Sequence record: SRR2962707_1682
Length of the DNA stretch: 45,040 nucleotides
Direction: 5' to 3' (one strand)
The notes under the pieces were generated by a model that was given only the letters and a program-made list of their open reading frames with translations, was not told where the DNA came from and ran no database searches. Made by a program: the position numbers and the translations under genes. Below are positions 1 to 45,040 of this stretch, in pieces; the stretch's first letter is position 1, and every line of letters starts with the position of its first letter.

Positions 1-1461
1 CGTCAGCGCCACCACGACCGACAGCGTCATGGCGCTGATGATGGTCACAGCAAACTGTTTATAAATCACGCCGGTCGATCCGGGAAAGAACACCATCGGC
101 ACAAAAACAACTGAAAGGACGACTGCGATGCCGATCAGCGCGCCGGTGATCTGATCCATCGACTTTCGCGTCGCCTCAAGCGGGCCAAGCCCCTCTTGCT
201 CCATGATGCGTTCGACGTTTTCGACCACGACAATTGCGTCGTCGACCAGCAGACCGATGGCCAGAACCATGGCCAACATGGTGAGTGTGTTGATCGAAAA
301 TCCGGCTGCCGCCAGCACCCCGAAGGTGCCCAGCAAAACGACCGGAACGGCCAATGTCGGGATGAGCGTCGCACGGAAATTCTGTAAAAACAGATACATA
401 ACCAGGAAGACGAGAACGATCGCCTCGACCAGCGTTTTGACAACTTCCTCGATCGAAATGGTGACAAAGGGCGTGGTATCGAAGGGAATCACATAGTCGA
501 TCCCGTCGGGAAAGATCGCAGAGAATTCGCTGATCCGCGACTTGACCGCATCGGCGGTGTCCAGCGCGTTGGCGCCGGGCGCAAGGCTGATGGCCATGCC
601 CGAGGCCGGCGCGCCGTTAAAGCGCGAGATGGTGCTGTAGTTCTCTGCCCCGATCTCAACCCTGGCGACATCGTTCAGCAGGACAAGCCCGCCGTCGGTT
701 TCGGCCCGAAGCACGATTTGGCGGAAATCTTCTGGGGTGCGCAGTAGCGATTGCGCGGTGATCGTCGCGTTCAGCTGCTGGCCTTCTACCGCAGGTCGTG
801 AGCCAAAGGACCCGGCCGAAATCTGGGCGTTTTCTGCCGAAACGGCCACCACAACATCCGAGGGCGACAGTTCGAAAGCGGCGAGTTTCGACGGATCCAG
901 CCAGATTCGCATGGCATACTGCGCGCCGAATACCTGCACATTGCCCACACCTTCGACGCGGCTAATTTCGTTCACCATGTTTGAGACGAGGTAGTCTGAA
1001 AGGTCCGTGGCGTCGTATGTGCCGTCCTCGGAAATCAGGCCAACAACCATAAGGAACCCGGCCGATGATTTGCGCACCGTCACACCCTGCCGTGTCACAG
1101 GTTCGGGCAGCAGAGCGCTGGCCTGGGCCAGTTTATTCTGTACCTGTACCTGCGCGATGTCGGGGTCTGTTCCCGTCTCGAAGGTCAGGGTGATCGTCGC
1201 GCCCCCTGAAGATGTTGAACTGGACGAGATATAGCGTAGCCCGTCGAGGCCGGTCATTTGCTGTTCGATCACCTGAGTGACGGTGTTCGCAACGGTTTCA
1301 GCCGAGGCGCCTGGATAGGTGGCGCTGACAGATACCGTTGGCGGGGCGATCTGGGGATACTGCGCAATGGGCAGGGTCAGAATCGACAGAACGCCGATCC
1401 CCATGATGAAGATCGAAAGAACCCAGGCAAAGATCGGGCGGTCGATAAAAAAGCGGGCCAT
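1..1461 (-). CDS. acrB: RND efflux permease, AcrB/MexB family (N-terminal part; continues beyond the window start)
   Basis: Manual translation from ATG at 1461 gives [41 protein letters not shown]; the frame also contains the [18 protein letters not shown] motif; lies directly downstream of the MFP gene. Not in the ORF track because it is truncated. Confidence 0.95.
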
Positions 1462-1498
1462 TGGAGGTGCTCCGGATCAGGTCTGGGTCAGTGCGGGT

Positions 1499-2668
1499 TT
1501 ATTCGGTCGCGGCGGCAGCGGCAGGCGCAGTATCGCCCTGTGCTGGTTGGGCGCGCTCTTCGGGTGCAACCGTCGCGCCCGGCTGAATCTTTTGCAGGCC
1601 TTCGACAATCACTTTATCGCCCGCCTTTAGGCCGTCGGTCACAATCCAGTTGGGCCCGATGTCCTGCGCAATGGTTAGGGACACCTGTTCAACCGCGTTG
1701 TCGGAATTCACGATCATTGCGGTGGGTTGCCCGCGGCGGTCACGGCTCACGCCTTCTTGGGGGACACGAAAAGCGCCGTTGATTGGGCGGGTCGGCATTT
1801 CCACCTGAACATACATTCCCGGCAGCAATAGCTTTTCGGGATTGGCAAAGCCCATCCGCAGGACAACGACGCCGGTTTGTTCGTCCACATCCGGCTCTGC
1901 GGCGGTTAGGCTGCCGGTTTCCGAAAAGACGCTGCCATCAGCCAGAGTAAGAGAGACTTCGCGCACTGCATCGCCCAGCCCCTCGACACCGTTACCGCGG
2001 CGCCACTGCAGCACTTCTGCGGCGGACTGGGTGACGTCGACATAAATAGGGTCGATATTTCGGATCACGGCCAGCGGATCGGACTGGCTCGCTGTGACCA
2101 GCGCGCCCTGACTCGTCAGTGAACGGCCAATTTCGCCCGAAAGGCGGGCGCGGATGTTGGTGCGGTCCAGTTCGATTTCGGCGGACTGAAACTGAGCCTG
2201 AGCCACCTGAAGGCTGGCGGCTGCAGATTCCCGGGTCGCAAGGGCCGAATCATAGGATTGATCCGAGGCAACGTTGCGCTGGCGCAACTCTTCGAACCGG
2301 GTCAGTTCCTTATCCGCCGCTGACAGCTGCGCCTGTGCAAGGGTAACCTGCGCCCGCGCTTGTGAAAGGTTCGCCTCGTAGGTTGCGGGGTCAATGGTGA
2401 ACAACACATCGCCGGCCGCGACCGTGCCGCCCTCTTTGAAAAGGCGTTCGGTGATGATGCCGGCAACCTGGGGGCGCACCTCTGCTGCGGCTGATGCCAC
2501 GACGCGCCCCGGCAGGGTGGATGTCAGCGTGATGTTTTCGGGTTGAACCGTTACCACGGTGACTGCTGTGGGCGGACGTTCTTGGCCCTGGGCCAGTGCG
2601 GGCCCCGACAGCGCGGTCATCAACAGGACCCCGAGGGTCGCAGACGTCAGGAAACGGTTCGGGATCAT
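1499..2668 (-). CDS. acrA: RND efflux periplasmic adaptor (membrane fusion protein)
   Basis: LPGRVVASAAAEVRPQVAGII and LLPGMYV motifs; ATG 2668 preceded by a GAGGA RBS. Confidence 0.93.
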   Translation of the reverse strand: MIPNRFLTSATLGVLLMTALSGPALAQGQERPPTAVTVVTVQPENITLTSTLPGRVVASAAAEVRPQVAGIITERLFKEGGTVAAGDVLFTIDPATYEANLSQARAQVTLAQAQLSAADKELTRFEELRQRNVASDQSYDSALATRESAAASLQVAQAQFQSAEIELDRTNIRARLSGEIGRSLTSQGALVTASQSDPLAVIRNIDPIYVDVTQSAAEVLQWRRGNGVEGLGDAVREVSLTLADGSVFSETGSLTAAEPDVDEQTGVVVLRMGFANPEKLLLPGMYVQVEMPTRPINGAFRVPQEGVSRDRRGQPTAMIVNSDNAVEQVSLTIAQDIGPNWIVTDGLKAGDKVIVEGLQKIQPGATVAPEERAQPAQGDTAPAAAAATE

Positions 2669-2737
2669 CGGAATTCCTCGCTCGGGCGACAAAATGCGCG
2701 GGTTGCGCCGTTAGCGCATTAGAATAACATCTACCGC

Positions 2738-2755
2738 CGTAAACACAGCGTAAAC
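2738..2755. promoter_or_regulatory. CGTAAAC direct repeat (11-bp period), OmpR/CpxR-like operator candidate upstream of acrA
   Basis: CGTAAAC at 2738-2744 and at 2749-2755. Confidence 0.4.
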
Positions 2756-2893
2756 GCTGCATTGCAGCAAGCGGGAATTGAAGCAAGTCACATTCAGCTG
2801 ATGCACAGGGGTTGTTATCTGACGCACCGTTGGCGGGCGAATTGCCAAGCCCGCGCGCCCGGGCTACTCAGGCCCTTGCAGGAGGTGCGCGGT

Positions 2894-3532
2894 ATGGCAG
2901 ATAAGACAAGCGGCTGGCGCGGGTCCGAGGATCTCTGGCTCGAAGCGGCATATCAGCTGCTCATTGAGCAGGGCGTCGAGGCGGTCAAGGTGATGCCACT
3001 GGCCAAACGTGTTGGCCTGTCTCGTACCAGTTTCTATGGTCACTTCGAAAGCCGAGAGGCGCTGCTGGATGCGCTGATCGCCCGATGGCACGCCAAGAAT
3101 ACCGGCAATATGATCGCTCGGACCGACGCCTTTGCCGAAACGATCGCAGAGGCGGTGCTGAACCTGTTCGATTGCTGGTTGCGGTCCGATGTGTTTGATG
3201 ACCAGCTTGATTTTGCAATCCGTAACTGGGCCTTGGGTGACCCGTCCTTGCGCGCGGTTCTTGAAACAACTGATCAAGATCGGATTGCGGCGATCCGCGC
3301 GATGTTTCTGCGGTTCGGGTTCGATGCGGCAGACGCGCAGGTGCGCGCCTTTACGGTCTATTACACGCAGATCGGCTATGTCTCGATGATGGTGGTCGAG
3401 CCGCCCGAGGTGCGTCTGCCACGAATGCCGTTCTATGTTCAAACTTTCACCGGGACCGAGGCGAGCAAGAGTGAACTGGCGCGCTTTGCATCGCGCCATG
3501 GGATGACGCTGGCGGATATGCGGGCAGGATAG
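2894..3532 (+). CDS. TetR-family regulator, probably HpbR-like (betaine catabolism)
   Basis: N-terminal HTH (VKVMPLAKRVGLSRTSFYGHF); GGAGG RBS before ATG 2894; adjacent to the stcD/Rieske cluster. Confidence 0.88.
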   Translation: MADKTSGWRGSEDLWLEAAYQLLIEQGVEAVKVMPLAKRVGLSRTSFYGHFESREALLDALIARWHAKNTGNMIARTDAFAETIAEAVLNLFDCWLRSDVFDDQLDFAIRNWALGDPSLRAVLETTDQDRIAAIRAMFLRFGFDAADAQVRAFTVYYTQIGYVSMMVVEPPEVRLPRMPFYVQTFTGTEASKSELARFASRHGMTLADMRAG

Positions 3533-3709
3533 GGTCGGCAGAAAACGGGCCGGTCCCAAGTCCACGCCGCCGACCAATTGCCTGTCAGCCCCGCAGGGCT
3601 GCCGATTGGGTCGCGCCAGCGCCTAGATCGGAGCGAACAATTGCGCGGCTGATTTAAGGTGACATGCTCGGTTGCAACGCATGCCACGCGACGGGCGCTA
3701 CACGGGTTT

Positions 3710-4783
3710 CTAAACCTCGACCTCCAGCCGCCCAATTGGTTGGGAACAGCAGGCAAGGATATAGCCCTCCGCGATATCATCCTCTGAAATGCCACCGTTG
3801 TGCACCATGTGCGCCTCTCCCGAGATCTTCTTGACCTTGCACGTCCCGCAGACGCCGAAGGTGCAGCCCGAGGGGATGTTCAGCCCCGACGCCTTGGCGA
3901 CGGCCAGCACGGTGTCTGTTTCGTGACAAGGTACGGTTTTGCCCGAGCGCGAGAAGACCAGTTCTGCCGCGGCATTTTCTTGCGGGACCACGTCGTCGAA
4001 TTCGGTCATTTCGGCCGTGGTTGTGGTGGGCGCGGCAAAACTTTCCTGGTGGTAGCGCGTCATGTCATAGCCAAGGCTGTTGAGCATGTCGCGCACCGAA
4101 TCCATAAAGGATTCCGGCCCGCAGCAATAAACTTCGCGGTCCAGATAGTCCGGTGCCATAAGGCTCAGCATCAGTTGATTGAAATGACCGCGATAGCCAG
4201 TCCAAGCATCGTAGGGATCATCTTCCCTGACCACAAAGTTCAGTTTGATACCCTGAACCCGGCTGGCCATATGTTCGAGCTTGCGGCGGAAGATCAATTC
4301 ACTGGGTCGTCGCGCGCAGGAAATGAAGGCGATGTCAGGGTCTTCGCCGCGTTCCCACAGAAATGCCGCCATCGACATCATCGGTGTGACCCCGGACCCC
4401 GCCGAGATGAACAGATATTTGTCGTCCGGTTGCGGCGGCAGATGAAACAGCCCCGCTGGCCCATAAGCCTTGATCCGCATTCCCGGCTTCAGGTGATCCA
4501 GCATCCAGCGGGTTGCCACGCTGCCCTTTTGGGCCTTGACCGTCACGGTAATATAGGCGGTCGCGGCCGGGTTGGACGAGATTGTATAGGTCCGCTGTAC
4601 GTTGCCCCCTGGCACCGGCAGATCCAGCGTAACGAATTGCCCGGCCTTATAGATGAACCGCGCGCCGGATGGCGGGCGAAGCACAAAGCTAACCACATCG
4701 GGCGCTTCGGGGATGGTCTGGACGCACTCCAGCAGTTCGGAATCCTGCCAGATCGGCGAATCCTCTCGCGGCATCGGGATCAT
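3710..4783 (-). CDS. hpbC: FAD/NAD-binding [2Fe-2S] reductase subunit of a Rieske demethylase (HpbC/Stc4/GbcB-like)
   Basis: RTYTISS, SAGSGVTP and CCGP motifs; C-terminal CTFGVCGTC...ILACCS ferredoxin domain. Confidence 0.88.
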   Translation of the reverse strand: MIPMPREDSPIWQDSELLECVQTIPEAPDVVSFVLRPPSGARFIYKAGQFVTLDLPVPGGNVQRTYTISSNPAATAYITVTVKAQKGSVATRWMLDHLKPGMRIKAYGPAGLFHLPPQPDDKYLFISAGSGVTPMMSMAAFLWERGEDPDIAFISCARRPSELIFRRKLEHMASRVQGIKLNFVVREDDPYDAWTGYRGHFNQLMLSLMAPDYLDREVYCCGPESFMDSVRDMLNSLGYDMTRYHQESFAAPTTTTAEMTEFDDVVPQENAAAELVFSRSGKTVPCHETDTVLAVAKASGLNIPSGCTFGVCGTCKVKKISGEAHMVHNGGISEDDIAEGYILACCSQPIGRLEVEV

Positions 4784-4787
4784 GCGA

Positions 4788-6032
4788 TCACTCCGCAGCG
4801 TAGAGGGCGCGCTTGCCCCGACCGGTCAAACGCCCCTGCAGTGTCCGGGCGTACCAGTCGACAAACTGTATCACGCCGCTTTCCTGAACTGCGGAATAGG
4901 GGCCGGGGACATAGGCAGGTGAACGGATGCCGCGTTGGTTTTCCTCGACGATGGCGCGGTCTTCGGAATTTGTGGCGACCCAGACTTCGGTCAGGCGCTG
5001 AAGGTCGTAATCCACACCTTCGACCGCGTCTTTGTTGACTAGCCAGATTGTCGTCACCTCTGTTTCTGTCGCAGATATGGGCGTGACGCGGAACACCAGC
5101 CCCTGATCGGACAGGAAATGGTTCCAGTTGTTCGGATAGTGGAACAATAGGCAGCTTCCTGCATCGTCAAATGGGATGTTTCCGACCCGTTTGGCCACTG
5201 CAGGTTTGCCATCCATCGTATAGCTGGAAGCGTCGCCGAGGAACGGAATGCGGATAAAACGCCACTGTTCATCTGGTGCCATGACGAATTTTGACGGTAG
5301 CCCGGCCTTTTCACATTTTGCGATGTGATTTTCGAGAACAGCTGATCCAGTGCCATCCACACCGCCGAACAGGTTTGGATCTTCGGGATACGTGCGGCAA
5401 AGCGATGGGTGGGAACCGGCGCAGTGATAACACTCGCGGTTGTTCTCCATCACGAGCTTCCAGTTGCCATTCTCGACGATTGTGCTCTCAAAGGCGACCT
5501 TGCAATCCTTGAGCGCATGCGGGCCGACGTATTTTTCGGCCTGCGCTCGCATCGGGGCGAAATCGGGGGCCTCTTCGGCCAGGCAGATCATGATGAGGCC
5601 GGCAACCTCTTCGCAGTGCACGGGTTTCAGGCCAAAGTCGGCGGGCTTGAAATCTGTGCCCATCTCGCGCGCATAAAGCAGCCGACCGTCCAGTTCGTAA
5701 GTCCACTGGTGATAGGGGCAGGTCAGTTTCGGGCTATTTCCCTTTGCGGCGGAACAGATGCGGCTGCCCCGGTGGCGGCACGCGTTGTGGAAGGACCGTG
5801 CCACCCCATCGGCACCGCGCACGACAATGATTGAATAATCGCCGATCTGGCGGGTGACATAACTGCCGGTCTTGGGCAGTTCGGCGCTGACCGCAGTCAT
5901 CAGCCAGTCTTTGTACCAGATATGGCGCAGGTCGGCATCATAAAGGCCCGGATCCTGATAAAAGGGCTGTTCCAGCGAATAGCCCGGCTGGCGGGACAGG
6001 AGGAGTGAGAGAACGTCGGCGTCTCTGAGCAT
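4788..6032 (-). CDS. hpbB: Rieske non-heme iron oxygenase alpha subunit (HpbB/Stc2/GbcA-like betaine demethylase)
   Basis: NACRHRG...CPYHQW Rieske motif; ENNRECYHC...H mononuclear iron site; PGPYS motif. Confidence 0.88.
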   Translation of the reverse strand: MLRDADVLSLLLSRQPGYSLEQPFYQDPGLYDADLRHIWYKDWLMTAVSAELPKTGSYVTRQIGDYSIIVVRGADGVARSFHNACRHRGSRICSAAKGNSPKLTCPYHQWTYELDGRLLYAREMGTDFKPADFGLKPVHCEEVAGLIMICLAEEAPDFAPMRAQAEKYVGPHALKDCKVAFESTIVENGNWKLVMENNRECYHCAGSHPSLCRTYPEDPNLFGGVDGTGSAVLENHIAKCEKAGLPSKFVMAPDEQWRFIRIPFLGDASSYTMDGKPAVAKRVGNIPFDDAGSCLLFHYPNNWNHFLSDQGLVFRVTPISATETEVTTIWLVNKDAVEGVDYDLQRLTEVWVATNSEDRAIVEENQRGIRSPAYVPGPYSAVQESGVIQFVDWYARTLQGRLTGRGKRALYAAE

Positions 6033-6256
6033 GGCGAGGGTCCTGCGTTTGCGGGGAATCGGGAAGGCTAGCTTTGATCTTTGCTGCATTTGCGAAGGAC
6101 CGGTTGGTTCATTTGCGGTATTTCATATGTCGGAATAGACATCGTGTGTTTTGACCGGACGTCTTCGGTCGCACAACAACCCGGAATCCAGCCCACGGCC
6201 CAGGGGCGAGCGCTGGTGTAAGGGCCAGCCCCCGCCCAATCGGGTTTGCGCCGGGG

Positions 6257-8290
6257 CTAGACTTCCTTCATCAGCCGCAAGGCATCATAGATCGCCGCAT
6301 GGGTATTGCGTGCCGATACTGCGTCGCCGATCCGGAAAATCTGAAAGGTGCCGTTGGGGTTGCGCACTGTTGCCTGCGGGCGGCCTGCGATCAGCGCGTC
6401 CTGATCGACGGCGCCCAGGTTGCGTGAAAGTGGCCTCAGGTCGAAATAAAGTTCGTCCAGGGGCAGGGTGCCGTGGTTCACTACGACCTGATCGAAATGC
6501 CGTTCTTCGCGGTGTGATGAATAGTCCGTGCCGATTACCGCGCGCAGGCGATTGCCATCTTTTTCAACGGCCATTAGGCGGTAGGTCACGGTAAACCGCA
6601 AATCCTTATCCTGCAGGCTGCGCATATAAGGTACGAGGTTCATTGCCATCACATCCGGGGCAAAGCTGCGGTCGGGCGTCATGATTTCCACATGGCTGCC
6701 GGTCTTTGCGATGATCTCGGCGGCCTGAAGGGCGGCATGATCGCCGGCGTCATCATACATCAGCACCGACTGGCCCGGCTTAACATCGCCCGAGATGATG
6801 TCCCAAGTGGAGGCGACCAGATCCTTGCCGGTCTCAAGCACATCGGTATTCGGCAGGCCGCCGGTTGCGACGATGACCACATCGGGGTTCAGCGCGGTCA
6901 CATCCGACGCCTCGGCATAGGTATTGAAGTGAAAGGTCACGTCGCGGGCGGCGCATTGCGCCATGCGCCAGTCAATGATGCCGATCATCTCTTTACGCCT
7001 GACGCTTTGTGCGGTCAGGCGGATCTGTCCGCCGGGATCACCTGCGGCCTCAAACACCGTCACGTCGTGACCACGCTCTGCTGCGACGCGGGCCGCCTCG
7101 AGCCCGGCAGGGCCGGCGCCGACGATGACGATCTTGCGGCGTACCGTGGCGGCGGGAATGTCATGGGGCATGGTCAGTTCGCGCCCTGTGGCGGCGTTGT
7201 GGATGCACAGCGCATCACCGGCCTGATAAATGCGGTCCAGACAATAGGTTGCGCCGACGCAGGGGCGAATGTCCTGTTCGCGGCCTTCCATAATCTTTTG
7301 CACGACCTGCGGGTCCGCCATGTGCGCGCGTGTCATGCCGACCATGTCGAGCTGGCCTGACGCGATGGCGTGGCGCGCCGTGGCCACATCGGGAATGCGC
7401 GCAGCATGAAAGGTGGGCAGGCCGACCTCGGCCCGGATGCGGCCGGCGAAATTCATGTGCGGTGCGGATTTCATACCCTGAATGGGAATCACATCGGTCA
7501 TCGCGGGATCTGTGTGAATCTGCCCGCGAATAATGTTCAGGAAATCCACTCCCGCATCTTTGAACATATGACCGATGGCGATGCCTTCCTCGGCGTCGAT
7601 GCCGCCCGGGGCCGTGTCATCCGCGCTGTAGCGCATACCCAGCAGGAACCCTGTGCCGACACGCTTGCGGCATGCGCGATACACCTCGAGGGCGAAGCGG
7701 GCGCGGTTTTCCAGTGACCCGCCCCAAGGGGCGTCCAGCGCGTTGGTCAGCGGCGACATGAACTGATCCATCAGATGGCCGTAGCATTCGAATTCGACCC
7801 CATCGAGGCCGGCAGCCTGCATCCGTTCCGCCGCATCGGCGTAGTCTTGAATGATGCGGTCGATTTCCCAATCCTCGATCACCTTGGGAAAGGCGCGGTG
7901 GGCCGGTTCGCGGAATGGACCGGGTGAAACGACGGGCAGCCAGTCCCCCTTGTTCCACTGGGTGCGGCGTCCAAGGTGGGTCAGCTGGATCATCACGGCG
8001 CAACCATGGCTGTGGCATTCGTCTGTCAGTGCCTTCATCCACGGCACGACTTCGTCCCTGTAGGCCAGCACGTTATTGAACACTGGGGGCGAGCTGCGCG
8101 ATACTGCGGCCGAACCGGCAGTCATGGTCAGGGCGACACCGGCCTTGGCGCGGGCTGCGTGATAGACGCGGTAGCGGTCCTTGGGCATGCCGTCTTCGGG
8201 ATAGGCCGGTTCATGGCTGGTGGTCATAATCCGGTTTTTCAGGGTCAGGTGACCCAATTGATAGGGCTGAAGAAGTGGGTCACTGGACAT
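6257..8290 (-). CDS. stcD: NADH:flavin oxidoreductase, N-methylproline demethylase StcD/HpbA-like
   Basis: N-terminus DPLLQPYQLGHLTLKNRIMTTSHEPAYPEDGMPK is typical of StcD; OYE domain, RPCVGATYC...CIHN Fe-S motif and GAGPAGLE FAD motif. Confidence 0.87.
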   Translation of the reverse strand: MSSDPLLQPYQLGHLTLKNRIMTTSHEPAYPEDGMPKDRYRVYHAARAKAGVALTMTAGSAAVSRSSPPVFNNVLAYRDEVVPWMKALTDECHSHGCAVMIQLTHLGRRTQWNKGDWLPVVSPGPFREPAHRAFPKVIEDWEIDRIIQDYADAAERMQAAGLDGVEFECYGHLMDQFMSPLTNALDAPWGGSLENRARFALEVYRACRKRVGTGFLLGMRYSADDTAPGGIDAEEGIAIGHMFKDAGVDFLNIIRGQIHTDPAMTDVIPIQGMKSAPHMNFAGRIRAEVGLPTFHAARIPDVATARHAIASGQLDMVGMTRAHMADPQVVQKIMEGREQDIRPCVGATYCLDRIYQAGDALCIHNAATGRELTMPHDIPAATVRRKIVIVGAGPAGLEAARVAAERGHDVTVFEAAGDPGGQIRLTAQSVRRKEMIGIIDWRMAQCAARDVTFHFNTYAEASDVTALNPDVVIVATGGLPNTDVLETGKDLVASTWDIISGDVKPGQSVLMYDDAGDHAALQAAEIIAKTGSHVEIMTPDRSFAPDVMAMNLVPYMRSLQDKDLRFTVTYRLMAVEKDGNRLRAVIGTDYSSHREERHFDQVVVNHGTLPLDELYFDLRPLSRNLGAVDQDALIAGRPQATVRNPNGTFQIFRIGDAVSARNTHAAIYDALRLMKEV

Positions 8291-8397
8291 GGCGCGGCTC
8301 CGCTGGCTGGTGGGCATGATACCAGCCTGCCCCCGAACCTAGACGAGAGTCCAATCCGAAAGCGTCATAGGTGTCGATTTTTACGACGTATGTGTTT

Positions 8398-9339
8398 TCA
8401 GTCCTGACTGTGGCGCGTTTGGAGCAGTGGAAGTACCCCCGGAAGCACCGCAGCCACAAATACCAGCCCAAAGGCAATACTTGCTGCCAGACCGTCCGAC
8501 GCGGATGCGCCTGCGACCGGAAACAGGGCGGCGGCGGCACCTTCGCGCAACCCCCATCCTGAAATGGAAATGGGGATCAGCATCGTCAGGAGGATAAGTG
8601 GAACAACCCCCAGCACTGCGGCCAACGGCAGGTGGCTTCCCGTCGCCAGGGCGCAAAACGCAAAGGCCGACAGGGTGCAGGCCGTCGTTCCCAAACCCAA
8701 GATCAGCTGCCAGCCAATTACACCCGGCCTTAGAAGCGACACCTGAAGCGCATCCCAAAGGTTGTCGAGCGCACGGCGCTGCGGCCCGGGCAGCAGACCA
8801 CCCAACCAAAAACCCACCGGCGCGGCGACACCAACTAGGATCAGCGGCATCATGATGGAGCGGACCCACACCGGCCAATACAACCCTCCCGGAGTGAGGT
8901 TTGTCACACCAAACGTCACAGCCATGACGGAAAACACCACCACCTGGCCTGACAGCCTTTCGAACACCACGCCTTGTGAAGCACGTAAAAGCCCCGCCTG
9001 ATGCCGTGCCCTAACGGCACGACCGGCATCGCCGACCATTCCGCCGGGAAGCGATTGATTGACGAACTGAGCAAGGTAATATTCGCGGATTGCCTGCCCC
9101 AAGGTGAACTTCTGGCCCAATGCCTTTGCGGTGATCTTCCAGCGCAGAGCGGACAGAACCGTCTGCAGCGTCATCATTAGAAAAGCCAGTGCCAGCCAGC
9201 CCGGATTGGCCCCGGCCAGACTGGTTAGCGCATCGCCGCCGCCTACGGCATGCCACAGGATCGCAAGCATCGCGAAGCTGACCAACGCCTGCAATATCCT
9301 CAGGCTGAGCTTGCCCGGACGCGGGAATTTCAGGTTCAT
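8398..9339 (-). CDS. Lysylphosphatidylglycerol synthase TM-domain / flippase-like membrane protein
   Basis: Multi-TM; LPGGMVGDAGRA and LIPISISGWGLRE motifs; start codon uncertain. Confidence 0.8.
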   Translation of the reverse strand: MNLKFPRPGKLSLRILQALVSFAMLAILWHAVGGGDALTSLAGANPGWLALAFLMMTLQTVLSALRWKITAKALGQKFTLGQAIREYYLAQFVNQSLPGGMVGDAGRAVRARHQAGLLRASQGVVFERLSGQVVVFSVMAVTFGVTNLTPGGLYWPVWVRSIMMPLILVGVAAPVGFWLGGLLPGPQRRALDNLWDALQVSLLRPGVIGWQLILGLGTTACTLSAFAFCALATGSHLPLAAVLGVVPLILLTMLIPISISGWGLREGAAAALFPVAGASASDGLAASIAFGLVFVAAVLPGVLPLLQTRHSQD

Positions 9340-9686
9340 GCCGGGCTCCGGCGAGCGGTGCAACCGGTTGTGGTTGCCGTTTCGCGGCCTTGTTCAGTCA
9401 TTTCCAGAGCCTGCATTGTGGTATCTGGTATCGCAAAACCACAGCCGGGGATCGCCCGCAAGCAGCCGGTACATTGCACGCGCAGCAATCAGGCAAAAAG
9501 TTCCTCCAAAGACAGGTGATATTTTTAGCGATTTCAGACTGATGGCGGAAAACCGCCCAGCCGGCACTGCTGAATTGGCGCGACTCGTAAGAAAATGAAT
9601 AATGGCCATTGCGGCGACGCAACGAAGCGGCAAATGGAGCGTTATCGTTATAATAGACTTGTACTTCGGCTTTACGAAAGTTCATC

Positions 9687-11357
9687 ATGACCATGCATGT
9701 AATCCAAACCCGGTTTGCCGCTGAACCTGCACGTGCTGTGCTGCGTCCAGCACCGTTGCGTCGTTTTCTGGCGCGCCCTACTTTTTCCTACAAGCCGCTT
9801 TCGCAGGAGGGGCAATCGTATTGGCTGGCCTGGCTTCAAGCGGCAATGACGATGGCCCTGACCGCGATTGTCGTCGCCGGTTTTGTGACCGCGATTGACG
9901 AATGGACTGTGGCCAGCAGCGTTGCGCTTGTCTTGTTGACAATGACTGCAGCTACGCTTTCATTAGGTGCCACGACGGCGTTAATTGGTCTGATGGCTTC
10001 CCCGGTTCCGACAGTACGTCCTTTGCCAGGAATGCAATCGACGGCGCGGACCGCTGTCCTGCTGACCCTGTGTGGAGAAGATCCGGCTGGCCCGGCCCGC
10101 ATGCTGGCAGAGCTCGCAACGGATCTGGAGCGTCAGGACATAAATCATGTTACGTTCCTGTTCGTGCTTTCCGATACGCGCGACGCCGAAAAGATCGTGG
10201 TCGAAGAAGCAACGCTCGCCCCGCTGATCGAAGCGGGCAGAATCCAGTACCGCAGACGGACCGAGAATACGGGCCGCAAGCCGGGCAACATCGCTGATTG
10301 GCTGCACACTCATGGCGACCGTTTTGACTACATGATGACGCTGGACGCCGACAGCCGTATGGGTGCCTCACGGATTGAAACGTTGATTGCACGGATGGAA
10401 CGTTCGCCCAAAACCGGTCTTTTGCAGGCTGGAATGCGGCTCATCCCGGCAAAATCACGCTTTGGAAAGCTGCAGCGACTCTCTTCGCGGTTGATGGGAC
10501 CGACTTTCCTGACAGGATTTGCGCTCTGGACAGGAGATGCGGGCAATTATTGGGGCCACAACGCCCTGATCCGGGTAAAAGCCTTTCGCGAGGCGGCGCA
10601 TATGCCGAAACTTAGCGGGTCTGCACCTTTTGGCGGTGATATCCTTAGCCACGATTTTGTCGAAGCGGCGTTCATGCGCCGCGCCGGTTGGAAGATCGAA
10701 ATAGATGCGGATACCCGAGCAAGCGCCGAAGACGGTCCCCAGGATTTGGCGGAGTACCACAAGCGCGATCGCCGTTGGTGTCAGGGCAACCTGCAGCACG
10801 CCCGTATCATTCTGGAGCGTGGCCTGCATCCGATCAGCCGCCTGCACATGGCGGTGGGCATCATGGGTTATGTCGCCGGTCCGATCTGGCTTACTCTGGT
10901 CATCCTGCTGTCTGCAGGGCTGGTGCCGACGGCGACTGTCTGGCCCCTTCTGGCCGTCGCCGTCCTGCTGTTGATGCCAAAGTTGTGCGGCCTTTTGCGC
11001 AATCTGACCTCTACCAACAGTTCGCGGGCGCGCAGGATCATGTTGCGTGCTGCAACCGCCGAACTTGCGATGTCGTCATTGCTTGCCCCAATCGTGATGA
11101 TTCGCCACGTGCTGGCCGTTGGATCGGTTCTGACAGGGCACGATTGCGGCTGGAAAGGCCCTGCGGGACGCACATTTACCCTGCCGAGCGGACTGCTTGA
11201 AGGTTTGGCCGGGCTTACACTGGTCACCTTGGTCTCAGTGCTGAATCCCAGCGCCTTGCTCTTTGTACTTCCTGTGGCGGCCCCCCTACTGGCGGCACCA
11301 ATCCTTGTGCCCTATCTTGATCGCCAAGACGATGTAATCAAGAGCCCGGTGGTATAA
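9687..11357 (+). CDS. opgH: Osmoregulated periplasmic glucan glucosyltransferase (GT2)
   Basis: RKPGNIADW, LDADS, NYWGHNA, ILSHDFVEAA and RDRRWCQGNLQH motifs. Confidence 0.93.
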   Translation: MTMHVIQTRFAAEPARAVLRPAPLRRFLARPTFSYKPLSQEGQSYWLAWLQAAMTMALTAIVVAGFVTAIDEWTVASSVALVLLTMTAATLSLGATTALIGLMASPVPTVRPLPGMQSTARTAVLLTLCGEDPAGPARMLAELATDLERQDINHVTFLFVLSDTRDAEKIVVEEATLAPLIEAGRIQYRRRTENTGRKPGNIADWLHTHGDRFDYMMTLDADSRMGASRIETLIARMERSPKTGLLQAGMRLIPAKSRFGKLQRLSSRLMGPTFLTGFALWTGDAGNYWGHNALIRVKAFREAAHMPKLSGSAPFGGDILSHDFVEAAFMRRAGWKIEIDADTRASAEDGPQDLAEYHKRDRRWCQGNLQHARIILERGLHPISRLHMAVGIMGYVAGPIWLTLVILLSAGLVPTATVWPLLAVAVLLLMPKLCGLLRNLTSTNSSRARRIMLRAATAELAMSSLLAPIVMIRHVLAVGSVLTGHDCGWKGPAGRTFTLPSGLLEGLAGLTLVTLVSVLNPSALLFVLPVAAPLLAAPILVPYLDRQDDVIKSPVV

Positions 11358-12895
11358 TGCACAGACGCAGTTTCCTAACTTCAGCTACCGCCGCGGCGAG
11401 CCTTGTGGGCGCTCGCGGCGGTTTCGCGCAAACATCGGACATATCCGGCAACGACTTGCTGGTCCGGGCCCGCAATCTGGCCACAAAACCCTACAACGTT
11501 TTGACCAGCGATTTGCCGGCACCTTTCGCCGGTCTGGATTACGACGCCTATCGCGGGATACGGCCGCTTCCGGGGCGCGCGGCAATGCTAGATCTGAGCA
11601 ACGATTTCGCCATGGATCTGCTGCCCCCGGGGCTCTACTTCCACGCGCCGGTCGTCGTCGACAGGGTGACTGACACGGGGATTGCGCCTTATGCGTTCTC
11701 TACGGATCTGTTCTCTTTCGACCTACGCTATTTCGACGACATTCCTGTCGAGGCACCCGGCGCCGGATTCTCAGGACTGCGCCTGCGCGCGCCCTTGAAC
11801 GATTCGGAAGAGATGAATGAATTTCTTGTCATTCAGGGGGCGAGCTATTTTCGCGCTGTTGGGCGTGACATGGTCTATGGCCTATCCGCGCGTACCGTCG
11901 CGCTGGGAACCGGGGATCCCGGCCCAGAAGAGTTCCCCGAAATTGTCCATCTGCGTCTTCACACCCCGGGCGAAAAGAGCGCGCGTATAGAGGGGTTGAT
12001 CGACAGCCCTTCGCTAAGCGCGCATATCGACATGACGATTACCCCCGGAGACGACACCCGGCAGGAAATATCTGTAACAATTTTCCCGCGCGAAACGATT
12101 GAAACAATTGGTATTGCGCCGTTGACAACCATGTACTTCAAGGGTCCTCTGCGGTCTTCTGTGGGCGATGATTTCCGTCCGGCGGTGCATGACAGTGACG
12201 TCCTTGTTATCGAAAATGGCGCAGACGAGACGTTGTGGCGCCCGATTTCGAATCCAGCTTCGATTCAGGCATCGGCCTTTGCCGATACCAATCCGCGCAG
12301 TTTCGGACTTTACCAGTCTGATCGCAGCTTTGCGGCCTTTCAGGACACTGAGGCGCATTACAACCACCGGCCATCGGCCAGGGTCGAACCACGCGGTGAC
12401 TGGGGTAAGGGGGCAGTGACCCTGATCGAAATACCGACTCGCAATGAATTCATGGACAACATCGTTGCCTTCTGGCGGCCGGAACAGCCGTTAGAAAAAG
12501 GGTCCGAGCATCGGTTTGACTATGATCTGGTGTGGACGCTTTCGTCGCCGCAGGTGAAAGGCGCAGAAATTATCCAGGCGCGCAGCGGAATCGACCCGAT
12601 CGACCTTGAGGCGCTGCAATATGTCGTTGATTTCCAAGGCTTGCCGGAAAACGCATGGCCCGAGCTTACTGCCACCGATGGCGTCGAAATCACGGTTCCG
12701 ATCCTTTTGCCACTGCCCGATGGGCCGTATTTGCAGGATGGGACACCCAACAACCGGACCCGGGTGGCGTTCAAGTTGCAGCCGGGAAATGTCGACAGCA
12801 CGGATCTGCGCCTCGTAATGCGCGGTGCAGAAAACCAGCCTCTGGCACCGGTCTGGCTGCATCGATGGATCCGGGCGCGGGATGGCGGTGTCTGA
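11357..12895 (+). CDS. opgD: Periplasmic glucan biosynthesis protein G/D with Tat signal
   Basis: MHRRSFL twin-arginine leader; GASYFRA, YGLSAR, EEFP, RPAVHDSD and DNIVAFW motifs; start overlaps the opgH stop. Confidence 0.88.
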   Translation: MHRRSFLTSATAAASLVGARGGFAQTSDISGNDLLVRARNLATKPYNVLTSDLPAPFAGLDYDAYRGIRPLPGRAAMLDLSNDFAMDLLPPGLYFHAPVVVDRVTDTGIAPYAFSTDLFSFDLRYFDDIPVEAPGAGFSGLRLRAPLNDSEEMNEFLVIQGASYFRAVGRDMVYGLSARTVALGTGDPGPEEFPEIVHLRLHTPGEKSARIEGLIDSPSLSAHIDMTITPGDDTRQEISVTIFPRETIETIGIAPLTTMYFKGPLRSSVGDDFRPAVHDSDVLVIENGADETLWRPISNPASIQASAFADTNPRSFGLYQSDRSFAAFQDTEAHYNHRPSARVEPRGDWGKGAVTLIEIPTRNEFMDNIVAFWRPEQPLEKGSEHRFDYDLVWTLSSPQVKGAEIIQARSGIDPIDLEALQYVVDFQGLPENAWPELTATDGVEITVPILLPLPDGPYLQDGTPNNRTRVAFKLQPGNVDSTDLRLVMRGAENQPLAPVWLHRWIRARDGGV

Positions 12896-12916
12896 TCCGA
12901 CACCGCCGATATTTTT

Positions 12917-13267
12917 TTAGACTTTGGCCGCAGTAACAAGAAATTCGACAAGATATTCTGACGTGGCGAGTTTTGCCTCGCCGCAGGCGCGTGCTGGTGT
13001 GTGTCCGGCGGCGACCCAGGCATCCCAGACCGCGTTCATCGCGGCAAAATCAGCCATGTCGGCCAGCCAGATGGTGACCTGCAGCAGGCGTGTCTTGTCC
13101 GAACCGACTTCGGCCAGCAGTGCGTCGATACTGGCAAGGCAGGTTTTGGTCTGCGCGGCCACATCCTCACCAGGGTTTCCAACCTGTCCAGCCAGGTAAA
13201 TGGTATTTCCGTGTTCTACGATCTGGCTCATGCGGGCGCCGGTGTGATGGCGGGTAATCTGGGTCAT
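12917..13267 (-). CDS. RidA-superfamily protein (YoaB/Rid2-like)
   Basis: IYLAGQV, FAAMNAVWDAWV and PARAC motifs. Confidence 0.9.
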   Translation of the reverse strand: MTQITRHHTGARMSQIVEHGNTIYLAGQVGNPGEDVAAQTKTCLASIDALLAEVGSDKTRLLQVTIWLADMADFAAMNAVWDAWVAAGHTPARACGEAKLATSEYLVEFLVTAAKV

Positions 13268-13355
13268 GGGTAGCTCCTGCTGATAAGTTTCGACCCGGGT
13301 TACGACACTGCGCGCTGAAAACCCATCCCTTTTGGACCGCAAAGCTGGGTTGGCA

Positions 13356-14567
13356 TCAAAGAATGCCCCGGTCCAGCCCGGCTACCGCATCTGAATCGCC
13401 TGCCATTGCCCGGGCCAGCCGCTCTCCGGTTGCGGGGCCGAGGGTAAAGCCCTGATGTCCGTGCCCGAAATGCAACCACAGCCCCGTGTGGCGTAGCGCC
13501 TGAGTGACCAGAGGTAGCATTCCGGGCAGACAGGGGCGGGTGCCGGACCACGCTTTGGGCTCGACCGCTTTTCCGATGTCGAGCAGTTCGCGCGCTGCGC
13601 GCTCTCCACGCTGCAACTGGCGCGGGTGGGCGGCGGCCCGGCGCGAAAGGTCCGCCCCGGTGGCCAGGCGCAAACCCTGCTTCATCGGAGAAAGAACAAT
13701 ATTGTTTTCTGCATCAACGAGCGAGCGGTGCAGGCCGTGGGTGCCGTCAAAGTGCATATGATAGCCCCGCTTGGCCACCATCGGAACGCGGTAGCCCAGG
13801 CCGCGAAGCAGGGCGGGCGACCAGGGACCAAGGGCGACAACGACCTGCGCGGCATCAATTCCGGCGGCCCGCCATCCAGCGCCATTCTGTTTCAGGGTTG
13901 TGGCATCGCCCGTGACGATCTGCCCGCCGCGCTGTTTGAACAACGAGGCATAAGACTGCACCAGCCCGCCCGGATCGGCGCAGCGCCATGGACCCGTCCA
14001 AAGCACCGCCCCCGCAAACTTTGCCTGCAGGCTAGGTTCGGCCTGGCAAAGATCTGCGCCTGAATAGATCGTGTTTGCCTGACCATAGACCCGGGTCATC
14101 CGCCGGGCAGATGCCTCTGCGGCGTGAAAGGCACGCTCTGTGCGGTACGCATCCCAATACCCGTCGCGCTGGATAAGGTTGTCTGCACCGGATGCGGCAA
14201 TCAGCGGCGCATGGGCAGCAAGAGATTCGGAAATCAGCTGATGATAAACGCTGGCGGCTTGGGCGTGTTGACGGGGTCGGGATGCCAGCCAGTAACGCAA
14301 AAGGGCCTCGGCCTGACCCGGTAACGCAAGAGGGTCAATCGCGACAGCGTTCCCCTGACCCAACGCCATTCGTAGCAAGGTGATGGGGGAAAGCGGCAGG
14401 GCGTAGGGTTCCGATGCTTCTGATTGCAGGATGCCGGCGTTGCCATAGCTTGTTTCCTGCCCGGGTGCGCCACGGTCGATGATCACACATTCCAACCCAC
14501 GCGCCTGCAAAGCCAGTGCAGCCCCAAGCCCAGCCATCCCGGCACCCAGAATGAGGACGTCGCTCAT
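13356..14567 (-). CDS. FAD-dependent oxidoreductase, D-amino-acid dehydrogenase (DadA-like)
   Basis: GAGMAG, ETSYGNAG, KRGYH, WSGTRP and FGHGHQGFTLGP motifs. Confidence 0.88.
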   Translation of the reverse strand: MSDVLILGAGMAGLGAALALQARGLECVIIDRGAPGQETSYGNAGILQSEASEPYALPLSPITLLRMALGQGNAVAIDPLALPGQAEALLRYWLASRPRQHAQAASVYHQLISESLAAHAPLIAASGADNLIQRDGYWDAYRTERAFHAAEASARRMTRVYGQANTIYSGADLCQAEPSLQAKFAGAVLWTGPWRCADPGGLVQSYASLFKQRGGQIVTGDATTLKQNGAGWRAAGIDAAQVVVALGPWSPALLRGLGYRVPMVAKRGYHMHFDGTHGLHRSLVDAENNIVLSPMKQGLRLATGADLSRRAAAHPRQLQRGERAARELLDIGKAVEPKAWSGTRPCLPGMLPLVTQALRHTGLWLHFGHGHQGFTLGPATGERLARAMAGDSDAVAGLDRGIL

Positions 14568-14841
14568 ATCGTGGTCCTGCGGCCAGTGCGGCGGGCCGGT
14601 CCGGGAGATGACGGGCAGATATACAGAGGCATCATTCGGGAAAGGCTCCTCGGCTGGCGTTAAGTGCAATATGGGTAACAGGATCGGCGAACAATCCCGT
14701 ATCCACCAAATCGGCTTTTACAGACAGATGCAAACCGGTCCTGCCGTTGGCGGGCCTGACACGGGTTTTCACGTTCCCGTCAAGGCATTGCCCGACACGC
14801 GCTGTCGTGGCTTTATACCGGTCAACCCGCAGGAGCCCCCT

Positions 14842-15450
14842 ATGTTCGACGCAACCGCCCGCAAATTGATCGACCCGCCGCTGAACCTGGTCGGTCGTCG
14901 CGTCGCCGCAGCGGGTGTGACAGCCAATCAGGTTACTGTCCTTGGATTGATTTTGGGCCTGACAGCGGCGGCGATAATCGGTTTTGGGGCGCCGTTGGCC
15001 GCGCTGATGCCGCTCTTGCTGTCGCGCCTTGCGGATGGGCTGGACGGGGCTGTCGCGCGCGCCAGTCATAAAACAGACTTTGGCGGATACCTCGATATTG
15101 CCTGCGATTTTTTGTTCTACGGGGCTGTGCCGCTGGCCTTTATACTTCTGGATCCGACGGCAAATGGCATAGCCGGTGGCTTTCTGTTGGCCTCCTTCTA
15201 TTTCAACGGGACGAGCTTTCTTGGCTACGCCATCCTTGCCGAAAAACATGGTATGACGACATCTGCGCAGGGAGCCAAGTCGCTCTACTTTTCGAACGGT
15301 CTGCTTGAGGGAACCGAAACCATCGGGTTTTTTGTCCTTCTCTGCCTGCTACCGGGATTTTTCGCCCCCCTTGCCTGGGTTTTTGGGGCGCTTTGCTATG
15401 CCACCGCAACATTGCGTATCCTGGCCGCGCGCCAGAATTTTACCGACTGA
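14842..15450 (+). CDS. ynjF: CDP-alcohol phosphatidyltransferase family protein
   Basis: DGLDGAVARA...GGYLDIACD motif and GLLEGTET; AGGAG RBS. Confidence 0.88.
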   Translation: MFDATARKLIDPPLNLVGRRVAAAGVTANQVTVLGLILGLTAAAIIGFGAPLAALMPLLLSRLADGLDGAVARASHKTDFGGYLDIACDFLFYGAVPLAFILLDPTANGIAGGFLLASFYFNGTSFLGYAILAEKHGMTTSAQGAKSLYFSNGLLEGTETIGFFVLLCLLPGFFAPLAWVFGALCYATATLRILAARQNFTD

Positions 15451-15462
15451 ACCGGAGATATC

Positions 15463-16671
15463 ATGCCCCGCCTTACAATCGCCCTTCCGCTGCTGGCCAG
15501 CCTTTTGGCACCGCTGCCCGTCCTGTCAGATACCGTCGATCCGTCCGATTGGGACGCGGTCCTGCAGCAGGCGCAGGGGCAGACGGTGTACTGGCACGCT
15601 TGGGGCGGATCGACCGCCACCAACGATTTTATCGCCTGGATTGGTGAACAGGTCGCGGCGCAGGGCGTGACGCTGGAACATGTGAAACTGTCCGATACCG
15701 CCGATGCCGTGACCCGGGTGCTGAACGAAAAGCAGGCCGGGCAAGATGATGACGGCGCAGTCGACATGATCTGGATCAACGGCCCGAACTTTGCCGCGAT
15801 GAAGGATGCGAACCTTCTGTTCGGCCCCTTTGCCGAACAGCTGCCGAACTGGCGCTACGTGGATACTGAAGGAAAGACCGTCCAGTCGGATTTTACTGTC
15901 CCGACCGAAGGATACGAATCCCCTTGGGCGATGGCGCAGGTCGTGTACATGTATGACTCTGCGGACATGGAACCTCAGCGCTCTTCAGAGGCGATTCTGG
16001 AATGGGCCAAGGCCAATCCTGGTCGGTTTACCTATCCGCAACCGCCGGATTTTCTGGGGTCAACCTTTCTAAAGCAGACGCTGATTGAGCTGACTGATAA
16101 CAGCGATATCCTTTCTGGATCTGCGGATGAGGCGGATTATACCGCCGTCACTACGCCCTTATGGGACTATCTTGATGCGCTGACACCGGTGCTTTGGCGG
16201 TCGGGGTCGGCCTATCCGGCGACCGGCCCTGCACAATTGCAGCTCATGGCTGATAACGAGATCGATCTTGCGATTTCCTTCAGCCCTGGCGAGGCATCGA
16301 CTGCCATTGCCAATCGGCAGCTGCCCGAAACAGTGCGCACCTTCGTTCTGGAAAATGGCACATTGGGCAATGCCTCTTATGTGGCGATTCCCTATAATTC
16401 GGGGTCCAAGGCCGGGGCGATGGTCGTTGCAAATACGTTGCTGTCCCCACAGGCACAGGCGCGCGCGCAGGACCCCGCAATCCTTGGGTATGGCACCGTG
16501 CTGGCAATGGACATACTGTCGTCGGATGACCGCGCGGTCTTTGATGCCTTGGATCTGGGCATTGCAACTTTGTCTCCGGCCGAACTTGGGGCCACTTTGC
16601 CGGAACCGCACCCAAGCTGGATGAGCCGCATCACCGATGACTGGGCCCGCCGTTACGGCGCCGGACAATGA
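15463..16671 (+). CDS. ynjB: ABC transporter substrate-binding protein
   Basis: Signal peptide; AWGG, DMIWING and GRFTYPQPPDFLG motifs typical of YnjB. Confidence 0.87.
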   Translation: MPRLTIALPLLASLLAPLPVLSDTVDPSDWDAVLQQAQGQTVYWHAWGGSTATNDFIAWIGEQVAAQGVTLEHVKLSDTADAVTRVLNEKQAGQDDDGAVDMIWINGPNFAAMKDANLLFGPFAEQLPNWRYVDTEGKTVQSDFTVPTEGYESPWAMAQVVYMYDSADMEPQRSSEAILEWAKANPGRFTYPQPPDFLGSTFLKQTLIELTDNSDILSGSADEADYTAVTTPLWDYLDALTPVLWRSGSAYPATGPAQLQLMADNEIDLAISFSPGEASTAIANRQLPETVRTFVLENGTLGNASYVAIPYNSGSKAGAMVVANTLLSPQAQARAQDPAILGYGTVLAMDILSSDDRAVFDALDLGIATLSPAELGATLPEPHPSWMSRITDDWARRYGAGQ

Positions 16672-16675
16672 TCTG

Positions 16676-18418
16676 ATGCGCTCGCTGGCCCGGCGAACTG
16701 CCGCAAAGTTGGCAAGGCCACATGGCAAGATCAAACTCAAGTCTGTGTCGGGCCTGATTCCGGCGCTGACGCTGTTGGCGATGTTGGGGCCGGTGGGCGC
16801 GGGGTTACTGGGCACACTGATGCCGGCGTTTGGCTATCTTCCGGCGGCGGGTCTATCGACCCTGTCTTTCGGGCCTTTTATGGCGTTGTTCGACTGGGCG
16901 GGCCTGCCGGGGGCGATACGCCTTTCCGTTACAACCGGACTGCTGGCAACACTGATCTCCTTGGGTATCGTTACGCTGACACTGGCGGGGTGGTATGGAA
17001 CGGGGCCGTTTCGTTTTCTGGAACGGCTCTTGTCCCCCCTGCTGTCCGTACCGCATGCGGCGACGGCCTTTGGCTTTGCTTTCCTCATCGCACCCTCGGG
17101 ATGGCTGTCACGTCTTGCATCACCGCTGACCGGATGGGACAGACCGCCGGACCTGCTGATCGTGCAGGACGAATGGGGTTTGGCCCTGACTGCCGGGATG
17201 GTCGCGAAAGAGGTGCCTTTCCTGTTGCTCATGGCATTGGCGGCAATGGGCCAGGCCAACGCGCGCCGACGCATGCGCGTGGCACAGGCTATGGGTTATG
17301 GGCGCGTGACTGGCTGGCTCAAGACGGTATTCCCGCCAGTCTATGCCCAGATCCGACTGCCGGTCTATGTGGTGCTGGCCTATTCTATGTCAGTGGTCGA
17401 CGTGGCGATGATCCTTGGCCCCACGACCCCGCCGCCGCTGTCGGTACAGATCGTCCGCTGGATGAGCGATCCCGACCTGTCCCAACGTCTGATCGCTGCC
17501 GCTGCGGCCCTGCTGCAAGGCGGGCTGGTATTGGCCGCGCTCACGGGTTGGCGGATTGGTGAAGCCGTTATCGCCCGACTTGGTATTCTTTGGGTTGCCA
17601 GGGGCCATCGTGGGATGCTGGATCTTGTTTTGCGACCTCTGGGTCTGGTGTTGGGGGGAATGTCGGCCCTGGCTGTATTGGCCGGGCTCGCAGGGCTGGG
17701 GGTCTGGTCTACCGCCGGTTTTTGGGCTTTCCCCGATGCCCTGCCGCAGAGTTTCGATTTGCGCAGCTGGATGCGCCACCTTCCGGCCATCCTGTCTGCG
17801 GGGGGTACGACGGCGCTGATTGCCGCGCTGTCGACAGGCTTTGCACTGGTTTTTGTCATTGGATGCCTGGAATCTGAATTCCGCAGCGGCCATAATCTCA
17901 CCCGGCGCGGTCTGTGGCTTATCTACCTGCCGCTGCTTGTGCCGCAGACCGCCTTTCTGCCCGGGTTGCAGGCGTTACTGCTTCGCCTCGGGGCGGATCG
18001 TGCGATCTGGGCCGTGGTTTTGGCGCATCTGGTATTCGTTCTACCCTATGCCTTTTTGTCGCTGGGGGATCCCTGGCGCGCGTGGGACAGGCGCATTGCC
18101 ACAGTCGCGTCTGCGCTGGGCACATCGCGCACCGGGATTCTGTGGCGCGTGCGCCTCCCTATGCTGTTGCGCCCCATCCTGACCACGGCGGCCGTCGCCT
18201 TTGCCGTTTCGGTCGGGCAGTATCTGCCGACATTACTGGTGGGTGGGGGGCGCGTGCCGACCCTGACGACTGAGGCGGTCGCGCTTGCCTCGGGCGGTGA
18301 CAGGCGTGCAATTGGCGTCTACGCGGTGTCCCAGACGCTGGCCGTACTGATCCCCTTTATACTGGCTTTGACTGTACCCGCCTTAGTCTGGCGCAACCGG
18401 AGAGCACTGCATGGCTGA
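16676..18418 (+). CDS. ynjC: ABC transporter permease (two TM modules)
   Basis: LLSVPHAA, KEVPFL and FAVSVGQYLPTL motifs; start approximate. Confidence 0.85.
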   Translation: MRSLARRTAAKLARPHGKIKLKSVSGLIPALTLLAMLGPVGAGLLGTLMPAFGYLPAAGLSTLSFGPFMALFDWAGLPGAIRLSVTTGLLATLISLGIVTLTLAGWYGTGPFRFLERLLSPLLSVPHAATAFGFAFLIAPSGWLSRLASPLTGWDRPPDLLIVQDEWGLALTAGMVAKEVPFLLLMALAAMGQANARRRMRVAQAMGYGRVTGWLKTVFPPVYAQIRLPVYVVLAYSMSVVDVAMILGPTTPPPLSVQIVRWMSDPDLSQRLIAAAAALLQGGLVLAALTGWRIGEAVIARLGILWVARGHRGMLDLVLRPLGLVLGGMSALAVLAGLAGLGVWSTAGFWAFPDALPQSFDLRSWMRHLPAILSAGGTTALIAALSTGFALVFVIGCLESEFRSGHNLTRRGLWLIYLPLLVPQTAFLPGLQALLLRLGADRAIWAVVLAHLVFVLPYAFLSLGDPWRAWDRRIATVASALGTSRTGILWRVRLPMLLRPILTTAAVAFAVSVGQYLPTLLVGGGRVPTLTTEAVALASGGDRRAIGVYAVSQTLAVLIPFILALTVPALVWRNRRALHG

Positions 18419-19061
18419 CGCTTTGATCCTGCGTAACATCCTGATTACCCGAAACGGCGCGCCCTTGGTCAGCATCGACCATTCGGTTGCGCCGGGTGAG
18501 GTGCTGACCGTGATGGGGCCATCAGGTGTGGGGAAATCCACGCTGCTGTCTTATGTCGTTGGCACCCTGTCAGCGGATTTCATAGCGCGGGGCACTGTTT
18601 GCCTGGGCACCACGGACATCACCCGCCTACCGCCAGAAAAAAGGCGTATCGGTATTCTTTTTCAGGATGATCTACTTTTCCCGCACCTGTCGGTCGGGGC
18701 GAACCTGGCCTTTGGCCTGCGTTACGGTGGTTCTGCGTCCCGTCGACGCGAACGGACCGCCGCGGCCCTGTCTGAGATTGGTCTGGAGGGATATGCCGAC
18801 CGTGACCCAGCAACACTGTCGGGGGGACAGAAGGCGCGGGTGGCGTTGATGCGTATGCTGCTGTCGGAGCCGCACGCGCTTTTGCTTGATGAGCCGTTCT
18901 CGGGCTTGGACGCGTCTTGGCGACGGCAGATACGGAAGCTGGTTTTTGACCGTGCGCGTCAGATGGACCTGCCGATTCTTATGGTCACTCACGACCAGGA
19001 AGATGCCGATGCCGCAGGCGGAGCAGTGGAAAGACTGACAGTTGCCAGCCCTTCCACATAA
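18411..19061 (+). CDS. ynjD: ABC transporter ATP-binding protein
   Basis: GPSGVGKS Walker A, LSGGQ signature, LLLDEPF Walker B. Confidence 0.9.
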   Translation: MADALILRNILITRNGAPLVSIDHSVAPGEVLTVMGPSGVGKSTLLSYVVGTLSADFIARGTVCLGTTDITRLPPEKRRIGILFQDDLLFPHLSVGANLAFGLRYGGSASRRRERTAAALSEIGLEGYADRDPATLSGGQKARVALMRMLLSEPHALLLDEPFSGLDASWRRQIRKLVFDRARQMDLPILMVTHDQEDADAAGGAVERLTVASPST

Positions 19062-19065
19062 TCAG

Positions 19066-20424
19066 TTAGCTGGCAGCGGCAATCGTCGTGCTGACAATGG
19101 TTGGCGTGATCTGGTTTAGTACACGATTCCAGCGAGTTATCGGCTGTTCAGCCACAAAAATCACGTCGTTGGGGCGCAATTCAAACCGCGTGGCGAGCAA
19201 TAGGTTCGCCGCATTGCTTGCGTCCAGCTGCCATGCCGTAAGCGCAGAGAATTCCCGCGGATCGGGCGAGCCGCGCAAAACATAGATTTTGCTCACATTG
19301 CCGGTGTTCGTGGGAATGCCACCCTGGCTGTAAATCGCATCGGCAAGAGAAGCGGTGTTTCCGAAGGGCAGTGGGAAACGGCTTTGCTTTTCGACTTCAC
19401 CAGCAAGATAGACATAATCCCTGCCAGTCGATTCCAGAGTGAGCTGGGCTTGGAAGTTTGCGCGGGTTTCGGCAAGCGCGCCGCGGCGGATCGATACTTC
19501 GGCGTTCAGCTCATTCAAGGCCGAAATGCGTGATTGCTGGCGAAAGTTCGCAATCTGGATTTGCTCGGCGAAATAGGCCTGCGCAAGGTCCAGCTCATAG
19601 GTGGTGTCGACAAAGACGCTGTCGCCATCGATCAGCGGAACGCGCTGCAGGCCGCGATTGGAATAAAGCTCGGTCAGGGGGATCTGATACAGGTTACCGT
19701 CGCGGTATATACGGACCGAGGCATAATCCTGGTCAGTCACCGTAATGCCGCCCGCAGCAGCCAGAGCTTCGTCAAGGTATAGCGGTGTCAGAGAGATTGG
19801 CGCCACGGTTGGATTGGCGACAGCACCGCCGATAGAAATCTTTTTGGAATTGAATTCGGCAATCTCAAGGCTGAATGTCGGGTCGATCTGGTTTTCAACC
19901 AGACGCTGGAAAAGTTCCGCTTCGGCGGCCTCTAGCGTCAATCCGGAAACCACGACCCTGCCAACATTCGGGATCGAGATCGATCCATCATCCTGCACGG
20001 TATAACCCTGCCTGGAATTGGACGCAGCAAGCAGCCCGGTCAGTTGCTCAACCGTCGAACCTGTTTTCGGTGTCGCCAAAAGGACAACATCGCCAATTCC
20101 GATCTGATATGGTCGTACAGGTGCAGTCGGGGGAAGGCGTGATTCCATCGAAATCGGTTTGACACGCTGATCCAGTACGGAATCAGGAACGGCGCCGGGA
20201 CCGCGTAGCCCGCTGCCCGTCCCGCCCGTTTGAAAGAATGCCGCTGGAAGCGTTTTCGGACTGTAAGTCGACCTGTTCGCCACAAGGGCTGATTCAGCCG
20301 TAATGGGCAGTACGCGGACTTTGGCATCAGCCTGGACAAAAGAATTTATCGAAGGCGATTTATACACCACGCCACATCCAGCAACCCCTGCCAGAAGCAG
20401 AGACATCAGCGCTTTTTTTATCAT
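19066..20424 (-). CDS. wza: Polysaccharide export outer-membrane lipoprotein (Wza/GfcE family)
   Basis: Lipobox VAGC; YQIGIGD, VQDDGSISIPNVG and FELRPNDVIFV...ITRWNRVLNQI motifs. Confidence 0.9.
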   Translation of the reverse strand: MIKKALMSLLLAGVAGCGVVYKSPSINSFVQADAKVRVLPITAESALVANRSTYSPKTLPAAFFQTGGTGSGLRGPGAVPDSVLDQRVKPISMESRLPPTAPVRPYQIGIGDVVLLATPKTGSTVEQLTGLLAASNSRQGYTVQDDGSISIPNVGRVVVSGLTLEAAEAELFQRLVENQIDPTFSLEIAEFNSKKISIGGAVANPTVAPISLTPLYLDEALAAAGGITVTDQDYASVRIYRDGNLYQIPLTELYSNRGLQRVPLIDGDSVFVDTTYELDLAQAYFAEQIQIANFRQQSRISALNELNAEVSIRRGALAETRANFQAQLTLESTGRDYVYLAGEVEKQSRFPLPFGNTASLADAIYSQGGIPTNTGNVSKIYVLRGSPDPREFSALTAWQLDASNAANLLLATRFELRPNDVIFVAEQPITRWNRVLNQITPTIVSTTIAAAS

Positions 20425-20499
20425 GATTTCCAGCGTCCCAAATTAATGTCTGCAAAGTGCGTATAACTAGGAAAAGCTCGGGGAGCCATCTTAGGCAAG

Positions 20500-20532
20500 A
20501 AAAAAAAGCGAACCCGATCAAAGGTTCGCTTT
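20500..20532 (-). terminator. Intrinsic terminator after YjbE-like copy 2
   Basis: AAAGCGAACC/GGTTCGCTTT stem followed by a T-run on the minus strand. Confidence 0.8.
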
Positions 20533-20561
20533 CATGTCACACCCTGCGATACAAGGTTCAG

Positions 20562-20816
20562 TTAGCGAGTGACTGAAGTCGCAGGAGTGCTGCTGCCGCC
20601 ATCAAGGCCACCAGCTGCTACGCCAGCAACGACAACAACTGCCGCTACGATAGCCACTGTGCTTCCCACGCCGAGGCCACCGAGGCCGATGGAGGTTGCG
20701 GCCTGTGTGGATACAACTCCATCAGCCTTCTGAACGGGAGTGATCTGTTGTGCATTCACAACGGAACCCGAAAGCAGCGCAACCGAAGCAATGATGCCGA
20801 AAAAACCAGTTTTCAT
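20562..20816 (-). CDS. Small secreted Gly/Ser/Thr-rich protein, YjbE/GfcA-like (copy 2, 84 aa)
   Basis: AGGAG RBS; signal peptide, hydrophobic segment and GGSSTPATSVTR tail; located between yjbF and wza. Confidence 0.75.
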   Translation of the reverse strand: MKTGFFGIIASVALLSGSVVNAQQITPVQKADGVVSTQAATSIGLGGLGVGSTVAIVAAVVVVAGVAAGGLDGGSSTPATSVTR

Positions 20817-20991
20817 TTCTTGTCTCCTGATAAAATTTTTAATGATCTTGCATCCCCAAGCTTGCCAGAACAATCCGGCCAAGAAAAGGGAATTCGGCAA
20901 AACATTAACATGTTTTACCGACTGTTACAATCGTGTCTGAATATCTGGGCACCGACAAGAAGTGCACAAATATTAATGTCTTTGAACAAAG

Positions 20992-21020
20992 AAAAAGCGA
21001 ACCCGATATGGGCTCGCTTT
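20992..21020 (-). terminator. Intrinsic terminator after YjbE-like copy 1
   Basis: AAAGCGAGCCC/GGGTTCGCTTT stem plus Ts; near-identical to the 20500-20532 hairpin. Confidence 0.75.
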
Positions 21021-21040
21021 AAGATCTCAGAAACCGTTTA

Positions 21041-21304
21041 TTAGCGAGTGAGTGCCGTTGTGGAAGTGCTGCTGCCGCCGCCACCGAATCCACCAGCTGC
21101 GGCCACGCCGCCAACGACAACAATCGTCCCGATAAGCGCCGCTGTACCGGCGGCGCCAAGGCCACCAAGGCCAAAGCCAATCCCAGCAGCCTGAGAGGAT
21201 ACAATGCCGTCATTCATTTGAAGCGGCGCGACCTGTTCTGCGCTCACAGCAGAACCTAGTAGCAGCGCGGCGGACGCAACGATGCCAATAAATGTAGTCT
21301 TCAT
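21041..21304 (-). CDS. Small secreted Gly/Ser/Thr-rich protein, YjbE/GfcA-like (copy 1, 87 aa)
   Basis: AGGAG RBS; MKTTFIGIVASAALL signal peptide; paralogous to 20562-20816; GGGGSSTSTTALTR tail. Confidence 0.75.
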   Translation of the reverse strand: MKTTFIGIVASAALLLGSAVSAEQVAPLQMNDGIVSSQAAGIGFGLGGLGAAGTAALIGTIVVVGGVAAAGGFGGGGSSTSTTALTR

Positions 21305-21430
21305 TCGTAGTCTCCTAGAGAAATCCATGATGTCCAAACATAGCCTATCTTCAAGAGGTTTCAAACGGAATTCCCCAAGAAAATCATGATATATTAGGGG
21401 GTTAGAGGGCATTTATCGTAGTTTTGTTAA

Positions 21431-22084
21431 CTAAATTTTTACTATTTCAATATCCGCATAGCCAACATAGTGGCCCACCCACTGATGCGATTTGCGTATT
21501 ACACCGTTACTATCCAGCCAATAACGATTCTGGAATCGCGTGTTGGGCCCGACGCAGTCCTCGGTCACTAACTCGGTGCTAAACCGCCCTCCAAGAGTGT
21601 CGACAGAAACGTTGCTTCTTCTTTCATAGGTGCAAACAAAGGCCATAGCCTCAAGGTGATCTTCACCGTTCAGGTAGCGGTGGATTCGTGTAGATGTTCT
21701 GGCTTCGCCACGTATGACAGCATTGATTTGCCCCAGATCCGTGGTCATCAGATCGCCGCCTAGCCCACGGGTTTCAGTGAGTAGGCCGGATTCCAGGGTC
21801 AAGGTGATTCCATCCTGGGTCCGCCAAATTTCACGTGCGCCAGTCCGTTGGGCCAATAGCACACCAGCCTGAACGCTGCGTTCGGGCAGCTCGACGAGTA
21901 ACACCGGCTGGTTCAGATTTTCCAGCGCCTCGGGCGTCAAGGTTTGACGTAGATCTACTTTTGCCGCGGGGGAAAACAGACCGTTAATGGCGTTCCGAAG
22001 CAAAGCAACCTGTTCCCCGTTCGAATTCGTACCGCAAGAGGCAAGCGCCATTGCGCAAATGAGGGCGATTGAAATATGTTTCAT
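21431..22084 (-). CDS. yjbF: YjbF/GfcB family lipoprotein
   Basis: Lipobox LASC; TRGLGGDL and FQNRYWLD...IRKSHQWVG motifs; start overlaps the yjbH stop. Confidence 0.85.
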   Translation of the reverse strand: MKHISIALICAMALASCGTNSNGEQVALLRNAINGLFSPAAKVDLRQTLTPEALENLNQPVLLVELPERSVQAGVLLAQRTGAREIWRTQDGITLTLESGLLTETRGLGGDLMTTDLGQINAVIRGEARTSTRIHRYLNGEDHLEAMAFVCTYERRSNVSVDTLGGRFSTELVTEDCVGPNTRFQNRYWLDSNGVIRKSHQWVGHYVGYADIEIVKI

Positions 22085-24213
22085 CTCCAGAACCTCCCCC
22101 ATTCCGATTGCAATTCAGGCTGGTGAAAGTCGCGAACGCTTTCGTATAGACGACCCTGGACATCCAGCTTCGCGCCGCCATCGCGCTGCACCAGCCGCAG
22201 TGTTCGGCCGATCCGCCGATTGGTCAGTATGCCGGTGATCGCGGACAATGGAATTTCGAATTCGATGCCCTTGTCAAAAGACCCTTCGCCAAAGTCGTCA
22301 AAGGATACATCCGTAAAGGTCGCAAAAGCCCCGATCCGGATACCGTTGTCAAATTCCCGACCAGCTGAAAGCGTTGTGCCCCAGTCACCGGCCAAATAAC
22401 GGCCTGCGTCCACTTGGTAGGTATAGCCACCTTCGGTTTCGTAGTATGTCGAAAGGTGACCTGTCATCACTTCATAGTCCTGAAATCCAAAACGCTGGTC
22501 AAAGTCACGTTGCTTGACATAGTTTGCCTCAATTCCGAACGCTAGGCGGCTAGTCACGGGTTTCCAGAGCAGTTCACCGGACAGTCCGCCGTACATTGAT
22601 TCAAGATAGCCGGCAGTCAAACGGCCATAGAGGTCTGTACCCGGGCGAAAATATTTTGCTGCTGTCAGGCTGGACAACGCTGTCTGGCCATCGCGCGCGT
22701 AAATCCCAAAATCCGAGCGGACATGGCGGATTTCCGAATTCGACTCCGCCAGATCGCTCTGATTACCGGTAAGTCGGTGGCGTAGGACACCTTGGAAGAC
22801 GACACCGGGCTGTGGTTCGTAACGCCCGGACAAAGCCACCCCGAGATCAAGCCGGATCGGCTGGTCCGGGTCAAAGTATGTTGCGGAAATATAGGGCCCG
22901 AAACCCCAGGTGAAATCTGGATATGCTAGGCGGGACGGGGCAACTCTGTCAGACGGATAGGCATCCGATATATCAGCACGGGCTAGCGTCTGCCACGCGC
23001 CGTCCGGTGCGTGGACCAGTTCCTCGATATCGCTGCGCTTTAGGGTGATCCGCGACAACGGTATTCCGTTGGCGTTGACCGGCGTCAGCACGAAAGTTTC
23101 GACAGATGCGGGCATCAATTGTGTAAGGATACGGGTTGCGCGACCAATTGCCTGTGCGGAATTGCGATAGTCTTCGTTGCGGAACCGTACCTGAACCGTT
23201 CGAGCATCGATAGCAAAGGCATCAAGCCGCAGGCCGCTTTGCCCGAAAACTTCCGAGACGTTGTTGCTCAGAATCTCGGACGCGTCGGCCTGTTGTGTCC
23301 AACCCAAGTCCTGGGCGGACCCTGTGGGCCGCATGGCCACCAGCGGCGGCGCGGGTTCGGTGCCACCCGGTCGGCTGTTCGGGTTCTTTGGGTCAAAGCT
23401 GTATGTCAGGCGTACCGCAGCTTCGGAGCCGTATAGATAGGCCGCGCTGAGATCCACACCATTTCTGAACCTGTAGCTGACCCCGACGTTAATCGGTGAT
23501 TCGATGTCTATAAGGCCGCGCGAAGTTTCTGCTTCGTACGCATCCGAGGAATATTCTGCCGTCAGGACAAGTTGATCGTTGACCTGATACTGGACACCAC
23601 CGAAGAGGGCGGCATCGCCGCGAAACCACTGACCGGTATCCAGCTGACCTGTGGTAGAATCCGTGGGCCGGGTGTCGAAGTCATCGCCCAAAAACCCAAG
23701 CGGATTGTCAAAGCCGTTGTAGCTGCCGAATCGACCCCACCCGATGCCACCGGTCGCGCGCAAACGCCCGAAAGTTTTGCTTGCGACGATGTATTCACCA
23801 GCGTAGATGCCGGTGCCACCAAAATCCTGAAGCCCAACGGTCACGGCAGGCATGCGTTCGGATTCGTGACTGATCAGATAGCGCAGGTCAAAGCTACGGT
23901 CATAATAGTCTTCCTGGACAGAACTGTAACCTTGGATTTTGCTGTACCGGAACACCCCCGATAAACGTGGCGTGATCTGGAAATAAGCGGAGTTGCGGAA
24001 GGTTCCGGAAAACATACCAAAGGTAAAGGAGATGTCGCCATCTGCCATGGGGTGTCCCCCCGGCATATCGATAAGCCCCGGCACGCCCATAAAGTTCAGT
24101 GTCGGACGGCTCCAGGGTTCATCCTGAGCGCGGCCAACACCGGGTGACCCAGTTGCCATGGCCAATGCGAGCCCCGCGTAGCCAACGCAATATTTCAGAG
24201 GAAGAATCTTCAT
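22081..24213 (-). CDS. yjbH: YjbH/GfcD family outer-membrane protein
   Basis: GVPGLIDMP, DRSFD, AGYLESMYGG, GRYLAGDWG and FGEGSFDKG motifs. Confidence 0.9.
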   Translation of the reverse strand: MKILPLKYCVGYAGLALAMATGSPGVGRAQDEPWSRPTLNFMGVPGLIDMPGGHPMADGDISFTFGMFSGTFRNSAYFQITPRLSGVFRYSKIQGYSSVQEDYYDRSFDLRYLISHESERMPAVTVGLQDFGGTGIYAGEYIVASKTFGRLRATGGIGWGRFGSYNGFDNPLGFLGDDFDTRPTDSTTGQLDTGQWFRGDAALFGGVQYQVNDQLVLTAEYSSDAYEAETSRGLIDIESPINVGVSYRFRNGVDLSAAYLYGSEAAVRLTYSFDPKNPNSRPGGTEPAPPLVAMRPTGSAQDLGWTQQADASEILSNNVSEVFGQSGLRLDAFAIDARTVQVRFRNEDYRNSAQAIGRATRILTQLMPASVETFVLTPVNANGIPLSRITLKRSDIEELVHAPDGAWQTLARADISDAYPSDRVAPSRLAYPDFTWGFGPYISATYFDPDQPIRLDLGVALSGRYEPQPGVVFQGVLRHRLTGNQSDLAESNSEIRHVRSDFGIYARDGQTALSSLTAAKYFRPGTDLYGRLTAGYLESMYGGLSGELLWKPVTSRLAFGIEANYVKQRDFDQRFGFQDYEVMTGHLSTYYETEGGYTYQVDAGRYLAGDWGTTLSAGREFDNGIRIGAFATFTDVSFDDFGEGSFDKGIEFEIPLSAITGILTNRRIGRTLRLVQRDGGAKLDVQGRLYESVRDFHQPELQSEWGRFWR

Positions 24214-24357
24214 GAGTACCTTTTTGCACGCGCGGTTTGGATATTTCGGACCCCGTTTGGGACTGCCGATTGGATGATAACTGTATGCACGTAAATTTCA
24301 CACCCGTGAGTCTAAAGACCACTTGGACGCAGAGAACAAAAAGCCTAATAGACCCGT

Positions 24358-25101
24358 ATGCGATTTTTTTTTCGGAAACGTGCCCCCAAGCCCACATTTG
24401 ATGCCCCGCTGATGCCGGAGTCACCGTTCTTTGCTGTTGGCGATGTTCATGGGCGGGTTGATTTGCTGCAGGACCTTCTGCGACGCCTGCATGAAACTGA
24501 ACATCCAGCGGCAAAGCTAATATTGGTCGGAGACTACGTCGACCGCGGCGATCATAGCCGGGAGGTCCTGGATTTGCTTCAGTCCCTACAGGCCGACCAT
24601 CCCGATGACCTCATCTGCCTGATGGGGAATCATGAACGTATGCTTCTGGAATTCCTGGATGATCCTGAAAAACGCGGTCCGCGCTGGCTTAGGAATGGCG
24701 GATTGCAGACATTGGCAAGCTACCGCATCGCGGCGGTGACGCAAAATAGCAGTCCGGAAGTCTGGAAGGCGACCCGAGACAATTTCCGCGCCGCACTTGG
24801 TCAGGGCGAAGAATGGCTGCGGGGTTTGCCGTTGATCTGGCGCACGGGGAACATTGCAGTCGTGCACGCCGGGGCGGATCCTGCGCGCCCGATCACTGAT
24901 CAGGACGACGCAACTTTGCTTTGGGGGCATCGGGATTTTGCCACAACGCCCCGAAATGACGGCATCTGGGTCGTTCACGGTCACACGATCGTTGATTTTC
25001 CCGAATCGATTGAGGGCAGGATCCCTCTTGATACTGGCGCCTACGGGACAGGGCGGCTGACCGCTGCCTTGATCGAAAAGGGGTCGGTCAGGTTTTTCTG
25101 A
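24358..25101 (+). CDS. Metallophosphoesterase (PPP-type Ser/Thr phosphatase family)
   Basis: GDVHG, GDYVDRG, GNHE, HAG, HGHT and DTGA motifs. Confidence 0.9.
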   Translation: MRFFFRKRAPKPTFDAPLMPESPFFAVGDVHGRVDLLQDLLRRLHETEHPAAKLILVGDYVDRGDHSREVLDLLQSLQADHPDDLICLMGNHERMLLEFLDDPEKRGPRWLRNGGLQTLASYRIAAVTQNSSPEVWKATRDNFRAALGQGEEWLRGLPLIWRTGNIAVVHAGADPARPITDQDDATLLWGHRDFATTPRNDGIWVVHGHTIVDFPESIEGRIPLDTGAYGTGRLTAALIEKGSVRFF

Positions 25102-25149
25102 CCGACCCCTTCAGGCACCTGTGGGCTGCTCTATTTAAGAAGCAGCCCA
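25078..25149. terminator. Two hairpins between convergent genes (probable bidirectional termination)
   Basis: 14-bp perfect IR 25078-25091/25098-25111 spanning the phosphatase stop codon, and a 9-bp IR 25122-25130/25141-25149. Confidence 0.6.
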
Positions 25150-25160
25150 AATTTTTTGAT

Positions 25161-25865
25161 TTACTTGCCGGTCCTGTTCACGACGGAATTTGCGGTCGCG
25201 CAGATGATTTTGATGTCGGTGACCAATGAGATGGATGAGACGTATTCAACGTCCATATTGACCCGCTCATCATAGCTCACATCGTTACGCCCAGAAACTT
25301 GCCAAAGACCGGTGATACCTGGCGACATCGAGACGTAGATCCCTTTGTATGGGCCGTATTTCTTTAGCTCTTCTCTGACGATGGGACGGGGTCCAACAAA
25401 GCTCATCTCGCCCTTTACCACGTTCCAGATCTGGGGAAGCTCGTCGAGGCTGCTTTTGCGAAGGAATCGTCCCAGCGGGGTGATACGCGGATCATCTGTC
25501 AGCTTGTGGTCTTGGGCCCATTCGGCGGCGGCCTCGGGATTGTCTGACAGGTGTTTGCGCAGCTTGCGTTCGGCATCGAACACCATCGAGCGTACTTTCC
25601 AGCACGGAAATACCTTGCCGTTACGGCCGACGCGGCGATGGGCAAAAAAACCCGGGCCTCCGTCACGGCGTACAAGCAGCCAGAGCACAAAAAGCACCGG
25701 GGCAATGACAGGCAACAGCACGATGGCGAGAGTCACATCGAAAATGCGCTTGCCGCGGCGCGAGTAAATATTTTGGGCCGGTTCACCGGTTGTTTGGCCA
25801 CTTTCTGCAACCGGTACGTGAATGCCGTCGATCCAGTTGCTAGCGTAAGACTGCTTCGTGCTCAT
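25161..25865 (-). CDS. Priming phosphoglycosyl transferase (bacterial sugar transferase, ExoY/WbaP C-domain type)
   Basis: KRIFDV, DDPRITPLGRFLRKSSLDELPQIWNV, MSFVGPRP and PGITGLWQVSGR motifs. Confidence 0.92.
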   Translation of the reverse strand: MSTKQSYASNWIDGIHVPVAESGQTTGEPAQNIYSRRGKRIFDVTLAIVLLPVIAPVLFVLWLLVRRDGGPGFFAHRRVGRNGKVFPCWKVRSMVFDAERKLRKHLSDNPEAAAEWAQDHKLTDDPRITPLGRFLRKSSLDELPQIWNVVKGEMSFVGPRPIVREELKKYGPYKGIYVSMSPGITGLWQVSGRNDVSYDERVNMDVEYVSSISLVTDIKIICATANSVVNRTGK

Positions 25866-26056
25866 GTCGGAAACTCCAACTTCGGATAATCTAGGAATGC
25901 ATTGCGGGTTTGCGTCATTTGGGTTCTTCCAGTCAGCTAAACGCCGTCTGTGAGGGCAAATTTACTGGGAAAAATTTATACTACGGGCGCTTCGAAACTA
26001 ACTCTTAAGGATGTTGTGTAGCCAACATGAATCCGGATGTGAAGACTGACGAGAGT

Positions 26057-26083
26057 TTAATAAATAGTTAACAAGTGTTTAAC
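26057..26083. promoter_or_regulatory. Tandem overlapping CtrA boxes TTAA-N7-TTAA-N7-TTAAC
   Basis: TTAA at 26057, 26068 and 26079, in the AT-rich region upstream of the sugar transferase. Confidence 0.65.
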
Positions 26084-26522
26084 AATTGTGCATGTTAGCC
26101 ATTTTTTGCACCATTTTTCCATCAAACTTTAGACGCGGTTTCTAACGGTAGTATTAACCTTCTGATAAGGAATGTTAAAATTTGGCACCACTGATGACGT
26201 TCATCCGCAGTCGTGGGACAGGTAAACAACCTAAAGAAAGTTCGATTACTTTCCCTGACGTTCGTTTTTTGAGCACTTGAAGCCCTCTTTGCGCCACCTG
26301 AGCAAAGATTGCGCCTACCAAGCAGTTTGCTCCTGCAGGATGAATCGCGCACTGATCGCGATCTTCCGACCCGTTTGAACGTGGAAAAGCGCTTCGAACG
26401 GATTGAAACGCCCGCAAACATCACGAAATTTCCAGTGATTCTCTGGTAGCAATAGGGTGTGAAGGCGAATAGACGTCCGTAAGCCGCGCAAGAAGCGCGG
26501 CCGCGGTGTCTGATAGGGAAAA

Positions 26523-26598
26523 TGGGGCGACTGACGGGTTTCGAACCCGCGACCACTCGGACCACAACCGAGAGCTCTACCACTGAGCTACAGTCGCC
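26523..26598 (-). tRNA. tRNA-His (GUG) with encoded G-1, C73 discriminator and CCA
   Basis: Cloverleaf: G GCGACTG TA GCTC AGTGGTA GAGC T CTCGG TTGTGGT CCGAG TGGTC GCGGG TTCGAAA CCCGT CAGTCGC C CCA. Confidence 0.97.
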
Positions 26599-26609
26599 GC
26601 AGTGGCTCG

Positions 26610-26638
26610 GATTTAGCGAATGCTTTGCGGCTTGTCCA
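26610..26638 (-). promoter_or_regulatory. Putative sigma70 promoter of tRNA-His
   Basis: TGGACA-N17-TAAATC ending 11 nt upstream of G-1. Confidence 0.55.
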
Positions 26639-26773
26639 TAGCCTTTTGGCTTATTTTCGTAGCATAATCGAATGAAAAATTCGGCTCAAACGCATTCGGT
26701 ATCAATAGCTTACGATAAAGCGTGTCCGGCCCTGAAATAACACAGCGAAACCAATGATCGTTGGTCTATGTCC

Positions 26774-28099
26774 TCAGACGGTGCGCGCGGCGGCAAACTC
26801 AGCTACCGTAATGTCCTGCTGGGCGCCCGTTGTCATGTTCTTGAGCTGGTGCTTTCCCTCACGGACGATCCACACATAGGGAATGGCTTTATCGTTGGCG
26901 TACTTCAGCTGTTTGTCTAGGCGCGGCACGTCCGGGAGGATTTCGGCATTCGTACCCGTTGCGCGGATTTGCGCGGCCAGCGCTGCGATCTCGGCTTCGG
27001 ACAGCGACGCGTCGCTTACCACCAACACGTCGGTTGGGGTACTACGGCCCGGTTCAAGAAGGCCCTCAGTCAGCAGCTTCGTAAAGATCCGGGTTAGGCC
27101 AATGGAAATGCCGACGCCAGGCAGCTTTCGCTTCATGAATTGCCCGACAAGGTTTTCGTAGCGCCCGCCTGCGCAGATCGACGGGTACCCGGGAAAATCG
27201 ATGAACCGCGCCTCGTAAACCACGCCAGTGTAATAGTCGAAGCCGCGCGAAATCGCGAGATCGCCGTCAATGATGAACCCGGCGGGGCGGCTTTTTTCAA
27301 CCTTGGTGAGCAGTGTGCACAGAGCATCGCGGCCGGCGTCGATGTCGGGGTTCGACAGGCCAAGCGCATTGATCCCATCTGCAATCGCGTCGGGTCCACC
27401 TTTAATCTGGCAAAAGCGCACGCAGGTGTCGATGCCGTCGATATCAAGACCCAACTCTGTAGACAGGCGTTCGGACAGCTGTTCGGTGCTCAGCTTGTCG
27501 ACCTTGTCGAGAATCCGTGCCAACAGTGTGCCATCCGATAGGCCAATGTGGGTGGCAAGGCCGTCCATGATCCGACGGTTAGACACCTGGAACTTGACCG
27601 GCCCGACGTTCAGCCGTGTGAGCGCCACCACAGCCATCTCAAGCATTTCAGCATCATAAGAGAGCGAGACGGTGTCCTGGTCGATTACATCGATGTCGCA
27701 TTGGGTGAATTCGCGATACCGTCCTTCTTGCGGGCGTTCGCCACGCCAGCAGCGCTGCATCTGGTAGCGCTTAAACGGAAACGCAAGGTTGCCGTGTTGC
27801 TTGGCCACATAACGTGCGGTCGGGACGGTCAGGTCATAATGCAGCGCCAGCTTTGCACTGGTCGTTTCGCCGACTGCGGCAAGCCGGGTCAGGGCATAGA
27901 TTTCCTTGTCCACATCTTCGCCTTTGGCGGCGAGCGTCTGGACCGTTTCAACCGAAGGCGTTTCGATATTCGCGTAGCCGTAGCTTTCAAAGACCTGGGC
28001 GAGCGTGGCCAGCCACCGCCGCTCCACATCCCGCACACCGGGAGTGAATTCGGGAAATCCGCTTATCGCGAAATTGAGCTTGGTCTTGGCGCCTGCCAT
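26774..28099 (-). CDS. hisS: Histidine--tRNA ligase (RPQ-loop type, not the usual Rhodobacterales type)
   Basis: ISGFPEF, YDLTVP, motif 2 WRGERPQEGRYREFTQCDID, RGFDYYTG, AGGRYENL, GVGISIGLTR and a C-terminal anticodon-binding domain. Confidence 0.95.
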   Translation of the reverse strand: MAGAKTKLNFAISGFPEFTPGVRDVERRWLATLAQVFESYGYANIETPSVETVQTLAAKGEDVDKEIYALTRLAAVGETTSAKLALHYDLTVPTARYVAKQHGNLAFPFKRYQMQRCWRGERPQEGRYREFTQCDIDVIDQDTVSLSYDAEMLEMAVVALTRLNVGPVKFQVSNRRIMDGLATHIGLSDGTLLARILDKVDKLSTEQLSERLSTELGLDIDGIDTCVRFCQIKGGPDAIADGINALGLSNPDIDAGRDALCTLLTKVEKSRPAGFIIDGDLAISRGFDYYTGVVYEARFIDFPGYPSICAGGRYENLVGQFMKRKLPGVGISIGLTRIFTKLLTEGLLEPGRSTPTDVLVVSDASLSEAEIAALAAQIRATGTNAEILPDVPRLDKQLKYANDKAIPYVWIVREGKHQLKNMTTGAQQDITVAEFAAARTV

Positions 28100-28460
28100 C
28101 GTGTTGTGCCCTTCGATCCATCGCCGTGCGGGGCCTTTGCCGGACCCGGTGACCCGGCTTTTTGACAGGGCGGGTTTACGGGCAATCCCTTTGAACCACA
28201 ACTACAAATGCTTGGGCCGGTGTGGTGGCGCGGTCCCCTGTCGGTGACCGAGGAGGGGCGAATTCAGCAAGTCCCCGGTCATCCAGCACTTTCAGAACCG
28301 TGGGAAATCTTAGGGGATTCTTAAGTCCTCGACAGATAGAACTGTAACAAACCGTCGGTTTGCCCAAGTTTGAATGCCCCTTTTTACCGACCGACCCGTT
28401 TTTGCTTGCTATGCAACGCGGTTCGCGTATCCGAATGTGGGAAACAATACGAAGCAGGCC

Positions 28461-29486
28461 ATGATAAATCACACCATTGACGACTCGACCCGCGCACCAA
28501 GCGACTGGGTGCGCATTCTTGCCCGGTACCGCGAACCGGATGCCCTGCGCAGCAGCTTTGAACTGGCGGTCAGTCTGGTCCCATTTGTTGCGCTGTGGGT
28601 TCTGGCGTGTTGGGTCGCAAATTTCAGCTATATTGGCGCACTGCTGATTTCAGCACTGAACGGATGTTTCCTGCTGCGTCTGTTCTGCATCCAACACGAT
28701 TGCGGACATGGATCGTTTTTCGGCAACCGAACGCTTAGCGACTGGGTCGGTCGCGGACTTGGGATTGTCACGCTGACGCCTTATGACGTCTGGCGGCGGA
28801 CGCATTCGATCCATCATAGCCATGCCGGGGATCTGGATCACCGGGGTATTGGTGATGTGATGACCCTCACGATCAAGGAATACCACCAACGCACGGCCTT
28901 TGGCCGATGGCTGTATCGCGCATACCGGCATCCGCTCGTGATGTTCGGGCTGGGGCCAACATATCTGTTCTTTCTTCAGAACCGGCTGCCGCTGGGGTTA
29001 ATGACGCAGGGGCGGAAATACTGGGTGTCGGCAATGGGCACCAACGTTGGGATTGCCTGTGTCGTCGCTGTGATCATCTGGTTTGGCGGCTTGCAGGCGC
29101 TATTCCTCGTGTTCCTGCCGACCACACTTATCGCGGCTTCCGTTGGGGTTTGGCTGTTCTATGTCCAGCACCAGTTCGAAACGACACACTGGGAACAGGC
29201 CCCCGACTGGCAGCTACATGAGGCGGCCTTGCACGGCAGTTCCCATTATGACCTTCCGCCAATTCTGGCATGGTTCACGGCGAATATCGGTATTCACCAT
29301 GTCCACCACCTTTATAGCCGGATCCCGTTTTATCGCCTGTCCGAAGTGCTGCGCGATCACAGTGAACTGGTGGAATGCAGCCGCATGACACTGCTGCAAA
29401 GCTTTAGATGCGCAAGTCTGGATCTGTGGGACGAAAAGAGCCGTAGACTTGTGTCCTTCGCCACGGCGCACAAGCTGGCCGTCTGA
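28461..29486 (+). CDS. Membrane fatty acid desaturase (Des-like)
   Basis: Three His boxes HDCGH, HSIHH and HHVHH, plus FYVQHQFE. Confidence 0.92.
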   Translation: MINHTIDDSTRAPSDWVRILARYREPDALRSSFELAVSLVPFVALWVLACWVANFSYIGALLISALNGCFLLRLFCIQHDCGHGSFFGNRTLSDWVGRGLGIVTLTPYDVWRRTHSIHHSHAGDLDHRGIGDVMTLTIKEYHQRTAFGRWLYRAYRHPLVMFGLGPTYLFFLQNRLPLGLMTQGRKYWVSAMGTNVGIACVVAVIIWFGGLQALFLVFLPTTLIAASVGVWLFYVQHQFETTHWEQAPDWQLHEAALHGSSHYDLPPILAWFTANIGIHHVHHLYSRIPFYRLSEVLRDHSELVECSRMTLLQSFRCASLDLWDEKSRRLVSFATAHKLAV

Positions 29487-29495
29487 TCCAAGCTT

Positions 29496-30794
29496 TCAAT
29501 CCGCTGGGCGATGCGCGCTACGGCTTATCTTGGAGGTAAGAGTGCGGCGCGGAATGCCAAGTTCCTGCGCCGCCTTTGCGGTGTTGCCCCTGCACTGGTC
29601 AAGAACGCGGGCAATTTCCATCGCCTCGAAATGCTGGACACGTTCTTTCAGGCTGCGGCCGGGCGCTCTAATCGTTTCGGCAATGCTTGTGTCCAACCCC
29701 ATGACCCGCCGCAGTGCCGCCTGTCTCAGCTCATGTGCATTGCCGGGCCAGTGATGACGCATCAGCGTCTTGCGGTCGGCAAAGGTGATTTCCGTCTTGG
29801 CCAGACCATGTCGCGCAGCAGCCTCATTGACGAAATGGGCGAAAAGATCAGGAATGTCTGACGATATTTCCCGCAGCGGCGGAAGGGGAATTTCTACATC
29901 GGCAAGGCGGTAGAACATGTCCTGACGGAACCGTTCCTGCGTGATCAGGTCACGTAGATCGGCACTGGCTGTGGCAATAATGCGAATATCGACCGGAGTT
30001 GTCGTGCCGCCTATTTCGATAATGCGTGTTTGAATAAAGCGCAGCAGCCGGGGCTGAAGCGGAAATGGCATGACGTCGATCTGATCAAGAAGCAGGGTTC
30101 CCCCGTCGGCGTCCGCAATCCGTCCGCGCCGCAGGGTACCGTCCTCGTTTAATCGACCAAAAAGATCGGTCTCAAGCCCGGTGTCGGTCAGCGCGGCACA
30201 GTTGATAGTGACAAAAGGCCCGGTTCGGCGCGGTCCGGATTGATGCAGAATCCGCGCAGCAAGCTCCTTGCCTGTGCCGGTTTCGCCCTGCAGAACCACA
30301 TCAACATCCAGAGGGGCGATCTGCGCCAGCCGGGTGCGCAATGCGGCAATCGCGGTGGAGTTGCCTAAAAACCGGGCCTCATGCGCCTTTAGGGACTGGC
30401 GCAGAACTGCATTTTCGGCAGCAAGACGGCCCGCGGCAAGGGTGCGATTCACGACTGATAGCAGATGGTCGGCGTCATAAGGTTTTTCAAGAAAGTCCTG
30501 CGCGCCGATCTGCATGGCGCGCACGGCCTGACCGACATCGGCATGCCCGGTCAGAAGGATCAAAGGCACATCGGCGCCCCGCTCGCGCACGGCTGTCAGA
30601 AAGGCAATGCCATCAAGGCCCGGCATCCGCAGATCGCTTAAGATCATGTCAGGAGGGCTGGCGGTTATCGCCTCCAGCGCAGCCGCGGCACTGTTGAACG
30701 CCACGGGCGCATGGCCGGCCTGAGCAATAAGATCACTTAGCCCATCGCGGTGATCGGCATCGTCATCCACCACCCAGATCACGGCTTTGGTCAT
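29496..30794 (-). CDS. dctD: DctD/NtrC-family response regulator (degenerate AAA+ domain)
   Basis: REC domain (VDDD, DLRMPG), GETGTGKE Walker A, HHWPGN and a Fis-type HTH; GAFTGA absent. Confidence 0.85.
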   Translation of the reverse strand: MTKAVIWVVDDDADHRDGLSDLIAQAGHAPVAFNSAAAALEAITASPPDMILSDLRMPGLDGIAFLTAVRERGADVPLILLTGHADVGQAVRAMQIGAQDFLEKPYDADHLLSVVNRTLAAGRLAAENAVLRQSLKAHEARFLGNSTAIAALRTRLAQIAPLDVDVVLQGETGTGKELAARILHQSGPRRTGPFVTINCAALTDTGLETDLFGRLNEDGTLRRGRIADADGGTLLLDQIDVMPFPLQPRLLRFIQTRIIEIGGTTTPVDIRIIATASADLRDLITQERFRQDMFYRLADVEIPLPPLREISSDIPDLFAHFVNEAAARHGLAKTEITFADRKTLMRHHWPGNAHELRQAALRRVMGLDTSIAETIRAPGRSLKERVQHFEAMEIARVLDQCRGNTAKAAQELGIPRRTLTSKISRSAHRPAD

Positions 30795-32587
30795 GCGGCG
30801 GTCGCTTTTGCGTCGGCGTTTGCAAGCGGCAGTGTGACAAAGGCGCAGGTCCCGACACCGGGTGTTGATTCAAAGTGGAGCGTGCCTTTGGCGTCCTCGA
30901 CAATCGTCTGGCAGATAGACAGACCCAGGCCCAAACCATCCCCAACGGGTTTATCGCTGTAGAACGGCTCGGCGGCCTTTGTCAGGGCAGTAGCGTCCAT
31001 GCCAACGCCGTTATCGCTGACTTGCACAATTACCGTTTCTCTCGTGATCTTGCGCGATACCTGCACATTGCCCTGATCTGTGTTCGACATGACGGCATCC
31101 AGCGCGTTGAGCAGCAGGTTGACTAGCACCTGTTCGAGTCGCACCTGTCCGCCGATGACCACAGGTGCTGCGCCGTCGCGGGCAAAGGTAAGGTTCACGC
31201 CCATGTCATTGGCGCGGTGCCGCACAAGCTCAATCGCATTGTCCACAGCAAGGTCCATGTCGACACGGCTCAGCGCCCCGGTGTCCTTGCGGCCAAAGCT
31301 TTTGAGGTGCTTGATCGTGCGCAACATGCGGCGGATGTGGCCACGCGCTGTGTCGATCCTCTTGGTGGTGCCGGGGTCAGTGTTGCGAATGCCGATAACG
31401 GCGGCTGCCAGCGTTGCTTCCATCGCGGCGAGCGGCTGGCTGATTTCGTGTACGATAGCGGTAGACATTCGCCCAAGCGCCGCCATCTTTTCGGAATGTA
31501 TCAGCGCCTCTTGCGCGGCGCGCAAATCGGATTCGGCGGCGATGCGGTTCTCAATCTCTTCGGCAAGCTCCCGGGTGCGCCGGTCGACCTGCTGTTCAAG
31601 AAGGCGACTTTGCTGCAGGCGCATACTCACAAGGTGCCGCCGCTGCAGGAACGTCTGAACAAGCAGTCCGGCAGCAAGGGTCGCCAATGACGAAATCGTC
31701 GCCACAGCAAGGGCTGTCCGCCACGCATCTGCCACCGATGCGGCCATTATCACCTGCCAACCGTCCGGCGCCATCGGCAGCTGGCGCATAAGCATCGGCC
31801 GGTCCGCCACCTTGACCGGGTGGGCCTGTTGCAGGTCGGCGGCGCCTGCGGTCAGCAATGGTGTGGCATCTGCAATGGGCGCACCTTCGTAACCGCGCGT
31901 TGCGGCGATGCGGTCAAGCGCGCCGGGCGCAAGCGCAAATAGCGGCTGATAGAGCCAGTCAGGCTGCCCGGACAGAAACACGATCCCGTCTGAATCGGCG
32001 ATGGCGGTGTCCGTGGCGGCTGTGCGCCAGGCCTGCTGCAACGGCAAGAGATCCACCTTGACGACGATAACGGCGCGCGACCCATCGGCCAGATCGACCC
32101 GAGAGGATAGGAAATAGCCCGGCTGCCCGGTGGTGATTCCGATGCCGTAAAACCGTCCGGCCCCCTGGGTGATCGCATCCTGAAAATAGGGGCGGAAACC
32201 GTAATCGGTACCTACGAAACTTGTCGGTCTGTTCCAGTTGCTTGCGGCGATGGCAACGCCACTGCGGTTCAGCAGATACAGTTGATCCGCTCCGGAAAAC
32301 TCTGCCACCGTCTCAAGATAGCTGTTGGCGGTTGCAACGGTGTCGGTGTTTGCGGGTTCGGCAATCGCCCGCCGGATGCGTATGTCCTGGGCGGCGACTT
32401 GCGGCAGGTAACGGAACCGGTCGATTTCGGTTTCAATGGCCCGCCGGGTTAGGATCAGCGATTGATCCAAGCTGACACCTATCCGCGTCAGCGACACGCG
32501 ATAGGCGGCAATGCCCCCGGCCGCCGCCGCCAGTAAGGCGAGGCACAGCACGAGCAGCAGAGAGCGGGTTTGCAGGATCCGGGTCAT
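30791..32587 (-). CDS. dctB: DctB-like sensor histidine kinase
   Basis: dCache domain (AASNW...YGFRPYF), SEKMAALG...HEISQPL, NLLLNALDA and GLGLGL motifs. Confidence 0.88.
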   Translation of the reverse strand: MTRILQTRSLLLVLCLALLAAAAGGIAAYRVSLTRIGVSLDQSLILTRRAIETEIDRFRYLPQVAAQDIRIRRAIAEPANTDTVATANSYLETVAEFSGADQLYLLNRSGVAIAASNWNRPTSFVGTDYGFRPYFQDAITQGAGRFYGIGITTGQPGYFLSSRVDLADGSRAVIVVKVDLLPLQQAWRTAATDTAIADSDGIVFLSGQPDWLYQPLFALAPGALDRIAATRGYEGAPIADATPLLTAGAADLQQAHPVKVADRPMLMRQLPMAPDGWQVIMAASVADAWRTALAVATISSLATLAAGLLVQTFLQRRHLVSMRLQQSRLLEQQVDRRTRELAEEIENRIAAESDLRAAQEALIHSEKMAALGRMSTAIVHEISQPLAAMEATLAAAVIGIRNTDPGTTKRIDTARGHIRRMLRTIKHLKSFGRKDTGALSRVDMDLAVDNAIELVRHRANDMGVNLTFARDGAAPVVIGGQVRLEQVLVNLLLNALDAVMSNTDQGNVQVSRKITRETVIVQVSDNGVGMDATALTKAAEPFYSDKPVGDGLGLGLSICQTIVEDAKGTLHFESTPGVGTCAFVTLPLANADAKATAA

Positions 32588-32621
32588 GGCGCGGATCAGT
32601 CTGGCATCACCCATCCCGGAA

Positions 32622-32987
32622 TTAAAGCGGCATGTCGCAGGGCGCGATTGCAACAGGATCACCGACAACATTGCCGATGATGTGGCACGTCCCATCTGCA
32701 CAAAGGGTCCAGCCACTACCCGTCGCCCCAGACGCGGTCAACGTCAGTTGGGGCACCTCAAGATGCCCCGGCGAAACCCACCAGCCATCCCGCAACACTG
32801 CATCGGGGCCCGGTTCCATACCCGCGCCGGACCCCTTGATCCGCGACTGGATCAGGGTCAGGCTGTCGGGTGTGACGGTCCAGCTTTCCTCCCACCCGGT
32901 TTTTTCGACCGAGTGTTGCCAACTGAGCGTGAATCCCGGATCTGCAAGGTGCAGGATCAGTGCGCCGATGGTAAGGCAGGTGGTCAT
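32622..32987 (-). CDS. DUF1850 family protein (TAXI-TRAP associated)
   Basis: FTLSWQHSVEKTGWEE and SRIKGSGAGM motifs; position directly after the TRAP permease. Confidence 0.8.
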   Translation of the reverse strand: MTTCLTIGALILHLADPGFTLSWQHSVEKTGWEESWTVTPDSLTLIQSRIKGSGAGMEPGPDAVLRDGWWVSPGHLEVPQLTLTASGATGSGWTLCADGTCHIIGNVVGDPVAIAPCDMPL

Positions 32988-35056
32988 GCCTCCGCGCGAC
33001 GGCGGATCATCAACACGACAATCACAAAGACCGCCGCCAGGGCGAAGCCGATTTCGTCAGTAGAGGGCAGCGCGGCGATAAGCGTACCCGCTGTGACCAC
33101 AGCCAACGTACGCAAGGGCCAACCCAGCGGGCGACCCAGCCAGCCAATTACTGCAATGCCCCAAAGGCCAATACACAGCACCGTCTTGAATACGATGTAG
33201 GCAACCGCCGGCCAGTAACCAATAGCGTCGGCTAGTGGGCCCCCTGCCTGCAGCATCAGTGCCGGGGTGTAGACAGCCATGAACGGAATGACAAAGCCCG
33301 CTGCCGCGACCTTGATCGCCTCGATCGAGATTTTGAGCCCACTTTCCTTTGCAATTGGGGCGGCAGCAAAGCAGGCCAGCGCGACCGGAGGCGTGAGATC
33401 TGCAAGGATGCCAAAGTAGAAGACGAACATGTGGCTGACGATCAGCGGCACACCTAATGCGAGCAGGGCAGGCCCTGCGATCGACGATGTGATGATGTAG
33501 TTCGGGATCGTCGGAATACCCATACCCAGCAAGATGCAGGTGAACATGGTCAGGATAAGGCTGAGAAGCAGACTATGTTGACCCACTGACACGATGAACT
33601 GACCAAAAGTGTTGGCGGCCCCGGTCAGGGTCATGGTGCCGATGATCACCCCGACCAATGCGCAGGCAACACCGACCGGCAGCGCGGTCTTGGCACCTTC
33701 GGCAAGCGAATCGCGGCACAGGATCAGCGTTTCGCGACCGCCTTTTGACAGGGCACACCACAGGATCAGTGCAGCAAGGGCAGCCAGCAGCACATTGATG
33801 CCGAACTGCAGGAACCCGGCAGCGACAAGGCCCAGGCAAATCCAGAAAGCAAAGCGCATCGCCCCTGCCGGGAGTTGCAAGACAGCTGAACCACCCAGGA
33901 TCAGCAGCACGGTCAATCCAAGGCCAATTGTGCCAGCAAACAGGGGCGTGTAGCCACCAAACAGCAAGTAAACGAGCACGCCGAGCGGGACCAGAAGCAT
34001 CCAGTTTTCGGATATCGCCTTGCGGGCCGAAGGCAGTTCATCCTTGCGAAGACCGCGCAGCCCGTAGCGGCCGGCCTCAAGGTGTACCATCCAGAAGGCC
34101 GAGGCAAAGTAGAGGATCGCTGGAATCAGCGCAGCCTTCACCACCTCGACGTACGGAACATCCAGCGTTTCGGCCATGATAAAGGCCACGGCGCCCATGA
34201 CCGGCGGCATGATCTGACCCCCCATCGACGCGGTTGCCTCGACACCGCCGGCAAACGCAGGGCGGTAGCCGAACTTTTTCATCAGCGGGATGGTGAACTG
34301 GCCAGTGGTGACCACATTCGCCACGCCCGACCCTGATATCGTGCCCATCAGCCCGGAGGAGACGACAGCAACCTTGGCGGCGCCGCCCTGTCGGTGACCA
34401 AACAGGCCCATAGCCACATCCGTGAAAAGGCGGATCATGCCAGCCCGTTCCAGAAAGGACCCGAACAGGATGAACAGAAATATATAGGTCGAAGAGACAT
34501 AGGTTGGGATGCCATAGATACCTTCGGTACCGAAGGCCATGTGATCAATCACCTGCGAAAAACTGTAGCCGCGATGGTTCAGCGGCGACGGAAGGTACTG
34601 GCCCAGAAAGCAGTAGGCCAGGAACATTCCGGCAATCAGCGGCAGCGCCAGACCCATCATTGTCCAGGCTGCGGCAAAGACGACGATTAGCGCGATAACA
34701 CCCATCACGATGTCCAGCGTCAGTGGGCGACCAGCGCGCAGGATCAGCGGTTGATATTCCCACCACTGGTACAGCGCCACGGCGATCCCGGCAAAAGCAA
34801 AGGCCCATGCCAACGCCTTCAATGCGCTGCTTGCGTTGCGACCATAAGCGATGATGGGAAAGGCAAGCAGGGTTAGGAAACCGACGTGAAAGGCGCGGGT
34901 GACCTGGCTGGGCAGATCGACAAGATGCGCAGCTGTGACGATCTGGAAAATCGAAAAGACGATGGCGATCCAGAACAGAAGTCGACCGATCGCATCGGCG
35001 CTAAAGGCGACCTCGTGCCCTTCCTGGGGATCAGGGGGTGTGGCGGGATTGGACAT
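32984..35056 (-). CDS. TRAP transporter fused 4TM/12TM permease
   Basis: GTISGSGVANV, ASMGGQIMPPVMGA, LGMGIPT and DLTPPVAL motifs. Confidence 0.92.
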   Translation of the reverse strand: MSNPATPPDPQEGHEVAFSADAIGRLLFWIAIVFSIFQIVTAAHLVDLPSQVTRAFHVGFLTLLAFPIIAYGRNASSALKALAWAFAFAGIAVALYQWWEYQPLILRAGRPLTLDIVMGVIALIVVFAAAWTMMGLALPLIAGMFLAYCFLGQYLPSPLNHRGYSFSQVIDHMAFGTEGIYGIPTYVSSTYIFLFILFGSFLERAGMIRLFTDVAMGLFGHRQGGAAKVAVVSSGLMGTISGSGVANVVTTGQFTIPLMKKFGYRPAFAGGVEATASMGGQIMPPVMGAVAFIMAETLDVPYVEVVKAALIPAILYFASAFWMVHLEAGRYGLRGLRKDELPSARKAISENWMLLVPLGVLVYLLFGGYTPLFAGTIGLGLTVLLILGGSAVLQLPAGAMRFAFWICLGLVAAGFLQFGINVLLAALAALILWCALSKGGRETLILCRDSLAEGAKTALPVGVACALVGVIIGTMTLTGAANTFGQFIVSVGQHSLLLSLILTMFTCILLGMGIPTIPNYIITSSIAGPALLALGVPLIVSHMFVFYFGILADLTPPVALACFAAAPIAKESGLKISIEAIKVAAAGFVIPFMAVYTPALMLQAGGPLADAIGYWPAVAYIVFKTVLCIGLWGIAVIGWLGRPLGWPLRTLAVVTAGTLIAALPSTDEIGFALAAVFVIVVLMIRRRAEA

Positions 35057-35131
35057 GGGGGACCTCGGACCGGAAACGGAAGTTGCGGGCGCCCCAAAAT
35101 GGGTGCGCCCGCGCTCTGACTGGTTGGCTGC

Positions 35132-36088
35132 TTACTGCAAAAGCCCTTGTTCACGGTAGTAACGCTCTGCACCAGGGTGCAGCGGGATCGGCATGCCATT
35201 CAGTGCATTGGCAATGTCGATCTGGGCCGCTGCCTGATGCGACGCAACAAGCGTATCGAGGTTTTCGAACAGATTTTTGGTCATCTGGTAGGCGATCTCA
35301 TCGCTGACACCTTCGTGGGTGACAAGAAAGTTGGACACGGCCACGGTCGGCACGTCTTCTGTCTGACCATCATAGGTGTTGGCCGGGATTGTCGCGGCGA
35401 TATAGGGCGCGCCCAGATTTTCGGCGACATCCGCAGGAATGGCGACAACGTTGATCGGCAGGGACGAAGCCAGATCGCGGATCGATGCAACGCCAAGACC
35501 GGCCGACTGAAGTGTTCCGTCCAGCTGGCGGTTCTTGATCAGTTCGACCGATTCCGCGAAGGGCAGATATTCGACCTTGCCCAGATCATCATAGGACATG
35601 CCCATCGCGCCAAAGATGGCACGTGCATTGAGTTCTGTCCCGGAGGCCGGCGCCCCCACTGACAGGCTCTTGCCGGCAAGACCTGCGAAATCGGTGATGC
35701 CGCTTTCTTGGGTCGCGACGACCTGAATATAGTTCGGGTAGATTGCGGCGATGCCGCGCAAGCGGTCAAGCTTGACCGGGAAACCGGCGTCTGCATTGCC
35801 TGCCCAGGCCATCGCAACGCTGTCGCCAAGGGCAAAACCCAGCTCGCCCCGGCCATCCTGCAGCAGGTTTAGGTTTTCAACGCTTGCCTTGGTAGATTGC
35901 ACCTGAGTGCGCACGCCATCAATCTTTTCGCCATAGATATTGGCTAGGCCTGCACCCAGCGGATAATACACGCCAGAGGTGCCGCCCGTCAGAACGTTGA
36001 CGAAGTCCTGTGCCTGTGCAGCAAAAGGCATTGCCGCCAGCGTCGACACAAGCGCGCAACCGCGCAGCGCGGATTTCAGATTTATCAT
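35132..36088 (-). CDS. TAXI-family TRAP solute-binding protein
   Basis: TGGTSGVYYPLG, ASVENL, SVGAPASGT and PLHPGAERYY motifs; signal peptide. Confidence 0.93.
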   Translation of the reverse strand: MINLKSALRGCALVSTLAAMPFAAQAQDFVNVLTGGTSGVYYPLGAGLANIYGEKIDGVRTQVQSTKASVENLNLLQDGRGELGFALGDSVAMAWAGNADAGFPVKLDRLRGIAAIYPNYIQVVATQESGITDFAGLAGKSLSVGAPASGTELNARAIFGAMGMSYDDLGKVEYLPFAESVELIKNRQLDGTLQSAGLGVASIRDLASSLPINVVAIPADVAENLGAPYIAATIPANTYDGQTEDVPTVAVSNFLVTHEGVSDEIAYQMTKNLFENLDTLVASHQAAAQIDIANALNGMPIPLHPGAERYYREQGLLQ

Positions 36089-36399
36089 GGTTTCCTCCCA
36101 GAAATATGGCAGGTCCGCTCTTTGGGCAGACCCGTGTGCCGGACGCTACGTCGCCAGGCATTTGCGACGCAAGCCTGTCGTTCCCACTGCCGGACATTTT
36201 ACTGGCAAAAAACGACCGAAGGTGGGGCAATAAACGGGCAAGTATTTGCAATTTATGAACTAATTTTAAATCATTGGGCAATTGAAAACGGCGTCGTGCT
36301 AGCTAGGGCACATTGTCTGAATTTAATAAAGCGGATGGTCCCCTTTCATAGGCGTAAGGATTCAACCTGACGCATAGGCCGGGCCCTCAGACAAACGCC

Positions 36400-36561
36400 C
36401 TAGAAACTTTGCTTACGCGACAAGGTTCTGTTGCTGTGGGGCACCCGTTTGAAGACCGCAGTTGCGACGGTGACCAACCTGCGAGCGATGGCGACAATGA
36501 CAATTTTGATCGGCTTGCCGCGCTCTTTGAGGCGCGCCCCAACGGGTTCCAGAATCGGATT
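36400..36561 (-). pseudogene. IS110-family transposase C-terminal remnant
   Basis: Frame reads NPILEPVGARLKERGKPIKIVIVAIARRLVTVATAVFK, the characteristic IS110 C-terminus; preceded by an in-frame TAA and has no start. Confidence 0.7.
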
Positions 36562-36692
36562 TTATCCCGCTGATGGTCACGGGCGATGCAAGCGGTCATG
36601 TGGCTGACGCCCGACCACGCGATCCCGTAGCCCCGGCTTGAGCGCTCCGCGCTGTCCAGAGCAGCCATCCGTGCCACGCCGCGCAGATCTGC

Positions 36693-36717
36693 GGAACTTA
36701 CAGCGTCATCGTTAGTT
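36693..36717 (+). promoter_or_regulatory. EcfG/RpoE2 (general stress sigma)-type promoter
   Basis: GGAAC-N16-AGTT about 45 nt upstream of the small ORF heading a stress-type operon. Confidence 0.6.
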
Positions 36718-36762
36718 AAGCTTCCATCACAGCGACCCAAGCATCGCAAAAGGACTAACTAC

Positions 36763-36831
36763 ATGAACGGCATTATCTACTTGGTCGGCCTCATCGTGAT
36801 CGTTGTCGCCATTCTGAACTTCATTGCATAA
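36763..36831 (+). CDS. 22-aa single-TM small protein MNGIIYLVGLIVIVVAILNFIA
   Basis: AAAGGA RBS; almost entirely hydrophobic; sits between the promoter and the next gene, which has the same AAAGGACT RBS. Confidence 0.7.
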   Translation: MNGIIYLVGLIVIVVAILNFIA

Positions 36832-36848
36832 CCAAAAGGACTGATGAC

Positions 36849-37460
36849 ATGACCTCTTCTGGAACCTCTTCGGCATCGACGGCAAACGAAGCCATCGCCG
36901 AAACCAAGGCTGCCGCAGACGATCTCGCGGCGTCAGTAGAAGCAAATGCACAAGACGTGATTGGTAAAGTATCCGGTGAAGCCGCCCGTGCAGCGCACAG
37001 CGCTCAGGACAGCGCAGCCGATGAGGTGCAAGGCGTAGCCTCGGCTCTTCGCTCTGCCGCCGATCAACTGCGCAGCGGATCCCCCCAAGAACGCACATTC
37101 AGCCAGATGGCAGACGGACTCGCCGATGTTTCCGAGACTCTGCGTGACAAGGATCTGGGCGAGGTGATGGGCGAGCTGAACAGTTTCGCACGCCGGAACC
37201 CACTGGTATTCCTCGGTGGTGCAGCGCTGCTCGGCTTTGCCGCGACACGGTTTGCCAAGGCAAGCGCGACGGTTTCGTACCCATCGGGTGCGGCTTCGGC
37301 TCATCGCCCCGCTAATGCACAACCAACGACCGCGTACAGCGCGCCCGTCCCGGCGCGCCCCGCCCCGGTTGGCGTGGCGGCAACCCCCTCGGCAGCACCA
37401 TCATCGGCCGCTTTCCGCGCGACTGATACGCCCGTAGGCAGCGACAAGACTGGATACTGA
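36849..37460 (+). CDS. Ala-rich stress protein (ElaB/YqjD-like or Ndi-like; helical domain followed by a hydrophobic anchor)
   Basis: FARRNPLVFLGGAALLGFAATRFAKAS motif; operon context. Confidence 0.7.
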   Translation: MTSSGTSSASTANEAIAETKAAADDLAASVEANAQDVIGKVSGEAARAAHSAQDSAADEVQGVASALRSAADQLRSGSPQERTFSQMADGLADVSETLRDKDLGEVMGELNSFARRNPLVFLGGAALLGFAATRFAKASATVSYPSGAASAHRPANAQPTTAYSAPVPARPAPVGVAATPSAAPSSAAFRATDTPVGSDKTGY

Positions 37461-37461
37461 T

Positions 37462-37851
37462 ATGAACACCGAAAAATCCACGGGCAATCTATTGAGTGAA
37501 GCCTTAACCCATGTCAGCAGCCTTGTGCGGAGTGAGGTTGACCTGGCCCGCGCCGAAATAAATGAAAGCCTTTCCAGCGCCACTGTGGCACTGGGACTTG
37601 TTGTTGGTGCGATCGTCGTATTCCTGACCGCACTAAACGTGCTGTCCGCCGCACTGGTCGCTGGTCTTACTGAGGCAGGTATCCCAAGTGGCTGGTCTGC
37701 CCTGATCGTCGGGATTCTATTCGCCATCATCGGTTACGTGATGCTGAAAAAAGGCACGAATGATCTGAAGCTCAGCTCTTTGGCGCCCACCCGCACTGCG
37801 AAAAACGTGAAGCGTGACGCCAACGCTATAAAGGAGGCATACAATGACTGA
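37462..37851 (+). CDS. Phage-holin-like family membrane protein (YqjE-like, holin superfamily III)
   Basis: LVRSEVDLARAEI, two TM helices and APTRT; typical partner of DUF3618. Confidence 0.8.
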   Translation: MNTEKSTGNLLSEALTHVSSLVRSEVDLARAEINESLSSATVALGLVVGAIVVFLTALNVLSAALVAGLTEAGIPSGWSALIVGILFAIIGYVMLKKGTNDLKLSSLAPTRTAKNVKRDANAIKEAYND

Positions 37852-39112
37852 ACATAGGTCCCCCAAAGAAATCGAGCGTGAAATCGAGCATGAGCGCGCA
37901 AGTTTAACCAACACATTGGAAGATCTGCAAGACCGCTTTTCGCTGGACGGTGTTGTCCGCGAGGTCACTGATCAGCTGCGCGAGCACGGCGGTGACATCG
38001 GCGCATCCGTGTCAAAGTCAGTTCGTGACAACCCCATGGCACTGGCCCTGACAGGTGTCGGGTTAGCTTGGATGATTTTTGGCAATCAGAATGGAAGTAC
38101 TGGGGGTCGTGGCTACGCTACAGGGCGGACCCTTACGCAACATCGCCGTGACGATGCGTTTTCAGACAGAGCAGAAAGCTCCTCTGCTTACGGTACCCAT
38201 AGTGGAAGCGTGAGTGGCATTGAAGATCAGGACAACACACCATCATGGGTGCGTAGTTATACAGAATCGACTGGTAGCCGCGATGGTCAAAGCCTGACTG
38301 ATAAAGCGCGCGCGGCCCGCGGTGCTGCCGGAAATCGAGTTTCTGCAGCCGCTGGTGCGGCATCGGACATGTCTAATGCCGTTTCAGCAAAGGCGTCGGC
38401 GGCCGGGGGTTCGATTTCGGATGCTGCTTCCAACGTGGGAGGTGCGATTTCGGATGTTGCAGCAAATGCTCGGGTCCATGTGCGGGGCGCAGGCGCGTCG
38501 GTTGGTGCCGGAGCGCGCAGCGCGCGCACGGGTGTCAACGATGCAGCTGGATACGCCTCTGATCGGGCGGCGGACCTACGGGATCGGCTGGCCGAAGGGA
38601 CCGAGAGCTTGAGTGAAGAAGCTCGTACTCGGGTCATCGCTGCACGTCAGCGCGCCATGGAAGCACGTGATGCTGCCGCAGGTTACGCGGATCAAGGCCG
38701 CAAGCAGGCCGCAGATCTGTTCGAAGATCAGCCGCTGATCGTTGGCGCGCTTGCACTGGCAGTCGGGGCCGCAATCGGCGCTGCCCTGCCACGCACCCGC
38801 ACGGAAGACGAATATTTCGGCGAACAAAGCGACGATCTGATCGGCGAAGCGGAACGCATCTTTGAGGAAGAGCGTTCCAAGGCCACAGCAGTCGCCAGCG
38901 CCGCGATGAACGAGGCAAAGGATGTCGCGAAAGAGGCAGTAGCCGAGGTGAAGGACAAAGCCGCCAAAGCCAAAGCCGCCGCCGATAGTAACGCTCCGGC
39001 GGATACCGCTGCGCAAGCGGTGGCCGACAAGGCGATGAAAGCCGGACAACGGGTCGCTGATGCGGCGAAAACCGAGGCTGACAAACAGGACCTGGGCAAG
39101 CCCAATGCGTAA
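37844..39112 (+). CDS. DUF3618-domain Ala-rich protein
   Basis: SPKEIEREIEHERASLTNTLEDLQDR N-terminus; QPLIVGALALAVGAAIGAALPRTRTED motif. Confidence 0.8.
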   Translation: MTEHRSPKEIEREIEHERASLTNTLEDLQDRFSLDGVVREVTDQLREHGGDIGASVSKSVRDNPMALALTGVGLAWMIFGNQNGSTGGRGYATGRTLTQHRRDDAFSDRAESSSAYGTHSGSVSGIEDQDNTPSWVRSYTESTGSRDGQSLTDKARAARGAAGNRVSAAAGAASDMSNAVSAKASAAGGSISDAASNVGGAISDVAANARVHVRGAGASVGAGARSARTGVNDAAGYASDRAADLRDRLAEGTESLSEEARTRVIAARQRAMEARDAAAGYADQGRKQAADLFEDQPLIVGALALAVGAAIGAALPRTRTEDEYFGEQSDDLIGEAERIFEEERSKATAVASAAMNEAKDVAKEAVAEVKDKAAKAKAAADSNAPADTAAQAVADKAMKAGQRVADAAKTEADKQDLGKPNA

Positions 39113-39191
39113 TAGGCCCTGATCCAACCAAGCGGCCCGCCCCAATATTGTGCGGGCCGTCGTGTAATTTAAATGAACGGAACCCTGTACC

Positions 39192-40136
39192 ATGGCCCGC
39201 GGACGTAACGCCGAATCTCCGACCCACATTCCGCCATCTGGTTGGAAGGATATCCTGTTGCGGGTCAAGTCCGAGGTTGCAGACGACCACGTTGGGTTAA
39301 TAGCTGCTGGCGTGGCGTTTTACGGGCTTCTGGCGCTTTTTCCCGCGATCACAGCGATTATGGCACTGGCTGGCCTTGCCTTGGAACCTGCCCAGGTGAC
39401 GGACCAGATTGAATCTTTGGCAAGGTTGATACCGCAACAGGCCGCCGACATTATCCTTGGACAAGCGATAGAGGTGGCCGGGTCGAAGGACACGGGCCTT
39501 GGCTTGGCACTTTTAGTCGGTATTGGTCTGGCGCTTTATTCGGCGTCCAAGGGTATTGGCAGCCTGATGGAGGGCTTGAATGTTGCCTATGACGAAGAGG
39601 AGACACGCGGGTTCATTAAATTGACATTGGTAAAACTAGGTTTGACCGTACTTCTGATCGTCGGGCTGGTCGCGGGGCTTGGCGGTGCCCTTGCGGTGCC
39701 AGCAGTGCTTTCGTTCCTGGGTTTGCCCGGCTGGCTTGAAGCGCTGTTGGGGTTGGCACGTTGGATTATTATGGCGCTGCTGACAGTGGGCGGATTGGCC
39801 GCGCTTTATCGTTGGGGACCAGCGCGGGAAAACGCCCGCTGGGCATGGCTTACTCCGGGCACGCTGGCGGCCTGTCTGCTGTGGCTGGTGGGCTCAATCG
39901 GGTTCTCGGTCTATGTCGGGAACTTCGGGAGCTATAACGAAACCTTCGGCAGCATGGCCGGAGTGATTGTGCTGCTGATGTGGCTTTGGCTATCAGCTTA
40001 TATTGTTCTGCTGGGCGCGGAACTGAATGCAGAAATCGAGGCCCAGACCGCGCACGACACCACCACGGGCCCCGAAGTTCCGATGGGTAAGCGCGGCGCC
40101 GAAAAGGCGGATCGCCTTGGCGAAACAAGCGCGTGA
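39192..40136 (+). CDS. YihY/virulence factor BrkB family membrane protein
   Basis: AAGVAFYGLLALFP and YNETFGSMAGVIVLLMWLWLSAYIVLLGAELNAE motifs. Confidence 0.9.
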   Translation: MARGRNAESPTHIPPSGWKDILLRVKSEVADDHVGLIAAGVAFYGLLALFPAITAIMALAGLALEPAQVTDQIESLARLIPQQAADIILGQAIEVAGSKDTGLGLALLVGIGLALYSASKGIGSLMEGLNVAYDEEETRGFIKLTLVKLGLTVLLIVGLVAGLGGALAVPAVLSFLGLPGWLEALLGLARWIIMALLTVGGLAALYRWGPARENARWAWLTPGTLAACLLWLVGSIGFSVYVGNFGSYNETFGSMAGVIVLLMWLWLSAYIVLLGAELNAEIEAQTAHDTTTGPEVPMGKRGAEKADRLGETSA

Positions 40137-40246
40137 CAGCCGGTCAAAGAGAGCTCGATACAAATACGGGTTTAGGGATCGAAGAGGTTGTGACCGCTTA
40201 TGTTCATTGACCGGCGGCGGCGCGCCCGACTGGGGCGCTCTATCAG

Positions 40247-40888
40247 TCAGAAGTCTTCGTTCGTCACAACCTCACCCTTGATCGCGCGGTACATTTCCTT
40301 ACTTTCGTCCCAATATCCACTGATGTGAAGGCGCACTGTGATGGGCCCCTCCTCAATATTCATGAAGTAAAAACCATGGTAGCCTGCGAAAGGCGCGGTG
40401 AAGGACCCGCTTTGGGTCAGGCCCTCACCTTTGGCGTAGGCCATCTCAAACCCTTCGGGGTAATTGACGAGGTCCTGTGATGACGGATGGCCGTGAAATT
40501 CGTAATAGACTCCATCGCCCTGCGCCTCCAGAATCCCCCATGAATAAACAAAAGTTGTGTCCGCAGGCATGATGAACTTGTACTCAACCTCGCCATAATC
40601 CTCAATTTTGATGTCGATGACCTCGTTATGGAATGGGGCATCTTCAAGATGGATGAGCCCCTGCACGGATTGATCGATCAACTCTGCGGTAGGGTCGTAT
40701 TCACCAATGTTAAAGGCCAATTGCCCCTGAAACGCGGCCGGTGCTCGAGCCTCGTCTGCCAGGGCCGTCAGCCCCAGGGCCTGGCCAATCCCAGTCATAT
40801 CAACTCCGTATTCGGCGGGCAAAACGGCGACAACCAAAAGCGCGCCGCCCGCGAGGGCACCAAGGATGAGTTTCGAAGTCAGGTTCAT
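40247..40888 (-). CDS. Membrane-anchored hypothetical protein associated with HupE/UreJ genes
   Basis: LPAEYGVDMTGIGQALGLT, EFHGH and FTAPFAGYHGFY motifs; N-terminal TM; GGAG RBS. Confidence 0.75.
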   Translation of the reverse strand: MNLTSKLILGALAGGALLVVAVLPAEYGVDMTGIGQALGLTALADEARAPAAFQGQLAFNIGEYDPTAELIDQSVQGLIHLEDAPFHNEVIDIKIEDYGEVEYKFIMPADTTFVYSWGILEAQGDGVYYEFHGHPSSQDLVNYPEGFEMAYAKGEGLTQSGSFTAPFAGYHGFYFMNIEEGPITVRLHISGYWDESKEMYRAIKGEVVTNEDF

Positions 40889-40901
40889 GGCGATGTCTCC
40901 G

Positions 40902-41588
40902 TCAGGATGTGAAATAGCCAACCGCTTGCACGCCGAACAGGACCAGCCCCGCGGCGAACAGCAGAACGTTTGCGGTTGACGAAATAGATGGAAAATCTGC
41001 GCGTTGACGCAGCCCTGCCAGCGCCCAGAACAAGACCGTCAAGGCAAGCATCTGACCGATCTCAACCCCAAGGTTGAAGGCCAGCATGTTGGCAATCAAC
41101 CCGTCCGGGGAAAGGGCCAGATCCTGCAGTTTGCTGGACAAGCCAAATCCATGGACCAGCCCGAAACCAAAGACGGCAATCCTAGGGTGCAACACGCGGA
41201 GCGTTCCCAAGTTTTCCAGCGCCTTATAGCACACGGATAAACCGATGATGGCGTCGATGGCAAAGGGGTTCACATGAATGCCGACCAGCACCCCCGCAAG
41301 CAGAGTGATCGAATGGCCAAGCGCAAACAAGCTGACAAACGTCGCCACGTCACGCAACTTGTCCAGAAAGAAGATCACGCCAACCAGGTACAAAAGGTGG
41401 TCATATCCGGTGACCATATGCTTGGCCCCCAGATAGATGAACGGACCAAGGTGCATACCAGACGCGCTGACCAAAAAACCCTGATCTTGCGTGCTAACCC
41501 CGTGGGCAGACGCCTGCGAAGCCAGGCAAAGCCCCAGAAGCATCACAGACAGCAGCAGGTGAAACGGGGCGCTAAAGATCCTCAACAT
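40902..41588 (-). CDS. HupE/UreJ-like membrane protein (putative Ni/Co transporter)
   Basis: LGAKHMVTGYDHLLYL, GHSITL, FGLVHGFG and FNLGVEIGQ motifs. Confidence 0.85.
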   Translation of the reverse strand: MLRIFSAPFHLLLSVMLLGLCLASQASAHGVSTQDQGFLVSASGMHLGPFIYLGAKHMVTGYDHLLYLVGVIFFLDKLRDVATFVSLFALGHSITLLAGVLVGIHVNPFAIDAIIGLSVCYKALENLGTLRVLHPRIAVFGFGLVHGFGLSSKLQDLALSPDGLIANMLAFNLGVEIGQMLALTVLFWALAGLRQRADFPSISSTANVLLFAAGLVLFGVQAVGYFTS

Positions 41589-42069
41589 AAGGAATAAACC
41601 GCCCCAGAATGATGACGCAGGTCCACAGTGCCAGTGACAGCCATGCAACAATCCGCGCGCCCTTTGTAAGGTGGGCCGATGCGACGCCCGCGTCCATCTG
41701 CGGTTTGATCCGCCGTACAAAATAGGCCGTGTTCAGACCGGCGAGGAGGATCACGCCCATCTTTGCCCAAAATGCGATGTTCACGAGGTAACGATCAGAA
41801 TCCCCGATCACGAACAATACGCCAGACATCAGGTTTATCGCAAAGCCGATCAAAGCAAAGCGGACAAACAGTTCGACGCGCTGGATCGGGAGCGATCTGG
41901 CAAAGCCGACCACCCGCAAATCGACCACGATCAACGAGCCGAACAGCAGGCAAAGCCCGACAAAATGTGCCATTTCCAGAAACGGAAAAAGATAGGCGTT
42001 GGTCATGATGAACCTGCTCAGCGCCGTTGAGTTCAGGGTATCGATGACCCAGTTGAGCAACGTGTTCAT
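41572..42069 (-). CDS. DUF6644-like four-helix membrane protein
   Basis: FPFLEMAHFVGLCLLFG...DLRVVG, NIAFWAKM and W...GRFIPY motifs. Confidence 0.75.
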   Translation of the reverse strand: MNTLLNWVIDTLNSTALSRFIMTNAYLFPFLEMAHFVGLCLLFGSLIVVDLRVVGFARSLPIQRVELFVRFALIGFAINLMSGVLFVIGDSDRYLVNIAFWAKMGVILLAGLNTAYFVRRIKPQMDAGVASAHLTKGARIVAWLSLALWTCVIILGRFIPYVEDL

Positions 42070-42081
42070 TGCGTGATCCCC

Positions 42082-42540
42082 CTATGACCAATAGCCGATG
42101 AGACGGCCAAAAATAATCGCGACAATCCATGTCGCCATTGCGCCTCCCGCGATTATGCGGTGCGCCGGAGATACTTGGTCTGTGCGTTTGACGCAGATCT
42201 GAACCAGCCGCCACGTCAGTGCCAACCCGACAAAGACGAGCACGATCTTGATGCGGAATGCCCAGTTGAAAAACAGCTCGGACGCGTTGCCGCAAAACAG
42301 CGCGCTACCCGATAGCAGGTTCAGAAAGAACCCGCCAAGCGCGACGCGCCAATAGGGGGCCATGGATGTCACGGGGATTGACGGTGCGAACCCCAGAACA
42401 CGGATCATCAGCATCAATGCCACGCCCACAAGGGTTGCCATGCCGATTGCGTGAAGGGAAAGAACAATGGGATAGCCCCATTGGGTGCTGGAGACAGTCA
42501 ATCCGACGATCGAATCCTCCAGCCAGAATAACGTATCCAT
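42082..42540 (-). CDS. DUF6644-like four-helix membrane protein (paralog)
   Basis: YPIVLSLHAIG, NWAFRIK and W...GRLIGY; same architecture as its neighbour. Confidence 0.75.
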   Translation of the reverse strand: MDTLFWLEDSIVGLTVSSTQWGYPIVLSLHAIGMATLVGVALMLMIRVLGFAPSIPVTSMAPYWRVALGGFFLNLLSGSALFCGNASELFFNWAFRIKIVLVFVGLALTWRLVQICVKRTDQVSPAHRIIAGGAMATWIVAIIFGRLIGYWS

Positions 42541-42562
42541 GTGATGCCTTCCTGACGCAGGT

Positions 42563-42602
42563 GTTGCACCGTCGCGCTTGAAAATCCCTGCAACGGTGCA
42601 AC
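42563..42602. repeat. Intercistronic 13-bp inverted repeat
   Basis: GTTGCACCGTCGC (42563-42575) / GCAACGGTGCAAC (42590-42602), one mismatch. Confidence 0.6.
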
Positions 42603-42660
42603 CTGGGCTGTTCGTAAATGGGTCTTTGGGGGCTGCGCCTTGGCGGTGCGGCCCCGCAGA

Positions 42661-43779
42661 TTATTCTGACCGTTCTTCGGTCAGATCATCACAGGCATAG
42701 GCTTCGTAAGCATCGCTGGTCAGTGTCACCTCGTCAGACCCTGTGATTGGCGCCTCAAGGTAAATTGGGTCCACAAAAGTGTATTGGCGCGTCAACACGG
42801 TGCCATCGTCGTTTAGCGCAAAGTGTTCGGTGACCACCAATTCCGGGCTGTTCTTCACGGGCGATGGTGGGCCGCCACGGCCCCCTTTGGGCGGTGCAGG
42901 ACGGTCCTCGGCATCACCTTTAGGGCGCGCACCAGCGCCTTCGGGACCGCCCATCGGGGCGTTGATCCATCCTTCGTCAAACCTGGTTGTGGTCACGACA
43001 AGCGTCTCGTCTTCCCATTCACCGGTTGAAAAACCGGCGCGGGTTGGTTCAAAATCCTCCGGCATTTTGGTGCCATCAAGATAGATGGTGCGTTCAAGAT
43101 CCATGAACCCGTAGGTCATTGTGATCTGCTCGTCGCCCTGTGTGATGGTGTTCACCATCTGGTCAAACCACCAATCCATCACGATGTTCGTGGCTTCGCA
43201 CTGATAGCGCGGGTTTTCGTCGGATGTTGCGTCTGCTACGGCGGCGGCGCCCGCTTCGGTCAGCGCCACATCGGAGCGGTCCCCTGCGCCTGGGCGCGCG
43301 TCTTCTTCGCGTACCATTGCCCAGTTGCCGTCAATATTGGGTGTTCCGTCGTCACGCTCTGTCTGGCGCTGTTCCGCCTCGATCGCACCGCTGTCGTCAA
43401 ATGTGCTGTGCCGGGATGCGACCACGCCATTTTCAAAGGTGATCTGGCTCATATAGCAGGTGGTCGGATCGGTGCGGTCGGGTGAGCCGATGATCGAGAT
43501 CTTGCTGCCGACCTCAAACATCTCTGTGGTCCAGCCATTGCGTTTCAACAGCGAGCCGGATTGCAATTCGCACCGGAGGTTCACGACCTCGCCATTCTCG
43601 TCTGTTGAATCGAAATACACATATGCATGCGGATTAACGAGGCGGATGCGCGTGATCTCACCCGAAAGCACGACTGTTGTGCTGGTGTCAAACTGGCCGC
43701 TGCTGCCGTGGTGGGCGAATGCCGGCAGAGGCAGTGCCATGAGCGCGACAATGAGGGCGGCGTTCCGTAAATGAGACAT
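42661..43779 (-). CDS. Exported DUF6152-like protein with an additional acidic C-terminal domain
   Basis: Signal peptide ending AFA followed by HHGSSGQFD; NPHAY motif; LKRNGWT. Confidence 0.75.
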   Translation of the reverse strand: MSHLRNAALIVALMALPLPAFAHHGSSGQFDTSTTVVLSGEITRIRLVNPHAYVYFDSTDENGEVVNLRCELQSGSLLKRNGWTTEMFEVGSKISIIGSPDRTDPTTCYMSQITFENGVVASRHSTFDDSGAIEAEQRQTERDDGTPNIDGNWAMVREEDARPGAGDRSDVALTEAGAAAVADATSDENPRYQCEATNIVMDWWFDQMVNTITQGDEQITMTYGFMDLERTIYLDGTKMPEDFEPTRAGFSTGEWEDETLVVTTTRFDEGWINAPMGGPEGAGARPKGDAEDRPAPPKGGRGGPPSPVKNSPELVVTEHFALNDDGTVLTRQYTFVDPIYLEAPITGSDEVTLTSDAYEAYACDDLTEERSE

Positions 43780-44130
43780 ATGTGTTGATCCTATGACGTC
43801 CAATTGGCCCGCGTTGTGTGCAGGTACCGGGCGTTATACGGTGCCGGGCCGGTTTCCCGTCGGCAGGATCAGTTTTTGCCGAAGAGGCCACGAATGCGCC
43901 GCCACACGGGAGTTTTTGGCAGGTGACGAAGGGCGTCGGGCACGCGTGTCGGTCGCAATGCAATTATCTGACTTTTCCAACTGCAGTTAACACCGCCGTA
44001 GATGCGCGGATGCACGCTTTCTGCCACCATCACACCATCAGGGCGTAAGGCCCCGACAGTGCGAGAGTTGGTTGAACGGTACATCAATGAACTGAGACGC
44101 TCCCGAGCTTACCGGGGGGCCAATAATCGC

Positions 44131-45039
<909 letters not shown>

Positions 45040-45040
45040 G

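Follow-up and report, generated by a model that had tools for sequence, protein, structure and literature searches.

Gene content of the locus

The stretch of DNA analyzed here (the window, 45,040 nucleotides of sequence record SRR2962707_1682) carries a gene for a histidyl-tRNA synthetase (HisRS) followed on the same strand by a gene for tRNA-His. We refer to the two genes together as the cassette, and their features are given below with the basis of each assignment.

26774..28099, minus strand: hisS, a canonical (G-1-type) class IIa histidyl-tRNA synthetase of 441 aa (TIGR00442, Pfam, identity to the P. sediminis enzyme, tree)
27719..27748, minus strand: codons of the motif-2 loop WRGERPQEGR, residues 118-127 (alignment; residues 118-131 are WRGERPQEGRYREF)
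26599..26773, minus strand: spacer of 175 nt from the hisS stop to G-1 (read from the sequence)
26610..26640, minus strand: promoter-like conserved block 5' of the tRNA gene, consisting of TATGGACA, 15 nt (in the window) and GCTAAATC (alignment)
26598, minus strand: encoded G-1 (read from the sequence)
26526..26597, minus strand: positions 1-73 of tRNA-His(GUG), with discriminator C73 at 26526 (ARAGORN, RF00005, cloverleaf pairing)
26523..26525, minus strand: encoded 3' CCA (read from the sequence; invariant in the cassette tRNA alignment)

The hisS reading frame opens with an ATG (protein start MAGAKTK...). Its product scores 318.6 bits against TIGR00442 (cut-off 286.75) over model positions 3-405 of 406, and 145.5 bits against the HisZ model, which is under the cut-off of 271.65. 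Pfam domains tRNA-synt_His (PF13393, residues 17-338, 114 bits) and HGTP_anticodon (PF03129, residues 367-437, at 21.1 bits barely over the cut-off of 21) are both present, and the enzyme is 91% identical to HisRS of Puniceibacterium sediminis. Among solved structures, chains 3net_A and 6nhi_A are nearest, with human cytoplasmic HisRS next; only nine distinct solved-chain sequences match at E <= 1e-20, and not one of them is source-labelled E. coli or Thermus. The GC content of hisS is 0.587 versus 0.583 for the whole window.

Translation confirms two motifs that the initial annotation had pointed out, the motif-2 loop WRGERPQEGR and an N-terminal ISGFPEF (the N-terminus runs ...FAISGFPEF). 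The element GERPQxGR is common to all cassette enzymes and canonical relatives aligned. In the Thermus enzyme, motif-2 residues Glu114, Arg115, Gln117, Lys118, Arg120 and Arg122 contact the acceptor end and the G-1 phosphate, according to the section of PMC4357726 on these contacts. The loop of the window enzyme is matched to the Thermus numbering by motif pattern and not by a computed alignment. Cassette HisRS would be expected to need G-1:C73 for charging.

The only tRNA that ARAGORN finds in the window is a minus-strand tRNA-His(gtg) at 26597..26523, and Rfam family RF00005 covers 26526-26597 with 66 bits versus a gathering score of 29. It is a standard cloverleaf with a GUG anticodon and the acceptor stem GCGACTG/CAGTCGC (G1:C72), which the templated G-1 can extend to 8 bp by pairing with C73. 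A tRNA-His(GUG) lying 175 bp 3' of hisS on the same strand, with G-1 at 26598 opposite C73 at 26526, had been described from the letters of the window, and both programs and the sequence itself bear this description out. We aligned ten cassette tRNAs (eight distinct sequences). All 176 pair cells are paired, with compensatory changes in five pairs; position -1:73 is G-C in 8/8 distinct sequences and G-1 is invariant in all ten tRNAs. G is also found at -1 in 5/5 Hyphobacterium-like and 3/3 metagenome loci. Judged by this pattern of conservation, the window tRNA looks like a genuine gene under selection. RNase P would be expected to leave G-1 on the mature cassette tRNA.

Only the last ~60 nt of the spacer are conserved across Puniceibacterium species; the rest is variable. 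The promoter-like block is kept in the window and in 8/8 Rhodobacterales cassette loci across three genomic contexts, and it may resemble a Caulobacter-type -35/-10 consensus. A simple sigma-70 promoter and terminator scan of 26300-28450 returned nothing and did not flag the conserved block. Rfam identified no family besides the tRNA over 25800-28500.

Host and native histidine system

The window's organism, a marine bacterium, belongs to Puniceibacterium (Rhodobacterales) by sequence comparison. The closest loci are from this genus (87-91%), and the flanking proteins are 74-93% identical to those of P. sediminis and in the same order. The host had been placed in the G-1-less clade by inference only, and the nearest loci and the synteny with P. 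sediminis agree with that placement.

Relatives of this host have a different histidine system. PMC3937112, in its part on the clade, defines RRCH and reports a Gln-to-Gly change in the HisRS loop; the RRCH-type pair, with Caulobacter crescentus as the example, is described in portions of PMC3064791 and PMC3937112, citing Wang 2007 and Ardell & Andersson 2006. The native Rhodobacteraceae enzymes have ~490 aa and the motif-2 loop WRNEKPGPGR in 6/6 enzymes examined, so that NEKPGPGR stands where the cassette enzymes have GERPQxGR. Native hisS is followed by hisZ(-hisG) in 29/29 loci, often with dnaE and a lipoprotein gene upstream, and six of six native genes for tRNA-His carry T at -1 together with G1:U72 and A73. 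These counts agree with what the initial annotation had said of the native type, namely a tRNA-His with A73 and without G-1, an EKPGPGR-like loop, and hisS beside hisZ-hisG. None of the RRCH tRNA traits is found in the window pair, which has G-1, G1:C72 and C73 instead, and the window hisS has a fatty-acid desaturase gene on one side and the tRNA on the other, and is not directly 5' of hisZ-hisG.

Linkage of hisS and tRNA-His

We surveyed hisS and tRNA-His synteny in relatives, which had been proposed as a check. In the cassette HisRS clade, 18/18 loci (the window, 9/9 genome, 5/5 Hyphobacterium-like and 3/3 metagenome loci) have a tRNA-His gene at a distance of about 70-400 bp from hisS, and all of these tRNAs have G-1, C73 and CCA. 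The two genes occur in tandem, divergent and convergent arrangements. No tRNA-His was found beside hisS in more distant relatives (0/48 and 0/29 loci, 77 in total), a contrast of 18 versus 77 loci that represents non-independent events, perhaps with one or few origins, and includes some short flanks.

Absence of the native pair in carrier genomes

We searched 14 carrier genomes from G-1-less orders for a native pair. In 14/14 the single HisRS over the TIGR00442 cut-off is the canonical one, a count in which MAGs, which may be incomplete, make up 4/9 of the tandem-type carriers; the same search detected the Caulobacter enzyme in the control set. For tRNA-His we used a covariance model and, with positive controls, BLAST with a native tRNA-His as the query. 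The BLAST query had no full-length match in any of the 14 carriers and matched at 87-100% identity in 12/13 non-carriers. The pattern TTGTGRN{12,17}GGTTCRA found the native tRNA-His in 0/5 control genomes, and its negative result in carriers was therefore discarded. A search for a second hisS by hisZ/hisG and for an A73 tRNA-His, suggested at the outset, was thus carried out on 14 carrier relatives, and neither was found. Genomes with both systems, the proposed intermediate, were absent among these 14.

The native sites of carriers are empty. In 8/8 carrier loci hisZ comes after its usual upstream genes or other DNA, without hisS, and a sensitive tblastn search 5' of hisZ for a relic of native hisS gave only the expected paralogous likeness to hisZ. 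Native hisS has been deleted from within an otherwise conserved dnaE-(lipoprotein)-hisZ-hisG order, which implies that carriers once had the native gene. Native-type congeners of the window's organism have their tRNA-His in a 334-bp gap between GNAT and pseudouridine-synthase genes; in 4/5 Puniceibacterium carriers these two genes are 172 bp apart and no tRNA lies between them. Covariation within Puniceibacterium is perfect, five species having only the cassette and three having only native HisRS and native tRNA. These findings point to displacement of the native pair and not to a coexisting second system, a conclusion that for the window's organism would follow from its congeners.

Phylogeny and distribution

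In the HisRS tree, the cassette enzymes and the native Rhodobacteraceae enzymes form two clades with 100% support each, and the branches separating them are 4.4 and 2.0 substitutions per site. The phylogeny that the initial annotation had called for thus gives no grouping with vertically inherited Rhodobacteraceae HisRS. Neighbours of the cassette HisRS are enzymes of Rhodospirillaceae/Magnetovibrio, Actinomycetota and a few gamma- and betaproteobacteria, and joins among the subclades have 85-90% SH-aLRT (quick trees only). The description of the enzyme as actinobacterial-type stands in part: Actinomycetota enzymes are members of this HisRS subfamily (48-50% identity), but those of Magnetovibrio/Rhodospirillaceae and of some gamma- and betaproteobacteria are equally close.

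Carriers are rare and scattered. Among 401 sampled genomes of the family, the cassette HisRS occurs only in P. sediminis, all other best matches being <=37% identical, and 6/401 genomes sampled from the order of a Hyphomonadaceae MAG have it. Within genera, as grouped by the search tool, carriers number 5/8 in Puniceibacterium, 2/61 in the genus of Sulfitobacter brevis and 1/15 in that of Phaeobacter sp. CECT 5382. In the free tree, an enzyme from Bordetella falls within the cassette clade. Holding 13 RRCH rows together was not rejected by the AU test (p 0.119, for a group named after a tree was seen), which neither shows nor excludes a single origin of all RRCH cassettes.

No trace of a vehicle was found. 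Ordinary genes neighbour the cassette in four contexts, with no integrase, transposase or relaxase beside it, and no direct repeats flank it. The cassette has no compositional anomaly and does not qualify as a mobile element or genomic island. The best plasmid match to the cassette HisRS is 47% identical and comes from an actinomycete record; no close plasmid copy, phage copy or viral contig was found. We looked for the insertion site by way of desaturase orthologues in three native-type congeners; these are 58-65% identical, share no other neighbour with the window, have no tRNA nearby and yielded no boundaries for the insertion.

Proposed explanation and alternatives

We consider it highly probable that a two-gene "identity cassette" came by horizontal transfer into G-1-less alphaproteobacteria (RRCH) and replaced the native pair in the Puniceibacterium lineage of the window. 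The cassette would comprise a canonical HisRS with an ERPQ loop, an element resembling a promoter of its own, and a tRNA-His with a templated G-1:C73. It would have arrived and functioned beside the native pair. The redundancy would be harmless, as neither system would charge the tRNA of the other and each would place histidine at CAY codons. Native hisS and native tRNA-His would then have been deleted, leaving the lineage back at the universal G-1:C73 histidine identity rule. This order of events, arrival and then deletion, is likely. Mutual orthogonality of the cassette and native systems is presumed. The C. crescentus and E. coli pairs are mutually orthogonal in vitro according to experiments described in part of PMC3064791. 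A host of this kind would have no use for one foreign gene without the other, so that only linked pairs would become established, which would explain the HisRS-tRNA adjacency in every G-1-less carrier. Joint acquisition of the enzyme and its matching tRNA, as first proposed from the window, is supported by the phylogeny, the missing native genes and the empty native sites.

A wider reading is that a portable "identity-rule cassette" has spread repeatedly among G-1-less alphaproteobacteria, ousting the resident orthogonal pair each time, with selection holding the two genes together, since orthogonality would leave each of them worthless without the other. We see about equal chances for and against it. 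The hosts named for such a spread are the Puniceibacterium subclade, Sulfitobacter brevis, a Phaeobacter-like strain, a Hyphomonadaceae MAG, Hyphobacterium and a Caulobacteraceae-like soil organism.

The initial annotation had left a choice between displacement and a second, orthogonal system, which in the window's genome would mean native hisS-hisZ-hisG and an A73 tRNA-His elsewhere. The window spans only 45 kb of that genome, orthogonality of the two system types (portions of PMC3064791 and PMC3875453) makes coexistence feasible, and the displacement scenario itself needs such a stage. Nevertheless, native HisRS and tRNA-His are found in none of the 14 carrier genomes, five of them Puniceibacterium with a window-like cassette context, and the native sites of the Puniceibacterium carriers are empty; displacement is favoured, and a persisting second system in the window's organism is quite improbable. 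It is also very improbable that the universal rule has been restored in appearance only, with the mature tRNA losing G-1 and the imported HisRS adapted to other identity elements. That most Thermus contacts to G-1:C73 are non-specific, as stated in the relevant part of PMC4357726, would allow it, but G-1, C73 and CCA are invariant in 18/18 cassette tRNAs while variation in other stems is compensated, and the ERPQxGR loop is the same as in G-1-using relatives. [quoted passage not shown]

The canonical pair could instead be ancestral in alphaproteobacteria, retained next to the derived pair from a time preceding the RRCH radiation and lost nearly everywhere else. Branching in the cassette clade does roughly follow taxonomy, with the Hyphomonadaceae MAG outside Rhodobacterales, composition is fully host-like, and identity between genera, at 69-73%, is what old genes can show. 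This history would need hundreds of independent losses given the sparse distribution described above (1/401 in the family, 2/61 and 1/15 in genera, 6/401 in the other order), and it conflicts with the unrelated genomic contexts of the cassette in different genera, with the former presence of native hisS in carriers, deleted within conserved synteny, and with the nested Bordetella enzyme. We regard it as extremely improbable. Contamination or mis-binned DNA from a G-1-using organism would be a concern for the MAGs among the tandem-type carriers (4/9), but isolate genomes account for five carriers, in which the cassette lies on 66-560 kb contigs, and in the window and locus L001 it lies amid genes 74-93% identical between Puniceibacterium species. 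Carriers have no other HisRS, yet a cell cannot do without one, and we consider an artefact scarcely conceivable.

Significance

Loss of G-1 in Rhodobacterales, Rhizobiales, Caulobacterales and relatives is a well-studied case of synthetase and tRNA co-evolution away from a near-universal identity rule. In the part of PMC3937112 that bears on its history, the loss in RRCH is treated as having arisen once, and it is argued that horizontal transfer must seldom bring in foreign identity rules, and that a synthetase acquired from outside should become adapted to host tRNAs. The opposite of this expectation appears to have occurred in nature: enzyme and tRNA entered jointly and the resident pair was given up, on more than one occasion or in more than one lineage. 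A literature search returned no report of an imported HisRS-tRNA-His cassette displacing a G-1-less pair.

If the cassette has spread repeatedly, tRNA identity rules would be horizontally transferable and reversible, the tRNA-His/HisRS trait that serves as a synapomorphy of RRCH with a single origin would itself be reversible, and sister species of one genus would be a natural swap experiment. Tolerance to a change of identity set could be compared between the culturable type strains of P. sediminis, P. confluentis and P. antarcticum and native-type congeners. The case advises caution over tRNA-His traits as phylogenetic markers, and it offers a concrete example in which to ask why synthetase and tRNA genes are sometimes linked.

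Comparison with known systems

With the canonical G-1:C73 system of E. coli and Thermus thermophilus (as covered in part by PMC4357726), the window pair shares the encoded G-1 and C73, the GUG anticodon, the encoded CCA and a full-length class IIa enzyme, whose ERPQxGRYR loop fits, by motif pattern, Thermus Glu114, Arg115, Gln117, Arg120 and Arg122. Unlike the E. coli and Thermus enzymes, the window HisRS belongs to another HisRS subfamily by sequence, and unlike the canonical system its gene is physically linked to the tRNA, an arrangement unseen in the 77 loci of non-RRCH relatives. With the G-1-less RRCH pair it has in common the host clade, the job and the CAY codons (PMC3064791 and PMC3937112, in part). 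A73, the lack of G-1, G1:U72, a length of ~490 aa, NEKPGPGR and the order hisS-hisZ-hisG are confined to the native pair, and none of these is found in the window pair.

The cassette is a natural analogue of the orthogonal HisRS pair engineered for use in Caulobacter. Both are canonical pairs inside a G-1-less alphaproteobacterium in which both components are needed together. The engineered pair sits on a plasmid, reads UAG and is present along with the native pair, whereas the window pair is natural and chromosomal, has kept GUG and, if displacement is correct, would have taken over all histidine decoding. A horizontally transferred synthetase with its dedicated tRNA as a neighbour gene, each useless alone, is also found in systems of the pylS-pylT type. 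Those systems add an amino acid or a codon meaning, while the window cassette would exchange one recognition rule for another, the amino acid being an existing one, and displace the resident pair.

A linked hisS and tRNA-His pair

ARAGORN found a single tRNA gene in the whole 45-kb window, a tRNA-His(GUG), and hisS ends 175 nt upstream of it, both on the minus strand. The elements of this pair, referred to here as the cassette, are as follows.

26774-28099, minus strand: hisS, a reading frame of 441 aa counted from ATG
26598, minus strand: G-1 (direct sequence reading)
26597-26523, minus strand: tRNA-His(GUG) (ARAGORN)
26526-26597, minus strand: tRNA model match (Rfam, 66 bits)
26526, minus strand: C73 (direct sequence reading)
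26525-26523, minus strand: encoded CCA (direct sequence reading)

ARAGORN, Rfam and sequence reading confirm the arrangement proposed in the initial annotation, in which hisS is followed by a tRNA-His(GUG) with G-1 opposite C73, and the acceptor stem reads GCGACTG/CAGTCGC. The RPQ-type motif-2 loop (WRGERPQEGRYREF) and the N-terminal ...ISGFPEF were likewise found in the window HisRS as described. The enzyme scores 318.6 bits on TIGR00442 (cut-off 286.75), has both the HisRS core and the anticodon-binding domain, and is clearly not HisZ; among solved structures, 3net_A, 6nhi_A and human cytoplasmic HisRS are nearest to it in sequence. Separately, a perfect, GC-rich 7-bp hairpin (GCCGCGC, loop TTCTT, GCGCGGC) was seen by eye at 26483-26501 (minus strand), about 20 nt past the tRNA CCA and followed only by TT; it was not flagged by a terminator scan and is not kept in other Puniceibacterium species.

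Host and native histidine system

When one genome of each species was scanned, the HisRS closest to that of the window belonged to Puniceibacterium sediminis (91% identity), P. confluentis (89%), P. antarcticum (87%) and a pair of related MAGs (87%). Sulfitobacter brevis and one MAG (72-73%), Phaeobacter sp. CECT 5382 (69%) and a Hyphomonadaceae MAG (57%) came after these, with Magnetovibrio/Rhodospirillaceae enzymes next below (~50%) and many Micavibrio-like and unclassified alphaproteobacterial ones at 40-44%. The cassette has as neighbours a fatty-acid desaturase, an NtrC-like regulator and its kinase, a sugar transferase, a phosphoesterase and a YjbH-family gene, and the window genes around it share 74-93% identity, as well as their order, with their P. 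sediminis counterparts. Judging from these loci and conserved neighbours, the host is a Puniceibacterium (Rhodobacterales), inside the lineage that the initial annotation had regarded as G-1-less. A clade including Rhodobacterales is described as lacking G-1 in PMC3937112 and PMC3064791; we use RRCH for this clade (Rhodobacterales, Rhizobiales, Caulobacterales and relatives).

Window positions 19000-26000 have a GC content of 0.52-0.56, against about 0.60, and carry exopolysaccharide-type genes (YjbH family, sugar transferase, phosphoesterase). In a closely related MAG (locus L002) the YjbH and sugar-transferase genes are missing and the cassette is joined to other window genes. The region looks like a variable polysaccharide island beside the cassette and unrelated to it.

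A covariance model built from cassette tRNAs located the native tRNA-His of one typical family genome, which, like five others, has T at -1, G1:U72, A73 and CCA. The native HisRS has about 490 aa and 30-33% identity to the window enzyme (tblastn); its motif-2 loop is WRNEKPGPGRYRQF in 6/6 cases. Downstream of native hisS, all 29 loci carry hisZ and hisG; upstream, dnaE and a small lipoprotein-like gene are common. Both the Rhodobacterales-type tRNA-His with A73 and no G-1 and the altered HisRS with its hisZ-hisG neighbourhood thus agree with the initial annotation.

Absence of the native pair in carriers

Cassette-type HisRS was found in 14 genomes, nine tandem-type (Rhodobacterales and the Hyphomonadaceae MAG) and five Hyphobacterium-like. 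Each of these carriers has exactly one protein above the TIGR00442 cut-off; the Caulobacter enzyme was detected in a control set. Further hits were HisZ or reading frames of ~660-690 aa in the nine tandem-type carriers and solely a 657-aa reading frame in the other five. A native tRNA-His used as BLAST query had a full-length match in 0/14 carriers, the best matches checked in five of them being tRNA-Ala and tRNA-Lys; among non-carriers it had one in 12/13 (87-100% identity), the one miss being a genome whose completeness is not established. Searched with the covariance model, five carriers showed the cassette tRNA (100-107 bits) as their only tRNA-His, the next matches, at most 71 bits, being Thr, Asp, Asn, Gly, Val and Pro tRNAs.

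At the eight carrier loci compared, hisZ has no preceding hisS and no detectable relic of the native gene; in seven, dnaE and/or the lipoprotein gene stand ahead of it, and the eighth has other DNA upstream. Two native-type congeners hold the native tRNA-His between GNAT acetyltransferase and pseudouridine-synthase genes, in a gap of 334 bp in the one measured. The same gap is 172 bp in four of five Puniceibacterium carriers and contains no tRNA or tRNA fragment; in the fifth, the GNAT gene lay outside the stretch examined. Covariation within the genus is perfect, with five species having the cassette and no native genes and three having native HisRS and tRNA and no cassette. The initial annotation had allowed for either a second histidylation system or a displacement. 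Native HisRS and tRNA-His were found in 0/14 carriers and their sites are empty at the loci compared, which supports displacement of the native pair in the carrier genomes compared rather than coexistence of two systems.

Three side observations concern individual genomes. The Hyphobacterium-like genomes (G794, G414, G614, G714, G454; loci L229-L233) gave no HisZ-like match with the hisS model at E <= 1e-10, unlike the Rhodobacterales carriers, and may make histidine without HisZ. Non-carrier G411 (Caulobacterales-type order) has, besides a full-length native tRNA-His, a partial match (81% identical, positions 5-77; L338, L341) that could represent an additional tRNA-His gene or one in decay. 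The desaturase orthologue of a native-type congener (L248, G094:C13:553123-554202) has one in-frame TAG and may be a pseudogene or reflect a sequencing error.

Distribution and linkage

The distribution of the cassette is patchy.

Occurrence of the cassette in samples that follow the search tool's own grouping
Sample; with cassette; remainder
P. sediminis family; 1/401 (P. sediminis itself); all other best matches <=37% identity, 6 without match
P. sediminis genus; 5/8; 3 native type only
S. brevis genus; 2/61; 55 native type only, 4 without match at threshold
Phaeobacter sp. CECT 5382 genus; 1/15; 14 native type only
Order of Hyphomonadaceae MAG; 6/401; no match at E <= 1e-80

Five of the six carriers in the last sample have HisRS 48-50% identical to the window's, clustering with proteins named Hyphobacterium by their sources. 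In these five Hyphobacterium-like genomes a G-1/C73/CCA tRNA-His adjoins hisS about 160 bp upstream, divergently. G-1, C73 and CCA are kept in all ten aligned tandem cassettes; all stem positions of their cloverleaf pair, and five pairs show compensatory changes.

Metagenomes yielded 73 loci, of which 32, comprising all full-length matches with at least 40% identity, were scanned for tRNAs; the others were partial, or archaeal-like with about 30% identity. In three loci (56-57% identity) the tRNA lies ~70 bp downstream of hisS. The tandem one looks like the lineage of the Hyphomonadaceae MAG; the two convergent ones lie beside a prolyl oligopeptidase gene with Phenylobacterium and Caulobacter as best named relatives (66-72%). 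No tRNA-His was found near hisS in the 29 other scanned metagenome loci (within the flanking sequence available) or in 48 non-RRCH genome loci. Three Magnetovibrio/Rhodospirillales-type genomes and one Algicola genome have their tRNA-His elsewhere (in Algicola on a different contig from hisS), with acceptor stem GTGGCTG/CAGCCAC, whereas all cassette tRNAs share GCG.../...CGC, that is, C2:G71. Among the loci checked for tRNAs, linkage is confined to the cassette clade, and the identified hosts of the linked loci are all RRCH; these loci are not independent cases.

Phylogeny and surroundings of the cassette

Two HisRS trees (IQ-TREE quick search, LG+C20; 66 and 57 rows) were built after dropping, for speed, two partial sequences and the majority of the 29 native ones. 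Both recover cassette HisRS as one clade with 100% support. Native Rhodobacteraceae HisRS forms a separate clade (99-100%), connected to it only via branches of ~4 and ~2 substitutions per site, and the window enzyme belongs to the cassette clade, in line with the foreign origin proposed at the outset. The cassette clade sits among Rhodospirillaceae/Magnetovibrio, Actinomycetota, Algicola/Pseudoalteromonas and one Bordetella. Since joins among these groups reach only 85-93% SH-aLRT, we name no donor lineage. The initial description as actinobacterial-type holds as to subfamily, but Actinomycetota (Frankia and others, 48-50% identity) are not specifically closest. One origin of the RRCH cassettes was neither rejected nor proven by the AU test (p 0.119).

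Bordetella, Pseudoalteromonas and Algicola are expected to have ordinary gamma-/betaproteobacterial HisRS. The same-subfamily copies in Bordetella genomosp. 9, Pseudoalteromonas maricaloris and an Algicola MAG (46-49% identical; proteins P0030 and P0094, locus L015) may be second, transferred genes; the Bordetella enzyme branches inside the cassette clade, next to the RRCH members.

Immediately upstream of the tRNA, a block of ~60 nt is conserved among all Rhodobacterales cassettes, which lie in three genomic contexts; elsewhere the spacer varies freely. Within the block, TATGGACA is followed, after a spacer, by GCTAAATC or GCTAGAC, whose end lies ~10 nt before G-1. This block resembles what we take to be the Caulobacter-type promoter consensus and is read as a putative promoter of the tRNA travelling with the cassette; a simple scan around the cassette called no promoters or terminators. 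Neighbours differ by genus and are ordinary genes throughout: a response regulator and solute-binding protein, an ABC ATPase and DUF1203/dnaE, or a LytTR two-component system and copper-resistance genes. The neighbours examined include neither an integrase nor a transposase, no flanking repeats were found around the cassette, and plasmid and viral searches returned no close copy and no viral contig with it. The GC content of hisS equals that of its surroundings.

Proposed mechanism and comparison with known systems

In the carriers, a linked canonical pair would have come in and functioned alongside the native one, and this redundancy could then have permitted loss of native hisS and tRNA-His. 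RNase P would leave G-1 on the cassette tRNA because it pairs with C73. For the model pairs, PMC3064791 shows that E. coli tRNA is not a substrate of C. crescentus HisRS.

Among the papers listed by full-text searches, none reports a canonical pair or a reversion inside the RRCH clade and none names Puniceibacterium or Hyphobacterium in connection with HisRS; exceptions may have been mentioned earlier in the founding papers (Wang 2007; Ardell & Andersson 2006) or in supplements. Each component of the cassette belongs to a known kind; what appears to be new is that they occur naturally linked, have spread within G-1-less lineages and have replaced the resident identity set.
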